Source: a virus | Lineage: Duplodnaviria; Heunggongvirae; Uroviricota; Caudoviricetes | Strand: one strand, 5' to 3' | Virus record (IMG/VR): IMGVR_UViG_2778261534_000002 | DNA length: 52,137 nt | Shown here: positions 1 to 52,137 of the stretch, piece by piece | Numbering within the stretch: the first letter of the stretch is position 1 | Layout of the letters: each line of letters begins with the position of its first letter | Made by a program: the position numbers and the translations under genes | Notes under the pieces: generated by a model | Database searches by the model: none | What the model saw: only the letters and a program-made list of their open reading frames with translations | What the model was told of the DNA's origin: nothing

Positions 1-35
1 CTCAACAGGGGGATCTTTTCACCGCTGGTACCGAG

Positions 36-61
36 TTCTCTTAAACCAAGGTTTAGGATTG
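36..61. other. cix/hix-type invertase crossover site
   Basis: TTCTCTTAAACCAAGGTTTAGGATTG follows the 26-bp Hin/Gin/Cin crossover pattern (core AAACCAAGGTTT); overlaps the invertase stop codon (53-55); partner site must lie left of the window. Confidence 0.55.
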
Positions 62-613
62 AAATGATGACGCCGGAAACTTCTTATAAAGAGTGGAAAC
101 AGCCACATCATAGATGATTGCAACCTGCTTACGGGGGATGCCCTTCTCCAGCAATCGCCGCATTTGCTGCCATGTTTCTTCCTGGTATTTAGGCCGACGC
201 CCACCTATTCGACCTTCTGCGCGAGCTGCATCAAGTCCAGCGCGTGTACGTTCAACAATAAGTTCACGTTCCATTTCTGCCAGCGCCCCCATTACGTGAA
301 AGAAAAAGCGCCCCATTGGTGTACTGGTATCGATGGAGTCAGTGAGACTCCGGAAGTTAATGCCTCTGTCACGCAGCTCTTCCACCAGCACAACTAGGTG
401 ACGCATGCTGCGCCCAAGACGATCTAACTTCCATACGACCAGGGTGTCGCCTCTGGAAAGCATACGGAGAACCTTTTTTAACCCTGGGCGTTCAGCCTTT
501 TTGCCGCTCGCCTTATCCTCAAAAATTAGCTCACATCCTGCGCTTTCAAGGGCGTTTCGTTGTAAAGCGGTGTTTTGGTCATTAGTTGATACGCGAATGT
601 ATCCAATAAGCAT
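53..613 (-). CDS. cin: serine DNA invertase (Cin/Gin/Hin family)
   Basis: 186 aa; N-terminal resolvase catalytic motif GYIRVSTNDQ, C-terminal HTH; size typical of Hin/Gin/Cin. Confidence 0.9.
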   Translation of the reverse strand: MLIGYIRVSTNDQNTALQRNALESAGCELIFEDKASGKKAERPGLKKVLRMLSRGDTLVVWKLDRLGRSMRHLVVLVEELRDRGINFRSLTDSIDTSTPMGRFFFHVMGALAEMERELIVERTRAGLDAARAEGRIGGRRPKYQEETWQQMRRLLEKGIPRKQVAIIYDVAVSTLYKKFPASSFQS

Positions 614-617
614 ATGT

Positions 618-640
618 CCCCCCTTGTATGTTAAGGGGGG
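618..640 (-). promoter_or_regulatory. stem-loop just upstream of the invertase start codon
   Basis: CCCCCCTT-N7-AAGGGGGG, perfect 8-bp stem ending 4 nt from the cin ATG; on the mRNA it would sequester the G-rich SD-like tract. Confidence 0.3.
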
Positions 641-718
641 AGATTTTAGAAGATGTCCTGTAAGGAAATAACAAACTGACTAAGTTAGTGGCGCATTAGA
701 TGTTATTTCTGGAGGGGT

Positions 719-1045
719 ATGTTTGCAGATTATGAAAATCTGGCTGTAGTAGTCATAACATCCCTACTAAGTGGAACCGGCGTATTCCTTCTCGGAGTTA
801 GAGACGGGCGCATTTCTGCGTCCCTGCTCAATCTTGCGAGTGAATTGTTTACTGCGGTAACAGCCGGGCTTGCGGGGTATGGGGTGGCGGTTAGCCAAGA
901 ATGGCCTGAAGGTATCATTTTCTGCGTTGTTCTGATTGCCAGTAACAACGGTAGTGAAATTTTACAGGGCTTGAAGTCCAGAGCTAGTAACGTCTTGAAT
1001 CTCTTAAGCGTAATAGCGAATGGGGGAAAAGGTGGAGAGAAATAA
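719..1045 (+). CDS. holin-like small membrane protein (LydA-like)
   Basis: 108 aa, three hydrophobic segments, SD GGAGGGG before ATG; first gene of the operon that continues into dar-like genes, as lydA does in P1. Confidence 0.45.
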   Translation: MFADYENLAVVVITSLLSGTGVFLLGVRDGRISASLLNLASELFTAVTAGLAGYGVAVSQEWPEGIIFCVVLIASNNGSEILQGLKSRASNVLNLLSVIANGGKGGEK

Positions 1046-1491
1046 TGGGTAACTTTGGAAATTATTTCATTTTTATCATGGCATTTGTTGCCATCATTGA
1101 CCGTTTCATTTTTCGTCGCAAGAGTGTTGAGATTTTGAGTATTGGTGACGCTGTAGTGAAAGAATCCGCTATAGCATTTCCTGTTTCGCTACGTGTTAAG
1201 CGAAGCTGGGTCAGCAATGCTCAAATCGAATATTGGTTGCAAGACCTGAAAAATCCATCTGTGGTTATTTCAGGGAAAACGCGACCAGTTGACGCCTCAA
1301 AACGCGGTGAGAGAGAAGAGTATTTGCTCATCGATACGAAATATCTTGAGCCAACGAAGTGGGATCTGAAAGTCACATTGACTAACGGTAACTGCCGACT
1401 GAATCCGCTTTATCGCATTTTCCCTATCAATGACTGCATAGAGCGCCAGTTTACGATCGAAAAGCGTGAAGGAGACTGGGATGTCAAATAA
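1045..1491 (+). CDS. LydB-like (antiholin-like) protein
   Basis: 148 aa, N-terminal hydrophobic segment, start overlaps preceding stop; assigned by position and size only. Confidence 0.35.
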   Translation: MGNFGNYFIFIMAFVAIIDRFIFRRKSVEILSIGDAVVKESAIAFPVSLRVKRSWVSNAQIEYWLQDLKNPSVVISGKTRPVDASKRGEREEYLLIDTKYLEPTKWDLKVTLTNGNCRLNPLYRIFPINDCIERQFTIEKREGDWDVK

Positions 1492-2101
1492 GAATAATTA
1501 TGTTCTTCTTAATTATGATGAGTTAAACGAAAAGGGGCTGGCAAAACTCGTCAAAGAAATCAGCAAAGGTGGTTACAAGATAGCGAGGGTGATCCCTGCA
1601 AGTAATGGCAGGAAGAAAGATGGGATCATGACGCGCACGTTTACTCTTATTGGTATTGATGAACAGACAATGGAAGTTCAGGTTAACGATACCGGTGATA
1701 TATCTGGGATCAAACTGAATGGTAAAACAGTACCGTTCAAGCCAGTAAAAACAATGTCGGCTTTGGGGCAATCTCTTGCGGCTTTATTTAATCGCGGAGC
1801 AACTTCTTTCCAGAAGTCATTAGCTCGAAAACTTGCTCGTGCAGCAAAAAATATTGATGATGGAAATAAGAAGCGGCAGGGAGTTAAATCTAACGCTCAG
1901 AAATTAGCTGAAGCGAAAGAATCACGTGATGCACTCCGTGAAGATATCGCTAATGCTAACGACAAACTGTCTAAACTCCAGAGCAAGTCAGACAAAGTAA
2001 TGCAAGATACGGGTAACGTTAAAGCTGCCTTGTCTCAGGAAGTAGCTAAGACACGTGCTCTTAAAGAAGAAATCGCGCGCCTGGAGGATGAGCATGATTA
2101 A
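1481..2101 (+). CDS. Hdf-like protein (homolog of DarA fragment)
   Basis: 206 aa from ATG 1481 (SD GAAGGAG); weak resemblance to an internal region of the downstream DarA-like protein; ORF-track start GTG 1466 overlaps the upstream gene. Confidence 0.4.
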   Translation: MSNKNNYVLLNYDELNEKGLAKLVKEISKGGYKIARVIPASNGRKKDGIMTRTFTLIGIDEQTMEVQVNDTGDISGIKLNGKTVPFKPVKTMSALGQSLAALFNRGATSFQKSLARKLARAAKNIDDGNKKRQGVKSNAQKLAEAKESRDALREDIANANDKLSKLQSKSDKVMQDTGNVKAALSQEVAKTRALKEEIARLEDEHD

Positions 2102-4031
2102 CAATCCTTTACGAATTAATATTCAGTCTACTTTTGCTGATACGATCCCCGGCTATATGCCAAGTCGCTGGTCTTCAGAAGAATTAAGCGAAGATGACCT
2201 GATTTTTGAGGCGGCGACCTTAGAAGATATTGAGCTTGCCTATATGGGCAATGAAATTCTGGTTGTGTCTGACGAAGCTATGTTTGAGTCCATAACTACA
2301 ACCAGAATTCGGTTAGCTCAAACAATGCGAGCTTTCGTCCGTGCGCTGAATCGTGGCCTGAATGGTACGAATATTATGGCAGGGACTGATGAAGCTGGGA
2401 CCGATGAAAATGGACGTAATTGTATTGGTGGTGCGATTATCGGTCGTGTACGTCGGGTAGCTAATATCCCTGTTTTGACCGCGCAGATACCGCTTACTGA
2501 CGGGCAGAGTACAAGCATAATTTTCCACTCTCCAACAGCTGACGGGGCAAAAATAAAGAGTAACGACGAGCTTGTTGCATTTCAGTTTTTACTTAATAAG
2601 CGTAACGTAACTCACGTTGTCGCCCCGATTGGTGGGAGAGATGTTTCTTTAAGCCAGGTATGCCAGGCGCTATCTAATTTGATTGAGCGTAACAGCGAAA
2701 AATTTAAGAAAGCAAAAGAGCGCCAGGACAAAATGAAGGCAGATATTGAGAGTTATCTCAATGAAGCAGATAAACTGGCAGAAGAACGGTCAATAATGAT
2801 TGATCAGGTGGAAGTTGCGCAACGTGGGCTGACTGAAAAGCGTGCTGCTCTTACGGAGATGCAAAAAAAACTTGATGCCCAGAAAGCTATCAATGAGGAG
2901 TTACAAGCAAAACGCGATAAATTGTTGTCTTCTAAAGGAGAAAAAACGAAAGAACGAGCGTTTAGTGACCAGCTGCGACATGTAAAACATAATCTTGCCA
3001 TTGACGGAAAAACAGTGCTGGATAATGGCGCTGAAGTTAATTATGTCACGTCCGGCAGTGACAATTTCGTTACGATAGTAGCACCTGAAGGTAAATTCAG
3101 TATTGATGCCAGTGCTGTCAAAGGAGGCAGTTTGGCAGATGCTGCAACCAAATTACTTAAAGCCTACCGAGAGCATAACGCAGAAAAATATAAAGTTGAT
3201 TTGTTACCAGGCCAGCTGGAAGACTCCGAACCACCACAGACGGACCCCGAAACAAACCCAGTATCACAACCAGAGAGCCAAGATGTAGGTAAATACCACT
3301 ATGCACTTCAATCTCGCCCGGCTGGTGTTGGTGCTGTTCCGGATGGAAATAAAGCCGTGCTTGATCGTCCTGACCAGGCTGATCAGTATTACGAATATGC
3401 TCGTCACGGTATCATTACGTATGACCGTAAACTGACAGATGAAGAAGTCAGCCAGTACGAGTTGCTTTATCTTCCTGATGAAGATGAGCTGAAAGATTTT
3501 GCAGGCCAATTGGTTGCGTCCAGCATGTCGAAACATATTGATGGCTATGTGGACCTGTTTGGCAGTGACCTGAAAACATTCAAGGCGCAAGTGAAAATTC
3601 TTTTCCGCAAAGCGTTTCCAAACGTGGCGTATCCACTTAGTGATGGGGAGAACCTTTTCATTATGGACGTGTATAACGCCCTTCAAAATCATTCAAGCGA
3701 AGTAAAAACAGAGCATGTGGTTGAGCCAGAATCACAACCACAACCACAACCACAACCAGCACCAGAACAGGAGTCGGAGCCAGAAGAAGCGGGTGAATCA
3801 GCAAGTGAAGCTGATCAGGAAGCAGATAAAGCGCTGGAGTACCTGAAATCCGTGCCGGAGCAGTTTACATCCCGCGATCTGACGGTCATCAGTGCTGAAC
3901 TTGATCATGTGCAGGAAGCAGCAAACGCTCTAATCAGTGCAGGTCGATACGACGAGAACGAAGCCACTGTGGGTGCAGCAGTTGACTACCTGATCAATAT
4001 TCTGGCTGAAATTCAGCAGGGAGGTGTTTAA
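2094..4031 (+). CDS. DarA-like capsid-internal antirestriction protein
   Basis: 645 aa from ATG 2094 (GGAGG SD; ATGATTAA overlap with upstream stop); size and operon position match P1 DarA; coiled-coil region and PQ-repeat linker. Confidence 0.45.
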   Translation: MINNPLRINIQSTFADTIPGYMPSRWSSEELSEDDLIFEAATLEDIELAYMGNEILVVSDEAMFESITTTRIRLAQTMRAFVRALNRGLNGTNIMAGTDEAGTDENGRNCIGGAIIGRVRRVANIPVLTAQIPLTDGQSTSIIFHSPTADGAKIKSNDELVAFQFLLNKRNVTHVVAPIGGRDVSLSQVCQALSNLIERNSEKFKKAKERQDKMKADIESYLNEADKLAEERSIMIDQVEVAQRGLTEKRAALTEMQKKLDAQKAINEELQAKRDKLLSSKGEKTKERAFSDQLRHVKHNLAIDGKTVLDNGAEVNYVTSGSDNFVTIVAPEGKFSIDASAVKGGSLADAATKLLKAYREHNAEKYKVDLLPGQLEDSEPPQTDPETNPVSQPESQDVGKYHYALQSRPAGVGAVPDGNKAVLDRPDQADQYYEYARHGIITYDRKLTDEEVSQYELLYLPDEDELKDFAGQLVASSMSKHIDGYVDLFGSDLKTFKAQVKILFRKAFPNVAYPLSDGENLFIMDVYNALQNHSSEVKTEHVVEPESQPQPQPQPAPEQESEPEEAGESASEADQEADKALEYLKSVPEQFTSRDLTVISAELDHVQEAANALISAGRYDENEATVGAAVDYLINILAEIQQGGV

Positions 4032-4399
4032 TGACCATCTCTGTTTTAGACCGCCTGAAATTAGGTAAAGAGCTATCAGATCTAATGCAGGCGCAGAAAA
4101 CTGCGCCAGTATTGCAACGCGTCACCATTGGTAAGCAGATTGTTGATGTGATGCTGAAATTGGGCCTGGGGACTGCCGCGCAACCGGCAGCGGAACCGCA
4201 ACAACAGACTGATCCTATTGTAGATGAAGTCCCTAAGATAGTGACTGACTTCCTGGGCGGTGTGTTCACAAAGTCCACACAAATGGAATTTATTGATGCG
4301 CTGCGTGGGATCTCAAACTATGTTGGCGAGTTCCTTACGTTGGAGCAGGCTAAAGAGCAGACCATAAGCTGGGTGAAAGCTAACGGTTATGCCGGGTAA
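4031..4399 (+). CDS. DdrA-like small virion protein
   Basis: 122 aa, start overlaps darA-like stop, followed by intrinsic terminator; assigned by synteny. Confidence 0.35.
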   Translation: MTISVLDRLKLGKELSDLMQAQKTAPVLQRVTIGKQIVDVMLKLGLGTAAQPAAEPQQQTDPIVDEVPKIVTDFLGGVFTKSTQMEFIDALRGISNYVGEFLTLEQAKEQTISWVKANGYAG

Positions 4400-4402
4400 T
4401 CA

Positions 4403-4428
4403 AAAGGGGCTGAAATGCCCCTTTCACT
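4403..4428 (+). terminator. rho-independent terminator
   Basis: GGGGC-tgaaat-GCCCC stem followed by TTTCACTT. Confidence 0.5.
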
Positions 4429-4481
4429 TATCTGTTCTCACATAAATCACACACTTTTTACACTCACAGCTTTCTCTATAG

Positions 4482-5879
4482 TTGGAGTGTATTTTGAACA
4501 AATCAGTTACTTCTGCGCTTTCCGAGGCCGCAGATATTAACAGCGTCATTGCTCTGGTTTCTTCATTAGAGAGGAAAGAAACACGCCTGGGGCGAAGTAG
4601 CTACGTAGTCACCAGCAAAGGTGCAGAGGTAAAGACGGCTTTTAAGGTCGTTGACGCCAGCAGTCTGATCATTTCGAACAACCTTGACGGTGCGATTAAC
4701 CCGGCCTTCCCGGAAGAACTCCAACCACGAGATCGTACCCGGCTATCCAGCAAACTCCAGGTTAACCGTATTGCCTCCAATTTACGCCCGGCACAATTAA
4801 CGGATTCCGGTATGAGCAGCCACGGAGCGCCTATAGTTGGTCCGGACAACGTTGTTGAATCCGGCAACGGAAGGAGTATGGGTATCTGGCGTGCCTATGA
4901 GCAAGGACAGGCGGATGAGTATCGCCAGTACCTGATCGACCATGCGAAAGAGTTTGGTCTGAATCCTGACGAAATTTCGCAAATGTCTATGCCCGTACTG
5001 GTGCGAGAAAGACTCACAGATGTAGACCGCGCTCAATTTGCCCGCGATTCAAACATTAGTGATCTGCAAGAGATGGCAGCAAGTGAAAAAGCGTATGCGG
5101 ATGCGCAATTTCTCACTGAGAGCGTCATGGCGCTATTTAATCCTTCAGATGATGGAAATCTGCTGGCGCGGTCCAATGATGCGTTTATTCGTGCGTTTTT
5201 GCGCGAAATTGGCGATACAGCGATGGCAGGCTTGCTTACTGCCGATGGGCGTCCCACGAAACAGCTTATCGATCGCATCCAGAATGCAATTTTTGCCAAA
5301 GCGTACAAGGATGAAAGGCTTGTTCGGCTGGTGTCGGAAGAGCCAGATCCGGAAATGCGTAATATCCTGACCGCATTAAATACGGCAGCCAGCGATTTTG
5401 CGCAAATGCAGTCGCTGTCTGGCGACGCTCACCATGACGCAGTAACAGGCTTAGTGGACGGTATAGAGCAGGTTAATGGCCTGGATACACAGGCGATAGC
5501 AGCACTCCAGGAAGCAATTAATCTTGTTCGTGAAGCCAAAGACAACGGTCAGGCCGTTGAAGAAGTGATCGCCCAAAGGGGGTTATTCGGCGACAGTACA
5601 CCGGAAGCTGAGGCATTGGCGCTATTCATCGTAGCAAATAATCGCAGTGCGAAGCGTATGGGGGCAGCATTCAAAAAAATGGCGCAAAAAATCAACGACG
5701 AGCTGACTCATAAACAACAGGCATTGGGCGATATGTTCGGCGGTGGCGATGTTGATCTGCGTCGTATTTTGTCTGCTGTATCTGATGAAATTGAGGGTGA
5801 ATTTGGCGAAGGGAAAGGTCTGAACTTTGCTATGTTTGAAAATTCTACAGATCTAAATAATTGCCGTACGGAAAACTAA
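4482..5879 (+). CDS. virion-associated protein (DdrB-like?)
   Basis: 465-aa ORF (track start is TTG; true start uncertain), acidic C-terminus, between dar-like genes and portal-like gene. Confidence 0.35.
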   Translation: MECILNKSVTSALSEAADINSVIALVSSLERKETRLGRSSYVVTSKGAEVKTAFKVVDASSLIISNNLDGAINPAFPEELQPRDRTRLSSKLQVNRIASNLRPAQLTDSGMSSHGAPIVGPDNVVESGNGRSMGIWRAYEQGQADEYRQYLIDHAKEFGLNPDEISQMSMPVLVRERLTDVDRAQFARDSNISDLQEMAASEKAYADAQFLTESVMALFNPSDDGNLLARSNDAFIRAFLREIGDTAMAGLLTADGRPTKQLIDRIQNAIFAKAYKDERLVRLVSEEPDPEMRNILTALNTAASDFAQMQSLSGDAHHDAVTGLVDGIEQVNGLDTQAIAALQEAINLVREAKDNGQAVEEVIAQRGLFGDSTPEAEALALFIVANNRSAKRMGAAFKKMAQKINDELTHKQQALGDMFGGGDVDLRRILSAVSDEIEGEFGEGKGLNFAMFENSTDLNNCRTEN

Positions 5880-5943
5880 ACCAACCGCTGAAATCACATA
5901 CTGATTATGCTGCCGCAAAACTGGAAACAATTTGCGGTGATTC

Positions 5944-7626
5944 ATGGCAACGAAAGACAAAAACAAAGGCTTTCTGTCAGCATTGAAGAAAGCCTTCAAC
6001 GGTGGTGATGTTACGCCCGCCGATCCGGTCGTTTTTACGAGCGGGCATAGTGTCGTTGCTCGTTCCGGCCTGTCTGCTTTACGCCCAGGTATACTGGGGA
6101 GCAACAGCGATGGCATGACGAGTGCAGCAGATTCAATTTCTTTATCCTCTGAACTGCCCGGCGAGCGCCTGCAAAAGTACAACATCCTGGAAACGATGGC
6201 TAAAAGCCCGACTATCTCGACGGCTTTAAATATTCACATTGCACATGCGCTTGCGCCTTCAAAAAAAACCGGACAAGCATTCATCCTTTCGCCAAAGGAT
6301 GGTTCCGATGCTGAGGCAGTAAGTAGATGTGAAGAGTTAACTGCTGATTTGGGGGCGATGATTAATGACGGACTTCCTTCATGGGCCATGATTATGGCGA
6401 TCTTTGGGGTGTCTTATGTCCGCCCTTATGCTGAACAGGGCAGGGGGATAACAGGCATTGAGTCCAGTTATTACACTCTGCCACACTTCGTCCAGGAGTT
6501 TTATCGTGGTAGCCAGCTGGTAGGTTTCAGTGGTGATTACATCCTGGATACGCATAGTTTGCGCAGAGTAATAACCGAACCGTGGAATCTGGTTTCCATG
6601 AAAAATCCCTATTGGACGCCGCAGCATAAAGTTATTCCGGTCAGCTACGGCACAAAAGGGTACTCACTGTTAAGTGAGCAGGCTGATAAGCCGTTAATGG
6701 AGACGCAGAATTACGGAACTTCATTCCTTGAATACAGCTATGAACCTTACCTGAATTTATGTGCTGCGCTCGCCGCGCTGAAATCAACGCGAAATAATGC
6801 AGCCAAAATTGACCGCCTGATTGCTCTTACGACGAACACACTGGACCCGGTTAATGCGGCGAACTATACGCGTGGCGTCAGCCAGGCATTGAAGCGACAT
6901 AGTGACCTGGTGGCGCAAAGGTCGATTAATGCCAACGCTATTCCGACGGTGCTTAACCACCTGATACCTGTTATGGGAGACGGGAAGAACGGTATCACTA
7001 TTGATACGCAATCCATACCCGCAGATATCAGTGGTATCGAAGACGTTATGTTTCACCTCCGGCAGCTTGCTGCAAGCCTAGGCATTGACGCAACAATGCT
7101 TGGCTGGGCTGATCAGATGAGTGGTGGACTTGGGGAAGGCGGTTGGCAGCAAACAGCTATCCAGGCCGCATTACGTGCGAACTGGATCAGACAGGCCGCG
7201 CAGCGAACTATTTATCGGCTTCATGATATTCACCTCGCTTATAAATACGGGAAGGTTTACACCGAAAAAAACCGTCCTTATGACGTGCAATTCAACTCAA
7301 TGAACACTGCTATCCAGGAAGAGGAAAACCGGGAACTGGATGCACGCGCCAACTTTGTTGCTGTCATCTCCCAAATTATGGACCAGATCCAGAACAACCC
7401 GAAACTGGCTGGTAGTGACGCGTTTATGCGTTATCTGTTCACCGAGCAGTTGCACATCGACGATGACACTCTCAACACCATGATCAAAGAGTTTAAGGCG
7501 AATGAATCAGAGCAAAACAACGAGCATGGTATGTACGAATCCGCGCCGTTGTCGTCCGGTGACGATCCGGAAAACTGGACGCCAGAACAGTTAATAAACT
7601 TTGCAAAATTTGTGATGAGCAATTAA
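5944..7626 (+). CDS. portal-like head protein (Prt-like)
   Basis: 560 aa; size and position immediately upstream of a head-processing-like gene; call by synteny, not motif. Confidence 0.4.
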   Translation: MATKDKNKGFLSALKKAFNGGDVTPADPVVFTSGHSVVARSGLSALRPGILGSNSDGMTSAADSISLSSELPGERLQKYNILETMAKSPTISTALNIHIAHALAPSKKTGQAFILSPKDGSDAEAVSRCEELTADLGAMINDGLPSWAMIMAIFGVSYVRPYAEQGRGITGIESSYYTLPHFVQEFYRGSQLVGFSGDYILDTHSLRRVITEPWNLVSMKNPYWTPQHKVIPVSYGTKGYSLLSEQADKPLMETQNYGTSFLEYSYEPYLNLCAALAALKSTRNNAAKIDRLIALTTNTLDPVNAANYTRGVSQALKRHSDLVAQRSINANAIPTVLNHLIPVMGDGKNGITIDTQSIPADISGIEDVMFHLRQLAASLGIDATMLGWADQMSGGLGEGGWQQTAIQAALRANWIRQAAQRTIYRLHDIHLAYKYGKVYTEKNRPYDVQFNSMNTAIQEEENRELDARANFVAVISQIMDQIQNNPKLAGSDAFMRYLFTEQLHIDDDTLNTMIKEFKANESEQNNEHGMYESAPLSSGDDPENWTPEQLINFAKFVMSN

Positions 7627-7639
7627 CCGGAGGGAAATA

Positions 7640-8638
7640 ATGCAATCACTGAATACTGTTACGGATCGCTTCTCCCTGGTAGAGAAAATCCGCAAACACA
7701 CACCGCAGAACAACCGAAATTATGTCATTCAGTCGGTACGAGACACATTCAACTCGCCAGAAACAAAAGAGCGTATCGCGCTGGGTGAGATGTATGGTTA
7801 TTACGGTCATGGTCGCCGGGCGATGCACTATAACAAAACGAAAAGCCTGAACTTGCCGGAAGTCTCTGTTGTGATGGTAGATGGGAAGCCTGTTGTATTG
7901 GAGAACGTGCCGTCAAACAGGACTATCGACATTTCGATTGACGACAACGGCATTGTTACGCATACGCAGGAAATACTGGATACAGACACCGGGCGTATTG
8001 TTCAGGGCATGATTAATTCTGGTGCTGGTGGTTGGTCGTGGGCTACATCTGGTCCAGATTCATCGGTATCCCTGGTAAAGTCTTTCCACGGCTTTGATTA
8101 CGTAACTGTGCCTAACTATATCAGCCTCGACAAGAAAAGCCTGATGCTTGAATCAGCAGAAGAGCGCGATGCGGCTATTCATGCAGCACTTATCGAACAA
8201 GGTTTTACCGATAACGCTGCTACGGATCTGGTTCACCACTTTTCAGCAATGAAAAATCAGCAAGCCATGCTCGAATCTGCACATCGTGAAGCCCTGGAAT
8301 CAGAATTGATGCTCCTTGAAGTGGAAAACATACAGCTTCGAGATAAGCTGCGCGCTCAAACAGCGATGATGGAAAGCCAGGGGGAAAATGCAAAGCAATG
8401 CCGCCGGATTTTGCGTGACGCTATCCAGGAAATGCCTGTTTTTATCAGCGCAGAACAGCGCCGGGCGCTCTGCCGTATGCAGTCTGAAGATGATGCCCGC
8501 ATAGTGGCTGCGATGCTTGAATCTCTTGGGGCAAATGCTACTTATGGCTTACCGGTATCAGGCAAGAAAGAACCAGAGTTATCACCGAAGGAGAACAAAA
8601 ACACCACCCCGTTACTCTTCGTTTCTAGAAGGGGGTAA
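7640..8638 (+). CDS. head morphogenesis/processing protein (Pro-like)
   Basis: 332 aa, tightly follows portal-like gene; C-terminal coiled coil. Confidence 0.35.
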   Translation: MQSLNTVTDRFSLVEKIRKHTPQNNRNYVIQSVRDTFNSPETKERIALGEMYGYYGHGRRAMHYNKTKSLNLPEVSVVMVDGKPVVLENVPSNRTIDISIDDNGIVTHTQEILDTDTGRIVQGMINSGAGGWSWATSGPDSSVSLVKSFHGFDYVTVPNYISLDKKSLMLESAEERDAAIHAALIEQGFTDNAATDLVHHFSAMKNQQAMLESAHREALESELMLLEVENIQLRDKLRAQTAMMESQGENAKQCRRILRDAIQEMPVFISAEQRRALCRMQSEDDARIVAAMLESLGANATYGLPVSGKKEPELSPKENKNTTPLLFVSRRG

Positions 8639-8651
8639 CCGCCTTGTTAAG

Positions 8652-8666
8652 TTAAATTTCTAACAT
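8652..8666. promoter_or_regulatory. operator-like 15-bp motif
   Basis: TTAAATTTCTAACAT, member of recurrent family ATGTTAGAAAACTAA / TTAGTTTTCTAACAT. Confidence 0.4.
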
Positions 8667-8753
8667 AGTGTATTTATATACACTGTTGATCCTGGTGGAT
8701 GGGATCGAGTAGGATCGCGGTCACTGCTCCGGTAGCGACTGCCAAAAAAGCAA

Positions 8754-8777
8754 AAGCCGCTGAGAAGCGGCTTTTTG
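8754..8777 (+). terminator. rho-independent terminator
   Basis: AAGCCGC-tgagaa-GCGGCTT stem followed by TTTTT. Confidence 0.6.
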
Positions 8778-8838
8778 GGTGTATAAATCCACTGCCATAG
8801 ATTTATACGGTAGATAGATTTTTTCACGGAACTATCTG

Positions 8839-9801
8839 GTGAGTATTTTAAATTCAGTTTCAGTAACTTTCAACACTTCTGAGTATAAAAACAACACTGA
8901 ATACCACAAAAAAATCAAAGGTCATCAGTTGAGTTTTTTTGCTCGTCATAGCGGTCTTCTTTCCCCTTCACATAGCGCCATTATTGCCGAGTTCGCCAAC
9001 CTGGCAGGGTCTACCGATGAATACATGATCCGTCGCTCATATGCTGATATGTCCGAGATTACAGGACGCAGCATTTCTACTGTGCGCCGGGCATTTGCTG
9101 AAGCGACGAAGTGCGGAATGCTTGTTAAGCAACATCAGGTAGCGAATAACAATGCCCAGGTGTGTAACGTATATCGGTTTACGACACAATTTCTCCACTT
9201 CATTCATGTAGCAATGGAGATAGGGGGTAAGCAGGGCATCAAATTTGCCAACGCCACAAAGCTGGTTAAGCAGTTGATTTCAAAGGTTCGTTATTTTTTT
9301 GAAACTGGGAACCCCCTGTTCAAATTGAACAAGTCCCCCCATGTTCAAAATGAACAGCCAATAGAAAATAAGAGTCACTCTATAGCCAAAAGAAGAGAAA
9401 GATCATGCGCGGTTCAGCCAAAGGCTTCACCAGCAGATAGTACTCAAGCGGATAATGGGGGACTGGATAAAAAAACAGTAATCAGGGAAGAACATACCAA
9501 CCACTGCCTGGCGGCGGCAAAAGCGAGAGCTGCAAAGCGTCGTTCAGACGAGGGGCACGCAAAACGGCAGGCTCTGTATCGTACCGCTGAAAAGCTGGCA
9601 AAAAAATTTGCATGGATACGTAGTGCCGCTACCGCAGTGAATAAGCCTAAACAATCCAGTGCCCTGGATTTCTCAATGGATTATTCTGGCTCCCAGGGGT
9701 GTGTAACCATTGGTGAAGCCTTTGACCTGATGAAACAGCGTGGCTATCGGTCTGAATTTGACCGTGAGGATTGGTCAATCCCGGCGGGCTTTAGGGGATG
9801 A
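8839..9801 (+). CDS. RepL-like replication initiator (tentative)
   Basis: 320 aa (track start GTG); HTH-like N-terminal region, K/R-rich C-terminus; preceded by operator-like motif and palindromes; identification tentative. Confidence 0.35.
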   Translation: MSILNSVSVTFNTSEYKNNTEYHKKIKGHQLSFFARHSGLLSPSHSAIIAEFANLAGSTDEYMIRRSYADMSEITGRSISTVRRAFAEATKCGMLVKQHQVANNNAQVCNVYRFTTQFLHFIHVAMEIGGKQGIKFANATKLVKQLISKVRYFFETGNPLFKLNKSPHVQNEQPIENKSHSIAKRRERSCAVQPKASPADSTQADNGGLDKKTVIREEHTNHCLAAAKARAAKRRSDEGHAKRQALYRTAEKLAKKFAWIRSAATAVNKPKQSSALDFSMDYSGSQGCVTIGEAFDLMKQRGYRSEFDREDWSIPAGFRG

Positions 9802-9854
9802 CCTGTGTGTCTACAAAACATCCCAATGATCGGAAAATGCTCGCTCGATGATTT

Positions 9855-9898
9855 GTGTTAGAAAATTAATTTGCTGTTTCTAAATCGGAATGTATGAT
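9855..9898 (+). promoter_or_regulatory. operator-like motif overlapping sigma70-like promoter of immunity module 1
   Basis: GTGTTAGAAAATTAA (9855-9869) followed by -35 TTGCTG (9871-9876), 16-nt spacer, -10 TATGAT (9893-9898). Confidence 0.45.
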
Positions 9899-10084
9899 CT
9901 GCATCATCGACTGAAGTCATCCATTGCTGAAATTTTTAGTTGATCTTCCATGTTTTCAGGCTTATATTCATGCCGTCGTAGCAAATTCTGCGACCGGGTT
10001 TGACAGCCTGAATACTTACGCGGACAACCGCACATTTCCGATATTGCGGTATTTTTGTGTCCGTAAAACCACGTTACGCCCGAA

Positions 10085-10180
10085 TTATGGTGGGGCGTGA
10101 TGGGGAGGCTTCGGCCTGCTGGTTTCGTAAGTGCCAGTCTGTCAACCCTGTCACGTCCTGCCACCTGTTTGACAGCGGGT
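10085..10180 (+). ncRNA. c4-like antisense RNA candidate
   Basis: structured leader upstream of icd-like gene; TCGTAAGT (10125-10132) is complementary to ACTTACGA at the icd RBS (10197-10204); GGC-ttcg-GCC tetraloop hairpin; boundaries approximate. Confidence 0.3.
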
Positions 10181-10214
10181 CGCAGGTTGTTTATCAACTT
10201 ACGAGGCCGTAACT

Positions 10215-10439
10215 ATGGTTAATGCCAATCCTTGCTCACGCCCAGAATTCATCTGGCGTTTCCACTCCCTGCAAAAACACTGCGATCACTTCGCAATTGC
10301 CGCAACCGAAAAAGAAGCCCGTTCTCTGATCCCTGATCAGTATGGTGTTCTTACTGGTCGTTTCTCTACTTCCCCACAACCAAACACTAATCCCTGGTAT
10401 CGCAATATTACCAATCCCGGAATTGCGGAGGCACACTGA
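10215..10439 (+). CDS. Icd-like small protein of immunity module 1
   Basis: 74 aa; paralog of 49339..49554 (shared EFIWRF and AATE-EARS motifs); stop overlaps ant start (TGATG). Confidence 0.5.
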   Translation: MVNANPCSRPEFIWRFHSLQKHCDHFAIAATEKEARSLIPDQYGVLTGRFSTSPQPNTNPWYRNITNPGIAEAH

Positions 10440-11146
10440 TGGAAATCTGCATTCTTGAAAAGCCATCAATGACCAGCATTGAGATCGCGGAGCTGGTGGG
10501 AAGTCGCCCGGATAACGTTAAACGCACTATTGAACGCTTGAGTAAATCAGGTGTTATTCCACTTCCTCCAATGGAGGTTTCCGAAAATATCAATAACTTA
10601 GGATTTAAAGTTAAAAATTCACACTACGTCTTCGAAGGCGAGCAAGGCAAGCGTGACAGTATCATTGTCGTTGCGCAGCTTTCTCCCGAATTTACCGCCC
10701 GGCTGGTGGACCGCTGGCGCGAACTGGAAGAACAAGTACGCCAGCCGTTGACCGAAATAGAGATGATCGCCGCAATGGCTGCAAATGCAGTTCAGCAGCA
10801 AAAGCGGCTTCATGTTGTTGAGTCAAAGGTTAGCCAGGTGGTAGAAACCGTCGAGCAAATCAAGAAGGGCAACATGCCAGATGGTTACATTGGCTACCGC
10901 CAGCTGGCTGCGAAATGTGGCCTGACCGAAGCCAAATGCCGCAACCTTGTCAACGCTTACCGGATTCCCACCGATACACATGAGTTTTTAACTCCAGAGG
11001 GGGTATTGTCGCGTCGTTCCATCGTGGCCTTATCTCCCTTCATGAATGCTTTTAACCGGATGATGTCGGAGGCTGAACACCGAGGAAAACGCTGGTATCA
11101 CCCCAAAATGGGGCAATTCCAGGTGATCGGTTGGGGAGGTGAGTGA
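10439..11146 (+). CDS. ant: antirepressor (Ant-like)
   Basis: 235 aa; N-terminal SIEIAELVG...PDNVKRTIE region typical of Rha/Ant-type phage regulators; paralog of 49554..50480; translationally coupled to icd-like gene. Confidence 0.55.
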   Translation: MEICILEKPSMTSIEIAELVGSRPDNVKRTIERLSKSGVIPLPPMEVSENINNLGFKVKNSHYVFEGEQGKRDSIIVVAQLSPEFTARLVDRWRELEEQVRQPLTEIEMIAAMAANAVQQQKRLHVVESKVSQVVETVEQIKKGNMPDGYIGYRQLAAKCGLTEAKCRNLVNAYRIPTDTHEFLTPEGVLSRRSIVALSPFMNAFNRMMSEAEHRGKRWYHPKMGQFQVIGWGGE

Positions 11147-11343
11147 TGGACATCATGCAGGCGGTAAAAAAAATCAGGGAAGGACAGGCTGAAGTGTGCC
11201 GCCGTAAAGCATGGAGTGTTGGTGTATGGGCCTGGCCTGATAATTACTCTACTACCGGATGGTTTTGTATTAATGGACTCCAGGTCCGGGAAGTTGATTT
11301 ATCGACGGCTGATATAGTCGGTAATGATTGGATCGTGACTTGA
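11143..11343 (+). CDS. small DUF2829-like protein
   Basis: 66 aa; CRRKAW...GNDWIVT signature shared with four other domains in the window; start overlaps ant stop. Confidence 0.45.
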   Translation: MMDIMQAVKKIREGQAEVCRRKAWSVGVWAWPDNYSTTGWFCINGLQVREVDLSTADIVGNDWIVT

Positions 11344-11351
11344 AGCGTGAT

Positions 11352-11376
11352 GCCCCGGCCTGGCCGGGGCTTTTTT
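11352..11376. terminator. bidirectional intrinsic terminator
   Basis: GCCCCGGCC-tgg-CCGGGGC then TTTTTT, between convergent genes. Confidence 0.65.
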
Positions 11377-11861
11377 CATGCCTCATTAGTTGAGGTTGCT
11401 GCGTCTCCGACTGGTAACAGAGCGGTATTGCGTGGTTCGCCAGCAGGCCAGCGATAGCCAGACACTCTTGATGTTGGGAATGCGCGAATATTAACCGCAT
11501 CCCCCTGGTTCCCACCCAGGACAAGCAGATCGCCATTGGCGCGGCGTCCGACAACGAAGCCTACGTGCCCACCGCCTACGCGGGTAAATACAACGATACA
11601 TCCGTATGCCGGTGTATCTAATTTCTCGCCCCAATCCAGATAGGATTTTGCCGACTCAAATCTTGTTGAGCGGATGCCTACACGTTCCAGCATTGCACCG
11701 ACAAATGCTGCGCACCACGGCGTTTCATCGTCTTTAATTCCGCCGCGCTTGATGTCGCGCCAGAACTGAACGATTTCAGGGTTGTGTTTAGCGCCTTTTA
11801 TTTCAGTCAGGCCAATGTGCTTACGGGCTTCAATTAGCCAGCGAGGTTCAATGTTTGCCAT
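11376..11861 (-). CDS. CHAP/NlpC-P60-like putative cell-wall hydrolase (TIGR02594-type)
   Basis: 161 aa; conserved Cys motif PWCAAFV and His motif GGHVGFV. Confidence 0.45.
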   Translation of the reverse strand: MANIEPRWLIEARKHIGLTEIKGAKHNPEIVQFWRDIKRGGIKDDETPWCAAFVGAMLERVGIRSTRFESAKSYLDWGEKLDTPAYGCIVVFTRVGGGHVGFVVGRRANGDLLVLGGNQGDAVNIRAFPTSRVSGYRWPAGEPRNTALLPVGDAATSTNEA

Positions 11862-12012
11862 ATTTTTCTCCCGGTCATGGGTTAATAAGTAGGCAAACTA
11901 TGGGGAGTATGTGATTTTGACGGTAGTATCGTCCCCCTGAAAATAACATTCTCCATACCCTCTCAACCGTACCGCATAGCGGAATTTTTTACGGTTTAGA
12001 GGGGGAAATCCT

Positions 12013-15000
12013 TTGGACAAACTACTTCATTCAATCAGTGAAGCCTCCAGCTTAGGCGAACTGATTGAAATTGTTAGTCGGTTGCATAAATTACGTGCTG
12101 TTGCGACCTTTGGCGTCAGGAAAGCCGATGGCGTCAGTATTCAGAAAACACGCCGGGCAGCAAACAATGCCGCAGTAAATCTTCTTAATTCCCTTCCGCC
12201 CGGCTTCGATGGGGCGAAATTAACTGACGAACAACGTCAGATTCTTGCTGGGTATACCGGTGAAGGCGGCCTGACAGATGGTGAGGGCAGCCAATACGAA
12301 TACTACACGCCACAGTTTATGGCTGAAGGTATATGGGATCTGTTTGCTGACTACGGTATTGATGGCGGGCACGTACTGGAACCATCAGCGGGCACAGGTA
12401 TTTTCCAGGAGACAAAACGGCAGGGCATGATAATGACCAGCGCGGAACTGTCTCCGATTTCTGGTCGAATAAACCAGCTTTTGCACCCGGAAGACGATGT
12501 GAATATCGGGGCGTTTGAGGCGCTGGCGGCGAAAGATGCAATGTATGACCACGCTGTTGGTAACGTACCGTTTGGTGAAGGGCGTTCCGGCGTTGCCGGG
12601 CTTGATCCGGCATATGCAAACGAGAAGAACGTTGGCAATTACTTTGTGCTGCGCACGATCGACAAGGTTAAGCCTGGTGGGCTTATCGTATTGGTGGTGC
12701 CAAATGGCATGACCGATGGTACGAAATATAAAAAATTGCGCGATAAAGTCAGCCGTAAAGCGGAATTTTTGGGCGCACATCGTATGCCTTCCGGTACGTT
12801 CAGCGAATCCGGTACAGATACCGTGGTGGACGTATGGGTATTGCGTAAACACCCGGAAACCTTCCTGGAGATGATCCCCGACACGGATGATTCAACACTC
12901 AAATCGGCAAACGTCCTTTGGGATACCTTCCTCAAAGGAAAATGGTTTACAACCGAAGGGAAGCGATTTGTTTACGGCGACATGGAACGTACCAGCTTCC
13001 GCAATACCTTGGTGGTGAAAAAAGACGGTCGTGTATCCAATGAGTCGATGAAAACCGCGCTATCTCGTCGCTTTGATAGTCGCATCAATTGGGATTTGCT
13101 CGGCGTAACTACTCAGGCATGGCAGGGCGCGAAAGTGGGCGATAAACGCCTTGTAGGCGGTATCTGGCATGAGTTTGATGGTCTGAAATGGGTTAAGGAC
13201 ACGACAACTAAATCCTCCGCGCTTGATGTAAGTCGATATGGTGTTTCGACGTTTGGCGATCTGCAGATCGCGTTCCAGTCAACAAACGGGATTCTGTCTT
13301 TGTCATGGGACCAGATATCGGCGATCGCGTCCGACTATCCATCGGTTGTCAGTGATGACGTGGCAGCAATGATTCGCTTTGCTGGCAAGCAGCGAGAAAA
13401 AGACAGGGAGCGCGTTATGCGCGGTGCGCTGATAGGTCAGTTGATCAACAAGGCACTTGATTTGCGTAACCTGGGTGTGAACGTTGATGACAAACTGGCA
13501 GATGCATCCCGCCTGGCGGCAGCAGAAGTTGCGAAGTATGGACCACCGCACGCCATTAAGCTGAATGGGCTTGCTGAAGCTGGCGCTAAAAACTGGATGA
13601 CGTTCACTGGCAATGTGAAACAGGATGGTTCCACTTCTGACCTTCTGGCAGGGCGACTTGATGTAACGGATGGTGCTGCCGGTATTGACTTTACACGTCC
13701 TGAACAAGTGATAGCACATCTTTTCAGTGATGTAGCCCTTAATCCTATAACGCTGGGAGACTTTCGTGAGGCGTTTGCTGGTGAACTGCCAGAGGACGAC
13801 GACGCGGCCCTTGAATACCTGGCGAAATTTGATGATATCGCTATTGATGGGTATGGCTGCCTGCTGCCGATGGACCGCGCCACCAGCGGCGATATTGCAA
13901 CCAAAACAGCATTGCTGATGGGCTGGCGTGATGCGTCAACAGGTGAGCAGAAAGCGAACTTTGAGCGTCAGTTGGCGAAAATCGAAGAGAAACGTATTTT
14001 CACGCCACTAAATAAAGTCACCGTTAATCTGAATGCCCGCTGGCTGGATCGCCGCTTGATAAAAGAGTTCCTGGCAGAGCAGGGCTATGACGAGTTTAAG
14101 TACACTGAACCTGATCTGAAGGTCGTCGATGGCATTCTGGTATCTCCGGACGATTACGAAGGTAAGGACGGGGTATTTACCGGCTATCAGCTACGAACCG
14201 TAAACGGCAAAAACGGGAATGAGTTCAAGAAGGCCAACAATAAAGACGGCTTCCTGAACCAGTTAGAAAACTACCTGAACGGTGTTAAACCGCGTGGGCA
14301 GAACGCTAACGAGTACCTGGATAAAATTGCTCAACTGGAAGTTAGTTTTAACGACTGGTTACGCACTCACCCGCAGGCTGATCAGATAGCCCGCGAGTAT
14401 AACGACGCATTCAATGGTTTCATTCCGTTCACGCATTCTGACGCACCGCTTGGCCTGGAAGGGCTTAGTGGAAAGCGCATTCCTCTTACTTATCAGAATG
14501 AAGAAGTTCGGCGCTTGTCAGAAGATGGGCGCGGCATCATGGGATTTGGTACCGGGCTGGGTAAAACCACGACCGCGCTTGCGCTTGAGGCGTATAACTT
14601 CGAAACAGGTCGCACTAAACGCACGTGTATTGTTGTTCCGAAGGCGGTTTATCAGAACTGGTATCACGAGGCACAGAGTTTCTACAGTGCTGATGCCTTT
14701 GCCAATATGATGTTTATCGGTTTGGATGAAGTTCGTGATGACAGCGGAAATATTCTGACCGCGCCGGTGCTTGATGAAAATGGCGAACCACGCCTCGACA
14801 GTAACGGGCAGCCTCTTACCAGAAATGTTGTGAAAGAGTCCGCCAGCGCCGTTATCGTTCAGCGCATGAACATGATCCCGTCGTCAAATTGGCGAACGGT
14901 CATCATGACAAAAGAACAATTCGCGTCTATCCCGCTACGAGAAAAAACCATCGAGGAGAACTCACAGCAAGCTGTCTTTAATGCTGTGGAAATGGGGCGT

Positions 15001-18000
15001 CTTGACCTGGCGTCCGGTAAACACCGTGATGCGCAGAAGAAGAACAAGATTAAGGATCAGGCCGCGAATACCGGTACAACGAAGAAGCAGAATATCCCGT
15101 ACTTTGAGGATATGAACTTCGATAGCGTGATTGCCGACGAGGGGCATAACTACCGCAACTCCTTTAATGCCGGGCGTGAAGCGGGACAACTGGCATATTT
15201 GCCTAACCCGGCAGTATCCAAGATGGCCCGCGACATGGCTGTAAAAGCTGCGTACATGATGAAACGCAACAACGGGCGTGGTGTAGTCATGCTGACGGCA
15301 ACTCCGCTGGTGAACAGTCCGATTGATGCCTTCAACATGCTGTCTACTGTCATTCCGCAGGAAGAGTGGATGCGCATGGGCATCATTACGCCTGATGATT
15401 TCGTTCGTGTGTTTGGCAAAACAGCCACAGTTCAGGTCCAGAAAATTTCCGGGGAAGTGGAAGAGAAGCAGGGGCTGGTGGGCTTCCAGAACCTTGACGG
15501 CCTGCGTGGTATTTTCCATCGTTGGACCACTCTGAAGACTGCTGCAGATGTCGGAGCAACGGTTAAAATTCCCGACATCATTGAGAACACCTTGCAGATC
15601 CCGATGACAGGGGAGCAGGAGACTGCTTATGAAGAGCTTCGTAAGCGTGCTCAGGAGTTAAGTCGCAATGATGAGCTGACAGTCGATGAAAACGGGCATA
15701 TCACTAACGACAAACCGGATGATTTCATCTTCTCCATCATCCGTGACATGGACAAGGTTGCTATAGACCCGGATCTGTATGCCAGTGCGATTACATTCCA
15801 GTTCCCCGTTGAGCTTGCAGACCAGGTAAAAGCTATTGCTGATGCCTTGCCAAAAGTAGCTGGCGGTAAAGTGGCAGATGATGTTGATGAGGCCGAGGAA
15901 GACGGCGCTGGCGGGCTGGTCAGTACGCGTACCAGCAAGGTAGTGAAGACCGCTTTTAGTGAACATCCGACGCATGTTGAAATACGTGCCAGCATTGAAC
16001 TGGAAGCTGAAATACTTAAGGCCATTGCGGCTGCCGGTATTGATATGCAGCAGGTATCGCACCCCATCCCGCCGAAGTATGCCGCGCTGATCGAAAATCT
16101 TCGTGAAGGTCTGAAGAACGGTAAGCAGATCGTCTTTATTGATGAAAAAGCCCAGCACCAGAAGCTGCGCCGTATTATCGCCAGTGCACTGCAAATGCCG
16201 GAGCAGGAGATTGGCATTATCAATGCGACGACAGTTAGCCAGGCTGGCGGCATCAAGCTGAAGAAGGTGAATAAGCCGACCGAACCTACTCCAAACAAAA
16301 ACGGTGAATACAAAGAAGGGGCATGGGAAACCTACTACAGCAAACTTGCCCAATATGAGGATTATCTCTCAGCCAAAAATGATGCTGGCCTTGAGGGCAT
16401 GGAAGGTATTGCCGCCGACTATAACGAAGGTCGCACGCGCATCATAATCTGTAACAAGAAGGCTGAAGTAGGTATTAACCTGCACATCGGGACAACCGAT
16501 ATCCACCACCTGACACTACCCTGGACACCAGCCAGTATCGACCAACGAAATGGGCGCGGTGCGCGCGTAGGTTCACCGCAAGAGAAGGTCAATGTTCACT
16601 ACTATTGTGGCAAAGGCACATTCGACGACTTCCGTCTGGATACGCTGAAACGTAAGAAAGACTGGATCAAGATGGTGATGACCTCCGACATGTCAGAGAT
16701 CGCCAATGGTGATGCGGATGATGCTGATGAACGCGCCATTATGCTGGCGGCAAACCCGGAAGAACGCCGCGCAATCATGGCTCGCCAGGCGCAAGAGCGT
16801 GAAGAACGTCTGAAACTGAAAGCACAGCGCGAGGCCAACAATGCTCTCGATATCTACCTGAAAGCGGCAAACGCCGCCGGAAAAGATATCGGCATGATGG
16901 AGACAGAACTGAAAAGCGCGATGGAACAGATAGAGTATTACCAGCGCAATCTTGACGACCTGATAAAAGCGGGTACGAACAGGAATGGGCAAAAATACGC
17001 GCTTGAGCAGTTGAGTAGCTACAGAAAACGTGCGCGGGTGCTGAAGTTTGCGATCACCAGGGCAAAAGACGCGGATACCATAATGAAACGCTCTCGTGGT
17101 GATGTGGAGCGCGCTATTAAGTCTGGTGTGCTGGATATCAGTATCGATGTTATTCAGAACCCACAGGAATATATGCGCACTGACAAGAATATCCTGTTGC
17201 ATAAAGGTAGTTATTACCGTGCAGTCATTGATGATCGCGAAACAACAGCGATTGTCCGGGTGGAAAAAATTGACGGTGAAAAAGCACAATACATCTGCCG
17301 TATCGCCTGGCTGGATAGAGCAAGTCGTTACGCTCGATCACCGGGGTCAATCGTTACATTGCCGTTTGACTCTGTGATTGAAGCGGTAACTTTTGAAGAG
17401 GGGGTAGCTGAATCGCGCGCAACGGCTGCGCGTGGTGTTCAGTGCCACCAGCTATCAACGTCACTTACTCGCGATCAGTTCTATGATGCTATTCGTAACG
17501 GAGTAATGAAGGTCACTACAGGCCAGCCTGGTAGAGCATGGGGCGGTGAACCAGGTATTAAATACTGGGCCTATCGCACCGATGATGGTCAGATCGCGCT
17601 GTCATCGACCTATGATGGCATGATAGGACAGAAAATCGGGCGTACATCGGATATTGCACCAGAGCAGTGGATTTACCCTGATATCAACAATGAGGCGCTG
17701 AAGCGTGAAGTGGCAAAAATACAAGCCAGTGATAATCCGCTGAATATCGTGGACGGAGAGGGATTCCTCCAGGCATTGTATGGGTATGATTACATCCAGG
17801 GAATGCAGGCATGGGGCGCACAAGCAACGATGGATGATGTTGCCCAGGAGTTCGAAAACTGGATGGCTGGGCGTGGTCTGTCAGGTCGCTCGCTTAATAA
17901 AGTCACTTCTGAAGATATTCTTAGCTTGTTCCGCAAACCGTCCGGAGAAGGTCTGGAATCATTCTGGAGGACCGTGCTGGCATACCGTTTATTCCAGGGC

Positions 18001-18849
18001 AGGATGAAAGCCTTTAGCAATATCGATGATATTGAACGGATGTTTAATCAGGTCAAGATAGCGAAAATTAAGACGAAGATCGAAAAAACACGTTCTGCGC
18101 TGGTGGCCTGGCGCGATGCATTGTTTGAGCAATATAAATCACTCAGTGATGCAGATGGATGGGCGGCATTGGAACAGCTGGCGAATAATGGGGTAGATGG
18201 AGCGAAACTCGCCATTGTTCAGGCTGATAACCCCCTGGAATCACCGGCAGCACAGTGGATTAAGGTGGGGGCTGTCATCAATGCATTTGATGAAAAATAC
18301 ATTAGTAAGGACGATTTTGCTGATGCTGTTTCTGTTAATCGCCTGGTAGAAATGGCTACCCGCCGCGCCCGTGAGTTGAAAGACGGCGACTATGTGAATG
18401 AGTTGCCGGATACGCTCAAATCGGCAACGTGGCAGGACTATGTATCGCTGAAAAACGGCGGGGCCACTGAATCAGAGATCGCGGAAAGGCTTGAGCAGGC
18501 TGAAAGCAAAAGAGAAGAGCAGGCGGCAGTGGCTGAAGCCAGAGCTGATGAAGCGGCGAATGATGACTATATCATTGTGGTTAATGATAAGCCGATTCGC
18601 GCTAAGGCGCGTGTTCGCGGGCGCTGGTGGAGCGTCAGCGAGGACGTTGGCGCGGTTTATCTCATTGCCGACCAACCAGGTTCCTCGACAATACGGAACG
18701 CCAAAGACGCGATTAAGAAGATTGGCGGGCGTTTCTGGAATTTTGAAGCAAACCCGGTTGCTGATGTGAACTTTGACCGTCCTGCATGGATGGTATCTAC
18801 GCGTTACTCGGTAGATGAACTGCGTAAAATAATCGCCGATGCGGCCTAA
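12013..18849 (+). CDS. darB: DarB-like giant antirestriction protein (N6-adenine methyltransferase + helicase)
   Basis: 2278 aa from TTG 12013 (SD GGGGG); methyltransferase motif I EPSAGTGIF and motif IV NVPFGE; helicase Walker A GFGTGLGKTT and DEGHNY box. Confidence 0.85.
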   Translation: MDKLLHSISEASSLGELIEIVSRLHKLRAVATFGVRKADGVSIQKTRRAANNAAVNLLNSLPPGFDGAKLTDEQRQILAGYTGEGGLTDGEGSQYEYYTPQFMAEGIWDLFADYGIDGGHVLEPSAGTGIFQETKRQGMIMTSAELSPISGRINQLLHPEDDVNIGAFEALAAKDAMYDHAVGNVPFGEGRSGVAGLDPAYANEKNVGNYFVLRTIDKVKPGGLIVLVVPNGMTDGTKYKKLRDKVSRKAEFLGAHRMPSGTFSESGTDTVVDVWVLRKHPETFLEMIPDTDDSTLKSANVLWDTFLKGKWFTTEGKRFVYGDMERTSFRNTLVVKKDGRVSNESMKTALSRRFDSRINWDLLGVTTQAWQGAKVGDKRLVGGIWHEFDGLKWVKDTTTKSSALDVSRYGVSTFGDLQIAFQSTNGILSLSWDQISAIASDYPSVVSDDVAAMIRFAGKQREKDRERVMRGALIGQLINKALDLRNLGVNVDDKLADASRLAAAEVAKYGPPHAIKLNGLAEAGAKNWMTFTGNVKQDGSTSDLLAGRLDVTDGAAGIDFTRPEQVIAHLFSDVALNPITLGDFREAFAGELPEDDDAALEYLAKFDDIAIDGYGCLLPMDRATSGDIATKTALLMGWRDASTGEQKANFERQLAKIEEKRIFTPLNKVTVNLNARWLDRRLIKEFLAEQGYDEFKYTEPDLKVVDGILVSPDDYEGKDGVFTGYQLRTVNGKNGNEFKKANNKDGFLNQLENYLNGVKPRGQNANEYLDKIAQLEVSFNDWLRTHPQADQIAREYNDAFNGFIPFTHSDAPLGLEGLSGKRIPLTYQNEEVRRLSEDGRGIMGFGTGLGKTTTALALEAYNFETGRTKRTCIVVPKAVYQNWYHEAQSFYSADAFANMMFIGLDEVRDDSGNILTAPVLDENGEPRLDSNGQPLTRNVVKESASAVIVQRMNMIPSSNWRTVIMTKEQFASIPLREKTIEENSQQAVFNAVEMGRLDLASGKHRDAQKKNKIKDQAANTGTTKKQNIPYFEDMNFDSVIADEGHNYRNSFNAGREAGQLAYLPNPAVSKMARDMAVKAAYMMKRNNGRGVVMLTATPLVNSPIDAFNMLSTVIPQEEWMRMGIITPDDFVRVFGKTATVQVQKISGEVEEKQGLVGFQNLDGLRGIFHRWTTLKTAADVGATVKIPDIIENTLQIPMTGEQETAYEELRKRAQELSRNDELTVDENGHITNDKPDDFIFSIIRDMDKVAIDPDLYASAITFQFPVELADQVKAIADALPKVAGGKVADDVDEAEEDGAGGLVSTRTSKVVKTAFSEHPTHVEIRASIELEAEILKAIAAAGIDMQQVSHPIPPKYAALIENLREGLKNGKQIVFIDEKAQHQKLRRIIASALQMPEQEIGIINATTVSQAGGIKLKKVNKPTEPTPNKNGEYKEGAWETYYSKLAQYEDYLSAKNDAGLEGMEGIAADYNEGRTRIIICNKKAEVGINLHIGTTDIHHLTLPWTPASIDQRNGRGARVGSPQEKVNVHYYCGKGTFDDFRLDTLKRKKDWIKMVMTSDMSEIANGDADDADERAIMLAANPEERRAIMARQAQEREERLKLKAQREANNALDIYLKAANAAGKDIGMMETELKSAMEQIEYYQRNLDDLIKAGTNRNGQKYALEQLSSYRKRARVLKFAITRAKDADTIMKRSRGDVERAIKSGVLDISIDVIQNPQEYMRTDKNILLHKGSYYRAVIDDRETTAIVRVEKIDGEKAQYICRIAWLDRASRYARSPGSIVTLPFDSVIEAVTFEEGVAESRATAARGVQCHQLSTSLTRDQFYDAIRNGVMKVTTGQPGRAWGGEPGIKYWAYRTDDGQIALSSTYDGMIGQKIGRTSDIAPEQWIYPDINNEALKREVAKIQASDNPLNIVDGEGFLQALYGYDYIQGMQAWGAQATMDDVAQEFENWMAGRGLSGRSLNKVTSEDILSLFRKPSGEGLESFWRTVLAYRLFQGRMKAFSNIDDIERMFNQVKIAKIKTKIEKTRSALVAWRDALFEQYKSLSDADGWAALEQLANNGVDGAKLAIVQADNPLESPAAQWIKVGAVINAFDEKYISKDDFADAVSVNRLVEMATRRARELKDGDYVNELPDTLKSATWQDYVSLKNGGATESEIAERLEQAESKREEQAAVAEARADEAANDDYIIVVNDKPIRAKARVRGRWWSVSEDVGAVYLIADQPGSSTIRNAKDAIKKIGGRFWNFEANPVADVNFDRPAWMVSTRYSVDELRKIIADAA

Positions 18850-18885
18850 CAGATAAGGAGCGGCCCCAACCGGGGCCGAATTTGA

Positions 18886-19320
18886 ATGACGACATTAATT
18901 GACACTGTAAAACCGACGGAATCCTACCTTGAGGACATTTTGCCGCAGGCGCTCAATGGCAGGAGTGAAGAAGAATACCTGACAGTTTATCTTGATGGCA
19001 TGGTAGAAAGACTGAAGAAAAATCCACAGCTTTATCACCTTTATGGGCCGTGGTGGCCTGCGCTTAAAACGTTATTGCTGGAGCGCGGCGACATATCATT
19101 TGGACAAGTTGTAGATAGTGATGTGGCAGAGATCTACAAAATGAGTCGCCCGGCGCTTACGGTTTTGGCTGGGCATCTGTATTCGAGCGATCGCCTGGGA
19201 AATGACGCGGTATACAATCCCGTTCATGCTCTGGAAGTCGCACCTTATGCTGATGATACAGAGCCATACGTGTACATAAGTTACGACGAGTCTATAGAGA
19301 AATATCGAATCATGGGGTAG
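18886..19320 (+). CDS. hypothetical protein
   Basis: 144-aa ORF immediately downstream of darB after a short GC hairpin; no recognizable motif. Confidence 0.45.
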   Translation: MTTLIDTVKPTESYLEDILPQALNGRSEEEYLTVYLDGMVERLKKNPQLYHLYGPWWPALKTLLLERGDISFGQVVDSDVAEIYKMSRPALTVLAGHLYSSDRLGNDAVYNPVHALEVAPYADDTEPYVYISYDESIEKYRIMG

Positions 19321-19322
19321 CC

Positions 19323-19583
19323 ATGCGAAAGAATCGTAGGTTTACGGTCGAAGACCTAAAGGAATATTCCATATCGAAGGGGTATATCCTTGAGTTCCAC
19401 CGATACAAGAAGGTTTTTACGCTGCGAAAAGCAGAAAACCCTGCGAACTGGAGCTGGATATACTTTCCTCACACCGATGATAAGTTGGTAGAACTTGTTG
19501 ATGATTTAACCTATGAAGGTTGGTTGATCGCAATCGACAAGACAATCAAAGAATTATCCGAACAGGATAAAATAACCCTTTAA
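19323..19583 (+). CDS. hypothetical protein
   Basis: 86-aa ORF, 2 nt after preceding stop; followed by hairpin. Confidence 0.4.
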   Translation: MRKNRRFTVEDLKEYSISKGYILEFHRYKKVFTLRKAENPANWSWIYFPHTDDKLVELVDDLTYEGWLIAIDKTIKELSEQDKITL

Positions 19584-19595
19584 AAATAACAGGTT

Positions 19596-19625
19596 GGGTA
19601 AATGCCATGCGATTTACCCTCCTTG
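19596..19625 (+). terminator. terminator-like hairpin
   Basis: GGGTAAAT-gccatgcg-ATTTACCC then TCCTTGTTG. Confidence 0.4.
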
Positions 19626-19756
19626 TTGATTAAGGTCACTCTTTACTCTAAAAGCAAATCCGACCTGTTGCATATAGACCATCCTTGAGTAGTATCTCTC
19701 TTGTTTTACAAATCTAACGTTGTTGTTATTATTTCGCATATTTACTATCAATGGGT

Positions 19757-19771
19757 GTGTTAGAAAATAGC
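19757..19771. promoter_or_regulatory. operator-like 15-bp motif
   Basis: GTGTTAGAAAATAGC. Confidence 0.35.
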
Positions 19772-19904
19772 GCGAAAGAGAAGGCGTCGCAGTGAATATT
19801 CTGAAACATCCCCACATGCCGCAGCTCTTAGAGAACTGGAGAAAAACCCAGATCTAATCAAAAGGAACCATGAGCATTACGAGCAGGTTCGCGTCCTGGA
19901 CTGG

Positions 19905-20213
19905 TTGTATCGCAATATGCGTTATGTGTATGAGCATACTCACGCCACTCCAAACGGTGGCCTGCGAGGCATAAGGACGGCAATAAAAATGGTGGCAGAG
20001 GGCCAAAAGAAGGGATATCCCGATCTTTCTATAGACCTTGCTTGTGGGGGATACCACGGAATGCGCATTGAGATGAAACATGGGAGAAATCGCCTGACTC
20101 CCGAACAACTCGTCTGGATGACCCGCCTCACTGAAGCCGGTTACTACTGCTTTGAGGCGCGCAGTGCCGCTGAAGCCATAAAAGCTATCACGGAGTATGT
20201 TTGTCTTGATTAA
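19905..20213 (+). CDS. VRR-NUC domain nuclease
   Basis: 102 aa; GYPDLSIDL...EMK arrangement typical of VRR-NUC (PD-(D/E)xK) proteins. Confidence 0.6.
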   Translation: MYRNMRYVYEHTHATPNGGLRGIRTAIKMVAEGQKKGYPDLSIDLACGGYHGMRIEMKHGRNRLTPEQLVWMTRLTEAGYYCFEARSAAEAIKAITEYVCLD

Positions 20214-20227
20214 ACGGAGAAATCGTT

Positions 20228-20428
20228 TTGCGTTTACTTAACGTGGCAGAACTTATCCCTGCAGGAACTAATGCTATCGCTCGTCGTCGCTCATGGCAGC
20301 AGGCTCTATGTATTGAGATCTCGAAACGTATCAATGGAAGTTTTGAAGCTCGCAATATTGTTACTGGCGATAAGGTTCACATAACCCCGGAAAGTGCAAG
20401 CGCTGATGATTGGGAGTTTGTACATTGA
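20228..20428 (+). CDS. small DUF2829-like protein
   Basis: 66 aa; ARRRSW ... ADDWEFV signature as in the other DUF2829-like domains. Confidence 0.4.
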   Translation: MRLLNVAELIPAGTNAIARRRSWQQALCIEISKRINGSFEARNIVTGDKVHITPESASADDWEFVH

Positions 20429-20724
20429 GCAAAAAATATTATGTGAGTCTGGCGTTCGCTGACGATGCGGGGAGGACGCGGAGTATCACGTTGAGCACAC
20501 CGGTTAAGGCTGTGACAGCGCCGTTAATCCGTGAAGCTCTCAGAGAGCTGGAATTGGGTGAAAACTCGGCACTGTTGTCGGTTAGTTGGTTAGGGAAAAT
20601 GTCAGAGAAACAATACGTGGATGGAGTTACCCCAATAACAGTAATGAGGCTACTTTCATTGCTGCAATGGGCCATCGTACCTGTATTTATCGCGTATCTT
20701 ATTTATCAGGCTGCAACACAGTAA
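20410..20724 (+). CDS. hypothetical protein with C-terminal transmembrane helix
   Basis: 104 aa; hydrophobic C-terminus LLSLLQWAIVPVFIAYLIY; followed by strong terminator. Confidence 0.4.
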   Translation: MGVCTLSKKYYVSLAFADDAGRTRSITLSTPVKAVTAPLIREALRELELGENSALLSVSWLGKMSEKQYVDGVTPITVMRLLSLLQWAIVPVFIAYLIYQAATQ

Positions 20725-20730
20725 TTGCAT

Positions 20731-20758
20731 AAAAACCCGCCAATTAGCGGGTTTTTTG
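20731..20758. terminator. rho-independent terminator
   Basis: ACCCGC-caatta-GCGGGT followed by TTTTTTG; A-run upstream allows bidirectional use. Confidence 0.8.
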
Positions 20759-20798
20759 TTTATTGCATCTTCCGGTACCGCCATCAAACTAATAAAAT

Positions 20799-20813
20799 AT
20801 GTTAGAAAACTAA
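20799..20813. promoter_or_regulatory. operator-like 15-bp motif (consensus copy)
   Basis: ATGTTAGAAAACTAA, identical 15-mer also at 42923 and as reverse complement at 31428 and 48523. Confidence 0.45.
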
Positions 20814-20822
20814 TTTAACAAA

Positions 20823-22046
20823 GTGACGGGAACAGCAATGAGTCAACACACTGATACTTCTAATCTGGAAATTATCTCGACAGCAATTGAAACGCTGCGC
20901 ACACAAATCGCTCTTATACAGAAACGGAATCCGGGTGATGACCTGTCAAAGCGACTGCACGAGAGTGTCATTGCCACTACAGATAACCTGGTGGCGGAAA
21001 TCAACAAGCTGCTTGATGATGGGGCAGTTGATTACAATAAGCTGGTGGATCAGTTTGAGGAATACCAACAAGCCGTTAATGATGGCTTGATCCGTTTTTC
21101 ACAAGTCACAGGCGTATCAGCGACAGTTGAAAGCCTGGGTGATGCAGTTAATCAATTTGCCGCGAATATGCGTAATGAGATCGGCAATCTGGAAGCGCGT
21201 CTTGAACAGGCAAATACACTGCGTAAATCTGCCGAAGCCGATTTGAACCGTTACAAAAAAGACTATCCGCCCAGCCTGACAAAGCGGCTGGATGTTGCGG
21301 AGAAGGATAACCGCGCGCTGAAAAGAGAGCGCCGGGAACTAAAAGAGCGTTTAACCAAGCTCAATCAGCAATGCATTGATTATCAAGGCGAAGGCGTCAC
21401 ACTGCGTAAAAAGTTGGCTACAGCGCAGAGCATTATCGAAACATTAAAGCGAGAGTGCTCACAGCTTGGTCACGATCTGAACCGTGCTTGTGGCATGGGA
21501 CAAAGACCAGAGACATTTCCACTCATGTATGATGGAAGGGATGCCATTGCCTACATCCATGAGTATCCGCACGGCCTGGTTGCGGAAACAGGGCAGCGTG
21601 GCGAAGCACTGTTGACGGCTAATTACCATCAACAAATCAGAACCAATCGCCTGTTAACGATGGATGTGATCCCATCGGTATGGGGAACGCCGCTTTACTA
21701 TCGCCTGCCGGGCTTCGAAAAGGACTGGAATACCGACATAGACGAATGTCTCGCAGATAAAATTATGGCGTACCTGGAGACGGATTTTCCGCGCTTATAT
21801 CGCCGGATTATGGACTCTAAGGATGCGCCAATCGATGAATTAAAAATGCGTCCGGAGACGCTGGAGGCAATCAAGCAGACGGAGTTTGATACTGTATTCA
21901 GTGTGGCCTGCATTCCAAGCTGTTTCCATGAAAGCATCCCGTTCATGCAAGGAGATCGTCGTCAGGAAATCATTGACGCTTGCCGGGTATGGGCGAACGA
22001 ATGGGATAAGAAGAATGGGGGTGTAGAAGATCTTTATGGGAAATAA
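20823..22046 (+). CDS. hypothetical protein, N-terminal coiled coil
   Basis: 407-aa ORF (probable start ATG 20838); coiled-coil N-half, Cys/His-containing C-half; no recognizable catalytic motif. Confidence 0.5.
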   Translation: MTGTAMSQHTDTSNLEIISTAIETLRTQIALIQKRNPGDDLSKRLHESVIATTDNLVAEINKLLDDGAVDYNKLVDQFEEYQQAVNDGLIRFSQVTGVSATVESLGDAVNQFAANMRNEIGNLEARLEQANTLRKSAEADLNRYKKDYPPSLTKRLDVAEKDNRALKRERRELKERLTKLNQQCIDYQGEGVTLRKKLATAQSIIETLKRECSQLGHDLNRACGMGQRPETFPLMYDGRDAIAYIHEYPHGLVAETGQRGEALLTANYHQQIRTNRLLTMDVIPSVWGTPLYYRLPGFEKDWNTDIDECLADKIMAYLETDFPRLYRRIMDSKDAPIDELKMRPETLEAIKQTEFDTVFSVACIPSCFHESIPFMQGDRRQEIIDACRVWANEWDKKNGGVEDLYGK

Positions 22047-22047
22047 T

Positions 22048-22062
22048 GTGTTAGAAATCTAA
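22048..22062. promoter_or_regulatory. operator-like 15-bp motif
   Basis: GTGTTAGAAATCTAA. Confidence 0.35.
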
Positions 22063-22203
22063 AATCACAATTCGAATGTATTGATTGTGGAGATAACTTA
22101 ACATAGAATTTTCCTTGCTGGTGGGCAGTACCCACGTTTCGCTTGCTGGGCTTGATAGTCACTTATTGGTTATTGTTCGCCCACCAGCATTTAACAAATT
22201 AAA

Positions 22204-22218
22204 GTGTTAGAAAAGGAT
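22204..22218. promoter_or_regulatory. operator-like 15-bp motif
   Basis: GTGTTAGAAAAGGAT. Confidence 0.35.
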
Positions 22219-22699
22219 GGTAATGCAAGAGCACGCTTTGGCACCGTGCAGGCCAAAGTTCAGCAGGTTTAGTGCGGAAAGTGGTTTCAGAGAGAGCACT
22301 TTGCGGAGTAAACGACAATACATGTTGAGCCACGGAAGGTCTTTTTAAGGTGTTCATTGATGATGGTCCGGCAGAGAGTAACGGTACATGCTGCATCTAA
22401 TCATCAATGCACATCTTCAACATTAAGGAGGCATAGGGATTTTTGTGGCGGTTACCTTTTGCCCTGAGTCTCCTTAATGTTGCGGTAATGCACCTATGCG
22501 GATGTGGCCTTGCATTGTGTCTTGAAAGAATGGGGTAAGGCCGGGGATATCCCCAGGGGGAGGCACCCCCGCTGCAACGAACAGCCACAGACGGCAGTCG
22601 AGTGATGGAAACGTGTAAAGACTTTAAACCTCGTTACGGCTGGCGTGGCAAACGCGACAACCGAGACAGAGCGGTGACGGGCGGAGAGAGTGCCGCATC

Positions 22700-22820
22700 A
22701 AGAAAGAAGCCGACTTGTGATCCCTTTCTGCGGGCATTTGAAAGTGAATCCAGCTCAGGCAGTCGGCTTCTTTCTTGTGTGAGATGTAGCGTATTTGCCC
22801 ATCTTCGGGTGGGCTTTTTT
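22700..22820 (+). ncRNA. candidate structured small RNA
   Basis: perfect 16-bp inverted repeat AAGAAAGAAGCCGACT (22700-22715) / AGTCGGCTTCTTTCTT (22761-22776) around a 45-nt loop, then hairpin GCCCA-N8-TGGGC plus TTTTTT (22797-22820). Confidence 0.3.
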
Positions 22821-23280
22821 AGGGTTTTCGTCATGGTTAGCGACTTTGCGGCGGTTTAGAAACCGACCATTAAAGTAAATGCAAACGATGATCTGATGAT
22901 GGTAGCGGCCTAAGAAGCCAGACGCCACGGGGTATGAGTCGTCCCCCGTCAAAAAATCGACCGCAGAGTGTCCCCGTCTGTGTATTAGGGAACGGGGAGG
23001 CATAACAGGCAAGGGCGCTGGTGTGATTAACCAGATGAATGAGAAGGGTCAGGTCTTTCTGGTCAGCGCCCTTACCTGTTACGTCCCTCCCGCGTAACAG
23101 CCATTGATTAATGGCTTTCTGGGATAACATCCTACTACGGGTATATCCCGTCATGCTGAAGGCGCTAATCACGCTGGAAGCCAGGGTTGTGCATCCCCTG
23201 TTACCGAATTGCAGCCAGGGCGCGGTGCGCCGAAAAGCATACGGAGGTGGAAGCCCTCGCCGGAGACGTACCCGGCAAGT

Positions 23281-23357
23281 GATGGTGTAGCTCAGTAGGA
23301 TAGAGCAGCAGCCTTCTAAGCTGTCGGTCGGTGGTTCGAATCCACCCACCATCGCCA
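23281..23357 (+). tRNA. tRNA-Arg (anticodon UCU)
   Basis: 77 nt; 7-bp acceptor stem GATGGTG/CACCATC, anticodon loop CTTCTAA, T-loop GGTTCGAATCC, 3' CCA. Confidence 0.9.
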
Positions 23358-23362
23358 ATTTA

Positions 23363-23449
23363 GGGGAGTTAGTCCGTAGGGGTAGCGGGGTAGACTGTAA
23401 ATCTACTGTCATTGCGACTCGGGTGGTTCGACTCCATCACTCCCCACCA
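23363..23449 (+). tRNA. tRNA-Tyr (anticodon GUA), long variable arm
   Basis: 87 nt; acceptor GGGGAGT/ACTCCCC, anticodon arm GTAGA-CTGTAAA-TCTAC, variable-arm stem GTC/GAC, 3' CCA; D-arm atypical. Confidence 0.7.
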
Positions 23450-23453
23450 AATT

Positions 23454-23529
23454 GCCGGTTTAGCTCAGTTGGTAGAGCGCCTGCCTTGTAAGCAGGATGT
23501 CAGCGGTTCGAGTCCGTTAACCGGCACCA
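23454..23529 (+). tRNA. tRNA-Thr (anticodon UGU)
   Basis: 76 nt; TAGCTCAGTTGGTAGAGC D-arm, anticodon loop CTTGTAA, T-loop GGTTCGAGTCC, 3' CCA. Confidence 0.9.
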
Positions 23530-23580
23530 ACACAACAGGTAAGGGCATTCTCCCTTATGGGGCTTGGCTTAAATGCATCG

Positions 23581-23609
23581 AGTGCTCTTACCGTTGTGAT
23601 GAAGTGCAG
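23581..23609. repeat. 30-nt spacer repeat, copy 1
   Basis: AGTGCTCTTACCGTTGTGATGAAGTGCAG; related copies at 23811 and 24112. Confidence 0.5.
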
Positions 23610-23724
23610 CTCTTTGAAGCAACCAGAAGATAAGCATCTGGCTTCACAACATAAACCGCAGGAACGACCAATAAACGGTAGTCCGTATGGAGAACACCCC
23701 GTTGAGGAAGAGGCCTGGCCGGAA

Positions 23725-23741
23725 CCGTAACCGGCACCACA
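23725..23741. repeat. duplicated tRNA-Thr 3' end fragment
   Basis: CCGTAACCGGCACCAC repeats the 3' end of tRNA-Thr (CCGTTAACCGGCACCA, 23514-23529) about 210 nt downstream. Confidence 0.45.
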
Positions 23742-23810
23742 ACGTTGAGAACACTGGCGTAACGGGGTCATATCCCAATCTATGAATAAATGTTGCGTTG
23801 CAGCGTGACA

Positions 23811-23844
23811 ACCAGTGTTCTCAACATTGTGGTGAATGCACAGG
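23811..23844. repeat. 30-nt spacer repeat, copy 2
   Basis: CCAGTGTTCTCAACATTGTGGTGAATGCACAGG; its first 16 nt are also the reverse complement of AACGTTGAGAACACTGG at 23741-23757 (large stem-loop). Confidence 0.45.
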
Positions 23845-23931
23845 CTGATGTGCCGCAACTACAGTAGTGCGCGCTTTGCGGGGCTTGCTACAACCCTGTG
23901 TCGGAGTTCAGCACCGACCATCACAATCACT

Positions 23932-24018
23932 GGAGAGTAGGGAGCATGGTGCTCAAGCGGTCTTGAAAACCGTCCCATTGCGCAAGCGATGATGGTTCGA
24001 TTCCATTACTCTCCGCCA
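23932..24018 (+). tRNA. tRNA-Ser (anticodon UGA), long variable arm
   Basis: 87 nt; acceptor GGAGAGT/ACTCTCC, anticodon loop CTTGAAA, T-loop GGTTCGATTCC, 3' CCA. Confidence 0.85.
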
Positions 24019-24111
24019 GTGCAACGTTAAGAGTATTTGGCTAATTAAGCGAATGCCGGAAGCAGAACCGGATCACCAAATGCGTACAGGCGTCATCGCC
24101 GCCCAGCCAGC

Positions 24112-24142
24112 CAAGTGCTCTTACCATTGCGGTGAATGCGGC
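24112..24142. repeat. 30-nt spacer repeat, copy 3
   Basis: CAAGTGCTCTTACCATTGCGGTGAATGCGGC. Confidence 0.5.
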
Positions 24143-24281
24143 TAAGCGCACGCGGAACAGTTAAAACAATCCTCCTTAGTGGTTAAGTCAAACATCCCGG
24201 CGTTAATTGTTAACTGGTTAACGTCACCTGGAGGCACCAGGCACCGCAGCTTTTTTATTCGGTAAATAATGGAGTGAGAGG

Positions 24282-24518
24282 ATGCAGAACAATCCGAACA
24301 AATGTCGAACGCTATGGGTGCGGTTATATATTTATGTCGTCCTCTGTTTGATTGTGTCACTGGTTCTGTATGTTTGGCTTTTGCCAAATATGATCTCATC
24401 TGACAGCACAATACTTGTATTGTTGGGAGTCCTTCTCGCGCTCATTTACCCGGCTTTTGCAGTAGTCTTTTTTCGTGAAAAAACCAGGAAATTGATTAAT
24501 GAAAAAAACGTTGATTAG
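24282..24518 (+). CDS. small integral membrane protein
   Basis: 78 aa, two hydrophobic helices, SD GGAGTGAGAGG before ATG; overlaps start of the SPFH lipoprotein gene. Confidence 0.45.
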   Translation: MQNNPNKCRTLWVRLYIYVVLCLIVSLVLYVWLLPNMISSDSTILVLLGVLLALIYPAFAVVFFREKTRKLINEKNVD

Positions 24519-25326
24519 TGCAGCGATTATTTTTGGTTCTTTATGTCTGACCGGATGCGATCGGGTAGAGCCAGGTAACGTAGGGATCAAAGTAAATAAG
24601 CTGGGGGATGATAAAGGTATCGGTGAAGTAGTTGGCGTTGGTCGCTACTGGACAGGCTTGAATACTGAAGTTTATATCTTCCCGACCTTTAAGCAAATGA
24701 AGACATACGATGAGCCGTTCAGCTTCCAGATGAGCGACGGAACAACCATTGGTTACCACATCGGCGTAGCCTACAAGGTTGATCCAGCAAAAGTCACAAC
24801 GGTATTTCAGACCTATCGCAAAGGTGTAGATGATATTACTGATACCGATCTACGCCAGAAGGTTGCAGATGCTCTGAACCGGTTAGCCAGCAAAATGACC
24901 ACCGACAAATTTATCGACGGTGGCAAATCTGAATTGCTTGATGCAGCCCTTAAAGACATTCAGGAAGAAATGACGCCCATCGGTATTCAGGTAATGAGCC
25001 TCTCATATGTGGGCAAGCCGGAGTACCCGCCAACCGTTATCGACAGCATTAATGCCAAAGTCACGGCGAACCAGAAAACTCTGCAACGCGAGCAGGAAGT
25101 CAAGCAACGCGAAGCAGAAGCCAACATGCTGCGCGCAGAAGCTGCTGGACAGGCCGATGCCATTCGCACAAAAGCCCAGGCTGAAGCTGATGCCATTCGT
25201 TTACGCGGTGAGGCTCTGCGCCAGAACCCCGGCGTTATGGAGTTGGAAGCGATCAACAAATGGAACGGAACGCTACCGCAGTATATGACCAGTAATACCG
25301 CTGTTCCGTTTGTTCCGGTGAAATAA
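24499..25326 (+). CDS. SPFH/band-7 (prohibitin-like) lipoprotein
   Basis: 275 aa; signal peptide with lipobox LTGC; SPFH-like core followed by Ala/Glu-rich coiled-coil tail. Confidence 0.65.
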   Translation: MKKTLISAAIIFGSLCLTGCDRVEPGNVGIKVNKLGDDKGIGEVVGVGRYWTGLNTEVYIFPTFKQMKTYDEPFSFQMSDGTTIGYHIGVAYKVDPAKVTTVFQTYRKGVDDITDTDLRQKVADALNRLASKMTTDKFIDGGKSELLDAALKDIQEEMTPIGIQVMSLSYVGKPEYPPTVIDSINAKVTANQKTLQREQEVKQREAEANMLRAEAAGQADAIRTKAQAEADAIRLRGEALRQNPGVMELEAINKWNGTLPQYMTSNTAVPFVPVK

Positions 25327-25339
25327 CCAAATAGATAAC

Positions 25340-25471
25340 ATGATGGAATTTTGGACGTTTGCCGACAAGAACCCTTGGTGGACATTTTTATTTCTGCTGG
25401 TGGTTGCATATGGGGTCGAGCAAGCAGCAAAAGCCTTACGCGGTCCTGGCAAAAAGCGTAAGCGGAATTAA
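25340..25471 (+). CDS. small membrane protein (43 aa)
   Basis: MMEFWTFADKNPWWTFLFLLVVAYGV...KKRKRN; single TM helix with basic tail; below the ORF-track length cutoff; found by eye. Confidence 0.3.
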   Translation: MMEFWTFADKNPWWTFLFLLVVAYGVEQAAKALRGPGKKRKRN

Positions 25472-25480
25472 CAGTAATCT

Positions 25481-25556
25481 GGCCCTTTAGCTCAGTGGTT
25501 AGAGCTGGCGACTCATAATCGCACGGTCACCGGTTCAAGTCCGGTAGGGGCCACCA
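25481..25556 (+). tRNA. tRNA-Ile2 (anticodon CAU, lysidine type) or tRNA-Met
   Basis: 76 nt; very close to E. coli ileX-type sequence as recalled (GGCCC.TTAGCTCAGTGGTTAGAGC...CTCATAA...GGTTCAAGTCC...GGGGCCACCA). Confidence 0.85.
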
Positions 25557-26010
25557 TATTTGGTTGTAACACGGCGTCTGGCACATGCGTCGTTAGCGGT
25601 CTGGTGACGTTAAAGGGGTATCTTTGACTCTTGCTCAGGCAAACGGACCAGGTAGCCGGAATGTGCAAGCCCCGATAACAGTGGCGGACCGAGGACTCAC
25701 CATCCTGGCGATTCGGTGTGACAGCCGGAAGAGCACGGCGCACAACAGGAAAAGGCGTTTAATTAGCGTGAGCGCCGTTTCCGTTGTGGTAATTGCGGCT
25801 ATGCGCTCGTGACGAAGCCATTTTTATTCACTACGTTCTGATAAGTGACGTCGCCAGGAGTGGCTAACCTGGCAGGTGGAGGCACCACCGCCACAACTCC
25901 TTTCAATTCATCATATAGCCGCTCAGGCTGTACCCCTTAATTAATACGAATTTACGACATCACTACCGGCACTTCCGGGGGATAGTCGCGCGTGTAAAAA
26001 AGGAGACGTT

Positions 26011-26586
26011 ATGTTAATGGCGAACGATAACGCATATGCAGAAGAAGATCTCATTTTGAGTGACTTCATAGGGAAGCGGGAACGCTGGACCCAAAAGCGA
26101 GAGGAACTTTACGCCTCATTAGTTCGCAAAGGCGTCAATATCGAAACCGCACAGAGCGGCGATATGACAGTGGTAAGCGTTGGATTGCACGGTGTAAGCG
26201 TGTCAGCAATCAATCATGAGCCATACGTTGCGTTATCCGAGTCAATGGTAAGGTTAGTTAAGTTCCTGAAGTACACAGAAGCGAATAATGTAATCATTGG
26301 CAAAAAGAATATCCCTTTTTCCTCGGCTTTTTACTGGATGATGAAAGGGCTTGATGCCCGGCGGACATCATGGCCTAAAGGGAGCTATATATCGATGTTC
26401 CGTGGCAGCATTGGCAGCAAAGAAAAGCTCTTCGAATTCTTGCCGGAAGAGGCATTCGATATTGTGGAAGGGTGCGATGTGATGGTGATGCCTCGCCTGG
26501 TAATGATGAATGGGGATTTACAGGCGCAGACAGACTGGTTTGCAACTGGTGTGGATATTATCGCGACTGACTGGGAGGCTTTCTGA
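26011..26586 (+). CDS. hypothetical protein with C-terminal DUF2829-like domain
   Basis: 191 aa; C-terminal ~90 aa carry KGLDARRTSW ... IIATDWEAF signature. Confidence 0.45.
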   Translation: MLMANDNAYAEEDLILSDFIGKRERWTQKREELYASLVRKGVNIETAQSGDMTVVSVGLHGVSVSAINHEPYVALSESMVRLVKFLKYTEANNVIIGKKNIPFSSAFYWMMKGLDARRTSWPKGSYISMFRGSIGSKEKLFEFLPEEAFDIVEGCDVMVMPRLVMMNGDLQAQTDWFATGVDIIATDWEAF

Positions 26587-26978
26587 TGTACGGGACTACC
26601 AAATTAAGCACTCAACAGGCCACCAATATGGAGTGGTCTATCGCTAACTGTAAGATCGTGTCATGCAATGCCACGCGTACTGATGTGGGCCATAAAAGCA
26701 CTATAACAGGCTATCTAGTAATGACCACCAGGGGGATGAGGGTTAGATTTCGCTGGAAAGCAGAGCAAGTAACGCCATTCAGAGAGCCATCAATGCCGCT
26801 GCAGGTTGAGCAGGATTATCTATGTTTACCAGAAATAGATGGAGGAATGCTGGTGGAGTCTGATGGTAGTAAGGCTGATTTTGAAGCCAATTTGAAGCTG
26901 GCACAGGCCGTAATCAATAGTTATCGCGGAAAGTGGATCGCAAAAGTGAAACATGTTGTTCGTTTGTCTCGCTGGTAG
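26586..26978 (+). CDS. hypothetical protein
   Basis: 130-aa ORF whose start overlaps the preceding stop; no recognizable motif. Confidence 0.4.
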   Translation: MYGTTKLSTQQATNMEWSIANCKIVSCNATRTDVGHKSTITGYLVMTTRGMRVRFRWKAEQVTPFREPSMPLQVEQDYLCLPEIDGGMLVESDGSKADFEANLKLAQAVINSYRGKWIAKVKHVVRLSRW

Positions 26979-27086
26979 TATTAGGTGTTTAATATTAATT
27001 TTCTAATACAATCATCTTTTTACCAGTCTATACAGTTTTAACATTCTCATTATCATCCCCTCGGTCATTTCCTGCCCGGGGGATTA

Positions 27087-27479
27087 ATGGAACAAATCAG
27101 CAGCGCAGAAATTGCGGATATCATGATCAGGGCTGACTGCTATCTGACAGTCACTGAAATTACCACTCTCGCCAAAGAAAAATACCCTCATCTCCATGTT
27201 TCACGAGTAAGTGTAACTAACATCATTCGTCATTTTGTTCGTTCAAGCAGGGCAATCTGTGAGCTGGATGATCGTGTGTATCCACGAAAATACTGGCTAC
27301 ATGGTCTGAACGGATATCAGTTCAAGGTGCGCGGGCGCACGCCTGAATACGGTAGCTTACTGGTTAAAAACTGTAGCAGGAAATCAGTCGAACAGGCGCG
27401 AAAAGAGCAACGAGAGCTGGTGGACATGGCGAATAAGCTGTGGAATGCCGCCGTTAAAAAGCGTGGTGTTGCTTTATGA
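27087..27479 (+). CDS. Lpa-like late promoter activator (tentative)
   Basis: 130 aa immediately upstream of pacA and overlapping its start, the position of lpa (gene 10) in P1; no motif-level support. Confidence 0.3.
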   Translation: MEQISSAEIADIMIRADCYLTVTEITTLAKEKYPHLHVSRVSVTNIIRHFVRSSRAICELDDRVYPRKYWLHGLNGYQFKVRGRTPEYGSLLVKNCSRKSVEQARKEQRELVDMANKLWNAAVKKRGVAL

Positions 27480-28840
27480 GTCTGGTTAATTGGGAGGAGC
27501 ACCGCGCCCGCTTTATAGCGTTGCGTGAAGAAAAAGGGATCACTGTAAAGGAATACTGTGAGGAGCATGGCCTTAGCTTCAATACAGCCAGAAAGCATCT
27601 CAATATGAAAAAAAATGAGGTGCGGTCGCAGGTAAAGACAACAAAAAAAAGCACCAAATCACCTGAAAAAAAACGGGCGGGAAGAGCAACAAAAAAGCTG
27701 GAAGAGGGTGCAGAAAAAACAAAATTTACAGAAATTGACAATTCGCAGGGCGCAGGTTCTTTCCGAAGTATGCCGAGAAAGAAAACTTCGGATCATGAAA
27801 ATAATGCAAATAATAACAATGAGATAAAAGAATCTGTCAGGAGATCATTGCGCGAAAAAATGGCGAAAATGATCCCCGAAGAAGATAAAAGCGCCCCAAA
27901 AATTGAGGGATCTTCTGCAATGATCCCTGACGGTGCTGTGCAGCGTGCCACATTGCCCACTACGAATGTGGCTCGCGATATGATGAAGAACGGCGCAGAA
28001 GAACACCTGCGGTTAGCAATTCAAATGGCGCAAGAGCGCGCACTTCAGTATCAAAGCATTGTTGATCAGGAGGCCGAACGTCTACAGGCGGAAATAGACG
28101 CCTTGGGCGATAAAGAGCCAGAAGGAATGCACCCTGGGCAGCGCCTTCTCGGTCTAATCAGTGACGCGGCCTACTACATGAATGATTTTATCAGTAGGTT
28201 GGCAGCTATATATCAGTCCGAACAAAAGCTGCGACAGGGGGATGAAAAGCTTCGTCAGAGCGCTCGCCAGCAAGCATTCAAAGAGGCTGAGGCCAGAGAA
28301 AAACTCGAATTAGCACGCCTACAGGCCGAACAGCGTGGCAAAGAGATTGAATATCGCATTGGCGCTGACGCACGCGCAGCCAGAGTTATCGCCGCCGCTA
28401 TACGTATGCGTGAGCGCGAGGAACTGGATGATATCGGTGTTGCTGAATACATCGAGCGCCAGGGGGTCAGCGTCCCGGCTATCCTCGCGGCGCGCGCGGC
28501 GAAAGCTATCACTCTTCTCGAACCACCTGTTTCTGACGTCAATGATGTTGATGATGAACAGCTGGACAAAGAGGCAAGGGAGTTTGCAACGCTTCAGGCT
28601 AACCATCCGCAATGGCTGGCAGAGCGCCGGGCGGATGTGGCAACCATTGTTGAAGAATTGGGGTGCGGAGATTACGACCGCAATGGCGAGCGTAAAGCTG
28701 GAGAATTCGAGGCCAACGACGAAGAGCTGGATATTGACCCTTCGGCAACGGCTGAAATTTACGGTGATTATGATGTATCTGATGCAGGGTATGACGCCGG
28801 AGATGATGATATCGCGATAGAACCGCCGGAGGATGATTAA
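27476..28840 (+). CDS. pacA: terminase small subunit PacA
   Basis: 454 aa; N-terminal HTH-like region, Lys-rich linker, acidic C-terminus; directly precedes and overlaps large terminase gene; contains GATC-rich candidate pac site. Confidence 0.7.
   Translation: MSLVNWEEHRARFIALREEKGITVKEYCEEHGLSFNTARKHLNMKKNEVRSQVKTTKKSTKSPEKKRAGRATKKLEEGAEKTKFTEIDNSQGAGSFRSMPRKKTSDHENNANNNNEIKESVRRSLREKMAKMIPEEDKSAPKIEGSSAMIPDGAVQRATLPTTNVARDMMKNGAEEHLRLAIQMAQERALQYQSIVDQEAERLQAEIDALGDKEPEGMHPGQRLLGLISDAAYYMNDFISRLAAIYQSEQKLRQGDEKLRQSARQQAFKEAEAREKLELARLQAEQRGKEIEYRIGADARAARVIAAAIRMREREELDDIGVAEYIERQGVSVPAILAARAAKAITLLEPPVSDVNDVDDEQLDKEAREFATLQANHPQWLAERRADVATIVEELGCGDYDRNGERKAGEFEANDEELDIDPSATAEIYGDYDVSDAGYDAGDDDIAIEPPEDD
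27790..27926. other. candidate pac site (cluster of Dam GATC hexamers)
   Basis: five GATC-containing hexamers (GGATCA, AGATCA, TGATCC, GGATCT, TGATCC) within about 135 bp in the 5' part of pacA; P1 pac is a cluster of TGATC(A/G) hexamers inside pacA. Confidence 0.4.
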
Positions 28841-30348
28841 TGGCTGGCGGGCGCAAGATTAAATGCGTCACCAGCGATCCACGCTGGCGCGATATGGTAA
28901 TCAAATACCGCTACAACTTTACCCAGGCTGTTGTCGATATTTTTGGGATGTTCCCCTCCCACCAGCAGCAGCAGATCATTCAGTCAGTGCAGGAAACGGG
29001 GAGTAGGACTACCGTCACGTCCGGACACGGAACGGGGAAGTCGTCCCTTACCGCGATGTTGCTGTTGATTTTTATGATCCTGTTCCCCGATGCCCGTGTC
29101 ATCATTGTTGCTAACAAGATAGGCCAGGTAAAAACAGGCGTATTCAAATACGTTAAACAGTATTGGGCGAATGCAGTTAAGCGTCATGGGTGGTTGCAGA
29201 CCTATTTTGTCCTCTCTGACACCATGTTTTATGAGCGCTCCCGTAAGGGGATTTGGGAAGTTCTCTGCAAAGGTTATCGACTCGGCAACGAAGAAGCGCT
29301 GGCGGGGGAACACGCGGCACATTTGCTTCTAATTCTGGATGAAGCATCTGGTATATCTGATAAGGCGATCGGCGTAATGACCGGTGCTCTTACTGAAGAA
29401 GATAACCGGATGTTGATGCTATCCCAGCCAACAAGGCCAAGTGGTTATTTCTACGATTCGCACCATTCTCAAGCAAAAACCCCAGACAACCCGAAAGGGA
29501 TCTGGACAGCAATTGTTCTTAACTCGGAAGAATCACCGTTCGTCACACCACAATTCATCAAGCAGAAGCTTCTGGAATATGGTGGGCGCGATTCTATTGA
29601 GTATATGGTCAAGGTGCTTGGTCAGTTCCCACGAGAAATTAACGGCTATTTGCTTGGTCGTGATGAATGCGATCGCGCTGCTCGCCGCAAGGTGTTGTTG
29701 GAGAAAAACTGGGGATGGGTGGCAACGGCTGACGTTGGTAATGGGCGAGATAAGTCGGTCCTCAACATCTGCAAGGTATCTGGTCACAGGGATAAGCGGC
29801 GCGTTGTTAACTTTAAGGTAATGGAGATGCCTGGCACTATGGACCCATTGGCCTTTGCTGACTTTATATATAACGAATGTACGCCGGAAAAATACCCGAA
29901 TATAACAATCGCGGTTGATGCCGATGGTTTTGGTTCTGATACGTGTGCGCAGTTGGTGCGTCGTGGTGCGAACCCGGTACGTATTCGGTGGGGAAAACCC
30001 ATGTTTGCGAACAAAGACAGGGAGCGATTTGTTAATCAGCGTGCCTACGCAAATATTATGGCGCGTGATGCCATAAAGTCAGGGCGTATGCGGATAGACA
30101 GTGACCCTAAAACGGCAGAGCAAGCGTCAAAAATCCCCTTTTTACTGAATGAGGAAGGGAAAATGGCGATGATGCGCAAAGAGCACATGCGGCAAAAGCT
30201 AAACATCAAATCGCCTGACCGATGGGATACCTACTGCTTCACTATGCTGGTGGACTATGTGCCTGCTAATGAAGATATTGGTGCCGAAATGGCAACTTTC
30301 CGAGATCAGGTTCTGGCGGATATCGAAATGCCAGATCTGGATATATAA
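28840..30348 (+). CDS. pacB: terminase large subunit PacB
   Basis: 502 aa; Walker A SGHGTGKSS, Walker B-like LLLILDEASG; C-terminal nuclease-like region. Confidence 0.85.
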   Translation: MAGGRKIKCVTSDPRWRDMVIKYRYNFTQAVVDIFGMFPSHQQQQIIQSVQETGSRTTVTSGHGTGKSSLTAMLLLIFMILFPDARVIIVANKIGQVKTGVFKYVKQYWANAVKRHGWLQTYFVLSDTMFYERSRKGIWEVLCKGYRLGNEEALAGEHAAHLLLILDEASGISDKAIGVMTGALTEEDNRMLMLSQPTRPSGYFYDSHHSQAKTPDNPKGIWTAIVLNSEESPFVTPQFIKQKLLEYGGRDSIEYMVKVLGQFPREINGYLLGRDECDRAARRKVLLEKNWGWVATADVGNGRDKSVLNICKVSGHRDKRRVVNFKVMEMPGTMDPLAFADFIYNECTPEKYPNITIAVDADGFGSDTCAQLVRRGANPVRIRWGKPMFANKDRERFVNQRAYANIMARDAIKSGRMRIDSDPKTAEQASKIPFLLNEEGKMAMMRKEHMRQKLNIKSPDRWDTYCFTMLVDYVPANEDIGAEMATFRDQVLADIEMPDLDI

Positions 30349-30368
30349 AGCCCCGCGATGCGGGGCCG
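30349..30368. terminator. bidirectional intrinsic terminator
   Basis: GCCCCG-cgatg-CGGGGC flanked by A/T-rich sequence, between convergent pacB and c1-locus gene. Confidence 0.6.
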
Positions 30369-30375
30369 GTTGTGA

Positions 30376-31413
30376 TTACCAGAGCTTCGCGGCGTACTGC
30401 GTTTGGGGGAATGTGTATCCGTAACGTTCTTCGATTGCTTTGCCGTATTTTTTACGAGCTTCATTCAGTTTAATGCCGGTCAGGTCGTCTCCAGAGGCCA
30501 TCATTACGTCTAACAATTCCAGATCCATTTTATCCAGCCTTGCCATTGCTTCACGTGATGTACGTATCTTACGCTCAATGATATGGCGAATAGCCGGATC
30601 GGCATCCTCCAGCATCTTAGCGGATTTCTGCTTAAGGCTTTCATTGCGAATATCGATGTTCCTTAAGATGTACGACTTCGCAACGTAGCTTGGCTGGTGT
30701 TTTTCCAGGTCACGAACACGATATAAGTTAAAATCGCCGAGAAGGCTGCAAGGTACCGATTCGACGCCAGAATAAATTGTAATGCTCCGGCGTTCACCAA
30801 CATTATTGACAACGGGGATCGTTGTCTTCGGTAGTCTTGCGAAAACCAATGCGCCATGTGCGCCAACTCTAAAGCGAGAAAGGGCATTGCTGCCTTCGAT
30901 GTTTGTTGTCAGCACAACATCTGTATATGCCTCTTTACGCGCCCGGTAGATCTCGCCTTCAGGCTCAGCTTCAAAGAAGCGCTGTTCTTCTTCAAGAGCA
31001 CCTACAATTTGAGAAAAAACCCTATTTTTCAGGCTTTTCTTTATGATTTTGTCGTATTTTTTGAGCAATTGTTCACGTGTAAATGTACGTGTTGTTGTAG
31101 CGCTTTGCACAACAACATGCGTGCTTTGATTGGTGTCCTCAATGATGAATGGGATCGGAGAATATACAGACTCAACAATGTTCGACGCTTTGCCGTCGGC
31201 ATCGCGGCACATGTCAACGAAGGCTTTCCATTCAGCAAGACATTTTTCAGCTTCTTCTAATATGTTTTGGTCATGCGTTAATGCAACATGGCGGAATTCC
31301 TCGCCAGCATAACTGGTATCATGGAAAACAGAGTTTGCGACCACCAGCTCTTTCCACCGTTCAGCGGTTTGCAGGAACCGTTTGTACTCTTTCTCGATCG
31401 ACTTCTTACTCAT
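30376..31413 (-). CDS. c1-locus protein, candidate immunity regulator of unknown family
   Basis: 345 aa at the position of c1/coi in P1 (between pacB and the lox-equivalent site); no similarity to P1 C1 as I recall it; operator-like motif 15-29 nt upstream of its start. Confidence 0.5.
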   Translation of the reverse strand: MSKKSIEKEYKRFLQTAERWKELVVANSVFHDTSYAGEEFRHVALTHDQNILEEAEKCLAEWKAFVDMCRDADGKASNIVESVYSPIPFIIEDTNQSTHVVVQSATTTRTFTREQLLKKYDKIIKKSLKNRVFSQIVGALEEEQRFFEAEPEGEIYRARKEAYTDVVLTTNIEGSNALSRFRVGAHGALVFARLPKTTIPVVNNVGERRSITIYSGVESVPCSLLGDFNLYRVRDLEKHQPSYVAKSYILRNIDIRNESLKQKSAKMLEDADPAIRHIIERKIRTSREAMARLDKMDLELLDVMMASGDDLTGIKLNEARKKYGKAIEERYGYTFPQTQYAAKLW

Positions 31414-31427
31414 TATTCCTACTCGAT

Positions 31428-31442
31428 TTAGTTTTCTAACAT
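31428..31442. promoter_or_regulatory. operator-like 15-bp motif (consensus copy)
   Basis: TTAGTTTTCTAACAT, reverse complement of ATGTTAGAAAACTAA; just upstream of the c1-locus gene. Confidence 0.45.
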
Positions 31443-31513
31443 AAAATTACTATGACAAATTTATGTCGAATAACAGAGTGAGTAAAGGATCGAACTGTGA
31501 TTTTTTGTCATCA

Positions 31514-31528
31514 ATTTTAGAAAACCAA
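31514..31528. promoter_or_regulatory. operator-like motif (near match)
   Basis: ATTTTAGAAAACCAA, 12 of 14 positions match the consensus. Confidence 0.3.
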
Positions 31529-31623
31529 CTGTATAAACCACACTTCGCAAATTAAAGACCATGAAGGCAACGTGTTACTGGTCAAAATCAATCTATGATG
31601 GATTAAAAAAAATCGCCATTTTG

Positions 31624-31655
31624 TAACTTTAAATAATTGGCATTATTTAAAGTTA
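31624..31655. other. rox: rox-type recombinase target site
   Basis: TAACTTTAAATAAT-TGGC-ATTATTTAAAGTTA: perfect 14-bp inverted arms; reverse complement equals the published rox sequence as I recall it; 150 bp upstream of the recombinase gene. Confidence 0.85.
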
Positions 31656-31807
31656 AGCTATAATCATGGGTGGATGATCAGTGTTGACATCACTGAAAAT
31701 ACGTGCCTCGAATCAAAGGTTTGAATCTTGAAAATTAACTTATAGCTACCCTGTCATTTTTATATTTTTCGCGTAGCGTCATCTGTATATAGAGGTTAAA
31801 TAGTTTC

Positions 31808-32836
31808 ATGAGTGAATTAATTATCTCTGGCAGCTCCAGTGGTTTTCTGCGCAACATTGGCAAAGAGTACCAGGAGGCCGCAGAAAACTTTATGCGGTTC
31901 ATGAATGACCAGGGGGCTTACGCGCCTAATACTTTGCGCGATCTCCGGTTAGTGTTTCACTCCTGGGCGAGATGGTGTCACGCTCGCCAGCTCGCCTGGT
32001 TCCCGATCTCTCCAGAGATGGCCCGCGAGTATTTTCTTCAGCTGCATGATGCTGATCTGGCTTCGACCACCATTGATAAGCACTACGCCATGCTGAACAT
32101 GCTGCTTTCGCATTGTGGCCTTCCGCCACTTTCGGATGATAAAAGTGTTTCTCTGGCTATGCGGCGCATCCGGCGTGAAGCGGCAACGGAAAAAGGCGAA
32201 CGAACAGGCCAGGCTATACCGCTGCGGTGGGACGATCTGAAACTGCTCGACGTCCTGTTGTCCAGGTCAGAACGGCTGGTGGACCTGCGCAACCGGGCTT
32301 TTCTCTTTGTTGCATACAATACGCTGATGCGCATGTCTGAAATCTCGCGTATTCGTGTAGGAGATCTGGACCAAACAGGTGACACTGTCACGCTACATAT
32401 TTCACACACGAAGACAATAACGACCGCCGCCGGGCTTGATAAGGTGCTTTCCCGTCGCACTACTGCTGTGCTGAATGACTGGCTGGATGTTTCCGGGCTT
32501 CGTGAACATCCTGACGCGGTGCTGTTCCCGCCGATACACCGTAGCAATAAGGCCAGGATTACGACAACGCCCCTTACTGCACCTGCAATGGAGAAAATAT
32601 TTAGTGACGCCTGGGTGTTGCTGAATAAAAGAGATGCCACTCCAAACAAGGGGAGATACCGGACGTGGACCGGGCATAGTGCTCGTGTCGGGGCTGCTAT
32701 CGATATGGCAGAAAAGCAGGTGTCTATGGTGGAGATCATGCAGGAAGGAACCTGGAAGAAACCGGAAACACTTATGCGGTATCTGCGCCGTGGCGGCGTG
32801 TCTGTGGGGGCTAATAGCCGCCTGATGGATTCATAA
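31808..32836 (+). CDS. dre: Cre-family tyrosine recombinase (Dre-type)
   Basis: 342 aa; Cre-like blocks WFPISPEMAREYFL, VSLAMRRIRRE, RNRAFLFVAYNTLMRMSEISRIRVGDL, WTGHSARVGAAIDMA; adjacent rox site. Confidence 0.9.
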   Translation: MSELIISGSSSGFLRNIGKEYQEAAENFMRFMNDQGAYAPNTLRDLRLVFHSWARWCHARQLAWFPISPEMAREYFLQLHDADLASTTIDKHYAMLNMLLSHCGLPPLSDDKSVSLAMRRIRREAATEKGERTGQAIPLRWDDLKLLDVLLSRSERLVDLRNRAFLFVAYNTLMRMSEISRIRVGDLDQTGDTVTLHISHTKTITTAAGLDKVLSRRTTAVLNDWLDVSGLREHPDAVLFPPIHRSNKARITTTPLTAPAMEKIFSDAWVLLNKRDATPNKGRYRTWTGHSARVGAAIDMAEKQVSMVEIMQEGTWKKPETLMRYLRRGGVSVGANSRLMDS

Positions 32837-32851
32837 ATTAAATTTCTAACA
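32837..32851. promoter_or_regulatory. operator-like 15-bp motif
   Basis: TTAAATTTCTAACAC directly after the dre stop codon. Confidence 0.35.
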
Positions 32852-32909
32852 CATCTTTTTAGATTGTTATCTTTGCTGTAAAGTACCCTCGCCTATTTCG
32901 GAGGGTGCT

Positions 32910-33254
32910 TTGCAGAGTCAAATCACGGAATCAAGACGCTTTAAGGTGGATGGTTACACCGTAACCTTCGCCGCTGGTGTTAAGAACAGTCATGCTGTCG
33001 TTGTGTTCGGCATCATGACCGGGCTTGAGGCCGTCCCTGTGTTTACCCTCGAAAAAAACTGGCGAAATCTGGAGGAAGCAGAAAGCTACGTCCGGAAAGT
33101 AACCATCATTGCCGCCGAAAAACTCCTGGCCCACTATCAGGAAAATTATCGCACTATGGTCGAGAAGATTAATCTCGCTTTCACTCGCCCCACTACCGGC
33201 TTTATTGCACCGGATACTAATGCAGGTCGCTATCCTGCAAGGGGGCGTCGGTGA
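32910..33254 (+). CDS. hypothetical protein
   Basis: 114-aa ORF with TTG track start after a hairpin; start uncertain. Confidence 0.3.
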   Translation: MQSQITESRRFKVDGYTVTFAAGVKNSHAVVVFGIMTGLEAVPVFTLEKNWRNLEEAESYVRKVTIIAAEKLLAHYQENYRTMVEKINLAFTRPTTGFIAPDTNAGRYPARGRR

Positions 33255-33727
33255 AAACTTATTACACATCTCTGAATTGTTACCCGTCTTCCTATCCAGA
33301 ATTATCCGGGAAGCTGTTAGCTCTATTAGCTAAAGCACCTACGGAATGGTTTAAGCCAGTCGTTATCAATCCACACTTCCTGGATTACGGATCTGTTCGT
33401 ACTCGTAACGAACTCAAAAACCTACTGGCGCATGGATTCATTCGACACCGTGCCGGGAAAGGCTATCAGTTAGCGATTGCGCCAGAAGAGGCCGTGCGGC
33501 TATTCGCATATCGTGACAGCCAGACAAAAGCTCGGGTAATAGCTCAAATACTTCATAACGGCAGCACCTATGCCCGCCAGTTTGGCGGCGACACGTCGCA
33601 GTTCTTGCGGGCGGTGCGATCGCTGGAGGAGCAAGGAGTTATTGAAAGTTCCTGTCTTCCTGTTCCTACCGTTCCACATATCAAACGTCGGGTTTACACC
33701 TTCACGCAGAGAGCTAAAAAACAATGA
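33251..33727 (+). CDS. hypothetical protein
   Basis: 158 aa from GTG with SD AGGGGG; overlaps neighbours by 4 nt on both sides. Confidence 0.4.
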   Translation: MKTYYTSLNCYPSSYPELSGKLLALLAKAPTEWFKPVVINPHFLDYGSVRTRNELKNLLAHGFIRHRAGKGYQLAIAPEEAVRLFAYRDSQTKARVIAQILHNGSTYARQFGGDTSQFLRAVRSLEEQGVIESSCLPVPTVPHIKRRVYTFTQRAKKQ

Positions 33728-34218
33728 TTTACGTAAAAGTGAAACGCCTACATCCGGCAGCAAAACTTCCAGCTTATGCCACCTCCGGATCGGCGGCGAT
33801 GGATTTTGAGGCTGTTGAAATAAAACCATGCGTCGATAGCAATGGTGCAATTTCCTCAAGCTGGTGGGTGTATACCGGACTGGCTATGGAGATCCCGCCC
33901 GGCTGGTGTCTGAAACTCTATCCGCGATCCGGATTGGGCTGCAAAAAACATACTCGCCTGGCTAACTGCGTAGGAATTATCGACTCCGATTATCGCGGCG
34001 AAATCATGGCAAAACTGATTACTGATCCCGGCGGGGAAGGCGTTTGTCTCAAGCCTGGAATGGCTGTCATGCAAGGAATTTTTGAACGAGTTGAACAAGT
34101 CTCACTAGTCGAGGTTGAGGAACTCAACGAAACGGAACGTGGTGCTGGTGGCTTTGGTAGCACATCGGAAGGCCACTTTGAAATTAAGCGTTCACCGCTT
34201 CAGTACGAAAAGTTATAA
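33724..34218 (+). CDS. dut: dUTPase
   Basis: 164 aa; dUTPase motifs PAYATSGSAAMD, YPRSGLG, GIIDSDYRGE, GGFGSTSEG. Confidence 0.8.
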   Translation: MIYVKVKRLHPAAKLPAYATSGSAAMDFEAVEIKPCVDSNGAISSSWWVYTGLAMEIPPGWCLKLYPRSGLGCKKHTRLANCVGIIDSDYRGEIMAKLITDPGGEGVCLKPGMAVMQGIFERVEQVSLVEVEELNETERGAGGFGSTSEGHFEIKRSPLQYEKL

Positions 34219-34232
34219 GCAGAGAAAAGACT

Positions 34233-34910
34233 ATGAATAACATGGCAACGAAAGAGCTTTTTAAGTTCCTTCCCAAATACAAAGCTCACAAAAACGTTAG
34301 TGCATCGAAAATCAAAAATGTTGTTATTTTCGGAGTAACTGATGCCCCACTTTGGGGCTGCATCGAACTCGTTGAACCAAAAGGGGCAACAGTTTGTGTT
34401 GACGCAATGTTTTTACAAAAACACCGACCAAAAACTGGCGGGTATCTGATCGTTTATGAAAACGGTTATCTGTTCTATGCCCCGGAGAAACCATTTGAGG
34501 AACGCTATGGCCTGGTTAACGACGCCTCCAAAAATGGAACCACGGTCATCATTACGGATGACAACGGCGTGATGATTAATCTTACCGGGAGCGTAACTAT
34601 TTCTGCTGGTGGCATCACCACCCAGCAAGAAGAAATCGACCTTGAAGCAGCCGACTTTTCTGACGCGCTGATGTGGCTGAAGGATGGCAAGAAAGTTGCT
34701 CGACGCGGGTGGAACGGCGAAAACCAATTCTGCTGGCTGGTTCCTGAAGGACAGTACCCGGCACGAATGGAAGCCATTAAGGGATATTTCCCCGGCGACC
34801 TCGTTCCGTATGGTGCTTATTTCGCCTTAAAAAATGCACAAGGTGTAGTTGTTCCGTGGGTTCCTTCTGTAGGCGACTTACTGGCATGTGACTGGTTTGT
34901 AGTGGAGTGA
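34233..34910 (+). CDS. protein with C-terminal DUF2829-like domain
   Basis: 225 aa; C-terminus ALMWLKDGKKVARRGWNGENQFCWL ... PWVPSVGDLLACDWFVVE is the clearest DUF2829-like domain in the window. Confidence 0.5.
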   Translation: MNNMATKELFKFLPKYKAHKNVSASKIKNVVIFGVTDAPLWGCIELVEPKGATVCVDAMFLQKHRPKTGGYLIVYENGYLFYAPEKPFEERYGLVNDASKNGTTVIITDDNGVMINLTGSVTISAGGITTQQEEIDLEAADFSDALMWLKDGKKVARRGWNGENQFCWLVPEGQYPARMEAIKGYFPGDLVPYGAYFALKNAQGVVVPWVPSVGDLLACDWFVVE

Positions 34911-34916
34911 TTTAAC

Positions 34917-35693
34917 GTGGAAAATACTAAAGCAATTCAATACCGCTTGCGTAATGGCCTGCTGGTGGCTGTTAACGCCGACATGTCACTGCCGTTTGAC
35001 ACGATTGAACGTACTATCATGACGTATCTCGGCTTTAATGAAGAGCTGAATGAAGAGCATGGCGTAGCTATATGGAGCGATGCAGAAAGCGGCGTTCATC
35101 GTTACATCACCGCCAGGGGCAAAGACTACTCTCTGGAAGAACTGTTTACCCTTGCACAGTCTTTCGAATGTGTAGCATTAGACATGTTTAATGATCCTGC
35201 TATAGCGCAACGACTTATACGCGAGCTTGGGCTATCCGTTACACCAATTATCTTTAAGAATGGCAGCCTGACTGGCACATGGCGCGTAGAACGCATCTCA
35301 AACTACCTTCCATATAACCGACAGTTAAATGGAGTAATCTCCGGCGTTAATCAGCCCGTAGCGTGTGAAAATGTAAACCTGGTTGTCGCTGTTTTGGCAA
35401 CCGCATGTCGTGTTATCGGTTTGGCTAAACAGGCATTTATTCATTTCCCAAATGGTGCAGAAGGTAGCGCAGAGATTATCGCGTGTGATTTCGAATTTAC
35501 TTGGATGCTACGCGAATATCTGGACCAAACAGTATTCCGTGCCGAAGAACTGGATATGTATATCACGTCAACGATTCCAGACGATGTGCGAGCAGAAGCA
35601 ATCGCTACAGCCAGGGCGAAATGCCGTGCGGCGATTGCAGAACGGGCCAAAGAAGAACAGTCCAATGATACAGCGGCAGAAGAGGTGAAATAA
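34917..35693 (+). CDS. hypothetical protein
   Basis: 258-aa ORF followed by strong terminator; no recognizable motif. Confidence 0.45.
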   Translation: MENTKAIQYRLRNGLLVAVNADMSLPFDTIERTIMTYLGFNEELNEEHGVAIWSDAESGVHRYITARGKDYSLEELFTLAQSFECVALDMFNDPAIAQRLIRELGLSVTPIIFKNGSLTGTWRVERISNYLPYNRQLNGVISGVNQPVACENVNLVVAVLATACRVIGLAKQAFIHFPNGAEGSAEIIACDFEFTWMLREYLDQTVFRAEELDMYITSTIPDDVRAEAIATARAKCRAAIAERAKEEQSNDTAAEEVK

Positions 35694-35696
35694 CAA

Positions 35697-35728
35697 AAAG
35701 CCCGCTTGGTATGGCGGGCTTCTTTTCA
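35697..35728. terminator. bidirectional intrinsic terminator
   Basis: AGCCCGC-ttggtatg-GCGGGCT flanked by A-run and TCTTTTC, between convergent genes. Confidence 0.75.
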
Positions 35729-35944
35729 AATACTGGAAGCACTTTGTCTGCTACCAAGCATTCTCTGTTTAAGCACAACCATTTCCTGACGGCATAACAC
35801 AGCAATAGCGGTCCTGGCACCAATTTGCTTACCAACCAGGTATTGCTTTACCTCGCGGCGACTCACGCCATCAAGAAGCATCTTTAACGCTTCACGGGAC
35901 AACTTGTTGTATTTACGTGCCATTAATCTACTCCGCAGAACCAT
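35726..35944 (-). CDS. hypothetical small protein downstream of doc
   Basis: 72-aa ORF overlapping doc 3' end; basic, HTH-like. Confidence 0.3.
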
Positions 35945-36308
35945 ACAATCTACGTAACGTGTCGGCGACAGAAGATACAGATATCTCGCCAGTCGCAGCG
36001 CCTACAGTAAGGTCTGCCAGTTCAGGTGAATCAAATACCTGCACCCCGTTACGGCGTAGAAATAGCAGCGCACTGTTTAGCGCGGTACGCTTATTGGCAT
36101 CATTGAATATATGCCCTCTCGCTGTAGCCACCAGGTAGGTGGCGGAGACTTCGAAAAGGTCGCTGATCTCTTCGTAGGCAACTCTGGCCTGAACTCTCCC
36201 GATAATGGCCTCTGCCCTACCCGGATCTGACATTCCCGGCAGGCCACCGTAGCGGCTTATATTCGCATCATGAAGCGCAATAAGTTCTTCCGGTGATATA
36301 TGCCTCAT
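35928..36308 (-). CDS. doc: Doc toxin (Fic-fold kinase) of phd-doc addiction module
   Basis: 126 aa; matches P1 Doc as recalled, including HIFNDANKR Fic-like motif; overlaps phd stop. Confidence 0.9.
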
Positions 36309-36529
36309 TATCGGTTAACCAGTTCCTTGTTGGTGGAGTCCAGGGTGTCAAACAGGGATGCAAATTCGGCATCCAGCGCCGCTTTTTTGTAGGCTTCAAA
36401 AGTAGCCTTGCTAACAATTACTGCTGGCTCACGGCCTCTGCGGGTGATTTCAACCTCTTCCCCGGCTTCAACATTGTTGAGCACTTCAGAAAGGTTGCCG
36501 CGCGCGGTACGGAAGTTAATGGATTGCAT
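36308..36529 (-). CDS. phd: Phd antitoxin
   Basis: 73 aa from [13 protein letters not shown] (track ORF starts 2 codons earlier); matches P1 Phd as recalled; GTGTACAC-type palindromes upstream. Confidence 0.9.
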
Positions 36530-36637
36530 AAACACCTCGTGTGCTCGTTATGTGTACGCAATTATAGGTTTTAATGATGCTGAATACCACTTCTTGGTGC
36601 CTTAAATCCTCGAGATGCAGTCTTGCAATTGCTGGGA

Positions 36638-37060
36638 TTAAGCAGAATAAGTGGTTGGAATTCTGAGCAGTAATCCAATCTTGGCTATGTGCTCATATGG
36701 CAGCTCTCCGGTTTTACCGTCATGTATCGAGGCTATCAGATTCAATTCTTGCGCCGCTTTACGAATTTCAGTTTCTGATGGAACAAGGCGAAAACCGATG
36801 TGTAACATTTTGATATAGAAAGGTAATAGTTCGTACTTCACCCGTAACTGTGCTGCCGCATCTTTCAAATCATGGATGATTTCTTGTTTTAAGTCAGAGC
36901 GGGGATTCGATAGCTTTGCTTGGTTAGACAATAACAGATGCGATATTTCCCCCAACTGTTCCTTGAATGAAATGTAAGACTCAACCCCCTTGATGATGAG
37001 TCGACCTAGGACAAAAACGCTTACTCCAGTGACAACAGTGACAAAAGCAGACGAACTCAT
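36638..37060 (-). CDS. membrane-anchored hypothetical protein
   Basis: 140 aa; N-terminal hydrophobic helix FVTVVTGVSVFVLGRLII; between humD and phd. Confidence 0.45.
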   Translation of the reverse strand: MSSSAFVTVVTGVSVFVLGRLIIKGVESYISFKEQLGEISHLLLSNQAKLSNPRSDLKQEIIHDLKDAAAQLRVKYELLPFYIKMLHIGFRLVPSETEIRKAAQELNLIASIHDGKTGELPYEHIAKIGLLLRIPTTYSA

Positions 37061-37194
37061 TCGCGTACCTAAAAAGAGAATTATAACCTCATCTTATCTT
37101 CAAGTGAGTAACCGCGTCTAATGGGAGGAATCATTTAAATGGCCAGGGCGATATAGATCCAGTCATGCCTCTCTATGGTTTCTCTGAAAACAAA

Positions 37195-37584
37195 TCATAT
37201 AGCAGGACTATCATCAAATTCACCGCCCCTGGCGTCATTGATAATGTGGGTGATCACACCAAAAACAGCATTACTGCCCGTGTATCCATCGTCATCTACT
37301 GGTAACGCCTCTTTCTTCCCGGTGCTTAAATCCTCCAGGTGCTGGCGCGGATACTTCCTGTATCTCTTTATGCGATATTCACCCTCCATAGCGCACACAA
37401 GCAGCGAACCATCAACTGGAGTAAGCGAAGAATCAACCACCAGCAAAGCACCCTGCAATATTCCCTCACGGTGATGGCTATCAGCTGCCCGCATGAAGTA
37501 GGTTGCTGATGGATGCCTGATTAGTTGTTGATCAAGAGAAATTCGGCTTTCAACATAATCCGCCGCAGGAGAAGGGAAGCCCAT
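37195..37584 (-). CDS. humD: HumD (UmuD-like S24 peptidase)
   Basis: 129 aa; LexA/UmuD-type fold with Ser-Lys dyad context; LexA box 19 nt upstream. Confidence 0.8.
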   Translation of the reverse strand: MGFPSPAADYVESRISLDQQLIRHPSATYFMRAADSHHREGILQGALLVVDSSLTPVDGSLLVCAMEGEYRIKRYRKYPRQHLEDLSTGKKEALPVDDDGYTGSNAVFGVITHIINDARGGEFDDSPAI

Positions 37585-37602
37585 AGCGTTTTACCTCAAT
37601 GA

Positions 37603-37622
37603 TACTGTTTATTCATACAGTA
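37603..37622. promoter_or_regulatory. LexA (SOS) box
   Basis: TACTGTTTATTCATACAGTA matches CTGT-N8-ACAG consensus. Confidence 0.65.
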
Positions 37623-37774
37623 TACATTGAAAAGGCATAGTTTGTGAAAGCGGGGTTTGTAAGCAACACCGCTGGCGGCAAGGTCTACGTTCACCTTGTC
37701 TCGCTCTTCCTGGCTTTTAGCTGCTATATTTCGATCTGACACAAGAAACCTCCAGGAGTTAGTGGATCGGGCAC

Positions 37775-38125
37775 ATGCACAACAACGTTCTCAATGTTAG
37801 CCGTTCAATTCAGACAATCAGAGACTGCACCAGTGTGGTGGCATCAATCCCATTGCGAAACAGCATAGACGAACTGCAAATTCGTGTATTGAATCTGAAT
37901 CAGGCTAATAAGCAATTGCGCTTTATTTTGACGCTGAAAAGTGAAACAGAGGGGATAAAGCACAGCGTAAAAGTGTTTTCTGAGGCCATTCTGCTTAATG
38001 GGAAGCTCCGGCATCTGGTAAGGCCAGAACGTCAATATCCTGACGTCCTGGCGCGTGAAAAAGACCTTCTTTCTGAAGTTCAGGATAGGGTGATCGATTT
38101 CGTCAAATGCTATCCCCTGCATTGA
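37775..38125 (+). CDS. hypothetical protein
   Basis: 116-aa ORF; competes with an antisense ORF (37844..38122); coding status uncertain. Confidence 0.3.
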   Translation: MHNNVLNVSRSIQTIRDCTSVVASIPLRNSIDELQIRVLNLNQANKQLRFILTLKSETEGIKHSVKVFSEAILLNGKLRHLVRPERQYPDVLAREKDLLSEVQDRVIDFVKCYPLH

Positions 38126-38394
38126 GGGCAGGTGTTCCCTTCCGCAAAGTAGGGAAAACTGCTATCAAGTTCATCACACCATCTGCGATGGTGGTAGCAC
38201 CAAAACGCCTCCCACGGTGCACGGAAATACTTCATCCACCAGGACACTCGATCAGGTATATCTGCTGGTGGCAGTTCTTCTGGCAATAATTTGCCTGATA
38301 ATTCCCTTTCCGCCCGCGACAGCATTTTTTTGAGGCTCGCGTTCTCTTTTTCAAGCTCATCTACGCGCACCTGTAATTCAGCTTTCGTTGGCAT
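38110..38394 (-). CDS. small coiled-coil protein with Cys/His-rich C-terminus
   Basis: 94 aa from ATG 38394 (SD GAGGTGG); CYHHRRWC ... CPQC zinc-binding-like tail; last gene of leftward operon. Confidence 0.4.
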   Translation of the reverse strand: MPTKAELQVRVDELEKENASLKKMLSRAERELSGKLLPEELPPADIPDRVSWWMKYFRAPWEAFWCYHHRRWCDELDSSFPYFAEGNTCPQCRG

Positions 38395-39544
38395 GGTCCA
38401 CCTCATGCTTTTCAGCCACCAGCGGCAATAAAGCCCTGGCCATCTTATGAACCAATAGTGCATCAATAATGCCAAGTGTATGCCCCGGCTTAATGTTTAA
38501 TGCCGCCTCAAGGTGACACCTTTCCAAGCCACTTTTCTCGGCTTGTTTATGATGATCTGGCGTAATAACGTCGCCTAAAACACGGCTAATTCTTTCTCGT
38601 AATTGCTGGGTGCCAGCACACTTGATCGCTGTATCGTGGAGACGGTTAACCAGTTCGCGATAAACATGCGGCTTAATTCGGATACGTTCACCGGTGACGC
38701 CCTTTCCTGGCGCTGGCACCGAACTATCCGGAATATCCGGATAGTTGCCAGCCAGTCTACGCAAAACGGCCTTAACAGCCTCAATACGGTCATCATCGCA
38801 ATTTTCCAGAGTATCTATGCGATCGAGCATGATGATGGCGTTATCAATATCAGGATTGCCGGTCCACTCATTACCGCGATTGGATTCGGCAGCCTGGTTG
38901 CCGCGTACTGGTTGATTATCGGCTTTACCCAGTCTATCGTTGCTGCATGAATGCCCTTCCAGCCAGGCCAATGCTTGTCGCATGAAATACGCAATATGTT
39001 TGCCGTGGTAATCGTCTTCATTGATGTGAAAAGCGATACTGCGGATGTATTCAATTGCGTTTTCAATAGCCTCCGGCGTTATCGGCGCTGACATATTTTG
39101 ATTTTGGAGTGCCAAGACGCGGCTGGCATCCTCAACACCTTTAACGGCATCTGCGCAGTAGTTATAGCGATTGCATTCCACTAACTTCTGCTTGAGGTTT
39201 TCAATTGCTTGCGCGACATCAGCCTGCATTACCGGAACTGGCGGAGTGGTATATAGTTTTCGGCATTTGTTTATCCAACCGGCATGGTCAGGCGTGTCTG
39301 TAAAGCGCAAATCGTTTTCGTAGCCCTCACGACTACGTTCTTTCCATTCCGTCCACGGAACACCGCTATTCCAAGTGGGGCGAGTGCAGGACTGATACAG
39401 AACAGGTTCAGCTTCCAGCGCTGCCAGAGCAATCCGTGCCAGTTCTTCCGCTTCTTCTGCTGGCAGTACAACGTTGCTACCAGGTCCGTATGTTTCGCGC
39501 CACTGCTTGATTGCCAGCAGTCGCTCTTTGGTAATAGTGGTCAT
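38378..39544 (-). CDS. hypothetical protein
   Basis: 388-aa ORF in leftward operon; no recognizable motif. Confidence 0.5.
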   Translation of the reverse strand: MTTITKERLLAIKQWRETYGPGSNVVLPAEEAEELARIALAALEAEPVLYQSCTRPTWNSGVPWTEWKERSREGYENDLRFTDTPDHAGWINKCRKLYTTPPVPVMQADVAQAIENLKQKLVECNRYNYCADAVKGVEDASRVLALQNQNMSAPITPEAIENAIEYIRSIAFHINEDDYHGKHIAYFMRQALAWLEGHSCSNDRLGKADNQPVRGNQAAESNRGNEWTGNPDIDNAIIMLDRIDTLENCDDDRIEAVKAVLRRLAGNYPDIPDSSVPAPGKGVTGERIRIKPHVYRELVNRLHDTAIKCAGTQQLRERISRVLGDVITPDHHKQAEKSGLERCHLEAALNIKPGHTLGIIDALLVHKMARALLPLVAEKHEVDHANES

Positions 39545-39750
39545 TTGTTAATCCTCAAAACTTTATGCCCGGGCGCAAAAGCACGCGTTTTGTCTTTGCT
39601 TATGCGCCAGCCATCCTTGCGCGCCTCTTTTGCACAACCAGACCATGACGTACCGATATACTCACCGAAGTCTGGCACTGGATATACACCTTCCGTACAC
39701 TGGCGGCAGTCACAATAGAGATGCATGGTGTAACTTGCGGCAATAGCCAT
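39541..39750 (-). CDS. small Cys-rich protein
   Basis: 69 aa from ATG 39750; CDCRQC...C motif; RBS region AAAGGAGAGTGATATGG duplicated at the next gene. Confidence 0.4.
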   Translation of the reverse strand: MAIAASYTMHLYCDCRQCTEGVYPVPDFGEYIGTSWSGCAKEARKDGWRISKDKTRAFAPGHKVLRINK

Positions 39751-39751
39751 A

Positions 39752-39946
39752 TCACTCTCCTTTAGTGCGCAAATGGTTTTTCCAGCGGTTTTGCGCCGCG
39801 CTGGGCTTTTTGCAAAAACCACAATCCATCATCCCGTAATATTTCATCAACCCCATCCGTCGGTTGCTGAGTCTCACCCACTGCCAGACGCCAGGAGCGT
39901 TTCTACGAACTAACAGAATCTTTGCTTTACGGTTGTTGGTTGCCAT
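39752..39946 (-). CDS. small basic protein
   Basis: 64 aa from ATG 39946; same duplicated RBS; MDCGFC motif. Confidence 0.35.
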   Translation of the reverse strand: MATNNRKAKILLVRRNAPGVWQWVRLSNRRMGLMKYYGMMDCGFCKKPSAAQNRWKNHLRTKGE

Positions 39947-39947
39947 A

Positions 39948-40709
39948 TCACTCTCCTTTGATGCGAATGCCAGCGGCGCGTGGCACATTAACTTCCACGA
40001 TGCGCACAGTTGGTTTGTACATCTCAATCGCTGTCAGCCAGTCAGCGCCGGTCATATGCTTTTCTGCATCGCCATTAGTCCATTGAACCGGCACACCAAT
40101 AGCTTTCATCGCAATTTCTATTTCCCCGGCAATGGCGCTTTTCCCGCAACCAGTAAAACCAGAGACAACGACAAGAACTTCGCCTTTGGCTGGTTTTATT
40201 TCCCGTGCTTCCAGTTCTGCAATGCGCTTCTCTGCGGCTTCCAGCTTCTCGCGCATATCGTCAACGTACTCGACCAGAGATCCGCCAGCAGGAATTTCGC
40301 ATTCCTCGACCAGTTGGAAGTAGATATCAGCTGCGGCCCGTGTGTTGCTATGCCTAGCGTCGCCCATCTCACCTTCACGAAGAGCATCGCGTTCGGCGGT
40401 AAGATTGGCTATTTTGCTGTCTTTGCCTTCCAGCTCAACGCGCAGCCTCCCAACCGTAAGCGCAATATCCTCGTTCTCCTGGTCGCGGCGTTTGATGTAT
40501 TGCTGGTTTCTTTCCCGTTCATCCAACAATGCCAGCGCGATATCTGGCGAAAAGTGCTTCATAAAATCGTTAAGCGCATTAATTCGCTGATCGAAAGGCA
40601 TTACAGGTGCTTCACCGGCAATTTTTGTTTTTTCAGCGATTTCACGAAGCTTTTGATAATCAATCTGGCTCACTGGTTGCCTCCTTTGCGGAGTTGCGCT
40701 TCGATGCAC
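39948..40709 (-). CDS. coiled-coil protein with C-terminal Walker A-like motif
   Basis: 253-aa ORF (start uncertain); central coiled coil; GFTGCGKS P-loop-like motif near C-terminus. Confidence 0.45.
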   Translation of the reverse strand: MHRSATPQRRQPVSQIDYQKLREIAEKTKIAGEAPVMPFDQRINALNDFMKHFSPDIALALLDERERNQQYIKRRDQENEDIALTVGRLRVELEGKDSKIANLTAERDALREGEMGDARHSNTRAAADIYFQLVEECEIPAGGSLVEYVDDMREKLEAAEKRIAELEAREIKPAKGEVLVVVSGFTGCGKSAIAGEIEIAMKAIGVPVQWTNGDAEKHMTGADWLTAIEMYKPTVRIVEVNVPRAAGIRIKGE

Positions 40710-40909
40710 GAAAAAAAAGACTCCCGAGTATGACTGTTAAGAGCTGGTGCGAACGCCGCGTTAAGAACGGCAGCATCACAGCCGTCATCAATATAGAGCG
40801 CAATTTTTTTCTCCAGGCGCGCTTTGGCTTCCTGCAACTGCATACCCCGGCACGCACGCGGGATATAATCAGCAATTTGAGCGATAGCTTTTTCGTTCTG
40901 TTTAAACAT
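40670..40909 (-). CDS. hypothetical protein
   Basis: 79-aa ORF, overlapping neighbours in operon. Confidence 0.35.
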   Translation of the reverse strand: MFKQNEKAIAQIADYIPRACRGMQLQEAKARLEKKIALYIDDGCDAAVLNAAFAPALNSHTRESFFSCIEAQLRKGGNQ

Positions 40910-41105
40910 GCTTCACCTCGATAGGCTTGATGGTGTCTAACAGCAGTCGACGGCGCGTATTTTCTGCAAAGTGGCGGCGTCCGGTATCTTTGTGGTAAAA
41001 CTCATTTTTGCCGACGACCCACATCCGCTCTGTTTGGTGCAGTTTTTTTACCTGCGGACCGTCTTTGGTGATCACGGTGCCGGTATGGGTTTTTACGATT
41101 GTCAT
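40902..41105 (-). CDS. hypothetical protein
   Basis: 67-aa ORF in operon. Confidence 0.35.
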   Translation of the reverse strand: MTIVKTHTGTVITKDGPQVKKLHQTERMWVVGKNEFYHKDTGRRHFAENTRRRLLLDTIKPIEVKHV

Positions 41106-41188
41106 GCCACTACCTCTTCGAACAGATGAACGAGACAGGCCGATGCTCGTCCACCTGAAAAACTGACGATTTGATGCATACTCACGGT

Positions 41189-41881
41189 TTATTCCTGAAT
41201 GCGCTTAAACTCGATTACCCATACCCACGGGTTAGATAGCCAGTTATCCTGCCCGTAAATACTGCGCCAGATATCACCAAAACCAACGCGATAAACAGCT
41301 TCCGGCGGCGTAATTTTGTACATCGCCGGAGATGCGCCTTCTGCTTTAGCATCTGCCTCGCTCATATCACGCAGCCGTTCCACACGCACGTCGGTAATTT
41401 CCAGCAAAATGCGCGATGCCCAGCGCGGCATGTGAATTGATGGACGCCACCCGCCATCAAATTTTTCATTCACAGTGTGAGGTTTCCAGTCGGCATCATC
41501 GGGTATCGACCACAAGCCGTAATCACCCGGCTTTTGCTCACAACTGGCCCGATAAATCCTTGCTGCGTTCTTCTCATCGCCACGACAAAGGTTGTCGTTC
41601 CAGTCCACACTGCAACCATCCTCATTGCCTAATATCGCCCACGCCTCACGGACCCATATGCGATCACCAACGTTACCGAACGGGCATAAACCATGTTCAG
41701 GTGCATCCATAACGTGGGTATAGACACCATTGCGTTTCTTTGTCGGTTTACGGATAACCAGGCAGTTATCGGCCCTGACATTTTTTACAGGTCGGCGAGT
41801 CTGCGTCTTCCTTCCTTCGAGGATGGCCCTGACCATCTCATCGTTAAAAATCATCCCGCGTTCTTTCATTTTTTGATCCAC
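41189..41881 (-). CDS. ASCH-domain protein
   Basis: 230 aa; MIFNDEMVRAILEGRKTQTRR block typical of ASCH/PUA-like domains; start may be an internal Met. Confidence 0.5.
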   Translation of the reverse strand: MDQKMKERGMIFNDEMVRAILEGRKTQTRRPVKNVRADNCLVIRKPTKKRNGVYTHVMDAPEHGLCPFGNVGDRIWVREAWAILGNEDGCSVDWNDNLCRGDEKNAARIYRASCEQKPGDYGLWSIPDDADWKPHTVNEKFDGGWRPSIHMPRWASRILLEITDVRVERLRDMSEADAKAEGASPAMYKITPPEAVYRVGFGDIWRSIYGQDNWLSNPWVWVIEFKRIQE

Positions 41882-41885
41882 CTCA

Positions 41886-42881
41886 TCAGTTATTGAAAGT
41901 GATCACTCCGCGCTCGATGGCGAAGTCAAAAAGCTGGTTAGCGGCTACGTAAAGGCGTATGCCATGTGCTTTTTCCCATGCCCGGACATCGTTTTCTGCG
42001 CTTCTGGCGCAGTCATCGCAAAGAGGAACAGCCCAGCGGTCGTGTTCGTTTAACGAGCGGGCGCGGTACATGAACGGGTGGTTAACTTTGCCACCGCATC
42101 CGATGCACGGACGAGAAACCACAAACCGGAGATAAGCCGGGCTTTTACCGAGGACCGCTTTTGGTCGGCGCATATAAAGCAGGCCGGAATCCTCATCTAC
42201 AGACAGGTTGACGATCTGCTCTGCGGTTATGTCCACCAGCTCGCGGGTACTGTGCTCCCAGGTGATATCTGATTCTTTCAGCGTACCGGTAGGGATTTCA
42301 GTTTTTGGCTGACAAAATGCAATGCGACCGGCTTCATCTGGTAGCTCATCTTTCAGATTCCGGCGAATGGCCCAAAAAGTGAGTTCAACCATGCTCAGAT
42401 CGCGTTCTGGCGGTAGTTTTAACTCGCTCGCAGCCCAGTTCATAACCCAGTTGGCACGATTCAGGGATAACTGGTCGTCCAACTTGCTGTACCCCTTCAT
42501 CATGTATTCCGCATCATGCTTCCAGCACAGGCGAACGGCAGAGCCGTTATAGAAATGAGTGGTTAGCTGGTGGCTGCAATCGCGCTTATCGTGCGCCTGG
42601 CAATCGTGGATATTGGAACTTACCCAATGAACAAGCGAATCTTCACCGCCCAACGCGTTAAATACGCGCTCGCTTTGAAAAAACGGTTTCAGAGACTGGT
42701 TGGCAACCAGCGAATAATTCAGATCCACTACGCCATCTGGCGTGTTTTCAGCCTGTTCACGCGGAAGTGGGGAGATAATGAAACGGCGACCTGCGCCAAT
42801 GTAGTTACTGGTGGGCTTGTCTACCGGAAAGACAGCCACACCAGCTCCGTTTACGAAATGAGGTGTGATTATTGCACTCAT
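41886..42881 (-). CDS. hypothetical protein with C-terminal zinc-ribbon-like motif
   Basis: 331 aa; CIGCGG ... CDDC cysteine pairs near C-terminus; operator-like motif 40-75 nt upstream. Confidence 0.5.
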   Translation of the reverse strand: MSAIITPHFVNGAGVAVFPVDKPTSNYIGAGRRFIISPLPREQAENTPDGVVDLNYSLVANQSLKPFFQSERVFNALGGEDSLVHWVSSNIHDCQAHDKRDCSHQLTTHFYNGSAVRLCWKHDAEYMMKGYSKLDDQLSLNRANWVMNWAASELKLPPERDLSMVELTFWAIRRNLKDELPDEAGRIAFCQPKTEIPTGTLKESDITWEHSTRELVDITAEQIVNLSVDEDSGLLYMRRPKAVLGKSPAYLRFVVSRPCIGCGGKVNHPFMYRARSLNEHDRWAVPLCDDCARSAENDVRAWEKAHGIRLYVAANQLFDFAIERGVITFNN

Positions 42882-42922
42882 AATGTATACCGACTCTGTT
42901 TTGTTCCGAGCGGTAAAATAAT

Positions 42923-42953
42923 ATGTTAGAAAACTAAAATCAATGTTCTAACA
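42923..42953. promoter_or_regulatory. operator-like motif pair
   Basis: ATGTTAGAAAACTAA (42923-42937) plus partial inverted copy TGTTCTAACA (42944-42953). Confidence 0.45.
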
Positions 42954-42978
42954 AATTTTGAGTGCGTAAATGATTTGA

Positions 42979-43701
42979 TCAGACTTTAAGCTGCCCTCCC
43001 TTCACCTGCATTAGCGTCAGATTTCCGCAAAAAACCGCGCCCGTGTCTATGTAGTGCTGATTCCAGTATGCTTTTGGTCTTCGTACCGGTGTGTGCCCAA
43101 AGATAAAGCGATCTGCGCCTGTGATTTCTCCACCAATGCCATCTATCGAATCACCGACGCGACTGCGCGACCAGACAACATCAAAAAGCGACACATCCTT
43201 ACCGAACTGGTACTCTCCACCTGGATAGTCGGCATGGGCTATAACGATAGTTTCATGCCCGGTGTTCAACTCAATGATATATGGCAGACGCTTTACCAGC
43301 TCCACCAGCGCCTTGGCTAATATTTCCTGATCAGTGTCCAGCATGAAGAACCATTGTCCGCCATTCATTAGCCAGTTATTCACGTTGCCATCAGGACTTA
43401 ACGCATCAAGCATCAACCGCTCATGGTTCCCCATTACTGCCCTGAACCAGGGCATCTGCAATAGTTCCAGACATTCGACATTTTCAGTACCGCGATCGAT
43501 AAGGTCGCCAACCGATATCAGTAAATCCTGCGCCGGGTCAAAATCCACACGATGGAGTTCGGACATCAGTCTGGTGTAGCAACCATGCAGATCACCAACA
43601 ACCCATATGTTTCTGTAGCCAGAACCATCAATACGGCTATATAAATTCACTTCATGCATAGCCTGGATCATGCGGCAACCTTCTCCCGCAGCCAGATACA
43701 A
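42979..43701 (-). CDS. Ser/Thr protein phosphatase (calcineurin-like metallophosphoesterase)
   Basis: 240-aa ORF; GDLHG, GDLIDRG and GNHE metal-binding motifs in the order seen in lambda-type phosphatases. Confidence 0.8.
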
Positions 43702-43979
43702 ACTGGACCATCTTCAGTGTCATGAATAGAGCCAACAAACCAGCCTTCACCCTCTGGTCGCTCCGGTTCCCAGGCGGCAATATCGGGACCAGCTGCGTCC
43801 AGATCAAAATCATCTTCATCCATACTGCGAATAGTCCACTGAAGATTATTTTCCTTCATCCAGGCGTCAAATTCCTCAGTGGAAATATATTCACGGCCTG
43901 CGCAAAACTTTTCATACTCCGGATGTGTCCAGCAGCCATATTCATCACGTTCTACCGGCATTTCTTTAATTGTGCTCAC
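43668..43979 (-). CDS. hypothetical acidic protein
   Basis: 103-aa ORF in operon. Confidence 0.4.
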
Positions 43980-44200
43980 TCTTCATCCTCCAAGTCGGCA
44001 ACGGCATCCATCACATCAGAACCGCGAATAAACTCAAAAGCACGGCAAGCCATTTCAAACACCTGTTGTTCTTGCGGATGCGGTGACTCCCAATACTTAA
44101 AACCAGGTCGATGCTCGTAACCCATCATGGAATAAAAATCGCCAGCAAGTTCAATCGCGGCATCAACAAGTTCGCGATTTGTCATCGTCTGTTCTGTCAT
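43976..44200 (-). CDS. hypothetical acidic protein
   Basis: 74-aa ORF; 4-nt overlaps with neighbours. Confidence 0.4.
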   Translation of the reverse strand: MTEQTMTNRELVDAAIELAGDFYSMMGYEHRPGFKYWESPHPQEQQVFEMACRAFEFIRGSDVMDAVADLEDEE

Positions 44201-44505
44201 TTTGTTTTCTCCTGTCTGAACATCACTATCATCAGGTCGCCTTTTGTCGCTATCCTCGCTGTTGTGCCTGGTTCAATGCTGCCAAGTTCAAATGCGTCAT
44301 AGAACGCTTCTAATGCCTTCTGGCGTAGTTCCTGTTTGCGCCGTTTTTTCCACTGTTTCAGGAAAATGGAACCCAGCCATCGCCATGTACGGGACATGAT
44401 GTAAAGCCAACCGAGAAGTGCCAGACCGGTATTTAGGGCCGTATCGAGCGTTATCGTGGTGTCGATATTCACTGGCTGCTTCCTTTGCGAATCTGTTCCG
44501 CCCAT
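44197..44505 (-). CDS. hypothetical membrane protein
   Basis: 102 aa; hydrophobic helix LALLGWLYIMS followed by basic stretch. Confidence 0.4.
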   Translation of the reverse strand: MGGTDSQRKQPVNIDTTITLDTALNTGLALLGWLYIMSRTWRWLGSIFLKQWKKRRKQELRQKALEAFYDAFELGSIEPGTTARIATKGDLMIVMFRQEKTK

Positions 44506-45254
44506 TCTTCAAGGGATTTCTCCGCATATTCACCGGACAGGCCATCAAGCGGATGCGGTTCATTAGCCAACTCTTCTTTCGCTGACAAAATCATGCGTGT
44601 AACGTCGAAAACTTCACGCAAAGACTTATTGATAAATCCGTGATTGAACGCAGCAGCAAGACGGCTTGCGGTGTAGTTAATCCCCTCGTTGCGTGCCTCC
44701 GCACGTACTTCAGCCAGGAAAGCGTCGGTGGCCGGAGTTTCAGGAATCCGTCTCCTCATCAGTTCTATTGCATGATTGAACCCGAAATCTTCCGCGAGAG
44801 ATACGTCATCCATATTGTCATTGTCATCCTCAATATCCCGTGATTCTGGAATTGCAGACTTTATTCCCGCATTCTCCGCCGCCAGCGCCGCGCAATTACC
44901 CTCCAGCTCTGCAATGCGCTGTTTTGCGGCATCAAGTTCAATCGATAATTTTTCCAACTGCTCTTTATGCTTCTTGTATTCCTGATATGCGTGCCAGGAC
45001 TGACCTTTGCGCACACTATCAGTAATATCAGTAATCTGTTCTGGTGTTAGCGTGGTCAGTGGCTGTGCTGGAAAAATCATCACTTGCCCGGCATCCCAAT
45101 CAAAACCCACCTGAATTGACTGAACCTCAACTGATGGTGTTGAACCGATGCGACCAGGCGAATGAACAACGATCGTTACATCCATATCGCGACGATGGCT
45201 GTGGTTGTTGGACAAAATACGATTCACCAACTCAGAAAATTTGGAAAATTTCAT
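44469..45254 (-). CDS. coiled-coil paralog A (Ea22-like family)
   Basis: 261 aa from ATG 45254 (ATGA overlap with upstream gene); shares coiled coil ([15 protein letters not shown]) and C-terminal block ([19 protein letters not shown] ... EQIRKG) with 45574..46242 and 46239..46748. Confidence 0.5.
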
Positions 45255-45577
45255 GCTGATTCCCTTTGCTCTTCCTGGATAATGTTGTTGCAATCTTTCA
45301 CGCACTCGTTGCAGATGAAAACGTTGTCCCCGGCAATTAACTTTTTAACGGTGTGCTGGGATTTGTTACAGAAGCTGCAATAAAGCGTTGGACTGGCTGA
45401 TACGGATGGTGCGCCAGATGTCAGCCGCGCGATGTCGTTCTTGCGACGCAATATCACACGGCTGCACTCGACCAGCATCTCCGGGGATATCTTCTCCTCC
45501 GTAGCGAGCGTTTCTAATCGTTCGAGTATGTGGAAGGCTTTTTCCTGGGTAATTGCAGAATGCGATGTGGTCATCAT
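45251..45577 (-). CDS. protein with ClpX-type zinc-finger domain
   Basis: 108 aa; C-terminal [35 protein letters not shown] closely matches the ClpX N-terminal C4 zinc-binding domain pattern. Confidence 0.6.
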
Positions 45578-46242
45578 CTTTTCCCTTCAAAGTTCGGGCG
45601 CAGGCAGGATTGTCCTTTACGAAGCAGGGCTGCGAACCTGTCAGCCGCATCCGCGCAAGCAGAAGCAACGGAATCAAAAAATGGATCATCTCCGGTATCG
45701 CGCATCGTCAAAGCGAATGCCTCCAATCCCTGAGCCTGTATTTCAACAAGGTAAGCTTCAGATGTAGTGCTTTTCACCTCGCCTAATTTGTTATGAGCTA
45801 TGTTCGCTACACATGCGATGTCTATATCTGGATGATTAATTGGGAGATGGCTAAGAATTTCCTCAAGTGCTGCTTTTTTGTTTTGGCATTCCGCCACCAG
45901 CGCCCCGCAATTGCTTTCCAGCTCTGCAATACACTTTTTAGCGGCTTCCAGCTCAACACGCAGATTCTCAAGCGTTAGAGCCATCTCCACGTTCTCGTCC
46001 AGCAGTTCAATCACATCAGGATCGCTATCATCAACTACTGTTATGCGCGATTTTTTGTAATGCTCGTCAGCATAAGTTCGTCCAGTTTTGAAGCATCCGT
46101 CTTCCTCCATGCCAGAACAGGCATAAACAACATGTGATCCAGATATGCGCTGCATTGACATTTCCTCGCCACAAACAGAGCATTTAGGCGCTGGTTTCGG
46201 TGAAAAACGTTCACGTAACGTCTGATAATAAAGCTCGCTCAC
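45574..46242 (-). CDS. coiled-coil paralog B (Ea22-like family)
   Basis: 222 aa; N-terminal Cys cluster, coiled coil [29 protein letters not shown]. Confidence 0.5.
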
Positions 46243-46748
46243 TGGATGACTCCTTTACGAAGCTGTTCGGCGATATCTTCGAGAACGCCATCAGAGAATG
46301 AGCGGTCAAAATCGCCTTCCGGCGCATTAGCCATAAACTCAGTAGAGGTAAGAATCATCCGGGCAATATCCGCGGCGTTCTTCGCAGTATCATCAATAAA
46401 ACCAGCTACCCAGGCAGCCAGCATTCTGTTCGCCACAAAGTAAGCGCCCTCCTTGCGTGCTTCAGTCTTCACTTCATCCAGGAAAGTGTCGGTCGCAGGA
46501 GTAGTTTTTTGTGGTGATAGGGCGATACGAATTGTTTCAAGAGCTGGATCTATTTCCACTGTTGGCACCTTGATAAAACCAAGCTGCACGCCATTCATAA
46601 TGAACGTGCGGCGATCCTCACATATCGCCTTCAGTCTCGCATTCTCCGCAGCCAGCGCCGCGCGCTCTTTCTCAAGTCGGGAAATTTCCGTTACATACTC
46701 AGCGTTACGCTCTGCCAGTTGTGCGGGCGTTAAACCTTCAGACTTCAT
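46239..46748 (-). CDS. coiled-coil paralog C (Ea22-like family)
   Basis: 169 aa; coiled coil and C-terminal block TPATDTFLDEVKTEARKEG ... EQLRKG. Confidence 0.5.
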   Translation of the reverse strand: MKSEGLTPAQLAERNAEYVTEISRLEKERAALAAENARLKAICEDRRTFIMNGVQLGFIKVPTVEIDPALETIRIALSPQKTTPATDTFLDEVKTEARKEGAYFVANRMLAAWVAGFIDDTAKNAADIARMILTSTEFMANAPEGDFDRSFSDGVLEDIAEQLRKGVIQ

Positions 46749-47055
46749 ACACTCTCCTTTCGAAATAAACGTACTGATTAATCATGCCCAGGGGCATTTC
46801 GAGTTTTTCCGCGATCTCACGGCGGGGAACACCACACTGATGAAGCTGCCGTGCCAGTTCTATATCGCTCTGCCGGTATTTGGCTGACGGATGAAAGTCT
46901 CCTTTCAGAATCATGCTGATCCCCAACTCCCGCGCTTTAGTCCTGACGGCATCACCGGTACGACCGATCAGCTTCCCAATACTCTCGACCGTCATAGTTC
47001 CGGCGCACTGGCGGAGTATCATGATTTCTGCCCTTCCCCATCCCCGCCAGCTCAC
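46738..47055 (-). CDS. HTH DNA-binding protein
   Basis: 105 aa; two helix-turn-helix-like segments (TVESIGKLIGRTGDAVRTKAREL; VPRREIAEKLEMPLG). Confidence 0.45.
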   Translation of the reverse strand: MSWRGWGRAEIMILRQCAGTMTVESIGKLIGRTGDAVRTKARELGISMILKGDFHPSAKYRQSDIELARQLHQCGVPRREIAEKLEMPLGMINQYVYFERRVYEV

Positions 47056-47678
47056 GCCGACATCCTCTGAGACATAAACTCCACAAAACGAACTGCATCT
47101 TCAGAAACAACGCCGCATGACTTCAGATAATTCATTGCGTCATTAGGTAGCGGATTAGTTGGTTCGGCATTTGCCAGGGATTGAGATAAACGCGTGATTA
47201 ATTTGACCATTCTCCGCTGCCGGAGGTTGTATCCTTCAGCTAAAGACAGGTAACTGGAAAGGGTATTGCTTAAGCGGGCGCGAAGCTGATCCGTGCCGTG
47301 ACATTCAATAGCAACATCACGTAATGCATCGACCAGTTCACGGTAAAGATGCGCTGCCATTCTGCAATCTGTGTCAGATGGTGCTTCATAAATTACCGTC
47401 AACCCCAGTTTTTCAGCCAGAGCGTGTTCTGCACGTGCTCCTGCGGACACATCCCATCCCTTAAGCAGATAGATCGCATCAGCAGAACGCACCATTGCCA
47501 GACAAATATCCATGTATTCGCTCTGGCAGAGGCCAGCAGGTAACAGCGCCGGATTCAGAACAATATGCCCTTCCTCCATCAGCTCTTTTGCTTTCGAAAA
47601 AAACGCTGTGCGGTTGTAGTCGGGATAACCAGTCATCGGCCCCGCGATGTAAATTTTCAAAACACATCTCACCATCAA
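47052..47678 (-). CDS. DUF4406-like (nucleoside 2-deoxyribosyltransferase-like) protein
   Basis: 208 aa; N-terminal IYIAGPMTGYPDYN ... LLKGWDVSAGARAEHALAEKLG resembles the nucleoside 2-deoxyribosyltransferase-like fold; extra C-terminal domain; first gene of leftward operon. Confidence 0.45.
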   Translation of the reverse strand: MMVRCVLKIYIAGPMTGYPDYNRTAFFSKAKELMEEGHIVLNPALLPAGLCQSEYMDICLAMVRSADAIYLLKGWDVSAGARAEHALAEKLGLTVIYEAPSDTDCRMAAHLYRELVDALRDVAIECHGTDQLRARLSNTLSSYLSLAEGYNLRQRRMVKLITRLSQSLANAEPTNPLPNDAMNYLKSCGVVSEDAVRFVEFMSQRMSA

Positions 47679-47868
47679 AATTTCCCCAGCATCGTGACGA
47701 AAAACATCAGCACGGCAAAAAGCTCAATACCTAATTCAAGTAGCGCCAACGCCCCGAAAAAAAACACATAGAACAGGCCAATCTCATTCACAGATGGCTG
47801 GTGGATCGCACTTAAAGCTATAAGCATCATGTCCTCCAAACATTTATCAGTGATGATATTAATGTTTT

Positions 47869-47883
47869 GTGTTAGAAAATCAA
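47869..47883. promoter_or_regulatory. operator-like 15-bp motif in divergent promoter region
   Basis: GTGTTAGAAAATCAA with partial inverted partner TATCTAACC 10 nt downstream. Confidence 0.4.
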
Positions 47884-47947
47884 TTTTGAATATCTAACCA
47901 TTTTGATCAATCATAGAAAAATCGTTGAAAAGTAAGAGACTGCCATC

Positions 47948-48526
47948 ATGCAGAAACAGAGTTATTGGGAGAAACAGAGACAAAAAGCCATGCAAAAATT
48001 GGCTGACCCGGCCTGGCGAGAGGAACAAAGGGCAAAGCGCCTTCAACAAGCTCAACGCCAGCAGCAGCGAGCGAGAGAAAAAGCCGCATCGCCTGAATAT
48101 CGGCAAAAGAAAATTGAAAAAGCAAAACAATATGAACAGCGGAGAAAAGATAAATCTGTATCCGCTCCGCCCAAAAAAACACGCACGTCACGCGGCCTGA
48201 AGGGCAGATCACTCACAGCCGATGAACGCCGGATACAGACCGCTATCGGTACTCTCCCCTGCATTGCCTGCCATATTCACGGGCAACATAGCCCAGTGGT
48301 ATCCCTGCACCATATCTTCGGGAGAACGGCAGAGAACGCGCATAAATATGTCCTCCCTTTGTGTAAATGGCACCACCAGTACGCAGCGCCAGCCGAGGTC
48401 CGAGACCAATATCCCTGGCTGGTCCCTGTTCATGCTGATGGAAAAATAGGCGGAAAAGCAGATTTCATGCGGCACAATGCCGATGAAATGACGTTGTATC
48501 TGATGGCGATTGAATTGATAAATTAG
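47948..48526 (+). CDS. Ref-like HNH endonuclease
   Basis: 192 aa; K/R/Q-rich low-complexity N-terminal 80 aa followed by Cys/His motifs CIACHIHG ... LHHIFG ... CKWHHQ, the architecture described for P1 Ref. Confidence 0.5.
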   Translation: MQKQSYWEKQRQKAMQKLADPAWREEQRAKRLQQAQRQQQRAREKAASPEYRQKKIEKAKQYEQRRKDKSVSAPPKKTRTSRGLKGRSLTADERRIQTAIGTLPCIACHIHGQHSPVVSLHHIFGRTAENAHKYVLPLCKWHHQYAAPAEVRDQYPWLVPVHADGKIGGKADFMRHNADEMTLYLMAIELIN

Positions 48527-48537
48527 TTTTCTAACAT
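48523..48537. promoter_or_regulatory. operator-like 15-bp motif (consensus copy)
   Basis: TTAGTTTTCTAACAT overlapping the ref-like stop; followed by -35 TTGAAT / -10 TACATT-like promoter. Confidence 0.4.
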
Positions 48538-48857
48538 TTTAAGTTGAATTGAAAAACACTCCGATGTACATTCACTACCGATTGGCACACCGGTCAACTT
48601 TTTGAGACAAACTATTTAGTTTTTCGTATTATTGCCGCCGCCATACCTATGGCGGTGCAATATAGGTGGCTGAAAAGCCCCCGTTGACTCACGGTGTTCC
48701 AGCCTTTATTGCGCCGCCACCAGACCGTGGAACAGTCGATGGCGGCTCCGAAAGCAAGGAGTCACTACACTATGAACAACTACAGTCTTTCCCCATCACT
48801 CGTCGTCCACCACTCACGCGATAATCTGCATTCTTTACTCGCGCTGGGGGTGTCAAA

Positions 48858-49025
48858 ATGACCGTTCGCTACCTCAACTTTCAAATCCAGAACATCACTG
48901 GCGGTTGCTATGACTGGTTTGTCACTCTCGGAAAAGAAGTGATCACCGGGAAGCTGGATGAAGTGAAGGCTAAAGCAATGGCCTACGCCTGCAAGCAAGC
49001 CAGGAAGAAATCCACCAAAGCATAA
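48858..49025 (+). CDS. small ORF (55 aa)
   Basis: found by eye; coupled by ATGA overlap to a 29-aa ORF (48772..48861) that has SD AAGGAG; followed by terminator; an antisense 126-aa track ORF competes. Confidence 0.25.
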   Translation: MTVRYLNFQIQNITGGCYDWFVTLGKEVITGKLDEVKAKAMAYACKQARKKSTKA

Positions 49026-49131
49026 AAATACAGACTGTTGCGCCCTGGCATTATCGTGGGGTATATTTCTACGGCACCTTAGAAAAACGGGTGCCGGGAT
49101 TGGAACCCCGGATAATGTCAAAGGCGACACA

Positions 49132-49153
49132 GACGCCGAAAGCGTCTTTTTTT
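49132..49153 (+). terminator. rho-independent terminator
   Basis: GACGC-cgaaa-GCGTC followed by TTTTTTT. Confidence 0.65.
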
Positions 49154-49169
49154 GTGTCATGCCATCGCA

Positions 49170-49300
49170 CAGCCATACGTAGCGTTTAGCTCAGAGATCA
49201 ATGGTAGTGCTGGCTGGGCTGCCGAAAGGCAGGCCGGTTCCCTTTGACGCCGGTAGTTCCAACCCAGTCAGTGCTACCGCCATTGAGATTGGAACCTCAC
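49170..49300 (+). ncRNA. c4-like antisense RNA candidate (module 2)
   Basis: structured leader upstream of second icd-like gene; CCTTTGAC (49232-49239) is complementary to GTCAAAGG at the icd RBS (49311-49318); CTGCC-gaaa-GGCAG hairpin; boundaries approximate. Confidence 0.3.
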
Positions 49301-49338
49301 GCGGTAGCTCCTTAACTTAGTCAAAGGAGGCTGCCAAT

Positions 49339-49554
49339 ATGGCTACTATCCCCACCCCAACTCATTCTGAATTTATCTGGCGTTTCTATTCCTGCCAAAA
49401 ACACCTCTATATCTGCGTCATGGCTGCAACCGAAGCAGAAGCGCGCTCATACCTTCCCGAAGAACCCTGCATTTTTGCTGCTCGCTTCACTCTTGATGCG
49501 ATGGAGATCCTCAATTACTGGAATCTGCCGATGAACTGCGTGGAGGTGCACTGA
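49339..49554 (+). CDS. Icd-like small protein of immunity module 2
   Basis: 71 aa; paralog of 10215..10439; SD AAGGAGG; stop overlaps ant start. Confidence 0.5.
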   Translation: MATIPTPTHSEFIWRFYSCQKHLYICVMAATEAEARSYLPEEPCIFAARFTLDAMEILNYWNLPMNCVEVH

Positions 49555-50480
49555 TGAATCTGTCCATCTCTCAAAAAGCGACAATGACCAGCATTGAGAT
49601 CGCGGAACTGGTAGGTAAGCGCCCTGATAACGTTAAACGCACCATTGAACACCTGGCGGAACGGGGGGTAATATCTTTTCCTCAAATTGAGGAAAAGCCC
49701 ACCGCAGGCCGCCCGGCGAGCTATTACGTCTTCGAAGGCGAGCAAGGCAAGCGCGATAGTATTGTCGTCGTCGCACAGCTCTCTCCCGAATTTACCGCCC
49801 GGCTGGTGGACCGCTGGCGCGAACTGGAGAATGCCCGGGTACAGTTAAAATCAAAAGCCGAAATCCTGGCTGAAATGGCGCAAATGCATCTTGAGCATGA
49901 ACGCCGGATCAACGCCGTTAATGCCCAGGTAGCCGAAGTATCGGCACAAGTGTCCAAAGTCGCTGAAACCGTCGAGCAAATCAAGAAAGGCAATATGCCG
50001 GAAGGCTACATTGGCTACCGCCAGCTGGCGGCGAAATGTGGCCTGACTGAAGCCAAATGCCGCAACCTTGTCAACGCTTACCGGATTCCCACCGATACGC
50101 ATGAGTTTTTAACTCCAGATGGTTTGCTTGCGAGACGCTCCATTGTGGCCCTGGCCCCCTTCCGGAAAGCCTTTAAGCAGGTGATGTCGGAGGCAGAACC
50201 ACGCAATAAACGCTGGTATCATCCAAAGATGGGGATGTTTCAGGCAATCCACCATCCTGTGCCTGAAAGTCCAAAGGCAAACCTGTCGTTGCATACCGCC
50301 AGAGAGAGGATTAAAACAGGGTATGCAATCGTATGCCGTCGAGCATCTTGGCCTGAAGGTGTATGGGTATGGCCCGAAGGTGGATCACGAAAGCACTGGC
50401 GCACTATCCGGGATGGGAAAATCCATGCGATTGATTTAGCTCCAGAGGATGTTGTTGCTACGGACTGGATTGTTAGTTAA
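49554..50480 (+). CDS. antirepressor (Ant-like) fused to C-terminal DUF2829-like domain
   Basis: 308 aa; first ~235 aa paralogous to 10439..11146; last ~60 aa (CRRASWPEGVW ... VATDWIVS) paralogous to the separate 66-aa ORF 11143..11343. Confidence 0.55.
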   Translation: MNLSISQKATMTSIEIAELVGKRPDNVKRTIEHLAERGVISFPQIEEKPTAGRPASYYVFEGEQGKRDSIVVVAQLSPEFTARLVDRWRELENARVQLKSKAEILAEMAQMHLEHERRINAVNAQVAEVSAQVSKVAETVEQIKKGNMPEGYIGYRQLAAKCGLTEAKCRNLVNAYRIPTDTHEFLTPDGLLARRSIVALAPFRKAFKQVMSEAEPRNKRWYHPKMGMFQAIHHPVPESPKANLSLHTARERIKTGYAIVCRRASWPEGVWVWPEGGSRKHWRTIRDGKIHAIDLAPEDVVATDWIVS

Positions 50481-50488
50481 TTACTGTT

Positions 50489-50510
50489 GCCCCGGCCTGT
50501 CCGGGGCTTT
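50489..50510 (+). terminator. terminator-like hairpin
   Basis: GCCCCGGCC-tgt-CCGGGGC, near-identical to the hairpin at 11352; only a short T-run follows. Confidence 0.45.
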
Positions 50511-50539
50511 AACTACTAAATAACCGGATTCTCCGCACG

Positions 50540-50824
50540 ATGAAGAAAATAGATTTCACTTACTCTGCTGCCACAATCCAGCGACGTTTCCGTCTCATAA
50601 GGGAAGTGGAACTATCAAAAAACTGGTATCAAATTCTACTGGATGAAGAGTTTTCACTGATGGTTATAGCAGAAAAATTGGCTATGCCGAATGACCGGCA
50701 CAAGGTCATAGCCAGCCTGGATCTGGTGACAAACAGATACTGGGAATCCGAGGAACTACTTGAAGTTGGCTTGATACGCGAGATGATAGAACAGGCTGTT
50801 CCCCTCCACTTACAGCAACCATAA
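50540..50824 (+). CDS. hypothetical protein
   Basis: 94-aa ORF downstream of immunity module 2. Confidence 0.4.
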   Translation: MKKIDFTYSAATIQRRFRLIREVELSKNWYQILLDEEFSLMVIAEKLAMPNDRHKVIASLDLVTNRYWESEELLEVGLIREMIEQAVPLHLQQP

Positions 50825-50960
50825 TTGAAAGGTCTTAACGATAGTCTGCCACGAATAGTTACTTTCACTGCCTAAAGTTATTTAATTGCATTACAAAGTG
50901 TAAATTAGTAACATTAGAATCTCACACAGCACTATAACTATATGTTTTTTATGTAAAAGG

Positions 50961-51320
50961 ATGATAATTGTGGCTACTAAAATTAAACTTGAAAACCCTC
51001 AAACTGGCGAATCAATCACCGGTTTTTATGGTTTTTCCTGGACTACATTCTTGTTTGGTGCTTTTCCAGCTTTGTTCAGGAAAGACTTTATAACTTTTAT
51101 TGGGGTATTCGTAGTGATGCTGATACTGGCATTCCTCACAGCCGGAATTGGCCCGTGGATTGCCTCATTTATCTGGGCGTTCATGTATAATAAATATTTC
51201 ACCGTAAATAAGATAAAACAAGGCTTCATTTTTGCTGGTTCTCACACAGAAAATGAGTTGGCTGCTAGCAAGCTAGGATTGTCATTAAATCAAAACAACT
51301 GCAAAACTATTACCGAGTAA
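50961..51320 (+). CDS. integral membrane protein
   Basis: 119 aa; two or three hydrophobic helices. Confidence 0.45.
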   Translation: MIIVATKIKLENPQTGESITGFYGFSWTTFLFGAFPALFRKDFITFIGVFVVMLILAFLTAGIGPWIASFIWAFMYNKYFTVNKIKQGFIFAGSHTENELAASKLGLSLNQNNCKTITE

Positions 51321-51359
51321 AGCCAAAAAGCAGGCTTAATAGTAAGCCTGCTATATCAA

Positions 51360-52049
51360 TCACGAATCTCTCTGACAATTCAGAAACATAAACGCCCGCT
51401 TGTCTGTTAAATCCGTAACATAATACTCTCTCATGCCTGTAGGTTTTATTCTACGAGCATATACAAACTTATGAACTGGTTGTTTTTCCCCATAACTTAC
51501 ATCAGTCCTAAATTCATCAACCACGCTACCATCTTTTTCGACTTCCTTTCTCACCAGCTTATTTTCTAATGCTGGCTTTGATTCGTCCATGCCACTAAAA
51601 GCATCCTGGCCTGTACTATTGCCTCGATTTCCGCGCGGCAAATCCCATGAGAAATAAGTGCCATAGTCAGTAATCACACGATCCCAGACTCCAGTATCCC
51701 CCATATAGTTAGAGCGCTTTCCATTGTAGGTTACAGCCACTTTACAGGAGTACGTTTCTTCATTCCCTCCAGCCTTACTCGCTGTGGTTGCAGGGATATT
51801 TTGGATAGATGCGCTTACGTCATCTTGCGTTAACTCCTCAACTGGAGCAAATTCATATATGGGGGTGCCGAGGCTATTTAAATATAACTTATATCTAACC
51901 CTAAGCGCACTTCCATCTGAGAATTCATACGTTCCCAGGCATTGGAGCTTATTTTTTTCTCTTATCTCATTGATCTGATTATAAGCATCGATTACAGAAA
52001 TTGCTTCCTGATCGTCCTTCAGCAGTTCATTATAATCATCGATTAACAT
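51360..52049 (-). CDS. hypothetical protein
   Basis: 229-aa ORF at window edge; coordinates from ORF track (displayed sequence near 52020 appears 1 nt out of register with the track translation). Confidence 0.4.
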   Translation of the reverse strand: MLIDDYNELLKDDQEAISVIDAYNQINEIREKNKLQCLGTYEFSDGSALRVRYKLYLNSLGTPIYEFAPVEELTQDDVSASIQNIPATTASKAGGNEETYSCKVAVTYNGKRSNYMGDTGVWDRVITDYGTYFSWDLPRGNRGNSTGQDAFSGMDESKPALENKLVRKEVEKDGSVVDEFRTDVSYGEKQPVHKFVYARRIKPTGMREYYVTDLTDKRAFMFLNCQRDS

Positions 52050-52137
52050 CTGCCTAGTTTTAGGGGAATTGCAGTCAATTTTGCTAAAATCATAAGCAAA
52101 GGTGAGTGTGGGGACAAAAAGAGCAACAACAGTAGCT

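What the first reader, a model, noticed from the sequence alone, without database searches (positions are those of the whole stretch)
45251..45577. Phage protein carrying a ClpX-type zinc-finger domain
The C-terminal about 40 aa closely follow the pattern of the ClpX N-terminal zinc-binding domain, which dimerises and docks adaptors and substrates. A stand-alone copy could titrate adaptors or heterodimerise with host ClpX, altering ClpXP proteolysis, for example of repressors or antitoxins such as Phd.
Basis: inference. Interest (0 to 1): 0.55.

Follow-up and report, generated by a model that had tools for sequence, protein, structure and literature searches.

The report
Phage protein copying ClpX's zinc domain
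A small gene on a P1/D6-like phage-plasmid really does encode a free-standing copy of the zinc-binding docking domain of the host ClpX unfoldase. The domain is joined to a phage-specific helical hairpin, and its function has not been tested; the likeliest job is interfering with how ClpXP picks its substrates.

Summary
Window 45251-45577 (minus strand) is a 108-aa ORF. Residues 64-106 match the ClpX C4 zinc-finger domain: Pfam PF06689 E=1e-17, 28/39 residues identical to E. coli ClpX, and a predicted fold that superposes on the ClpX ZBD crystal structures.

It is not ClpX and not a "carboxylate-amine ligase", a database misnomer. RefSeq already names it "ClpX C4-type zinc finger protein", and it belongs to PHROG 6797 (function unknown). 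I found no functional study.

New here:
- The family pairs a conserved two-helix N-domain, found only with this ZBD, with the ZBD through a flexible linker.
- It is under purifying selection, and its synonymous sites are saturated against host clpX, so it is not a recent capture.
- It has two subfamilies. Its diverged members sit at one fixed spot in P2-like prophages: the last gene of the gpA replication operon, before the portal gene. The window's type sits among Ead/Ea22-like genes.
- The adaptor-pocket residues F16 and I46 are kept.

Isolated ClpX ZBD is known to inhibit adaptor-dependent ClpXP degradation in vitro, so a decoy role is the best guess (about 0.4). A specific link to Phd is unsupported: no P1 or P7 record matched, and the P2-like loci examined showed no phd/doc.

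The parts
45251..45577 (-). CDS of the stand-alone ClpX-type zinc-finger protein: 108 aa from the first ATG, or 107 aa from the ATG at 45574, which is the start RefSeq WP_000213525.1 uses
   Evidence: ORF list; RefSeq annotation of the identical plasmid; full-length match to phrog_6797, E=1.2e-56
45419..45577 (-). N-terminal domain (aa 1-53): two predicted helices (about aa 11-27 and 32-53) forming a hairpin. It is specific to this phage family
   Evidence: AF2 secondary structure. No Pfam hit even at E<=10. A search with the N-domain alone finds only ZBD-carrying relatives or truncated fragments. dN/dS is 0.18-0.30
45389..45418 (-). Flexible Ser/Ala/Pro-rich linker (aa 54-63, [10 protein letters not shown]). 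It is also the junction at which alternative N-termini are found fused to the ZBD
   Evidence: pLDDT dips to 60 for residues 51-60. Chimeras P0023 and P0024 join a different N-terminus at ...SGAPSVSAS
45260..45388 (-). ClpX-type C4 zinc-binding domain (aa 64-106). Zinc ligands are C66, C69, C88 and C91. F68 corresponds to ClpX F16, I98 to I46 and D94 to L42
   Evidence: Pfam PF06689 E=1e-17; PDB sequence hits; Foldseek to 2ds6/2ds5/2ds8/1ovx; invariant columns; 28/39 identity to E. coli ClpX
45574..46242 (-). Upstream Ead/Ea22-like gene. Its TGA stop (45576-45574) overlaps both candidate ATGs of the ZBD gene, which suggests translational coupling
   Evidence: (PF13935 E=5.6e-12)
44469..45254 (-). 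Downstream Ead/Ea22-like gene. Its ATG (45254-45252) overlaps the ZBD gene's TGA (45253-45251) as ATGA
   Evidence: (PF13935 E=2.7e-8)

Best explanation
The gene encodes a roughly 12-kDa accessory protein of temperate enterobacterial phages. It consists of a phage-specific two-helix N-domain, a flexible linker and a genuine ClpX-type zinc-binding domain (ZBD).

Proposed mechanism (inferred, not shown): the free ZBD presents the same beta-sheet and hydrophobic pocket surface that ClpX uses to dock adaptors and N-domain-dependent substrates (SspB, RssB, UmuD, trigger factor, lambda-O/MuA-type signals). It therefore competes with ClpX for them. The effect would be to damp adaptor- or ZBD-dependent ClpXP degradation selectively, without blocking the ATPase pore. 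The conserved N-domain would add a second binding partner, still unknown, or control oligomerisation.

The gene is co-transcribed with early or replication genes: the gpA operon in P2-like phages, and a long accessory operon in this D6-like phage-plasmid. The beneficiary is therefore probably a phage early protein or a host regulator whose half-life is set by ClpXP.

Shown: domain identity, fold prediction, selection, architecture and synteny. Inferred: every interaction and the direction of the effect.
For: - Domain identity and fold.
- Zinc ligands invariant, F16-equivalent invariant, I46-equivalent aliphatic in 16 of 17 close members (Gly in one) and Ile in four members whose N-domains share only 28-46% identity.
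- Purifying selection: N-domain dN/dS 0.18-0.30; ZBD 0.28-0.29 between subfamilies and within B.
- Synonymous sites against E. coli clpX are saturated (pS 0.85-0.98) and blastn finds no clpX hit in 5426 genomes. The protein-level resemblance is therefore old and maintained.
- Precedent: isolated ZBD in trans inhibits RssB-dependent sigma-S degradation (PMC7226468). F16 and I46 lie in the hydrophobic pocket region that binds TF, lambda O, SspB and RssB (PMC7804408). Adaptors dock by strand-pairing to the ZBD sheet (bioRxiv 10.1101/2024.07.05.602318).
- No gene partner is conserved across both subfamilies, which fits a self-contained single-gene function acting on a host target.
- Constant position at the end of the gpA operon in diverged P2-like prophages.
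Against: - There is no experimental or in-silico interaction data. Complex modelling was not possible with the tools.
- A pure decoy does not need the strongly conserved N-domain.
- In this protein the residue beside I46 on the helix, L42 in ClpX, is Asp. The strand segment reads AGDNVF instead of AGPSVY. ZBD dN/dS within subfamily A is 0.63. The docking surface may therefore have drifted or been retuned.
- ClpX-like ZBDs occur in about 10,000 50%-identity clusters, including many short 1-5-ZBD proteins. Those are almost as similar to E. coli ClpX (median 25/39 against 28/39 for this family), so similarity is not specific evidence of host mimicry.
- F16 and I46 could be conserved for folding or dimerisation rather than ligand binding.
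- Expression timing is unknown.
Confidence: 0.4

Rival explanations
1. Mimic-adaptor or poison subunit. The ZBD heterodimerises with a ClpX ZBD, or otherwise docks on ClpX. The N-terminal hairpin holds a specific target, which is thereby delivered to ClpXP for destruction. Alternatively, the hybrid N-domain dimers disable ClpX for N-domain-dependent work such as Mu transpososome remodelling.
For: - The N-domain is conserved and always paired with the ZBD.
- A flexible linker is typical of tethering adaptors.
- Tethering a degron-less protein to the ZBD is sufficient for ClpXP degradation (CLIPPERs, PMC12373786).
- The ClpX ZBD is a constitutive dimer (dimers of isolated ZBD seen in PMC7226468).
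- The ZBD module is found recombined onto other N-termini (P0023, P0024), as expected for a portable docking module.
Against: - ZBD dimers of ClpX are reported as very stable, so subunit exchange with a free protein may be slow (from my own knowledge of Wojtyra/Donaldson 2003, not read here).
- No target is known.
- No conserved neighbouring gene could be the cargo.
- Dimer-interface residues could not be checked, because no structure coordinates were available.
Confidence: 0.2
2. The ZBD is used only as a generic zinc-ribbon dimerisation or protein-binding module in a function unrelated to ClpX, for example a small regulator of phage replication, partition or the lysis-lysogeny decision.
For: - Thousands of non-ClpX proteins carry near-canonical ZBDs in many architectures, so the fold is a widely reused module.
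- The position next to gpA and ParM/ParR-like genes in P2-like phages, and among Ead/Ea22-like genes here, is compatible with a replication or lysogeny accessory role.
- PADLOC finds no defence-system match.
Against: - The residues retained are those of the ClpX adaptor pocket (F16, I46) as well as the zinc ligands.
- No DNA-binding or other functional domain is detectable.
- The only documented activities of this domain family are dimerisation and adaptor or substrate docking on ClpX.
Confidence: 0.25
3. Same decoy biochemistry, but the biological purpose is inter-phage conflict. One version is a prophage- or plasmid-encoded exclusion factor that starves superinfecting phages of ClpX N-domain functions (Mu-type replication, completion of repressor inactivation). 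The other is an anti-defence factor that stabilises labile antitoxins of abortive-infection TA systems.
For: - In P2-like prophages the gene occupies the variable slot between the replication gene and the portal gene. From my own knowledge this is the tin/old position, a recognised hotspot for defence cargo.
- ClpX is required to finish CI inactivation and prophage induction in S. aureus (PMC10584840, abstract listed).
- Phage inhibitors of Lon (T7 Gp4.5, T4 PinA) and lambda RexB acting on ClpP proteases are precedents (own knowledge).
Against: - There is no PADLOC hit.
- The gene points the same way as gpA and follows it closely, which suggests lytic-cycle expression rather than lysogen expression.
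- No phenotype data exist.
Confidence: 0.1
4. A decaying fragment of a captured host clpX gene with no function.
For: The high amino-acid identity to ClpX could suggest capture.
Against: - dN/dS is well below 1 in most comparisons.
- Synonymous sites are saturated against E. coli clpX, and there is no nucleotide-level match.
- The ORF is intact in 195 of 5426 complete E. coli genomes and in 78 IMG/VR loci.
- The architecture is conserved in members with only 28-46% N-domain identity.
- The start and stop codons are translationally coupled to the neighbouring genes.
Confidence: 0.02

Closest known systems
[quoted passage not shown]
   Same: C-x2-C...C-x2-C zinc site, the same length, 28/39 identical residues, and a predicted treble-clef plus C-terminal helix fold (TM about 0.73, rmsd 2.0 A). 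Pocket residues F16 and I46 are retained.
   Different: - It is detached from any AAA+ module: the NCBIfam ClpX equivalog scores 47.5 bits against a cut-off of 359.
- The domain is C-terminal instead of N-terminal and is preceded by a phage-specific helical hairpin.
- It carries the substitutions P31D, S32N, Y34F, D41K, L42D and R48Q.
Recombinant isolated ClpX ZBD used as an in-trans competitor in ClpXP assays
   Same: A free ZBD without the ATPase. It inhibits RssB-dependent sigma-S degradation in vitro (PMC7226468). This is the activity proposed for the phage protein.
   Different: It is a laboratory construct, not a natural gene. It has no N-terminal extra domain and has the exact ClpX sequence.
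phrog_6797 / RefSeq 'ClpX C4-type zinc finger protein' (e.g. D6 gp034, P88 gp19, UTI89_RS04545)
   Same: The window protein is a full-length member (E=1.2e-56).
   Different: Nothing structural. The family has no assigned function and is often mislabelled 'carboxylate--amine ligase'.
Other stand-alone or tandem ZBD proteins (phrog_12435 and phrog_5259; the 65-aa protein of Pseudomonas phage PP9W2; bacterial proteins with 2-5 ZBD repeats)
   Same: A ClpX-type ZBD outside ClpX.
   Different: They lack the N-terminal hairpin of this family. Their architectures and hosts differ, and they are equally uncharacterised.
Phage-encoded modulators of host AAA+ proteases (T7 Gp4.5 and T4 PinA against Lon; lambda RexB against ClpP proteases). 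Cited from my own knowledge, not read here
   Same: The proposed outcome: a phage reshapes host proteolysis to protect labile proteins.
   Different: There is no sequence or fold relationship. Those proteins are not copies of a protease domain. The mechanism proposed here is domain mimicry of the docking site.

Membership tests
ClpX C4-type zinc finger domain (Pfam PF06689) | HMM score above the curated gathering threshold | tested here: met
   64.2 bits against GA 27, E=1e-17, profile positions 2-39 of 39
ClpX C4-type zinc finger domain (Pfam PF06689) | Four zinc-ligand cysteines arranged C-x2-C-x18-C-x2-C | tested here: met
   C66, C69, C88 and C91 are invariant in 17 family members and align to ClpX C14, C17, C36 and C39
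ClpX C4-type zinc finger domain (Pfam PF06689) | Treble-clef-type fold with a C-terminal helix | tested here: met
   The AF2 model has pLDDT 84-86 over the domain. Foldseek top hits are 2ds6, 2ds5, 2ds8 and 1ovx, with TMt 0.68-0.74 and rmsd 1.8-2.4 A. This is a prediction, not an experiment
ClpX C4-type zinc finger domain (Pfam PF06689) | Binds zinc and forms a constitutive dimer | not testable with these tools
   Needs metal analysis and SEC-MALS or NMR.
ClpX C4-type zinc finger domain (Pfam PF06689) | Adaptor and substrate docking pocket (F16, I46) | tested here: inconclusive
   F68 (F16) and I98 (I46) are present and conserved. The neighbouring L42 is Asp in this protein, and binding itself was not tested
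ClpX AAA+ unfoldase (NCBIfam NF003745 / TIGR00382) | Full-length protein with an AAA+ ATPase module that reaches the equivalog cut-off | tested here: not met
   47.5 bits against cut-off 359, and 43.6 against 370.75. Only model positions 5-50 match, and the protein is 108 aa long
phrog_6797 (phage family, unknown function) | End-to-end match to the family profile | tested here: met
   E=1.2e-56, residues 2-107 on profile positions 1-106 of 107
Carboxylate-amine ligase (the name carried by D6 gp034, P88 gp19 and many RefSeq entries) | A ligase catalytic domain | tested here: not met
   Pfam and NCBIfam detect only the ZBD, and 108 aa is too short for such an enzyme. The name is a propagated misannotation
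SspB-type ClpX adaptor | A substrate-binding SspB domain plus a C-terminal ClpX-binding (XB, LRVVK-like) tail | tested here: not met
   No SspB domain is found in Pfam. The C-terminus is the ZBD itself, and the C-terminal tails are not conserved
Known anti-phage defence proteins (PADLOC-DB) | Match to any defence-system model | tested here: not met
   0 families at E<=1

The most novel reading that the evidence does not exclude
This would be a natural 'docking-domain decoy': temperate phages of Enterobacterales carry a maintained copy of the ClpX adaptor-docking domain. With it they selectively switch off, or re-route through the N-terminal hairpin, adaptor-dependent ClpXP proteolysis during early development, while leaving the protease itself intact. 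It would be the first natural inhibitor or re-programmer of a AAA+ protease that works by mimicking its substrate-selection domain. It would also give a functional handle on the thousands of uncharacterised non-ClpX ZBD proteins.
Probability: 0.3. Interest if true: 0.7.

Novelty: new member of a known kind. Interest (0 to 1): 0.45.

Why it matters
ClpXP sets the half-life of many regulators that phages care about. From the papers read here these include sigma-S via RssB, ssrA-tagged proteins via SspB, and lambda O. From my own knowledge they also include MuA, UmuD/D', and antitoxins such as Phd.

A phage-borne copy of the exact domain ClpX uses to choose those clients would be a simple and selective way to rewire host proteolysis. 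The experiments that would test this are cheap. It would also suggest a role for the very large, unstudied population of stand-alone and tandem ClpX-type zinc fingers.

If the domain turns out to be only a generic dimerisation module, the finding reduces to a correct domain annotation that databases already carry.

Tried and rejected
1. **Recent capture from host clpX: rejected.** blastn of the gene against 5426 complete E. coli genomes never hits clpX. Nucleotide identity over the ZBD is 62-68%, with synonymous differences saturated.
2. **P1 C1-operator control of the operon: uninformative.** Searching for the P1 C1-operator consensus gave one 3-mismatch hit, which is no better than chance. 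A guessed D6-type variant was also at chance level. Promoter and terminator scans told me nothing either. Expression timing stays unknown.
3. **N-domain homology: nothing found.** No Pfam hit at E<=10 and no structural match beyond the ZBD in PDB or BFVD. A sequence search found it only with the ZBD.
4. **Species-representative genomes: no confirmed loci.** The search for related loci with the N-domain alignment failed once for lack of a conserved stretch and then returned no confirmed loci. IMG/VR worked.
5. **A conserved partner gene: none** shared by both subfamilies.
6. **Host-specific mimicry judged from identity alone: not supported.** Other non-ClpX ZBDs are nearly as similar to E. coli ClpX.
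7. **Literature on phage or stand-alone ClpX ZBD proteins, and an Ea22-ClpX link: nothing relevant**. Park 2007, Thibault 2006 and the Baker & Sauer review are not held. XB-contact and dimer-interface residues beyond F16 and I46 could therefore not be checked.
8. **Heterodimer modelling with ClpX: not possible,** because custom sequences cannot be submitted for structure prediction.

Full report
**1. What is in the sequence**

Window 45251-45577 is a minus-strand ORF of 108 aa: [108 protein letters not shown].

- The TGA stop of the upstream gene (45576-45574) overlaps both candidate ATGs.
- The ORF's own TGA (45253-45251) overlaps the ATG of the downstream gene as ATGA.
- The ORF is therefore embedded, with translational coupling, in a long minus-strand operon of small accessory genes. 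Both immediate neighbours are Ead/Ea22-like (PF13935).

The window is 100% identical to about 92-kb non-mobilizable plasmids of Salmonella Thompson and E. coli. It is related to phage D6, a P1-like phage-plasmid. About 8-9 kb further along the same strand lie humD, phd and doc (window 37195-37584, 36308-36529 and 35928-36308).

**2. Check of the observation**

- Residues 66-102 match Pfam PF06689 (zf-C4_ClpX) at E=1e-17, 64.2 bits against a gathering cut-off of 27.
- The best PDB sequence matches are E. coli ClpX ZBD entries: 1ovx E=1e-15 and 2ds5 E=4e-15.
- 28 of 39 core residues equal E. coli K-12 ClpX.
- The four zinc cysteines are invariant in the family.
- An AlphaFold2 model (mean pLDDT 78.8) shows helix 10-26, helix 31-52, a low-confidence linker, then a ZBD-like unit with a C-terminal helix.
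- Foldseek against the PDB returns only ClpX ZBD structures as significant hits (TM about 0.73 normalised to the target, rmsd about 2 A, 69% identity).

**3. What it is not**

- It is not ClpX. The NCBIfam ClpX equivalogs score 44-48 bits against cut-offs of about 360, and only over the first 50 or so model positions.
- It is not a 'carboxylate--amine ligase', the name carried by D6 gp034, P88 gp19 and many RefSeq entries. No such domain is detectable.
- It matches no PADLOC defence model.

**4. What was already known**

- RefSeq calls the identical protein (WP_000213525.1) 'ClpX C4-type zinc finger protein'.
- PHROGs has a full-length family for it, phrog_6797, with unknown function (E=1.2e-56).
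- Eight full-text literature searches found no study of phage-encoded or stand-alone ClpX ZBD proteins.

**5. Anatomy and evolution of the family**

Distribution:
- Close homologues form only 25 clusters at 90% identity, and every source name that gives an organism is Escherichia or Salmonella.
- 195 of 5426 complete E. coli genomes carry a match, about half on plasmids and half on chromosomes.
- IMG/VR yielded 78 loci.

Subfamilies:
- Type A (MTTSHSAIT..., the window's type) occurs in D6/P1-like and other phage-plasmids and in some P2-like prophages.
- Type B (MQHIDREKAQ..., the P88 type) occurs in P2-like prophages.

The N-domain:
- It has no Pfam match even at E<=10.
- It is found only together with the ZBD.
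- The ZBD, however, also occurs recombined onto other, Ead-like N-termini (P0023, P0024). Some members carry the first 17 or so residues of the neighbouring Ead-like gene (P0002, P0003, L017). A deletion variant fuses a truncated ZBD to the downstream Ead-like protein (L021, L039).

Selection, by Nei-Gojobori analysis:
- N-domain dN/dS is 0.18-0.30.
- ZBD dN/dS is 0.28-0.29 between subfamilies and within B, but 0.63 within A.
- Against E. coli clpX, the proportion of synonymous differences is 0.85-0.98 (saturated) and nucleotide identity is 62-68%.
- blastn never hits clpX.
- The resemblance to ClpX is therefore old and kept by selection, not a recent capture.

**6. Synteny**

In P88, UTI89 and O141:H4 prophages the gene lies after the replication endonuclease (gpA) and ParM/ParR-like genes. 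It sits just before the oppositely oriented portal and terminase genes.

Four much more distant full-length members (P0036, P0089, P0095, P0158) have N-domains only 28-46% identical. All of them occupy the same slot: the last gene of the Phage_GPA operon, before the portal gene or Ogr/Delta. They are in P2-like prophages related to Xuanwuvirus phages of Enterobacterales. From my own knowledge this is the tin/old position of P2, a variable cargo hotspot.

No neighbouring gene is conserved across both subfamilies. That argues for a self-contained function aimed at a host component or at a widely shared phage component.

**7. Mechanistic reasoning**

Established facts, from papers read here:
- The ClpX ZBD is the docking platform for SspB and RssB. 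Deleting it abolishes RssB-dependent sigma-S degradation without affecting ssrA substrates. Adding purified ZBD in trans inhibits sigma-S degradation (PMC7226468).
[quoted passage not shown] That region binds trigger factor and overlaps the lambda O, SspB and RssB sites. The ZBD is required for lambda O degradation (PMC7804408).
- Adaptors pair a strand with the ZBD beta-sheet (bioRxiv 10.1101/2024.07.05.602318).
- Tethering a protein to the ZBD is enough to get it degraded (PMC12373786).

In the phage protein, F16 (F68) is invariant. I46 (I98) is aliphatic in 16 of the 17 close members (Gly in P0022) and is Ile in all four distant members.

The simplest reading is therefore a competitive decoy for ZBD-docking adaptors and substrates.

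Caveats:
- The conserved N-domain is unexplained by a pure decoy. It fits an adaptor-like or poison-subunit model equally well.
- In the window's own protein, L42 is Asp. By helical periodicity (i to i+4) this residue lies on the same helix face as I46; that placement is my inference.
- The strand segment is AGDNVF rather than AGPSVY.
- ZBD dN/dS within subfamily A is relaxed.
- ClpX-type ZBDs are very common outside ClpX. There are 10,050 clusters at E<=1e-3, including many short proteins with 1-5 ZBDs. Those are almost as similar to E. coli ClpX as this family, with a median of 25/39 against 28/39. High identity by itself does not show host-directed mimicry.

**8.

phd-doc and humD are indeed on this replicon. 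From my own knowledge, Phd is a ClpXP substrate, and UmuD tethers UmuD' to the ClpX N-domain.

Two points argue against a Phd-specific role:
- No P1 or P7 record is among the 30 phage records that match the protein.
- The family's constant home is P2-like phages, and none of the P2-like loci examined showed phd/doc.

A constitutively active, stable ClpX decoy would also blunt post-segregational killing by phd-doc. HumD/UmuD, sigma-S, or a phage replication or early protein are equally plausible beneficiaries. None was tested.

**9. Verdict**

- The domain call is right and is already in the databases.
- The functional proposal is reasonable, has in-vitro precedent, and can be tested directly, but it is unproven.
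- I rank the explanations as follows:
  - decoy of adaptor docking, 0.4;
  - generic module unrelated to ClpX, 0.25;
  - mimic-adaptor or heterodimer, 0.2;
  - inter-phage conflict role using the same biochemistry, 0.1;
  - junk, 0.02.
- Novelty: a new, catalogued but uncharacterised member of a known domain family, with a distinctive architecture and synteny.
- Interest: 0.45.

Noticed in passing
L021 and L039 (IMG/VR loci), about 6000-6850: A natural deletion variant. The ZBD is cut after ...FICDEC, so the fourth cysteine context and the C-terminal helix are lost, and it is fused in frame to the downstream Ead/Ea22-like protein (282 aa).
   Followed up: no
Proteins P0023 and P0024; also P0002, P0003, P0008, P0015 and loci L017, L019, L020: Mosaic forms. 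An Ead-like coiled-coil N-terminus is joined directly to the linker plus ZBD at ...SGAPSVSAS. Alternatively, the first 17 or so residues (MKSEGLTPAQLAERNAE) of the neighbouring gene, window ORF 46239-46748, replace the start of the ZBD protein. The ZBD gene takes part in the module shuffling typical of the Ead/Ea22 region.
   Followed up: partly
D6 gp034, P88 gp19 and many RefSeq/nr entries: Members of this family are widely mislabelled 'carboxylate--amine ligase', although the ClpX zinc finger is their only detectable domain.
   Followed up: yes
window 47880-47925 (read on the minus strand): The divergent intergenic region between ref (plus strand) and the start of the accessory operon contains the inverted repeat GTTAGA-N19-TCTAAC. 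It could be an operator of the D6-type immunity repressor. The P1 C1 operator consensus is not present.
   Followed up: partly
window 10215-10439 and 49339-49554: There are two separate Icd-like host cell division inhibitor genes. The first (10215-10439) lies next to a Rha-family regulator gene. The second (49339-49554) lies next to an ash-family gene, at the position where D6 has icd followed by an anti-repressor gene.
   Followed up: no
window 12013-18849 (minus strand): A 6.8-kb gene for an SNF2-related protein of about 2278 aa.
   Followed up: no
Search of protein representatives output, e.g. P0026, P0028, P0035, P0052, P0057: There is a large, apparently unstudied population of short bacterial proteins made of 2-5 tandem ClpX-type ZBDs, plus longer proteins that carry ZBDs at either end.
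   Followed up: partly
P2-like loci L003, L004 and L085: P88-type P2-like prophages carry a ParM plus 'plasmid partitioning/stability' gene pair directly between gpA and the ZBD gene.
   Followed up: no

Follow-up and report, generated by a model that had tools for sequence, protein, structure and literature searches.

The window analysed here, a stretch of 52,137 nucleotides, is a D6-like (P1-family) E. coli phage-plasmid. In the region studied, a leftward operon is separated from the divergently transcribed ref gene by an intergenic region of 120 bp, which is 94% identical to that of phage D6. The features of the locus are as follows.

47948..48526, plus strand: Ref-like RecA-dependent nuclease gene (Pfam RecA_dep_nuc, E 2.6e-34; phrog_2321), divergently transcribed.
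47871..47898, no strand assigned: 28-bp near-palindrome with halves GTTAGAAAATCAA / TTGAATATCTAAC, an inverted repeat in the divergent intergenic region.
47675..47827, minus strand: 50-aa hydrophobic ORF upstream of the DUF4406 gene, with which the leftward operon actually begins.
47052..47675, minus strand: two-domain DUF4406 coding sequence, 207 aa from the ATG at 47675, stop codon at 47052-47054.
47388..47657, minus strand: N-terminal DUF4406 domain with the fold of nucleoside 2-deoxyribosyltransferases (NDTs), aa 7-96.
Minus strand, key codons: Tyr9 47651-47649, Pro42 47552-47550, Cys58 47504-47502, Ser77 47447-47445, Glu83 47429-47427.
47055..47381, minus strand: C-terminal all-helical domain, aa 99-207, without a Pfam or PDB relative.
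47271..47357, minus strand: helix-turn-helix-shaped module of about 30-35 aa inside the C-terminal domain ('aHlYRELVdALRDvAiecHGTdQLRaRL').
46738..47055, minus strand: 105-aa helix-turn-helix (HTH) protein downstream of the DUF4406 gene (phrog_323, E 6.7e-28), annotated 'DNA-binding protein'.

The first-pass annotation had placed an open reading frame at 47052-47678 on the minus strand. It exists exactly there, and the mechanical call gives 208 codons from a TTG at 47678. The ATG at 47675 is the likelier start of the gene, while PGAP starts the identical plasmid copy at another TTG (47660). In RefSeq, the plasmid protein WP_001344858.1 ('DUF4406 domain-containing protein') matches the window protein at 100% identity; the phage D6 counterpart, orf89 (YP_009914766.1), is 73% identical to it. 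Against the D6 orthologue, dN/dS is 0.31 overall, 0.16 in the N-terminal domain and 0.46 in the C-terminal domain, and because of the values for the two domains the gene is regarded as real and constrained. The RefSeq and D6 copies lie in the same ref / orf88 / DUF4406 / HTH block as the window gene, and no family-level difference separates the window protein from Pfam DUF4406 proteins. The RefSeq and phage D6 annotations already record this gene together with its domain and position. The finding of DUF4406 is ordinary and adds little for this window.

The gene had also been described as the first of the leftward operon. It is the second, since the conserved 50-aa ORF precedes it and stands between it and the divergent promoter region. 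This small ORF matches phrog_8890 (E 2.5e-33) and is orf88 in the D6 annotation and a hypothetical protein in the PGAP annotation. It has a GGAGG Shine-Dalgarno sequence ahead of its ATG, and its TGA stop and the DUF4406 start codon overlap in the sequence TGATG. The same ORF precedes the full-length DUF4406 gene in D6-like loci (cluster 15). On the other side, the GTG start of the 105-aa HTH gene overlaps the DUF4406 stop (GTGA). Homologues of this HTH gene (cluster 7) follow DUF4406 in 10 loci and precede it in 8, and small HTH proteins (DUF977, or the 105-aa protein in these two gene orders) repeatedly adjoin DUF4406 genes. Essentially all of the D6-like E. coli plasmids found, 99 genomes, retain the ref / 50-aa ORF / DUF4406 / HTH block. 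A variable defence or anti-defence hotspot was therefore rejected as an explanation of the locus, as mosaicism begins only further downstream.

The far side of the shared control region is bounded by ref, which carries the same annotation in D6 and E. coli plasmids. The half-site of the near-palindrome occurs 7 times against 0.9 expected, and the extended consensus TGTGTTAGAAAWTTAAT was found at 8653, 9857 and 32839. The near-palindrome may act as a repressor operator or be part of an overlapping promoter. A sigma-70 promoter scan of 47500-48100 yielded no consensus promoter. The P1 C1 operator consensus ATTGCTCTAATAAATTT had a single match, which lies at 42942 and contains 3 mismatches; matches as good arose in 15 of 100 shuffles, and there was none in the ref/DUF4406 intergenic region of the window. 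Therefore, no P1-type operator can be claimed. That the DUF4406 gene belongs to an early operon is plausible, judging from the conserved palindrome in the promoter region that it shares with ref.

Residues 7-96 of the window protein cover positions 2-91 of the 91-position Pfam model DUF4406 (PF14359; E 3.9e-34) at 117.4 bits versus a gathering cut-off of 22. The same domain is matched by phrog_355, 'nucleoside 2-deoxyribosyltransferase' (E 1.3e-42), so that the proposed N-terminal resemblance to deoxyribosyltransferases is far beyond chance. It is also matched by phrog_12019 ('MazG-like pyrophosphatase'). DUF1937 gave a weak Pfam cross-match (E 0.06); its representative (PDB 1T1J) is a structural-genomics protein, likewise uncharacterised, and adds no functional information. 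For PF05014, the window protein has no Pfam match and the scores of its relatives are below threshold. The N-terminal domain is predicted by AF2 with a pLDDT of about 90, and the top Foldseek matches of the predicted structure are NDTs, MilB, BlsM, BcmB and DNPH1. The best PDB match is the Trypanosoma brucei NDT (2A0K), with a profile E of 0.005 and a Foldseek E of 5e-4; a direct sequence search of the PDB gave marginal matches only (T. brucei NDT, E 0.1). Thus, both HMM and structure comparison bear out a Rossmann-like alpha/beta fold of the NDT type rather than an unrelated one. With four strands and about 90 aa the domain is shorter than any characterised NDT or DNPH1, and it is shown here to be a minimal member of the nucleoside 2-deoxyribosyltransferase superfamily.

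The DUF4406 signature, Y-[IV]-A-G-P-M-T-G ... N ... F ... N-P ... W-x-x-S-x-G-A-x-x-E-x-x-x-A, is kept in 95-104 of 105 homologues. All of its residues are found in the window protein, namely Y9, G12, P13, M14, T15, G16, N21, F25, N41 and P42 in the first part and W74, S77, G79, A80, E83 and A87 in the second. Y9, G12, P13, N21, P42, S77, G79 and E83 are kept in 99-104 of the 105, which is essentially all of those that cover these columns. In the profile-to-PDB alignment, Glu83 falls on the Glu of the motifs DCGTAFE (T. brucei NDT) and SPGTHIE (BcmB), which is the catalytic nucleophile in the NDT family and opens the helix behind the G-x-x-x-E loop. It is invariant in all 104 sequences that cover its column, among relatives down to about 27% identity. 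By hhalign, Glu83 also aligns with Glu103 of the phage enzyme DmtZ, in which Glu103 and Tyr6 are essential by mutagenesis (PMC12884076). Tyr9, within K-I-Y-I-A-G-P, aligns with the Tyr of KIYIAGP in T. brucei NDT, which in this superfamily closes strand 1 and orients the Glu, and its column holds 99 Tyr and one Phe among the homologues covering that position.

Ser77 (Ser in 103 of 104 homologues) aligns with a Ser in BcmB and with an Asp in T. brucei NDT. Nucleoside-specific transferases carry at this place the 5'-OH-binding Asp of D-x-G-x-x-x-E. The window protein has instead an uncharged small residue at the 5'-phosphate pocket, as expected of (d)NMP N-glycosidases and DmtZ-type enzymes. In DNPH1, MilB and DmtZ the residue at this position is described as contacting the phosphate, and Pro at the position of Pro42 is described as a transferase feature (PMC12884076). 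Judged by these alignments, the active site is a hybrid, with Ser77 of the 5'-phosphate-binding type and Pro42 of the transferase type. The third residue of the catalytic triad, an Asp or Asn on helix 2, is replaced. Cys58, placed in this column by alignment, faces Asn in T. brucei NDT, Asn77 in DmtZ and Asp in BcmB, and the column has Cys in 94 of 103 homologues and Asp in only the 7 most distant. In DmtZ, the N77D exchange cost about 100-fold in kcat/Km (PMC12884076).

DUF4406 is present in 651 of 50,697 GenBank phage records, where its usual neighbours are replication and nucleotide genes, and IMG/VR gave at least 591 confirmed matches. The genes ahead of it in 80 IMG/VR relatives are DnaT-like, DnaC-like, DnaB or Dam genes. 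The domain is fused to a deoxynucleotide monophosphate kinase in two proteins (P0101 and P0103) and to a MazG/PRA-PH pyrophosphohydrolase in gp166 of mycobacteriophage NihilNomen. Brynnie gp50 ('deoxycytidylate deaminase') was rejected as a fusion, as it consists of the DUF4406 domain only. Fusions and gene neighbourhoods favour a role in nucleotide or DNA metabolism. The domain is common in phages, yet a literature search found no functional study and no published assay of any DUF4406/PF14359 member; the matches were genome annotations or retron NDT effectors.

We give a probability of roughly 45% to the reading that the window protein is an early-expressed (deoxy)nucleoside-5'-monophosphate N-glycosidase or phosphoribosyl-transferase with a helical tail for assembly or targeting. 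The proposed activity is extrapolated from relatives at about 20% identity. The protein would be a cytoplasmic two-domain accessory protein of the D6-like phage-plasmid, and its gene and about 20 other small genes would be read from the promoter region that the operon has in common with ref. It would cleave an N-glycosidic bond by covalent catalysis on Glu83, positioned by Tyr9. The substrate most likely bears a 5'-phosphate, because Ser77 stands where nucleoside-specific transferases have Asp. Transfer of phospho(deoxy)ribosyl groups may be possible as well, because Pro42 is the water-excluding residue typical of transferases. Such a hybrid hydrolase/transferase profile would be the one described for DmtZ. 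With Cys58 in place of Asp/Asn, activation of the leaving group would have to differ from that in canonical enzymes, and the true substrate may be other than a standard dNMP. The biological role would be to remodel or sanitise the nucleotide pool as phage DNA replication sets in. Cleavage of dNMPs is argued against by the triad, which on the alignment is incomplete at Cys58, and by the very small size of the domain noted above. Furthermore, there are no other nucleotide-metabolism genes and no base hypermodification pathway nearby in the window phage-plasmid, so that a purpose for dNMP cleavage is not evident.

The functionally closest enzyme to the proposed activity would be DmtZ of Gordonia phage Ghobes and Arthrobacter phage Wayne, a dAMP hydrolase / 2'-deoxyribose-5-phosphate transferase (PMC12884076). 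This comparison, as one of functional analogues only, shares the probability given to the preferred reading. Both proteins are phage-encoded members of the NDT superfamily with a Glu nucleophile and an N-terminal Tyr, both pair a non-Asp, phosphate-compatible residue in the 5' pocket with a transferase-type Pro, and DmtZ can be fused to a dNTP pyrophosphatase, like DUF4406 elsewhere. However, DmtZ has Asn77 where the window protein has Cys58, lacks a helical C-terminal domain and comes from phages that have PurZ and a 2-aminoadenine (Z) genome. In 36-50 kb of the window, read against the D6 and plasmid annotations, no purZ-type gene was found. DmtZ was also rejected as a member of DUF4406, as it has a sub-threshold PF05014 match only and an hhalign probability of 5% to the DUF4406 profile. 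DNPH1/Rcl, MilB, BcmB and BlsM share the S-x-G-x-x-x-E motif with Ser at the phosphate position, as seen here in the alignment with BcmB. In contrast to the window protein, they retain the Asp of the triad and have no Pro (BcmB carries Ala in the Pro42 column and Asp in the Cys58 column), and they are proteins of 130-160 aa with a fifth strand and only 15-20% identity to it. The NDTs of PF05014 (T. brucei 2A0K, Lactobacillus NDT/PDT) share the Y-x-A-G-P start, Pro42, Gly79 and Glu83, but differ in the 5'-OH-binding Asp, which is Ser77 here, and in the triad Asp/Asn, which is Cys58 here.

A classical NDT, exchanging bases between free deoxynucleosides for salvage, is implied by the name of phrog_355, by SEA-PHAGES and by many phage annotations. 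The T. brucei enzyme as top PDB match by sequence and by Foldseek and the conserved Pro42, a transferase feature (PMC12884076), point the same way. Nevertheless, this function is unlikely. The 5'-OH Asp is replaced by Ser77, matching the CMP N-glycosidase BcmB, the triad Asp/Asn is absent, PF05014 scores stay below threshold in the relatives, with none for the window protein, and the fusions point to phosphorylated substrates. In addition, transglycosylation in vitro was not seen with two PF05014 NDTs that came from unmodified phage contigs (bioRxiv 10.1101/2025.10.22.683976). The incomplete triad, the very small domain and the repeated adjacency to small HTH proteins would also suit a protein that binds nucleotides without catalysis, as a sponge for an immune signal or as a receptor for a regulatory ligand, with the helical C-terminal domain multimerising it or linking ligand binding to a partner, for instance the neighbouring HTH protein. 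SLOG and TIR-like folds do serve as ligand sensors (ThsA SLOG). However, Glu83 in 104 of 104 sequences and Tyr9 in 99 of 100 (the other being Phe) argue for retained chemistry and the known phage sponges Tad1, Tad2 and Acb2 have unrelated folds, which makes a pure binder quite unlikely. A helper of DNA methylation, which would relieve product inhibition of methyltransferases by cleaving S-adenosylhomocysteine (SAH) or another adenosyl by-product of this kind, as an MTA/SAH nucleosidase does, is highly improbable. DNA methyltransferase genes adjoin DUF4406 in several phages that are unrelated to each other, namely the P2-like prophage L009, Acidovorax phage Alfacinha3, Gordonia phage Gudmit and Pseudomonas LESphi3, and DUF4406 lies next to Dam in IMG/VR loci (cluster 25). 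Still, such loci are a minority, no methyltransferase adjoins the gene in the window, and neither the phosphate-type site at Ser77 nor the dNMP kinase and MazG fusions fit SAH. No NDT-fold enzyme is known to use SAH.

The first-pass annotation had further suggested interception of nucleotide immune signals. The window protein has no Pfam or PHROG match to the Tad1/2, Acb1/2 and Apyc1 families and no meaningful PADLOC match. Neither similarity to a known anti-defence family nor linkage to an anti-defence locus was found, and the gene is a core gene of D6-like plasmids. An enzymatic version of this idea is a glycohydrolase of the NAD+/NMN or ADP-ribose type, acting as a counter-defence destroyer of nucleotide-derived immune signals (such as cADPR isomers) or as a toxic or defence effector of prophages. 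It would use an NDT/TIR-like pocket with a Glu nucleophile and no general-acid Asp on a substrate with an activated (cationic) leaving group. Loss of the triad Asp/Asn (Cys58) across the enterobacterial clade would fit substrates whose leaving group needs no protonation, and the NDT-like effector of retron Ec86 is reported to deplete adenine derivatives (cited in PMC11482910). The gene is also located in accessory early regions; one Vibrio phage has a Lar restriction-alleviation gene two genes away from it. On the other hand, PADLOC, a defence library, returned only a chance-level GajA match (E 0.02, 11.6 bits), sequence and Foldseek rankings are nearer to NDT, MilB and DNPH1 than to TIR, and the fusion partners are dNMP kinase and MazG rather than NAD-related enzymes. 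Moreover, as a conserved core gene of D6-like plasmids it is not a variable island gene, and the literature on NDT-type proteins and anti-defence offered no support. A glycohydrolase of this kind is thus doubtful. That the 'Y-M-x-I-C' enterobacterial/Vibrio clade of DUF4406 forms a new class of phage enzymes cleaving N-glycosides with an activated leaving group (NAD+/NMN, or immune signals derived from nucleotides such as cADPR isomers), with the shuffled C-terminal domain docking it to a partner in D6-like phage-plasmids, is very unlikely. If true, this clade would be a previously unrecognised family of counter-defence (or prophage defence) enzymes, widespread in temperate phages.

If DUF4406 were instead, in line with the preferred reading, a DmtZ-like (d)NMP N-glycosidase or transferase, editing of the nucleotide pool as replication begins would extend to ordinary temperate phages whose DNA is unmodified. 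Such editing would fall outside the textbook biology of lambdoid, P2-like and P1-like phages. Leaving aside the 2018 D6 genome paper, the literature searched and the D6 and RefSeq annotations contained no description of the Cys-for-Asp replacement in the triad, of the mixed hydrolase/transferase signature or of the 35-aa C-terminal module as a reusable unit.

The unrelated C-terminal domain that had been postulated is confirmed by our results, since Pfam and NCBIfam scans gave no family match for residues about 99-207 and a separate domain of four or five helices is predicted (pLDDT 50-90). In a dedicated AF2 model it reached a pLDDT of 72.6 and a pTM of 0.43, with pLDDT 50-70 over half of its length. 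A Foldseek search of the PDB with this model gave no match at E<1, and Tad1 appeared among the fold matches only at an insignificant E of 9.7. A HMMER search with the domain yielded only 22 matches among 1.84 billion representatives, none of them annotated. Most DUF4406 family members are about 115 aa long and lack the helical domain; the only source of the two-domain form in our searches was D6-like elements of E. coli, Shigella and Salmonella. Enzymes of the NDT family act as oligomers. Because of this, and because the module is reused by enterobacterial phages on many different 'head' domains, the C-terminal domain may mediate self-assembly or attachment to a partner; a coiled-coil, oligomerisation or targeting role is a guess from the predicted model. 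Its autonomy is illustrated by two proteins (P0108 and P0110) that carry the whole domain on other N-termini. The helix-turn-helix-shaped module is its best-predicted part (pLDDT 86-90) and recurs in many otherwise unrelated enterobacterial phage proteins, with DUF551 proteins among its partners. Across 24 proteins, the module residues L118, R119, A122, Q130, L131 and R132 are invariant.

The gene for the DUF4406 protein was placed by the first-pass annotation at 47052-47678 on the minus strand, and the ORF is found exactly there. TTG 47678 is immediately followed by ATG 47675 and, because this ATG overlaps the stop of the upstream ORF (as TGATG), we provisionally take the gene as 47052-47675 (207 aa). 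PGAP starts it at TTG 47660. The choice of start is irrelevant to the DUF4406 domain, since its first strand starts at Lys7. A deoxyribosyltransferase-like N-terminal domain joined to an unrelated C-terminal domain had been proposed, and both parts were borne out: residues 7-96 are a full-length match to Pfam DUF4406 (E 3.9e-34) with a PHROGs domain match to phrog_355 ('nucleoside 2-deoxyribosyltransferase'), and no Pfam or NCBIfam model matched residues 99-207. The whole protein matches the unannotated phrog_5781. The finding holds, as does its structural interpretation, yet it repeats existing database annotation, as 'DUF4406 domain-containing protein' is already the name in Escherichia phage D6 and in the RefSeq entry of an identical plasmid-encoded protein (WP_001344858.1). 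The D6 counterpart, orf89, is annotated 'similar to N-term half gp57 of phage N15'. No function of DUF4406 was reported in the literature searched.

Features of the leftward operon and its control region
47871-47898: near-palindrome of 28 bp in the 120-bp region between the operon and the divergent ref gene (Ref-like RecA-dependent nuclease)
47675-47827, minus: strongly hydrophobic 50-aa ORF (orf50), true first gene of the operon (phrog_8890, E 2.5e-33; D6 orf88; PGAP annotation)
47052-47678, minus: DUF4406 gene as the mechanical ORF call from TTG 47678
47271-47357, minus: helical module of about 35 aa, common to many otherwise unrelated enterobacterial phage proteins (P0107, P0109, P0113-P0125)
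46738-47055, minus: 105-aa helix-turn-helix (HTH) protein, next downstream; its GTG start overlaps the DUF4406 stop (GTGA)

An AlphaFold2 model built with 31 homologues as input gave the N-terminal domain a pLDDT of about 90 and four parallel strands alternating with helices. In a Foldseek comparison with the PDB this model was placed first with nucleoside 2-deoxyribosyltransferases (NDTs; T. brucei 2A0K, E 5e-4), followed by the CMP N-glycosidases MilB, BlsM and BcmB and, after them, DNPH1, each at probability 1.00; the predicted fold thus agrees with the deoxyribosyltransferase-like one that had been suggested. Active-site residues were assigned from alignments rather than by coordinate superposition, using the family profile aligned to PDB sequences, a joint alignment and hhalign against DmtZ, an NDT-superfamily enzyme of Gordonia phage Ghobes and Arthrobacter phage Wayne; the three were mutually consistent.

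Active-site positions of the DUF4406 protein, counted from ATG 47675
Tyr9: Tyr of KIYIAGP in T. brucei NDT; matches DmtZ Tyr6 by position, not alignment; 99 Tyr, 1 Phe
Pro42: the transferase Pro, Ala in BcmB; invariant (102/102)
Cys58: the triad's third position, where most of the family (BcmB) has Asp and T. brucei NDT and DmtZ have Asn; Cys in 94/103
Ser77: Asp (5'-OH contact) in nucleoside-specific NDTs, Ser in the CMP N-glycosidase BcmB; 103/104
Glu83: Glu of the G-x-x-x-E motif (T. brucei NDT, BcmB), Glu103 of DmtZ; invariant in 104/104 covering sequences

Glu103 of DmtZ was shown to be essential, and the Pro at the Pro42 position is conserved in transferases and excludes water (PMC12884076). 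Asp occurs at the Cys58 position only in the seven most distant DUF4406 homologues; on these alignments, Cys for Asp/Asn is a clade-wide active-site substitution, of which no description was found in the literature searched. The Cys58 codon lies at 47502-47504 (minus strand). Judged from the alignments, the pocket mixes hydrolase-type and transferase-type features without the usual general acid. DmtZ, a dAMP hydrolase that also transfers deoxyribose-5-phosphate onto 2-aminoadenine (PMC12884076), is like the DUF4406 protein in combining both kinds of features and is the nearest characterised phage enzyme. It is a functional analogue and not a family member, because Pfam does not assign it to DUF4406 and its hhalign probability is 5%; it also acts in Z-genome phages, and no purZ-type gene occurs in the examined stretch around the DUF4406 gene.

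Substrate clues come from domain fusions. DUF4406 is fused to a deoxynucleotide monophosphate kinase domain (PF21448) in two metagenomic homologues and to a MazG/PRA-PH-type NTP pyrophosphohydrolase in Mycobacteriophage NihilNomen gp166. Both partners have (d)NMPs as product or substrate, in accord with the phosphate-type Ser77. The DUF4406 domain of the window protein is also matched by phrog_12019 ('MazG-like pyrophosphatase'). Arthrobacter phage Brynnie gp50, considered as a dCMP deaminase fusion, contains DUF4406 alone. We tentatively favor, at roughly 45%, a putative (d)NMP N-glycosidase or phospho(deoxy)ribosyl-transferase, expressed early, with an unusual Cys where the general acid would be and a helical domain for assembly or targeting. 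Beside these (d)NMP-related partners, an NAD+/ADPR-type glycohydrolase seems unlikely. A classical NDT, which the Foldseek ranking and phrog_355 would suggest and which would carry Asp in place of Ser77 if nucleoside-specific, is less likely again. Loss of the usual general acid might point to a non-catalytic binder, a reading that we regard as improbable next to the invariant Glu83. A counter-defence enzyme on activated N-glycosides is more doubtful still, and a SAH-type nucleosidase, set against the Ser shared with a CMP N-glycosidase, very improbable.

The DUF4406 gene had been described as opening the leftward operon, but that position belongs to the 50-aa ORF, which has a GGAGG Shine-Dalgarno sequence, is translationally coupled to the DUF4406 gene through TGATG and probably encodes a small membrane protein. 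Beyond the HTH gene, closely spaced small genes extend the operon to the left; they encode Ead/Ea22-like proteins, a ClpX-zinc-finger protein, DUF4752, the P1-type ppp phosphatase and others. The intergenic region towards ref is 94% conserved with D6. The half-site of the near-palindrome occurs seven times elsewhere in the window (0.9 expected), and its extended form, TGTGTTAGAAAWTTAAT, at three other intergenic places (8653-8664, minus; 9857-9868, plus; 32839-32850, minus). Since the P1 C1 operator consensus was not found in this intergenic region, the palindrome may serve as operator for the D6-type prophage repressor. Its conservation and recurrence fit repressor control and hence, we infer, early expression of the operon. 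The sole P1 C1 operator match in the window (42942, three mismatches) is no better than chance, and a consensus scan of 47500-48100 found no sigma-70 promoter. On the minus strand, one half-site is immediately preceded by the inverted repeat AGTGTATATAAATACACTAT (about 8665-8684), which may resemble that of P1 late (Lpa-dependent) promoters.

Other DUF4406 loci share early expression beside DNA replication functions. By tblastn the domain is present in 651 of 50,697 phage records (hosts Mycobacterium, Vibrio, Arthrobacter, Gordonia, Pseudomonas and others), usually among replication genes, e.g., those for a sliding clamp, an exonuclease, SSB and a helicase. In 80 close IMG/VR relatives a stand-alone DUF4406 directly follows the replication module (DnaT-like, DnaC/IstB-like, DUF1627 with DUF977, or DnaB, or Dam) and precedes an Ea22-like protein. 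It lies between Dam methylase and replication gene A in a P2-like prophage (L009, 5543-7351), in a lambdoid prophage at the end of the early-left operon nearest int, and behind RdgC and SSB, near a Lar gene, in a Vibrio phage. The 105-aa HTH gene adjoins DUF4406 in two orders, downstream in D6-like elements and immediately upstream of stand-alone DUF4406 in eight lambdoid-type loci among IMG/VR loci L013-L092, which hints at a possible functional pairing with a small DNA-binding protein; in 36 others the upstream neighbor is DUF977, also a small HTH protein. DNA methyltransferase genes (Dam-type or cytosine-specific) adjoin DUF4406 in several unrelated phages (L009; phage-record matches H28, H46 and H52; cluster 25), a possible association.

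An exhaustive HMMER search with residues 99-207 against 1.84 billion representatives matched only 22 proteins. Two of these (P0108, 127 aa; P0110, 161 aa) carry the full C-terminal domain on different N-termini, which makes it an autonomous unit. Most others have only the module in common ('P-H-x-Y-R-E-L-V-N-x-L-R-D-x-A-x-x-Y-x-G-T-x-Q-L-R-E-x-L', with L, R, A, Q, L and R invariant), sometimes in two copies per protein and often joined to DUF551. It matched no Pfam family, neither here nor in the partner proteins scanned. A dedicated model of the domain is helical (helices 10-26, 33-70, 78-88 and 94-108), with good confidence for the module only, and matched nothing in the PDB. We infer a role in assembly or docking, which is the weakest part of our account. 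Compared with the D6 orthologue, the C-terminal domain (61% identity, dN/dS 0.46) and the N-terminal domain (85%, 0.16) are both under purifying selection, weaker on the tail.

The region around the gene is 90.5% identical to D6 DNA, and the gene is 100% identical to copies on plasmids of about 90 kb in many E. coli strains. Among 5,426 complete E. coli genomes, 100 matches occurred in 99 genomes, all plasmid-borne and none chromosomal. These matches mark the window as part of a D6-like phage-plasmid of the P1 family. The two-domain form is confined to D6-like elements of E. coli, Shigella and Salmonella, where the ref/orf50/DUF4406/HTH block is conserved and mosaic exchange with chromosomal lambdoid prophages begins only further downstream; therefore, the gene is a core gene of this lineage and not a variable island gene. 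Further along the operon, a 108-aa protein (45251-45577, minus) is recognisable solely by a C4 zinc finger of the ClpX type (Pfam zf-C4_ClpX, E 1e-17) and lacks the AAA+ module. Such a stand-alone ClpX substrate/adaptor-binding domain could interfere with host ClpXP. P0064, a 167-aa protein from a Logan contig, joins the DUF4406 domain up to ...ARAEHALAE to the last 80 aa of an Ead/Ea22-like protein, the donor being the 278-aa protein of the window (44469-45305), and apparently arose by deletion within the operon or by chimeric assembly.

Follow-up and report, generated by a model that had tools for sequence, protein, structure and literature searches.

C4-type control of antirepressor operons has been described since 1990, and the gain made here is therefore incremental. 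In phage P1, immI possesses the operators Oc4/Op51 and a C1-controlled upstream promoter, and the C4 RNA is cut out of the transcript. The CI RNA of P4 (seqA/CI system), which acts mainly by transcription termination, and the CA RNA of the N15 icd-antABC operon belong to the same RNA family as the C4 RNA described below; this likeness rests on a statement in the literature and on a BLAST match of 73% between the P4 cI/'ash' region and a query containing C4 and the downstream part of the leader. The name IsrK-C4 immunity system is also in use (PMC3632133). In the lambdoid prophage Gifsy-1, where isrK is followed by orf45/STnc1160 and anrP, activity of the isrK promoter has been demonstrated, the pairs G28-C162 and G31-C159 have been tested, and IsrK supplied in trans activates the antirepressor (PMC4825925). 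In that study the C4 region was taken for a 45-codon ORF, and its authors ascribed the effect of IsrK to remodelling of mRNA structure and translation of orf45, not to titration of a C4 repressor, and co-expression of STnc1160 did not relieve the toxicity of IsrK (PMC4825925). In the numbering of this analysis, both tested pairs fall in the sites called a1 and a' below, and Gifsy-1 is the only isrK-type member for which mutational a1:a' tests and activation in trans have been shown. A second antirepressor operon in a D6-like plasmid prophage is an already known kind of phage immunity module; both icd/ant pairs are annotated in the phage D6 record, and the second region of pYU39_89 has been remarked on (PMC6799933).

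The DNA analysed here (the window, 52,137 nucleotides) is a D6-like plasmid prophage in which an earlier note had recognized a second c4-icd-ant module. That module (module 2) is present, with a C4 RNA at 49197-49284, icd at 49339-49554 and ant at 49554-50480, and the segment 49027-50501 is very probably a complete accessory operon of the IsrK-C4 'anti-immunity' type, like P1 immI, together with its gate mechanism. The Gifsy-1 isrK locus, the P4 seqA/CI system and the N15 CA RNA-icd-ant operon are of the same kind. Sites a1 and b1 in the leader and a2 and b2 on the mRNA are complementary to a' and b' in the C4 RNA. The features of module 2 are:

49038 to 49067, + strand: isrK-type promoter (TTGCGC, 18 nt, TATATT), kept in D6-like plasmids and RCS47
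49074 to 49152, + strand: IsrK-like leader RNA (Rfam isrK; fold; a1, b1 and terminator)
49197 to 49284, + strand: C4 antisense RNA of module 2 (Rfam C4, model positions 1-87)
49289 to 49330, + strand: target sites a2 and b2 with the Shine-Dalgarno (SD) sequence (complementarity to C4)
49339 to 49554, + strand: icd2, 71-aa Icd-like protein (NCBIfam NF033153, 49.4 bits; phrog_1426, E 3.7e-41)
49554 to 50480, + strand: ant2, 308-aa Rha-family protein labelled 'anti-repressor Ant' (phrog_63, E 2.9e-65)
50489 to 50507, + strand: GC-rich hairpin GCCCCGG-CCTGT-CCGGGGC followed by TTT (read from the sequence)

Two full matches to the C4 family (RF01695; gathering score 45 bits) lie in the window, at 10083-10168 (69.6 bits) and 49197-49284 (77.1 bits). 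The leader of module 2 is a match to isrK (RF01394) of 62.7 bits at 49074-49152, above the gathering score of 50 bits, and a match to c4-a1b1 (RF03163) is found in module 1 at 9962-10014. The spacing between the TATATT -10 element and the RNA start is the same in module 2 and Gifsy-1 isrK, and the two promoter regions align. Within the leader, a1 (TTGGAAC, 49100-49106) is inside a hairpin loop and b1 (GTCAAAGG, 49117-49124) is in the linker, and an intrinsic terminator follows (49131-49147 plus a T run). The minimum free energy fold of the C4 RNA reproduces the outer stem, two inner hairpins and a single-stranded linker (z-score -4.9). The GAAA-tetraloop hairpin reported earlier was found as CTGCC-GAAA-GGCAG at 49219-49232. 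The antisense pair reported with it exists as well, but its coordinates were 9 nt too low: the b' loop CCTTTGAC is at 49241-49248, not 49232-49239, and its partner b2 (GTCAAAGG, an 8-nt Watson-Crick match), which does overlap the icd2 SD sequence AAGGAGG (49324-49330), is at 49320-49327, not 49311-49318. Missed at that time were a second pair, formed by the a' linker GTTCCAA (49256-49262) and a2 (TTGGAAC, 49289-49295; a 7-nt Watson-Crick match), and the decoys a1 at 49100 and b1 at 49117.

In the plasmid and D6 records inspected, the proteins are annotated and the C4 and IsrK-like RNAs are not. In at least seven plasmid records PGAP gives the name 'ash family protein' to an ORF that spans C4, and Stx phage records have the leader inside extended 'regulatory protein' or 'antirepressor' CDSs. 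The 39-aa 'ash' ORF has no Pfam or NCBIfam match, and its family label is not traceable to a model there; the antisense-strand ORFs at 48780-49160 and 9904-10197 likewise have no match in Pfam or NCBIfam.

Both Icd ORFs of the window pass the NF033153 model (49.4 and 40 bits; cutoff 25), and the icd2 product, with 63% identity to P1 Icd, is an Icd-like protein and a candidate inhibitor of host cell division. The stop codon of icd2 (TGA) and the ATG of ant2 overlap as TGATG (49552-49556), which suggests translational coupling from icd2 to ant2. A protein identical to Ant2 is named 'Rha family transcriptional regulator' by PGAP; with Pfam Phage_pRha (PF09669), Ant2 scores 29.9 bits, exactly the cutoff of 29.9, and the Ant protein of module 1 (hereafter Ant1, as distinct from P1 Ant1) scores 26.4 bits, under the cutoff. 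Similarity to P1 Ant1 was not detectable for Ant2 (BLASTP E 0.28) or for Ant1 of the window, so the putative antirepressor role of Ant2 and its target are assigned from PHROG labels and gene position. The Ant protein of the RCS47 cassette has no detectable similarity to Ant2 either (E 0.14). Residues 247-307 of Ant2 match phrog_7385, and its C-terminal 65 aa are homologous to a separate 66-aa ORF of module 1. An assignment of this domain and the 66-aa ORF as DUF2829/Tad2-like, suggested by a motif, was dropped for want of a Pfam match.

Module 2 resembles immI of P1 and P7 (c4, icd, ant1/ant2) in the C4 fold (RF01695) and six-site logic, in the position of b2 on the icd ribosome-binding site and of the effector start on the icd stop, and in having its specificity set by the a and b sequences. 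In contrast to P1, the Rfam match of its leader is to isrK rather than c4-a1b1; its a/b sequences are TTGGAAC/GTCAAAGG rather than TTGACAG/GTTAGTG; its effector is a Rha-family protein with a fused phrog_7385 domain and no detectable similarity to P1 Ant1/Ant2; and no operator abuts its promoter, a motif scan of the window having found no operator-like 17-mer near 49038-49067. Module 2 is also an extra copy, the P1 orthologue being module 1. Gifsy-1 shares with it an IsrK RNA that has a promoter to itself and a leaky terminator, a C4-family RNA (orf45/STnc1160) 25-45 nt downstream, an antirepressor-like gene next with its SD sequence under b2, and the same a1/a'/a2 and b1/b'/b2 logic. Unlike module 2, Gifsy-1 is an integrated lambdoid prophage without icd, its b2 lies directly on the anrP ribosome-binding site, and its recognition sequences are TTGGCGT/TCACCG. 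The second icd/ant regions of D6 and pYU39_89 are at the same locus in the same phage-plasmid family, with identities of 96.4% and 98.1%, respectively; the window carries other a and b alleles than D6, and all six sites differ.

The features of module 1 are:

9856 to 11370, + strand: module 1, orthologue of P1 immI (RNA families, ORFs, sites, terminator), with
9856 to 9872: operator-like site
9940 to 9968: promoter
10000 and 10014: leader sites a1 and b1
10083 to 10168: C4 RNA
10169 and 10197: target sites a2 and b2
10215 to 10439: icd
10439 to 11146: ant
11143 to 11343: 66-aa ORF
11352 to 11370: terminator

The c4-icd part of module 1 is 85% identical to P1 immI, and its recognition sequences are TTGACAG and ACTTACG, against TTGGAAC and GTCAAAGG in module 2. 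The divergence of about 50 percent previously given for the two modules is too high overall, with 64% identity in a global alignment. By part, the leader and C4 are 50-60% identical, icd is 50-70% identical, and ant, at 43-97%, is a mosaic with identical tracts of 46 and 50 nt and C-terminal-half tracts at 90-97% nucleotide identity. The Icd2 and Icd1 proteins are 45% identical; Ant2 and Ant1 are 66% identical over 232 aa and more alike in the C-terminal half.

All six recognition sites co-vary across nine related isrK-C4 leaders from D6, RCS47, 673R5, phiP27 and Stx phages. The a1:a' and b1:b' pairings are 97.8% paired with compensatory change in 10/15 pairs, and a':a2 and b':b2 are 100% paired with both-side changes in 10/15 pairs. 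At most 1/500 shuffles reached the observed number of paired cells, of both-side-changed pairs and cells, or the covariation score, and slid controls reach at most 48% pairing (at most 47% for a':a2 and b':b2). The 44 D6-like loci compared fall into four a/b allele combinations, with all three copies concordant every time. The window allele is GGAAC/GTCAAAGG and that of phage D6 is GAGAC/GCAAAAGG, in leaders otherwise 94% identical. Such changes of six sites in concert among close relatives call for selection on pairing.

The cassette (49027-50501), which lies between ref and a pmgF-like gene in the window, is precisely absent with conserved flanks from the D6-like relatives L042 and L018. In the P1-like phages RCS47 and 673R5 it is found between pacB and c1, with the canonical immI also kept, and P1-like JL22 matched both cassette and canonical immI queries, with the cassette again at another locus than that of the window. 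Precise absence in some D6-like relatives and another locus in P1-like phages indicate a mobile accessory cassette, in keeping with the capture of a second module that the earlier note proposed as one possibility. Leaders homologous to that of module 2 are found in lambdoid Stx phages, phiP27 and Gifsy-1, and 446 plasmid records matched part of the cassette.

An operator-like site and promoter at 48523-48590 had been assigned to module 2. The site is real, but with the promoter it would first serve an upstream C4-like unit:

48520 to 48536, - strand: operator-like 17-mer TGTTAGAAAACTAATTT, exact motif copy
48544 to 48572, + strand: second candidate sigma-70 promoter (TTGAAT, 17 nt, TACATT), read from the sequence
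48645 to 48724, + strand: third, diverged C4-like RNA (Rfam C4, 40.2 bits, under the gathering score of 45)
48728 to 48733 and 48759 to 48764, + strand: candidate a2 (TGGAAC) and b2 (GAGTCA) of the third C4-like RNA (complementarity)
48772 to 48861, + strand: remnant Icd-like ORF, 29 aa (comparison with L018)
48858 to 49025, + strand: 55-aa ORF of unassigned function (phrog_7786, E 3.6e-43; D6 orf85)

The operator-like 17-mer (TGTTAGAAAAYTAATTT), to which the D6-type C1 repressor presumably binds, was found at 11 places in the window with three or fewer mismatches allowed (0.34 expected). Exact copies are at 48520-48536 and upstream of module 1 (9856-9872), and other copies precede ref (47870) and the C1-like gene (31425). 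The site at 48520 overlaps the spacer and -10 element of a candidate promoter (TTGAAT 48510-48515, 16 nt, TAACAT 48532-48537) and the isrK-type promoter lies about 520 bp further downstream, with the third C4-like RNA and two small ORFs between. The second candidate promoter is downstream of it, with a predicted transcription start near 48580; its TACATT and flank are conserved in D6-like relatives and RCS47, and it is absent from the list of a simple promoter scan. Close upstream of the RCS47 cassette, a P1-type operator-like sequence was found by eye.

The third C4-like RNA (E 2.8e-4 for the whole window, 1.8e-6 for 341 nt) has an outer stem, a GAAA-loop hairpin, a UGACUC-loop hairpin (b') and a linker GUUCCAG (a'). 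Its body is 93-100% conserved with flanks that fall to about 60%, and one stem position is U.U, U.G or C-G depending on the relative. The candidate a2 and b2, of which b2 overlaps an SD sequence (AAGGAG, 48756-48761), are invariant in relatives; plasmid and IMG/VR relatives are too close, or a' and b' invariant, for covariation, and D6 is the only match to 48540-49035 in the phage collection. Six nt (GTTCCA/TGGAAC) are common to the third a' and, in the allele of the window, the a sites of module 2, so some cross-talk within the locus is possible. The stop of the 29-aa Icd remnant overlaps the start of the 55-aa ORF (ATGA), which is kept in 33 viral contigs and 119 plasmids. An Escherichia fergusonii relative (L018) has an intact annotated 61-aa Icd-like gene in this position, of which about 140 bp are missing from the window. 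As read from this arrangement, the operator and promoter at about 48520-48572 would feed the third C4-like RNA, which would gate the remnant icd and the 55-aa ORF. The cassette is inserted downstream of this older, smaller unit (operator-like site, promoters, third C4-like RNA, remnant icd and 55-aa ORF), and the hairpin at 50489-50507 is probably the terminator that closed the unit before the insertion; a homologous hairpin directly follows orf85 in L042 and L018, and another ends module 1 (11352-11370). Repressor-controlled transcription from the older unit may read into the cassette too.

In the proposed mechanism, transcription from the operator-free promoter at 49038-49067 would mostly end at the terminator of the leader and yield an IsrK-like RNA displaying a1 and b1. 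Read-through transcripts would carry C4, which is presumably excised by analogy with P1 and would then be able to repress in trans. The a' linker and b' loop would pair with a2 and b2 on the read-through mRNA and cover the ribosome-binding site of icd2; this block of icd2 translation would also block Ant2, because ant2 starts on the icd2 stop codon. Since a1 and b1 can pair with the same C4 surfaces, the leader may be a competitor in cis or in trans that sets a threshold. This decoy role is a candidate one in view of the mRNA-remodelling interpretation and the STnc1160 result obtained with Gifsy-1 (PMC4825925).

Module 2 might instead be a duplicate that is silent or decaying, left over from recombination with a lambdoid prophage or some other P1-like element and carried along without function. 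In keeping with this are its absence from L042 and L018, the internal deletions of C4 in L024 and of most of ant in L041, and the decayed icd already present in the unit just upstream; the deletion or damage in L024, L041 and L042 does indicate that the cassette is dispensable. However, the promoter, leader, terminator, C4, SD sequence and two overlapping ORFs of the window are all intact, changes at the six recognition sites are coordinated among close relatives, and module 2 is found at 94-100% identity in at least 92 plasmids (at least 80% of the module kept), with at least 95% identity in 61 of them. The L024 variant, which has lost b1, the terminator and C4 by a1/a2 recombination and in which the icd ATG has become ATC, is also hard to explain for a silent operon; such joint loss is as expected if unrepressed icd-ant is harmful. 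A silent duplicate is therefore very unlikely, and module 2 does not look like a pseudo-copy. It is extremely unlikely that the C4 RNAs cross-react and form one redundant circuit instead of two independent ones. The C4 fold is common to both at 50-60% identity, and short RNA contacts can tolerate mismatches, but the unpaired b' loop and a' linker of each C4 match their own a1/b1 and a2/b2 over 7-8 contiguous Watson-Crick pairs, against 4-5 nt of contiguous complementarity to the leader of the other module. Duplex energies are -8.8 to -14.4 kcal/mol for cognate and -3.5 to -9.7 kcal/mol for non-cognate loop segments; these were taken from the unpaired segments, full-length C4 against 50-65-nt targets having given uniformly large, uninformative values. 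With different recognition sequences, the two RNA gates should not see each other, in line with the distinct antisense specificities claimed earlier.

There is a modest chance that the cassette is functional but that Ant2 is not an antirepressor of the phage's own C1-like repressor, a 345-aa protein encoded at 30376-31413, and acts instead on the repressors of other resident prophages (Gifsy-type cross-talk) or as a Rha/Roi-type DNA-binding regulator in another role, with the gate doing no more than silence a toxic icd-ant. Ant2 is a Rha-family winged-helix protein that does not detectably resemble P1 Ant1; the closest leaders and Ant-like genes are those of lambdoid Stx phages, phiP27 and Gifsy-1; the effector after the leader differs among cassettes (a 371-aa Ant in RCS47, a Roi-like protein in 673R5, AnrP directly in Gifsy-1); and the isrK-type promoter has no operator-like site near it. 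Against this, phrog_63 is annotated as anti-repressor, and Ant1 of module 1 is of the same family, 66% identical and encoded with C-terminal tracts at 90-97% nucleotide identity, so module 2 probably shares the target of module 1. On the preferred reading, that of a complete second anti-immunity operon, each gate would have a separate Rha-family Ant protein under its control. Within the reach of sequence analysis, both parts of the earlier interpretation, two independent antirepressor circuits and capture of a second module, are supported.

The window may hold three C4-type gates, immI and the tandem pair at the ref locus. It is tentatively suggested that near-identical D6-like plasmids reshuffle the a and b recognition sequences of this cassette, which would make these sequences a combinatorial code of heteroimmunity and the cassette an interchangeable weapon against immunity when phage-plasmids co-infect. 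C4-gated antirepressor operons determine if a plasmid prophage already in the cell can be switched on by a relative that enters it, and with two gates of different specificity, immunity between D6-like phage-plasmids would depend on matching at two loci. D6-like elements are common in E. coli and Salmonella, and polymorphism of the a/b alleles would then influence which plasmid prophages can live together or induce one another.

Across 48400-50600 the window shares 96.4% identity with Escherichia phage D6, whose annotations there comprise a Ref-like nuclease, three small hypothetical ORFs, orf83 ('Icd-like protein'), orf82 ('anti-repressor Ant') and a pmgF-like gene. Many plasmids of ~92 kb from E. 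coli and Salmonella match positions 48900-50520 at 100% identity. These matches place the window among the plasmid prophages of the P1 group, as a D6-like member. Elsewhere it contains a cluster of four tRNA genes and sub-threshold tRNA-Sec-like (44.6 bits) and STnc100-like (39.4 bits) matches (23281-23526, 25481-25553, 23931-24015 and 24128-24248).

The proposal of an earlier note that this replicon carries a second c4-icd-ant module is borne out. C4 antisense RNAs are found twice in the window at Rfam's curated thresholds, at 49197-49284 with 77.1 bits and at 10083-10168 with 69.6 bits, and each has an Icd-like and an Ant-like ORF on its 3' side. The former, in module 2 (49027-50501), is immediately preceded by an isrK RNA (49074-49152, 62.7 bits), and the latter, in module 1 (9856-11370), by a c4-a1b1 element (9962-10014). 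The Icd-like ORFs match NCBIfam NF033153 (49.4 and 40 bits), the module products Ant1 and Ant2 both match phrog_63 ('anti-repressor Ant'), and the Ant-like ORFs score at or slightly under the cutoff of Pfam Phage_pRha. Module 2 carries the complete six-site design annotated in the P1 record, with sites a1 and b1 in the leader, a' and b' in C4, and a2 and b2 in the downstream target.

Features of module 2 (window coordinates)
49100: site a1, TTGGAAC, in a hairpin loop of the IsrK-like leader
49117: site b1, GTCAAAGG, in the linker of the IsrK-like leader
49131-49147: terminator (hairpin and T run) at the leader end
49219-49232: GAAA hairpin of C4
49241-49248: site b', CCTTTGAC, in the C4 hairpin loop
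49256: site a', GTTCCAA, in the C4 linker
49289: site a2, TTGGAAC, in the loop of a small hairpin
49320-49327: site b2, GTCAAAGG, on the Shine-Dalgarno sequence AAGGAGG (49324-49330)
49339-49554: icd2, ending in TGATG, where ant2 starts
49554-50480: ant2, starting within the TGATG overlap
50489-50507: GC-rich hairpin 3' of ant2

The GAAA-tetraloop hairpin described in the earlier note was located in the C4 of this module, and the antisense pair exists as well, although both of its sites lie 9 nt further right than had been placed. The two modules had been called about 50 percent divergent; overall they are 64% identical by global alignment, with 50-60% identity in the leader and C4. Ant2 and Ant1 share 66% identity, Icd2 and Icd1 45%, and the ant genes are mosaic (43-97%). 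Tracts of 46 nt (10682-10727 and 49782-49827) and 50 nt (10928-10977 and 50049-50098) are identical between ant1 and ant2 within stretches of 90-97% identity, which, in modules otherwise 50-60% identical, suggests gene conversion between the copies or a recent common donor. The sites of module 1 follow the identical order, TTGACAG being a and ACTTACG being b, and 85% identity between its c4-icd part and P1 immI makes it the P1 orthologue. The last ~65 amino acids of Ant2 (50283-50480) have a homologue (38% identity, phrog_7385) in module 1, where a free-standing 66-aa ORF (11143-11343) overlaps the end of ant1 through TGATG; this small domain is fused in module 2 and free in module 1.

The isrK model also matches the module 1 leader (9975-10056) at 46.5 bits, slightly under threshold, and c4-a1b1 overlaps the isrK of Gifsy-1 (34277-34329, 48.1 bits); isrK and c4-a1b1 thus appear to describe one kind of leader. 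Only c4-a1b1 of the two is included in the C4 clan of Rfam. What PGAP calls an 'ash family protein' (WP_071526433.1) is an ORF of 39 codons that runs right over the C4 gene (49201-49320 in the window, 1802-1921 in L004, 34214-34131 in Gifsy-1), the same case as the old 'ash/cI' ORF of P4 and 'orf45' of Gifsy-1, and records of Stx phages have the isrK-C4 leader within CDSs annotated 'regulatory protein' or 'antirepressor'. The 'ash' ORF and the extended Stx CDSs are likely annotation artefacts.

The two modules are predicted to differ in antisense specificity, as had been proposed. In the segments unpaired in the C4 consensus, each C4 is complementary over 7-8 contiguous pairs to its own upstream and downstream targets and over 4-5 to the leader of the other module; judged by this pairing, the two C4 RNAs should not cross-repress. 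Nine isrK-C4 leaders (from the window, D6, the P1-like RCS47 and 673R5, phiP27 and four Stx phages) were aligned, and a1:a' with b1:b' were 97.8% paired and a':a2 with b':b2 100% paired, both sides having changed at 10 of the 15 pairs in each set. Sliding the partners by 1-3 columns reduced pairing to at most 48%, and the observed value, whether for cells paired, for pairs and cells changed on both sides or for covariation score, was attained by no more than one shuffle in 500. Four a/b combinations occur among 44 D6-like loci of plasmids and IMG/VR, and the three copies of each site agree every time.

Alleles of a/b at D6-like loci
GGAAC / GTCAAAGG: 20 loci, including the window
GGAAC / GCAAAAGG: 11 loci
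GAGAC / GCAAAAGG: 3 loci, including phage D6
GGTCT / GTCAAAGG: 3-4 loci

Once the GAGAC/GTCAAAGG allele of RCS47 is included, each of the two commonest a alleles occurs with each of the two commonest b alleles. The interleaved sites change in concert in leaders that are otherwise 94-99% identical, which argues for selection on pairing and specificity at module 2. In one IMG/VR contig (L024, 1740-1800), the a1 and a2 repeats have recombined precisely, removing b1, the terminator and C4, and the icd start codon has changed from ATG to ATC as well, a single case of what would be expected if unrepressed icd-ant were harmful.

Comparative genomics of related plasmid prophages, which the earlier note had recommended, revealed presence/absence of the cassette in addition to this allelic variation. 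The IMG/VR contig L042 lacks the whole cassette (1668-1699), with 49026 joined to 50502, 94-95% identity to the window on both flanks and a terminator hairpin directly 3' of orf85; a D6-like plasmid of E. fergusonii likewise lacks it, and another contig (L041, position 2160) has lost most of ant. Homologous isrK-C4-icd-effector cassettes lie between pacB and c1 in RCS47 (L002, 3910-5600) and 673R5 (L007, 2500-3735), and JL22 matches both the cassette leader query and the immI query; all three retain canonical immI. P1 gave no match to the module 2 leader query. The nearest other leaders are those of lambdoid phages, and the effector gene differs from cassette to cassette. Clean absence in relatives and a different locus in P1-like phages indicate that the segment 49027-50501 is an accessory cassette that is mobile and is gained or lost in one piece, in agreement with the suggestion that a second module had been captured.

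The operator-like site that had been assigned to module 2 is a 17-mer at 48520-48536, but what follows it is a third C4-like RNA (48645-48724; 40.2 bits against a gathering score of 45, E 2.8e-4 for the whole window) and not the isrK promoter. The UGACUC loop of this RNA is complementary to GAGTCA (48759, on the Shine-Dalgarno sequence AAGGAG) and its GUUCCAG linker to TGGAAC (48728). These candidate target sites (48728-48764) precede a 29-aa ORF (48772-48861) and a 55-aa ORF (48858-49025, phrog_7786), the stop of the first overlapping the start of the second; the E. fergusonii relative has an intact, annotated 61-aa Icd-like gene in place of the 29-aa ORF, the window lacking ~140 bp of that gene. 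The RNA body is conserved far more than its flanks, and a' and b' are invariant among relatives. This is probably an older, smaller C4-gated unit, into the 3' end of which the cassette was inserted.

The asymmetric 17-mer, TGTTAGAAAAYTAATTT, occurs 11 times in the window at up to 3 mismatches (8649, 9856, 20800, 22049, 26992, 31425, 32835, 42924, 42937, 47870 and 48520), against 0.34 expected. Copies lie 5' of module 1 (9856-9872), 5' of ref (47870) and just 5' of a 345-aa gene (31425; gene 30376-31413, minus strand) whose product, by its weak similarity to P1-type C1 (21% identity, E 2e-7), is identified as a distant C1 homologue. This excess and placement make the set a good candidate for operators, probably of a D6-type C1 repressor. 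A putative P1-type C1 operator (TTGCTCTAATAAATT) was picked by eye just 5' of the RCS47 cassette.

Within the isrK type, the locus studied by experiment is that of Gifsy-1 (L019), in which isrK (34316-34240) and C4 (34214-34131) precede the antirepressor-like STM2616 and the six sites are TTGGCGT (a) and TCACCG (b) throughout. Its C4 region has been handled under two names, 'orf45' and STnc1160, the latter a processed RNA (PMC4825925), and the pairs G28-C162 and G31-C159 tested there map to a1 and a' in the numbering used here. Translation of AnrP rose more than 100-fold with IsrK in trans, an effect ascribed to mRNA remodelling and not to titration of C4, and co-expression of STnc1160 did not relieve IsrK toxicity (PMC4825925); for these reasons a role of the leader as a decoy for C4 stays hypothetical. 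An 'IsrK-C4 immunity system' has been described as common to P4 (seqA/CI), P1, P7, N15 and lambdoid prophages (PMC3632133), and both icd/ant pairs are annotated in the D6 record; the second module is therefore real and was correctly read, but is already known in kind and in the D6-like family. Nothing was found in the literature searched on orthogonality between the two gates at the sequence level, on how alleles combine at module 2, on presence/absence polymorphism of the cassette or on the third C4-like RNA. Work by Citron and Schuster in 1990 and later studies, which PMC3632133 and PMC12197685 cite, reportedly established that P1 C4 covers the icd ribosome-binding site, so that coupled ant is blocked too. 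Judged from homology, the cassette would act like P1 immI, its C4 occupying the icd ribosome-binding site and thereby shutting off the coupled ant.

Follow-up and report, generated by a model that had tools for sequence, protein, structure and literature searches.

The window analysed here, which is the whole stretch of 52,137 nucleotides from a virus of the Caudoviricetes (IMG/VR record IMGVR_UViG_2778261534_000002), carries two related operons, and it raises a simple question: why are the same two protein parts, one in the position of an antirepressor (Ant) and one a small C-terminal domain, encoded by two overlapping genes in the first operon (module 1) and by one continuous gene in the second (module 2)? 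A first-pass annotation had described both arrangements and proposed either a fusion or fission event or a frameshift in one copy. Our reading, to which we give a probability of about 70%, is that a genuine and long-standing fusion or fission separates two paralogous operons of the immI type, and that their 3' cargo is a divergent Tad2/DUF2829 domain, perhaps a ligand-binding sponge.

All features lie on the plus strand. Module 1 starts with the a1/b1 target sites of a C4 antisense RNA in the leader (9962..10014; Rfam RF03163, 55.9 bits) and the C4 RNA itself (10083..10168; Rfam RF01695, 69.6 bits), which is very close to P1 c4 in an alignment of the two; the c4/start-of-icd segment of the window (about 9955-10326) is 86-92% identical in DNA to the P1 immI region. 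These are followed by icd-1 (10215..10439, 74 aa), which corresponds to orf19 ('Icd-like') of phage D6, and by ant-1 (10439..11146, 235 aa, D6 orf18), which occupies the antirepressor position, appears to consist of a Rha-type winged helix, a coiled coil and a second HTH-like part, and matches phrog_63 'anti-repressor Ant' with E=1.4e-47. The last gene is a stand-alone Tad2-like (DUF2829-like) ORF (11146..11343, phrog_7385, D6 orf17), and an intrinsic terminator, GCCCCGGCCTGGCCGGGGC followed by TTTTTT, is called at 11352..11370.

The junction between ant-1 and the small ORF, ggGGAGGtgagTGATGgac, contains a coupling signal (11135..11148). A GGAGG Shine-Dalgarno (SD) sequence lies within the last ant codons (11135-11139), and the ant stop codon TGA (11144-11146) shares one base with the ATG of the small ORF (11146-11148). 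The TGATG overlap noted in the first-pass annotation is thus confirmed at 11144-11148 together with its SD sequence; the length of 66 aa given there for the small ORF is obtained only from a GTG at 11143, and the ATG that forms the overlap yields 65 aa. Since the arrangement GGAGG-N5-TGATG also couples icd to ant in both modules, the junction between ant and the small ORF is no accident: the operon employs its own signal there a second time.

Module 2 contains a diverged allele of the C4 RNA (49197..49284; Rfam RF01695, 77.1 bits, and alignment) and icd-2 (49339..49554, 71 aa, D6 orf83), and then, as had been reported, a single ORF of 308 aa (49554..50480) in which both homologous parts are joined. 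Residues 1-232 form the Ant core (49554..50249; 66% identity to Ant-1), and residues 244-308 with the stop codon form the Tad2-like domain that matches the small ORF (50283..50480). The two are connected by a Pro-rich linker of 11 residues, HHPVPESPKAN (50250..50282), without a counterpart in module 1. Downstream of the gene, a hairpin, GCCCCGGCCTGTCCGGGGC (50489..50507), is identical to the module-1 terminator stem-loop at 18 of 19 positions and is followed only by TTT; it is not called as a terminator. The possibility that the fused gene also yields the free domain from an internal start was rejected, since past M228 the frame holds neither ATG nor GTG, only a TTG located 12 nt from a weak AAGG.

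The ORFs, the BLASTP alignments and the junction agree that the two parts are fused in one module and separate and coupled in the other. The fused protein aligns with Ant-1 at 156 of 237 identical positions (E=8e-112), and this alignment stops at fused residue 232; residues 244-308 align with the small ORF without gaps (25/65 identical, 38%, E=2e-17). In DNA, the domain is 49.7% identical between the modules, with 58%, 57% and 34% identity at codon positions 1, 2 and 3, respectively, so that the third positions, judged by these values, are near saturation. The C-terminal homology, for which a check in DNA had been proposed, is therefore plain in protein and old in DNA. The same proposal expected a nucleotide alignment to locate an indel, and here it fails: there is no alignable stretch of DNA across the junctions of module 1 and module 2, and the linker DNA of module 2 is without similarity to the module-1 junction. 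It follows that no single indel converts one state into the other.

One rival explanation is that either state is an artefact or a recent lesion, for instance a pseudogene or a frameshift introduced by sequencing or assembly, or that the split copy is joined by programmed frameshifting. A single-base insertion right before the module-1 TGA would in fact unite the frames of ant and the small ORF. However, a TGA at 11140-11142 closes the small-ORF frame just upstream of its start, which leaves no overlap of frames in which a ribosome could slip, and programmed frameshifting is rejected for this reason. An artefact or lesion is at odds with the linker DNA, which is unlike the module-1 junction, and with the fact that phage D6 and independent complete plasmids show both states as well. 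In particular, the split junction (the SD sequence, TGATG and the tail IGWGGE*) is intact in 12 of 12 module-1 loci, taken from plasmids with 91-99.9% nucleotide identity, with a synonymous T/C change in two of them, and the split state is annotated as two genes in D6 and in plasmids; the fused frame is maintained in 7 of 7 module-2 loci, and the fused gene is 100% identical in at least five plasmids. We consider explanations of this kind extremely improbable. Of the two origins suggested by the first-pass annotation, fusion or fission stands and a frameshift does not: sequencing or assembly error is excluded, and the difference is an old fusion or fission.

The pattern is also that of a gene fusion or fission in the 'Rosetta stone' sense, in which both parts are homologous and independent genomes preserve each of the two arrangements. 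No long protein was found to contain a domain of the module-1 type, and module-2-type domains occur alone only as fragments. Domains of 81-98 aa that seem to stand alone were considered as a third state of the module-2 type and rejected; both fragments whose context was examined are a remnant or a deletion product, one (P0005) being a 3' remnant that lies beside an integrase and an IS element, and the other (P0003) the product of an internal deletion in ant and no separate state. The anatomy, the homology and the conservation of both states, like the linkage to C4, are directly supported here.

Clinical E. coli, Shigella and Salmonella commonly carry D6-like plasmid prophages. The two modules of the window match Escherichia phage D6 (Gilcrease & Casjens 2018; RefSeq NC_050154), with DNA identities of 99.3% (module 1) and 97.2% (module 2). 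D6 is a P1-like plasmid prophage with two copies of the immunity operon, and the window is closely related to it. Module 1 is found at 80% coverage or more in 110 plasmids and module 2 in 92, and the fused protein is present in hundreds of E. coli and Salmonella contigs of about 90 kb. A tblastn search of the small domain against 50,697 phage records finds D6 only. An earlier paper (PMC6799933) notes that D6-like plasmids contain a second c4-icd region; neither the fusion nor the small ORF was found mentioned there. Neither the fusion or fission nor a link to DUF2829 appears in the D6 annotation or in the literature searched, a search that lay outside the D6 genome paper itself. The fusion or fission itself is ordinary phage mosaicism, visible and uninterpreted in the annotation of D6. 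Within the literature searched, the connection to Tad2, the linkage to C4 and the three architectures of the domain described below appear to be new.

In P1, C4 RNA blocks the translation of icd, and the expression of ant needs the translation of icd. Because a C4 antisense RNA lies upstream of each icd, with both scores well above the Rfam RF01695 gathering score of 45, we assign both modules to the P1 immI type of operon; in each, the C4 RNA precedes the genes in the same transcription unit and an icd homologue is translationally coupled to the next gene. The RefSeq annotation of P1 likewise describes icd as 'apparently required for expression of ant'. The name Ant must be read in this positional sense. 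It is appropriate to the position of the gene and to the phrog_63 label, and antagonism of a C1 repressor is only predicted; BLASTP detects no homology to P1 Ant1/Ant2 (E=0.28 with the fused protein, E=0.26 with the small ORF), and the protein carries a Rha-type winged helix instead. The fused protein scores 29.9 bits with Pfam Phage_pRha (PF09669), exactly at the cutoff of 29.9 bits, and module-1 Ant scores 26.4 bits, below it; NCBI names the fused protein 'Rha family transcriptional regulator'. A full-length AF2 model of low confidence predicts a long helix of 65 residues in Ant (78-144), and the Ant alleles differ by a heptad-sized indel of 7 aa. Together, the indel and the modelled helix suggest a coiled-coil oligomer.

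The small domain was compared with Tad2, which among the phage sponges that soak up bacterial immune signals is the most widespread family. Tad2 folds into a helix alpha1 followed by an antiparallel sheet of beta1-beta5, with a short helix before beta5, and forms a homotetramer that sequesters an immune signalling nucleotide and so rescues the phage from Thoeris, CBASS or Pycsar. For most members of the small-domain family that were tested, the Tad2/DUF2829 family (PF11195) is the top or only Pfam family (it is second for P0130), and the match spans the whole profile. Scores, however, fall below the gathering threshold of 25 bits: 15.9 for the stand-alone ORF, 12.4 for the fused domain, 16.5 for P0001, 14.0 for P0130 and 23.9 for P0129. 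D6-type copies as a whole range from 11.9 to 16.5 bits, and the E-values, P0129 included, from 6e-5 to 0.35. As controls, SPO1 Tad2, which we located in the phage genome as gp34.65, scores 85.8 bits, and a canonical copy in the window itself scores 80 bits. With hhalign, the probabilities against two different Tad2 domains are 21% and 3%, and the alignment to SPO1 Tad2 runs end to end (E=1.1e-3, probability 21%). BLASTP matches a C-terminal motif, IHAxxxxxxDVxAxDWxIVS, with 13 of 23 residues identical between DGKIHAIDLAPEDVVATDW-IVS and DNKIHAWVPSQTDVLAEDWDIVS of SPO1 Tad2 (E=7e-4). HMMER profile searches against PDB chains give no match to any solved Tad2 chain, and PADLOC and NCBIfam return nothing informative.

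Structural models of the domain are of low confidence (pLDDT 68 for the small domain; pLDDT 57 for the full-length fused protein, with its C-terminal domain below 50, which is good for rough domain boundaries only). When the low-confidence model of the small domain is compared with the PDB by Foldseek, the top 13 matches are all Tad2 structures, with probabilities of 0.75-0.97, and among the top matches in BFVD the named proteins are 'DUF2829' or 'Thoeris anti-defense 2-like', some of them of 60-66 aa. We also observed that this model, in spite of its low confidence, retrieves the Tad2 family in three libraries.

These results might reflect convergence or chance, in which case the domain would be a small alpha+beta module, unrelated to Tad2, from a narrow and lineage-specific family. 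Every sequence statistic is indeed sub-threshold, the structural model is of low confidence, and an exhaustive HMMER scan of 1.84 billion representatives recovers six relatives and no annotated Tad2. Against this, Pfam, Foldseek with the PDB and BFVD, two hhalign comparisons and the BLASTP motif converge independently, and the alignments are end to end, so we regard a chance resemblance as unlikely. The label 'DUF2829-like' used in the first-pass annotation is accordingly upheld as a statement of remote homology and not as membership at the Pfam threshold. A shortened, divergent Tad2-like domain, perhaps with a different ligand or assembly, is what we think the small domain quite probably is.

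The reservation about ligand and assembly comes from the binding site. In SPO1 Tad2, the residues that contact the ligand are W25, N26, W73 and D79 (10.1101/2023.05.01.538930). In the hhalign alignment, W25 corresponds to W23 and D79 to D56, both of which are invariant in the family; N26 is replaced by S or P, and W73 by V in module 1, I in module 2, Y in P0129 and F in P0130, so that two of the four ligand contacts are kept. Unlike SPO1 Tad2, the domain is also without the beta2-beta3 loop that carries helix alpha2, a dimer interface in that protein. With these contacts altered and alpha2 missing, the oligomer and the ligand may differ or be absent. Since the scores are below the Pfam threshold and two of the four ligand residues are missing, we call the domain 'Tad2-like' rather than 'a Tad2'. 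Note that the canonical Tad2-like protein of the window is a different gene (34233-34910, 225 aa), which is found in P1-like phages as well. A preprint reports 'Tad2 AcrIIA7' in 93% of D6-like elements without specifying which gene was scored (10.1101/2025.09.12.675607); it is probably this canonical gene.

The family of the small domain is narrow. Word-indexed homologue searches return only close relatives and fragments, and since the exhaustive scan yields only six proteins, no deep alignment can be built. The 65-aa small ORF belongs to a cluster of 165 member sequences, and the distant relatives are P0129 (96 aa, from a plasmid of Raoultella ornithinolytica) and P0130 (68 aa), on contigs of about 88-110 kb. 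In the corresponding loci (L010, on the Raoultella plasmid, and L011), a C4 RNA with a1/b1 targets is followed about 45-50 nt downstream by the Tad2-like gene and then by a terminator, and neither icd nor ant is found near the Tad2-like gene in these two lineages. Three architectures of the Tad2-like domain are thus known: a lone gene behind C4, a gene coupled to ant, and a part of the Ant protein itself. Judged by its presence alone behind C4 in two related plasmid lineages, it appears to be a recurrent, autonomous cargo of C4-controlled operons of the immI type, and this presence is the strongest argument for a role beyond that of a piece of Ant.

The distribution also bears on the direction of the event. 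The four lineages are roughly equidistant (29-40% identity), with twelve core residues invariant across them. The domain stands alone in three of them, as Tad2 proteins mostly do, and parsimony therefore favours a fusion in the module-2 lineage; from these sequences, the direction was probably fusion and not fission. The N-terminal tail of P0129 is faintly like the fusion linker, an observation that counts against a simple polarity of this kind.

Selection differs between the two forms. In the module-2 loci, the fused C-terminal domain has a dN/dS of 0.09-0.15, with pS up to 0.65, and by this measure it is under strong purifying selection. Across the 12 module-1 loci, 15 changes in the small ORF are non-synonymous and 4 synonymous, which is the neutral expectation (binomial p=1.0); at the same loci the ratio is 15:36 in the C-terminal part of ant and 3:18 in icd, and both differ from that of the small ORF (Fisher p=3e-4 and p=8e-5, respectively). 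The neutral ratio may indicate relaxed constraint on the stand-alone ORF. One can ask whether this ORF is a decaying or redundant remnant left after fission or module duplication, the fused copy alone being functional. The ratio speaks for such a remnant, as do the changes G13E and G26D, which fall on glycines invariant in the family, and the rare truncated variants (P0006, P0008 and P0131). However, dN/dS is inflated at short time scales, the counts are small, and the comparison with ant is confounded by the fact that ant diversity consists largely of old alleles imported by recombination and small-ORF diversity of recent mutation. Moreover, the ORF, its SD sequence and TGATG are intact in all 12 loci and the cluster has its 165 members, and the invariance of the twelve core residues in spite of the low identity among lineages implies long-term constraint on the stand-alone forms. 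A mere remnant is for these reasons an unlikely description of the module-1 gene.

In the mechanism that we propose, expression timing, oligomeric state, ligand binding and polarity are all features that we infer. Both paralogous copies have the layout C4 antisense RNA - icd - ant - Tad2-like - hairpin. By analogy with P1, the Tad2-like polypeptide would be made only on escape from C4 control, together with Ant; the occasions for escape would be entry into a naive or heteroimmune cell, or derepression, and in a lysogen the polypeptide would not be made. In module 1, translation of the small ORF would be coupled to the termination of ant through the SD sequence in the last ant codons and TGATG (GGAGG-N4-5-TGATG), and termination-reinitiation at TGATG would set the stoichiometry of Ant to the small protein. 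In module 2, the Pro-rich linker tethers the domain to Ant, the peptide bond fixing a 1:1 stoichiometry, and the predicted long helix of Ant could gather the tethered domains. The most likely single activity, which we advance tentatively, would be a Tad2-like binding of a nucleotide signal, that is, an anti-defence sponge.

The main competitor to this activity, itself a doubtful one, is that the Tad2-like fold has been co-opted as an accessory of Ant, for oligomerisation, contact with a repressor or ligand sensing; the fusion and the tight coupling would then be a 'Rosetta stone' signal of contact between the domain and Ant. Fused and coupled layouts alike keep the two co-expressed, the fused copy is under strong purifying selection, and the helix of Ant with its 7-aa indel suggests a coiled-coil oligomer able to assemble the domains. 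The absence of the N26 and W73 equivalents and of helix alpha2, the canonical Tad2 gene elsewhere in the same genome and the two-polypeptide composition of the P1 antirepressor (Ant1/Ant2) fit this role too. What it does not accommodate is the domain alone behind C4, without icd or ant, in two plasmid lineages, which indicates that it has a function independent of Ant; recent constraint, moreover, is not seen in the stand-alone partner of module 1. A much bolder version of the sponge, which we consider rather improbable, is that C4-controlled operons of D6-like and related plasmid prophages carry a dedicated, unrecognised branch of Tad2, and that the fused antirepressor binds a host immune nucleotide, which would wire the lysis-lysogeny switch to abortive-infection signalling. 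If so, and this extension is equally improbable, the phage might neutralise the signal at derepression or use it as a cue to quit a doomed cell.

When two proteins are fused in one paralogue and tightly coupled in another, this is classically taken to mean that they cooperate. If the domain binds a nucleotide, it would be the first anti-defence module under the control of an antisense-RNA (C4) immunity system and would add to the Tad2 family a short form overlooked by standard models; the fused and free copies would then be a natural experiment on how far the oligomers of a sponge tolerate tethering. If it binds no ligand, the locus would be a case in which a known sponge fold was recruited into a regulator.

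The system can be compared with several known ones. Phage D6 has the gene order of the window: orf19 (icd-like), orf18 ('anti-repressor Ant', 235 aa) and orf17 (65 aa, annotated only as 'hypothetical protein') adjoin repL and darB, and in its second operon orf83 (icd-like) and orf82 ('anti-repressor Ant') lie beside ref and simB-like genes. D6 orf82 has 313 aa, compared with 308 aa for the fused protein of the window, and carries another N-terminal winged-helix allele; from about residue 60 to the end, the window protein is identical to it. With the immI operons of P1 and P7 the modules share the C4 RNA, the a1/b1 targets, an Icd homologue, the stop/start overlap from icd to ant and the neighbouring genes, namely repL (module 1) or ref and simB-like genes (module 2). 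The P1 antirepressor is annotated as two polypeptides, Ant1 and Ant2, where here we have Ant and the small protein. Unlike P1 and P7, which have one immI-type module, the genomes considered here have two, and the extra 3' Tad2-like cargo is absent from P1.

With the Rha family (PF09669) and Roi of HK97-HK022, the proteins in the ant position have an N-terminal winged-helix domain in common; the coiled coil, the second HTH-like domain and the Tad2-like domain lie outside the Rha model. Among the known PF11195 sponges, SPO1 Tad2 (gp34.65), ModTad2 and HgmTad2/AcrIIA7 were compared. Like Tad2, the domain is small and phage-borne, conserves the equivalents of W25 and D79, and has the N-terminal motif A-x-x-x-(I/L)-x-x-G-x-x-(V)-x-R-x-x-W and the C-terminal motif D-(I/V)-x-x-x-D-W-x-(I/V); the Tad2 family itself includes short members (60-66 aa) and multi-domain members (147-226 aa). 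Unlike Tad2, it resides inside an immunity operon controlled by an antisense RNA, and one copy is fused to a Rha-type regulator. On the sequence comparisons made here, the system reads as the logic of P1 immI in which a Rha-type protein, not homologous to P1 Ant, occupies the ant position and a 3' cargo of the Tad2 fold is added.

Both ant paralogues, of module 1 (10439-11146) and of the fused gene in module 2 (49554-50249), have a mosaic structure, in which stretches of DNA at 92-97% identity adjoin others at 43-47%. The winged-helix segment (residues about 22-67) occurs as at least five alleles, which are common to both modules, and the coiled coil occurs as two alleles that are 7 aa apart in length. 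In a metagenome contig (L032), repL is followed by an icd of 74 aa, then by a hybrid ant of the fused form, and then by a pmgF-like gene; the hybrid (positions 3001-3921 of the contig) has an N-terminus of the module-1 type and a C-terminus of the module-2 type. This arrangement is what recombination between the two ant copies, which lie in direct repeat, would produce.

The fused Tad2-like domain is damaged in natural variants. In a Shigella flexneri plasmid (CP058777; locus L019, positions 516-1457 of the locus), the family-invariant Trp of this domain, which aligns with W25 of SPO1 Tad2, is changed to Arg, and in protein P0114 seven residues (WPEGVWV) are missing. Degenerate copies of the module-2 gene are found in other places (loci L015-L018 and L031). 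On other plasmids, an 81-aa remnant of its 3' part adjoins a tyrosine integrase and an IS element, and in one D6-like contig an internal deletion splits ant into 67 and 98 aa.

The stand-alone Tad2-like ORF of module 1 (11146-11343) was compared with 11 homologous plasmid and phage loci (L002, L004-L006, L008, and L024-L029), and its variable changes are 15 non-synonymous and 4 synonymous, which is the neutral ratio. By contrast, the corresponding counts are 15:36 in the C-terminal part of the adjacent ant and 3:18 in icd. Relaxed constraint or diversifying selection could account for this ratio, as could an inflation of dN/dS on a short time scale.

On plasmid contigs of roughly 88-110 kb, the Tad2-like gene occurs in a minimal cassette that consists of a1/b1, a C4 RNA, the gene itself, and a terminator (L010, 3752-4291; L011, 3746-4207); neither icd nor ant is present in these two cassettes. 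The N-terminal tail (24 residues) of P0129, a protein named from a Raoultella ornithinolytica plasmid, bears a faint likeness (H-x-L-x-x-S-x-K) to the linker in the module-2 fusion.

Directly upstream of the module-2 C4 RNA lies an isrK-like RNA (49074-49152, + strand; Rfam RF01394, 62.7 bits), within which there is a terminator-like hairpin (49131-49147). One c4-a1b1 element was called in module 1 and none in module 2. The GC-rich hairpins 3' of the two operons (11352-11370 and 50489-50507) are identical at 18 of 19 positions, unlike the coding DNA directly upstream of them, where identity between the modules is about 50%. Only the module-1 hairpin is followed by the run of Ts that marks an intrinsic terminator; transcription might read through the module-2 copy and continue into the pmgF-like gene at 50540-50824.

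A canonical Tad2-like protein, 225 aa long, is also encoded in the window (34233-34910, +); in it, Pfam PF11195 matches residues 141-224 (80 bits, E=1.8e-22) and the ligand residues W-N, W, and D are all present; residues 1-140 are without family assignment. This gene is probably the "Tad2 AcrIIA7" scored in 93% of D6-like phage-plasmids in a 2025 preprint (10.1101/2025.09.12.675607). Between the pmgM- and pmgR-like genes, a 66-aa ORF (D6 orf11; 20228-20428, +) contains the motifs RRxSW ... DDWEFV, and hhalign aligns it with the family of ant-linked domains (E=1.2e-4, probability 55%), with no match in a Pfam search; it may be a fourth Tad2-like ORF of the genome.

Among known systems, P1-like phage SJ46 has a gene to which the 225-aa protein is 74% identical. 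The four tRNA genes identified with Rfam (23281-23354, 23363-23446, 23454-23526, and 25481-25553, all +; 23281-25553 overall) agree with a tRNA region that has been described in D6-like plasmids. The two C4 RNAs are markedly different: that of module 1 is near to P1 c4, and that of module 2 has diverged.
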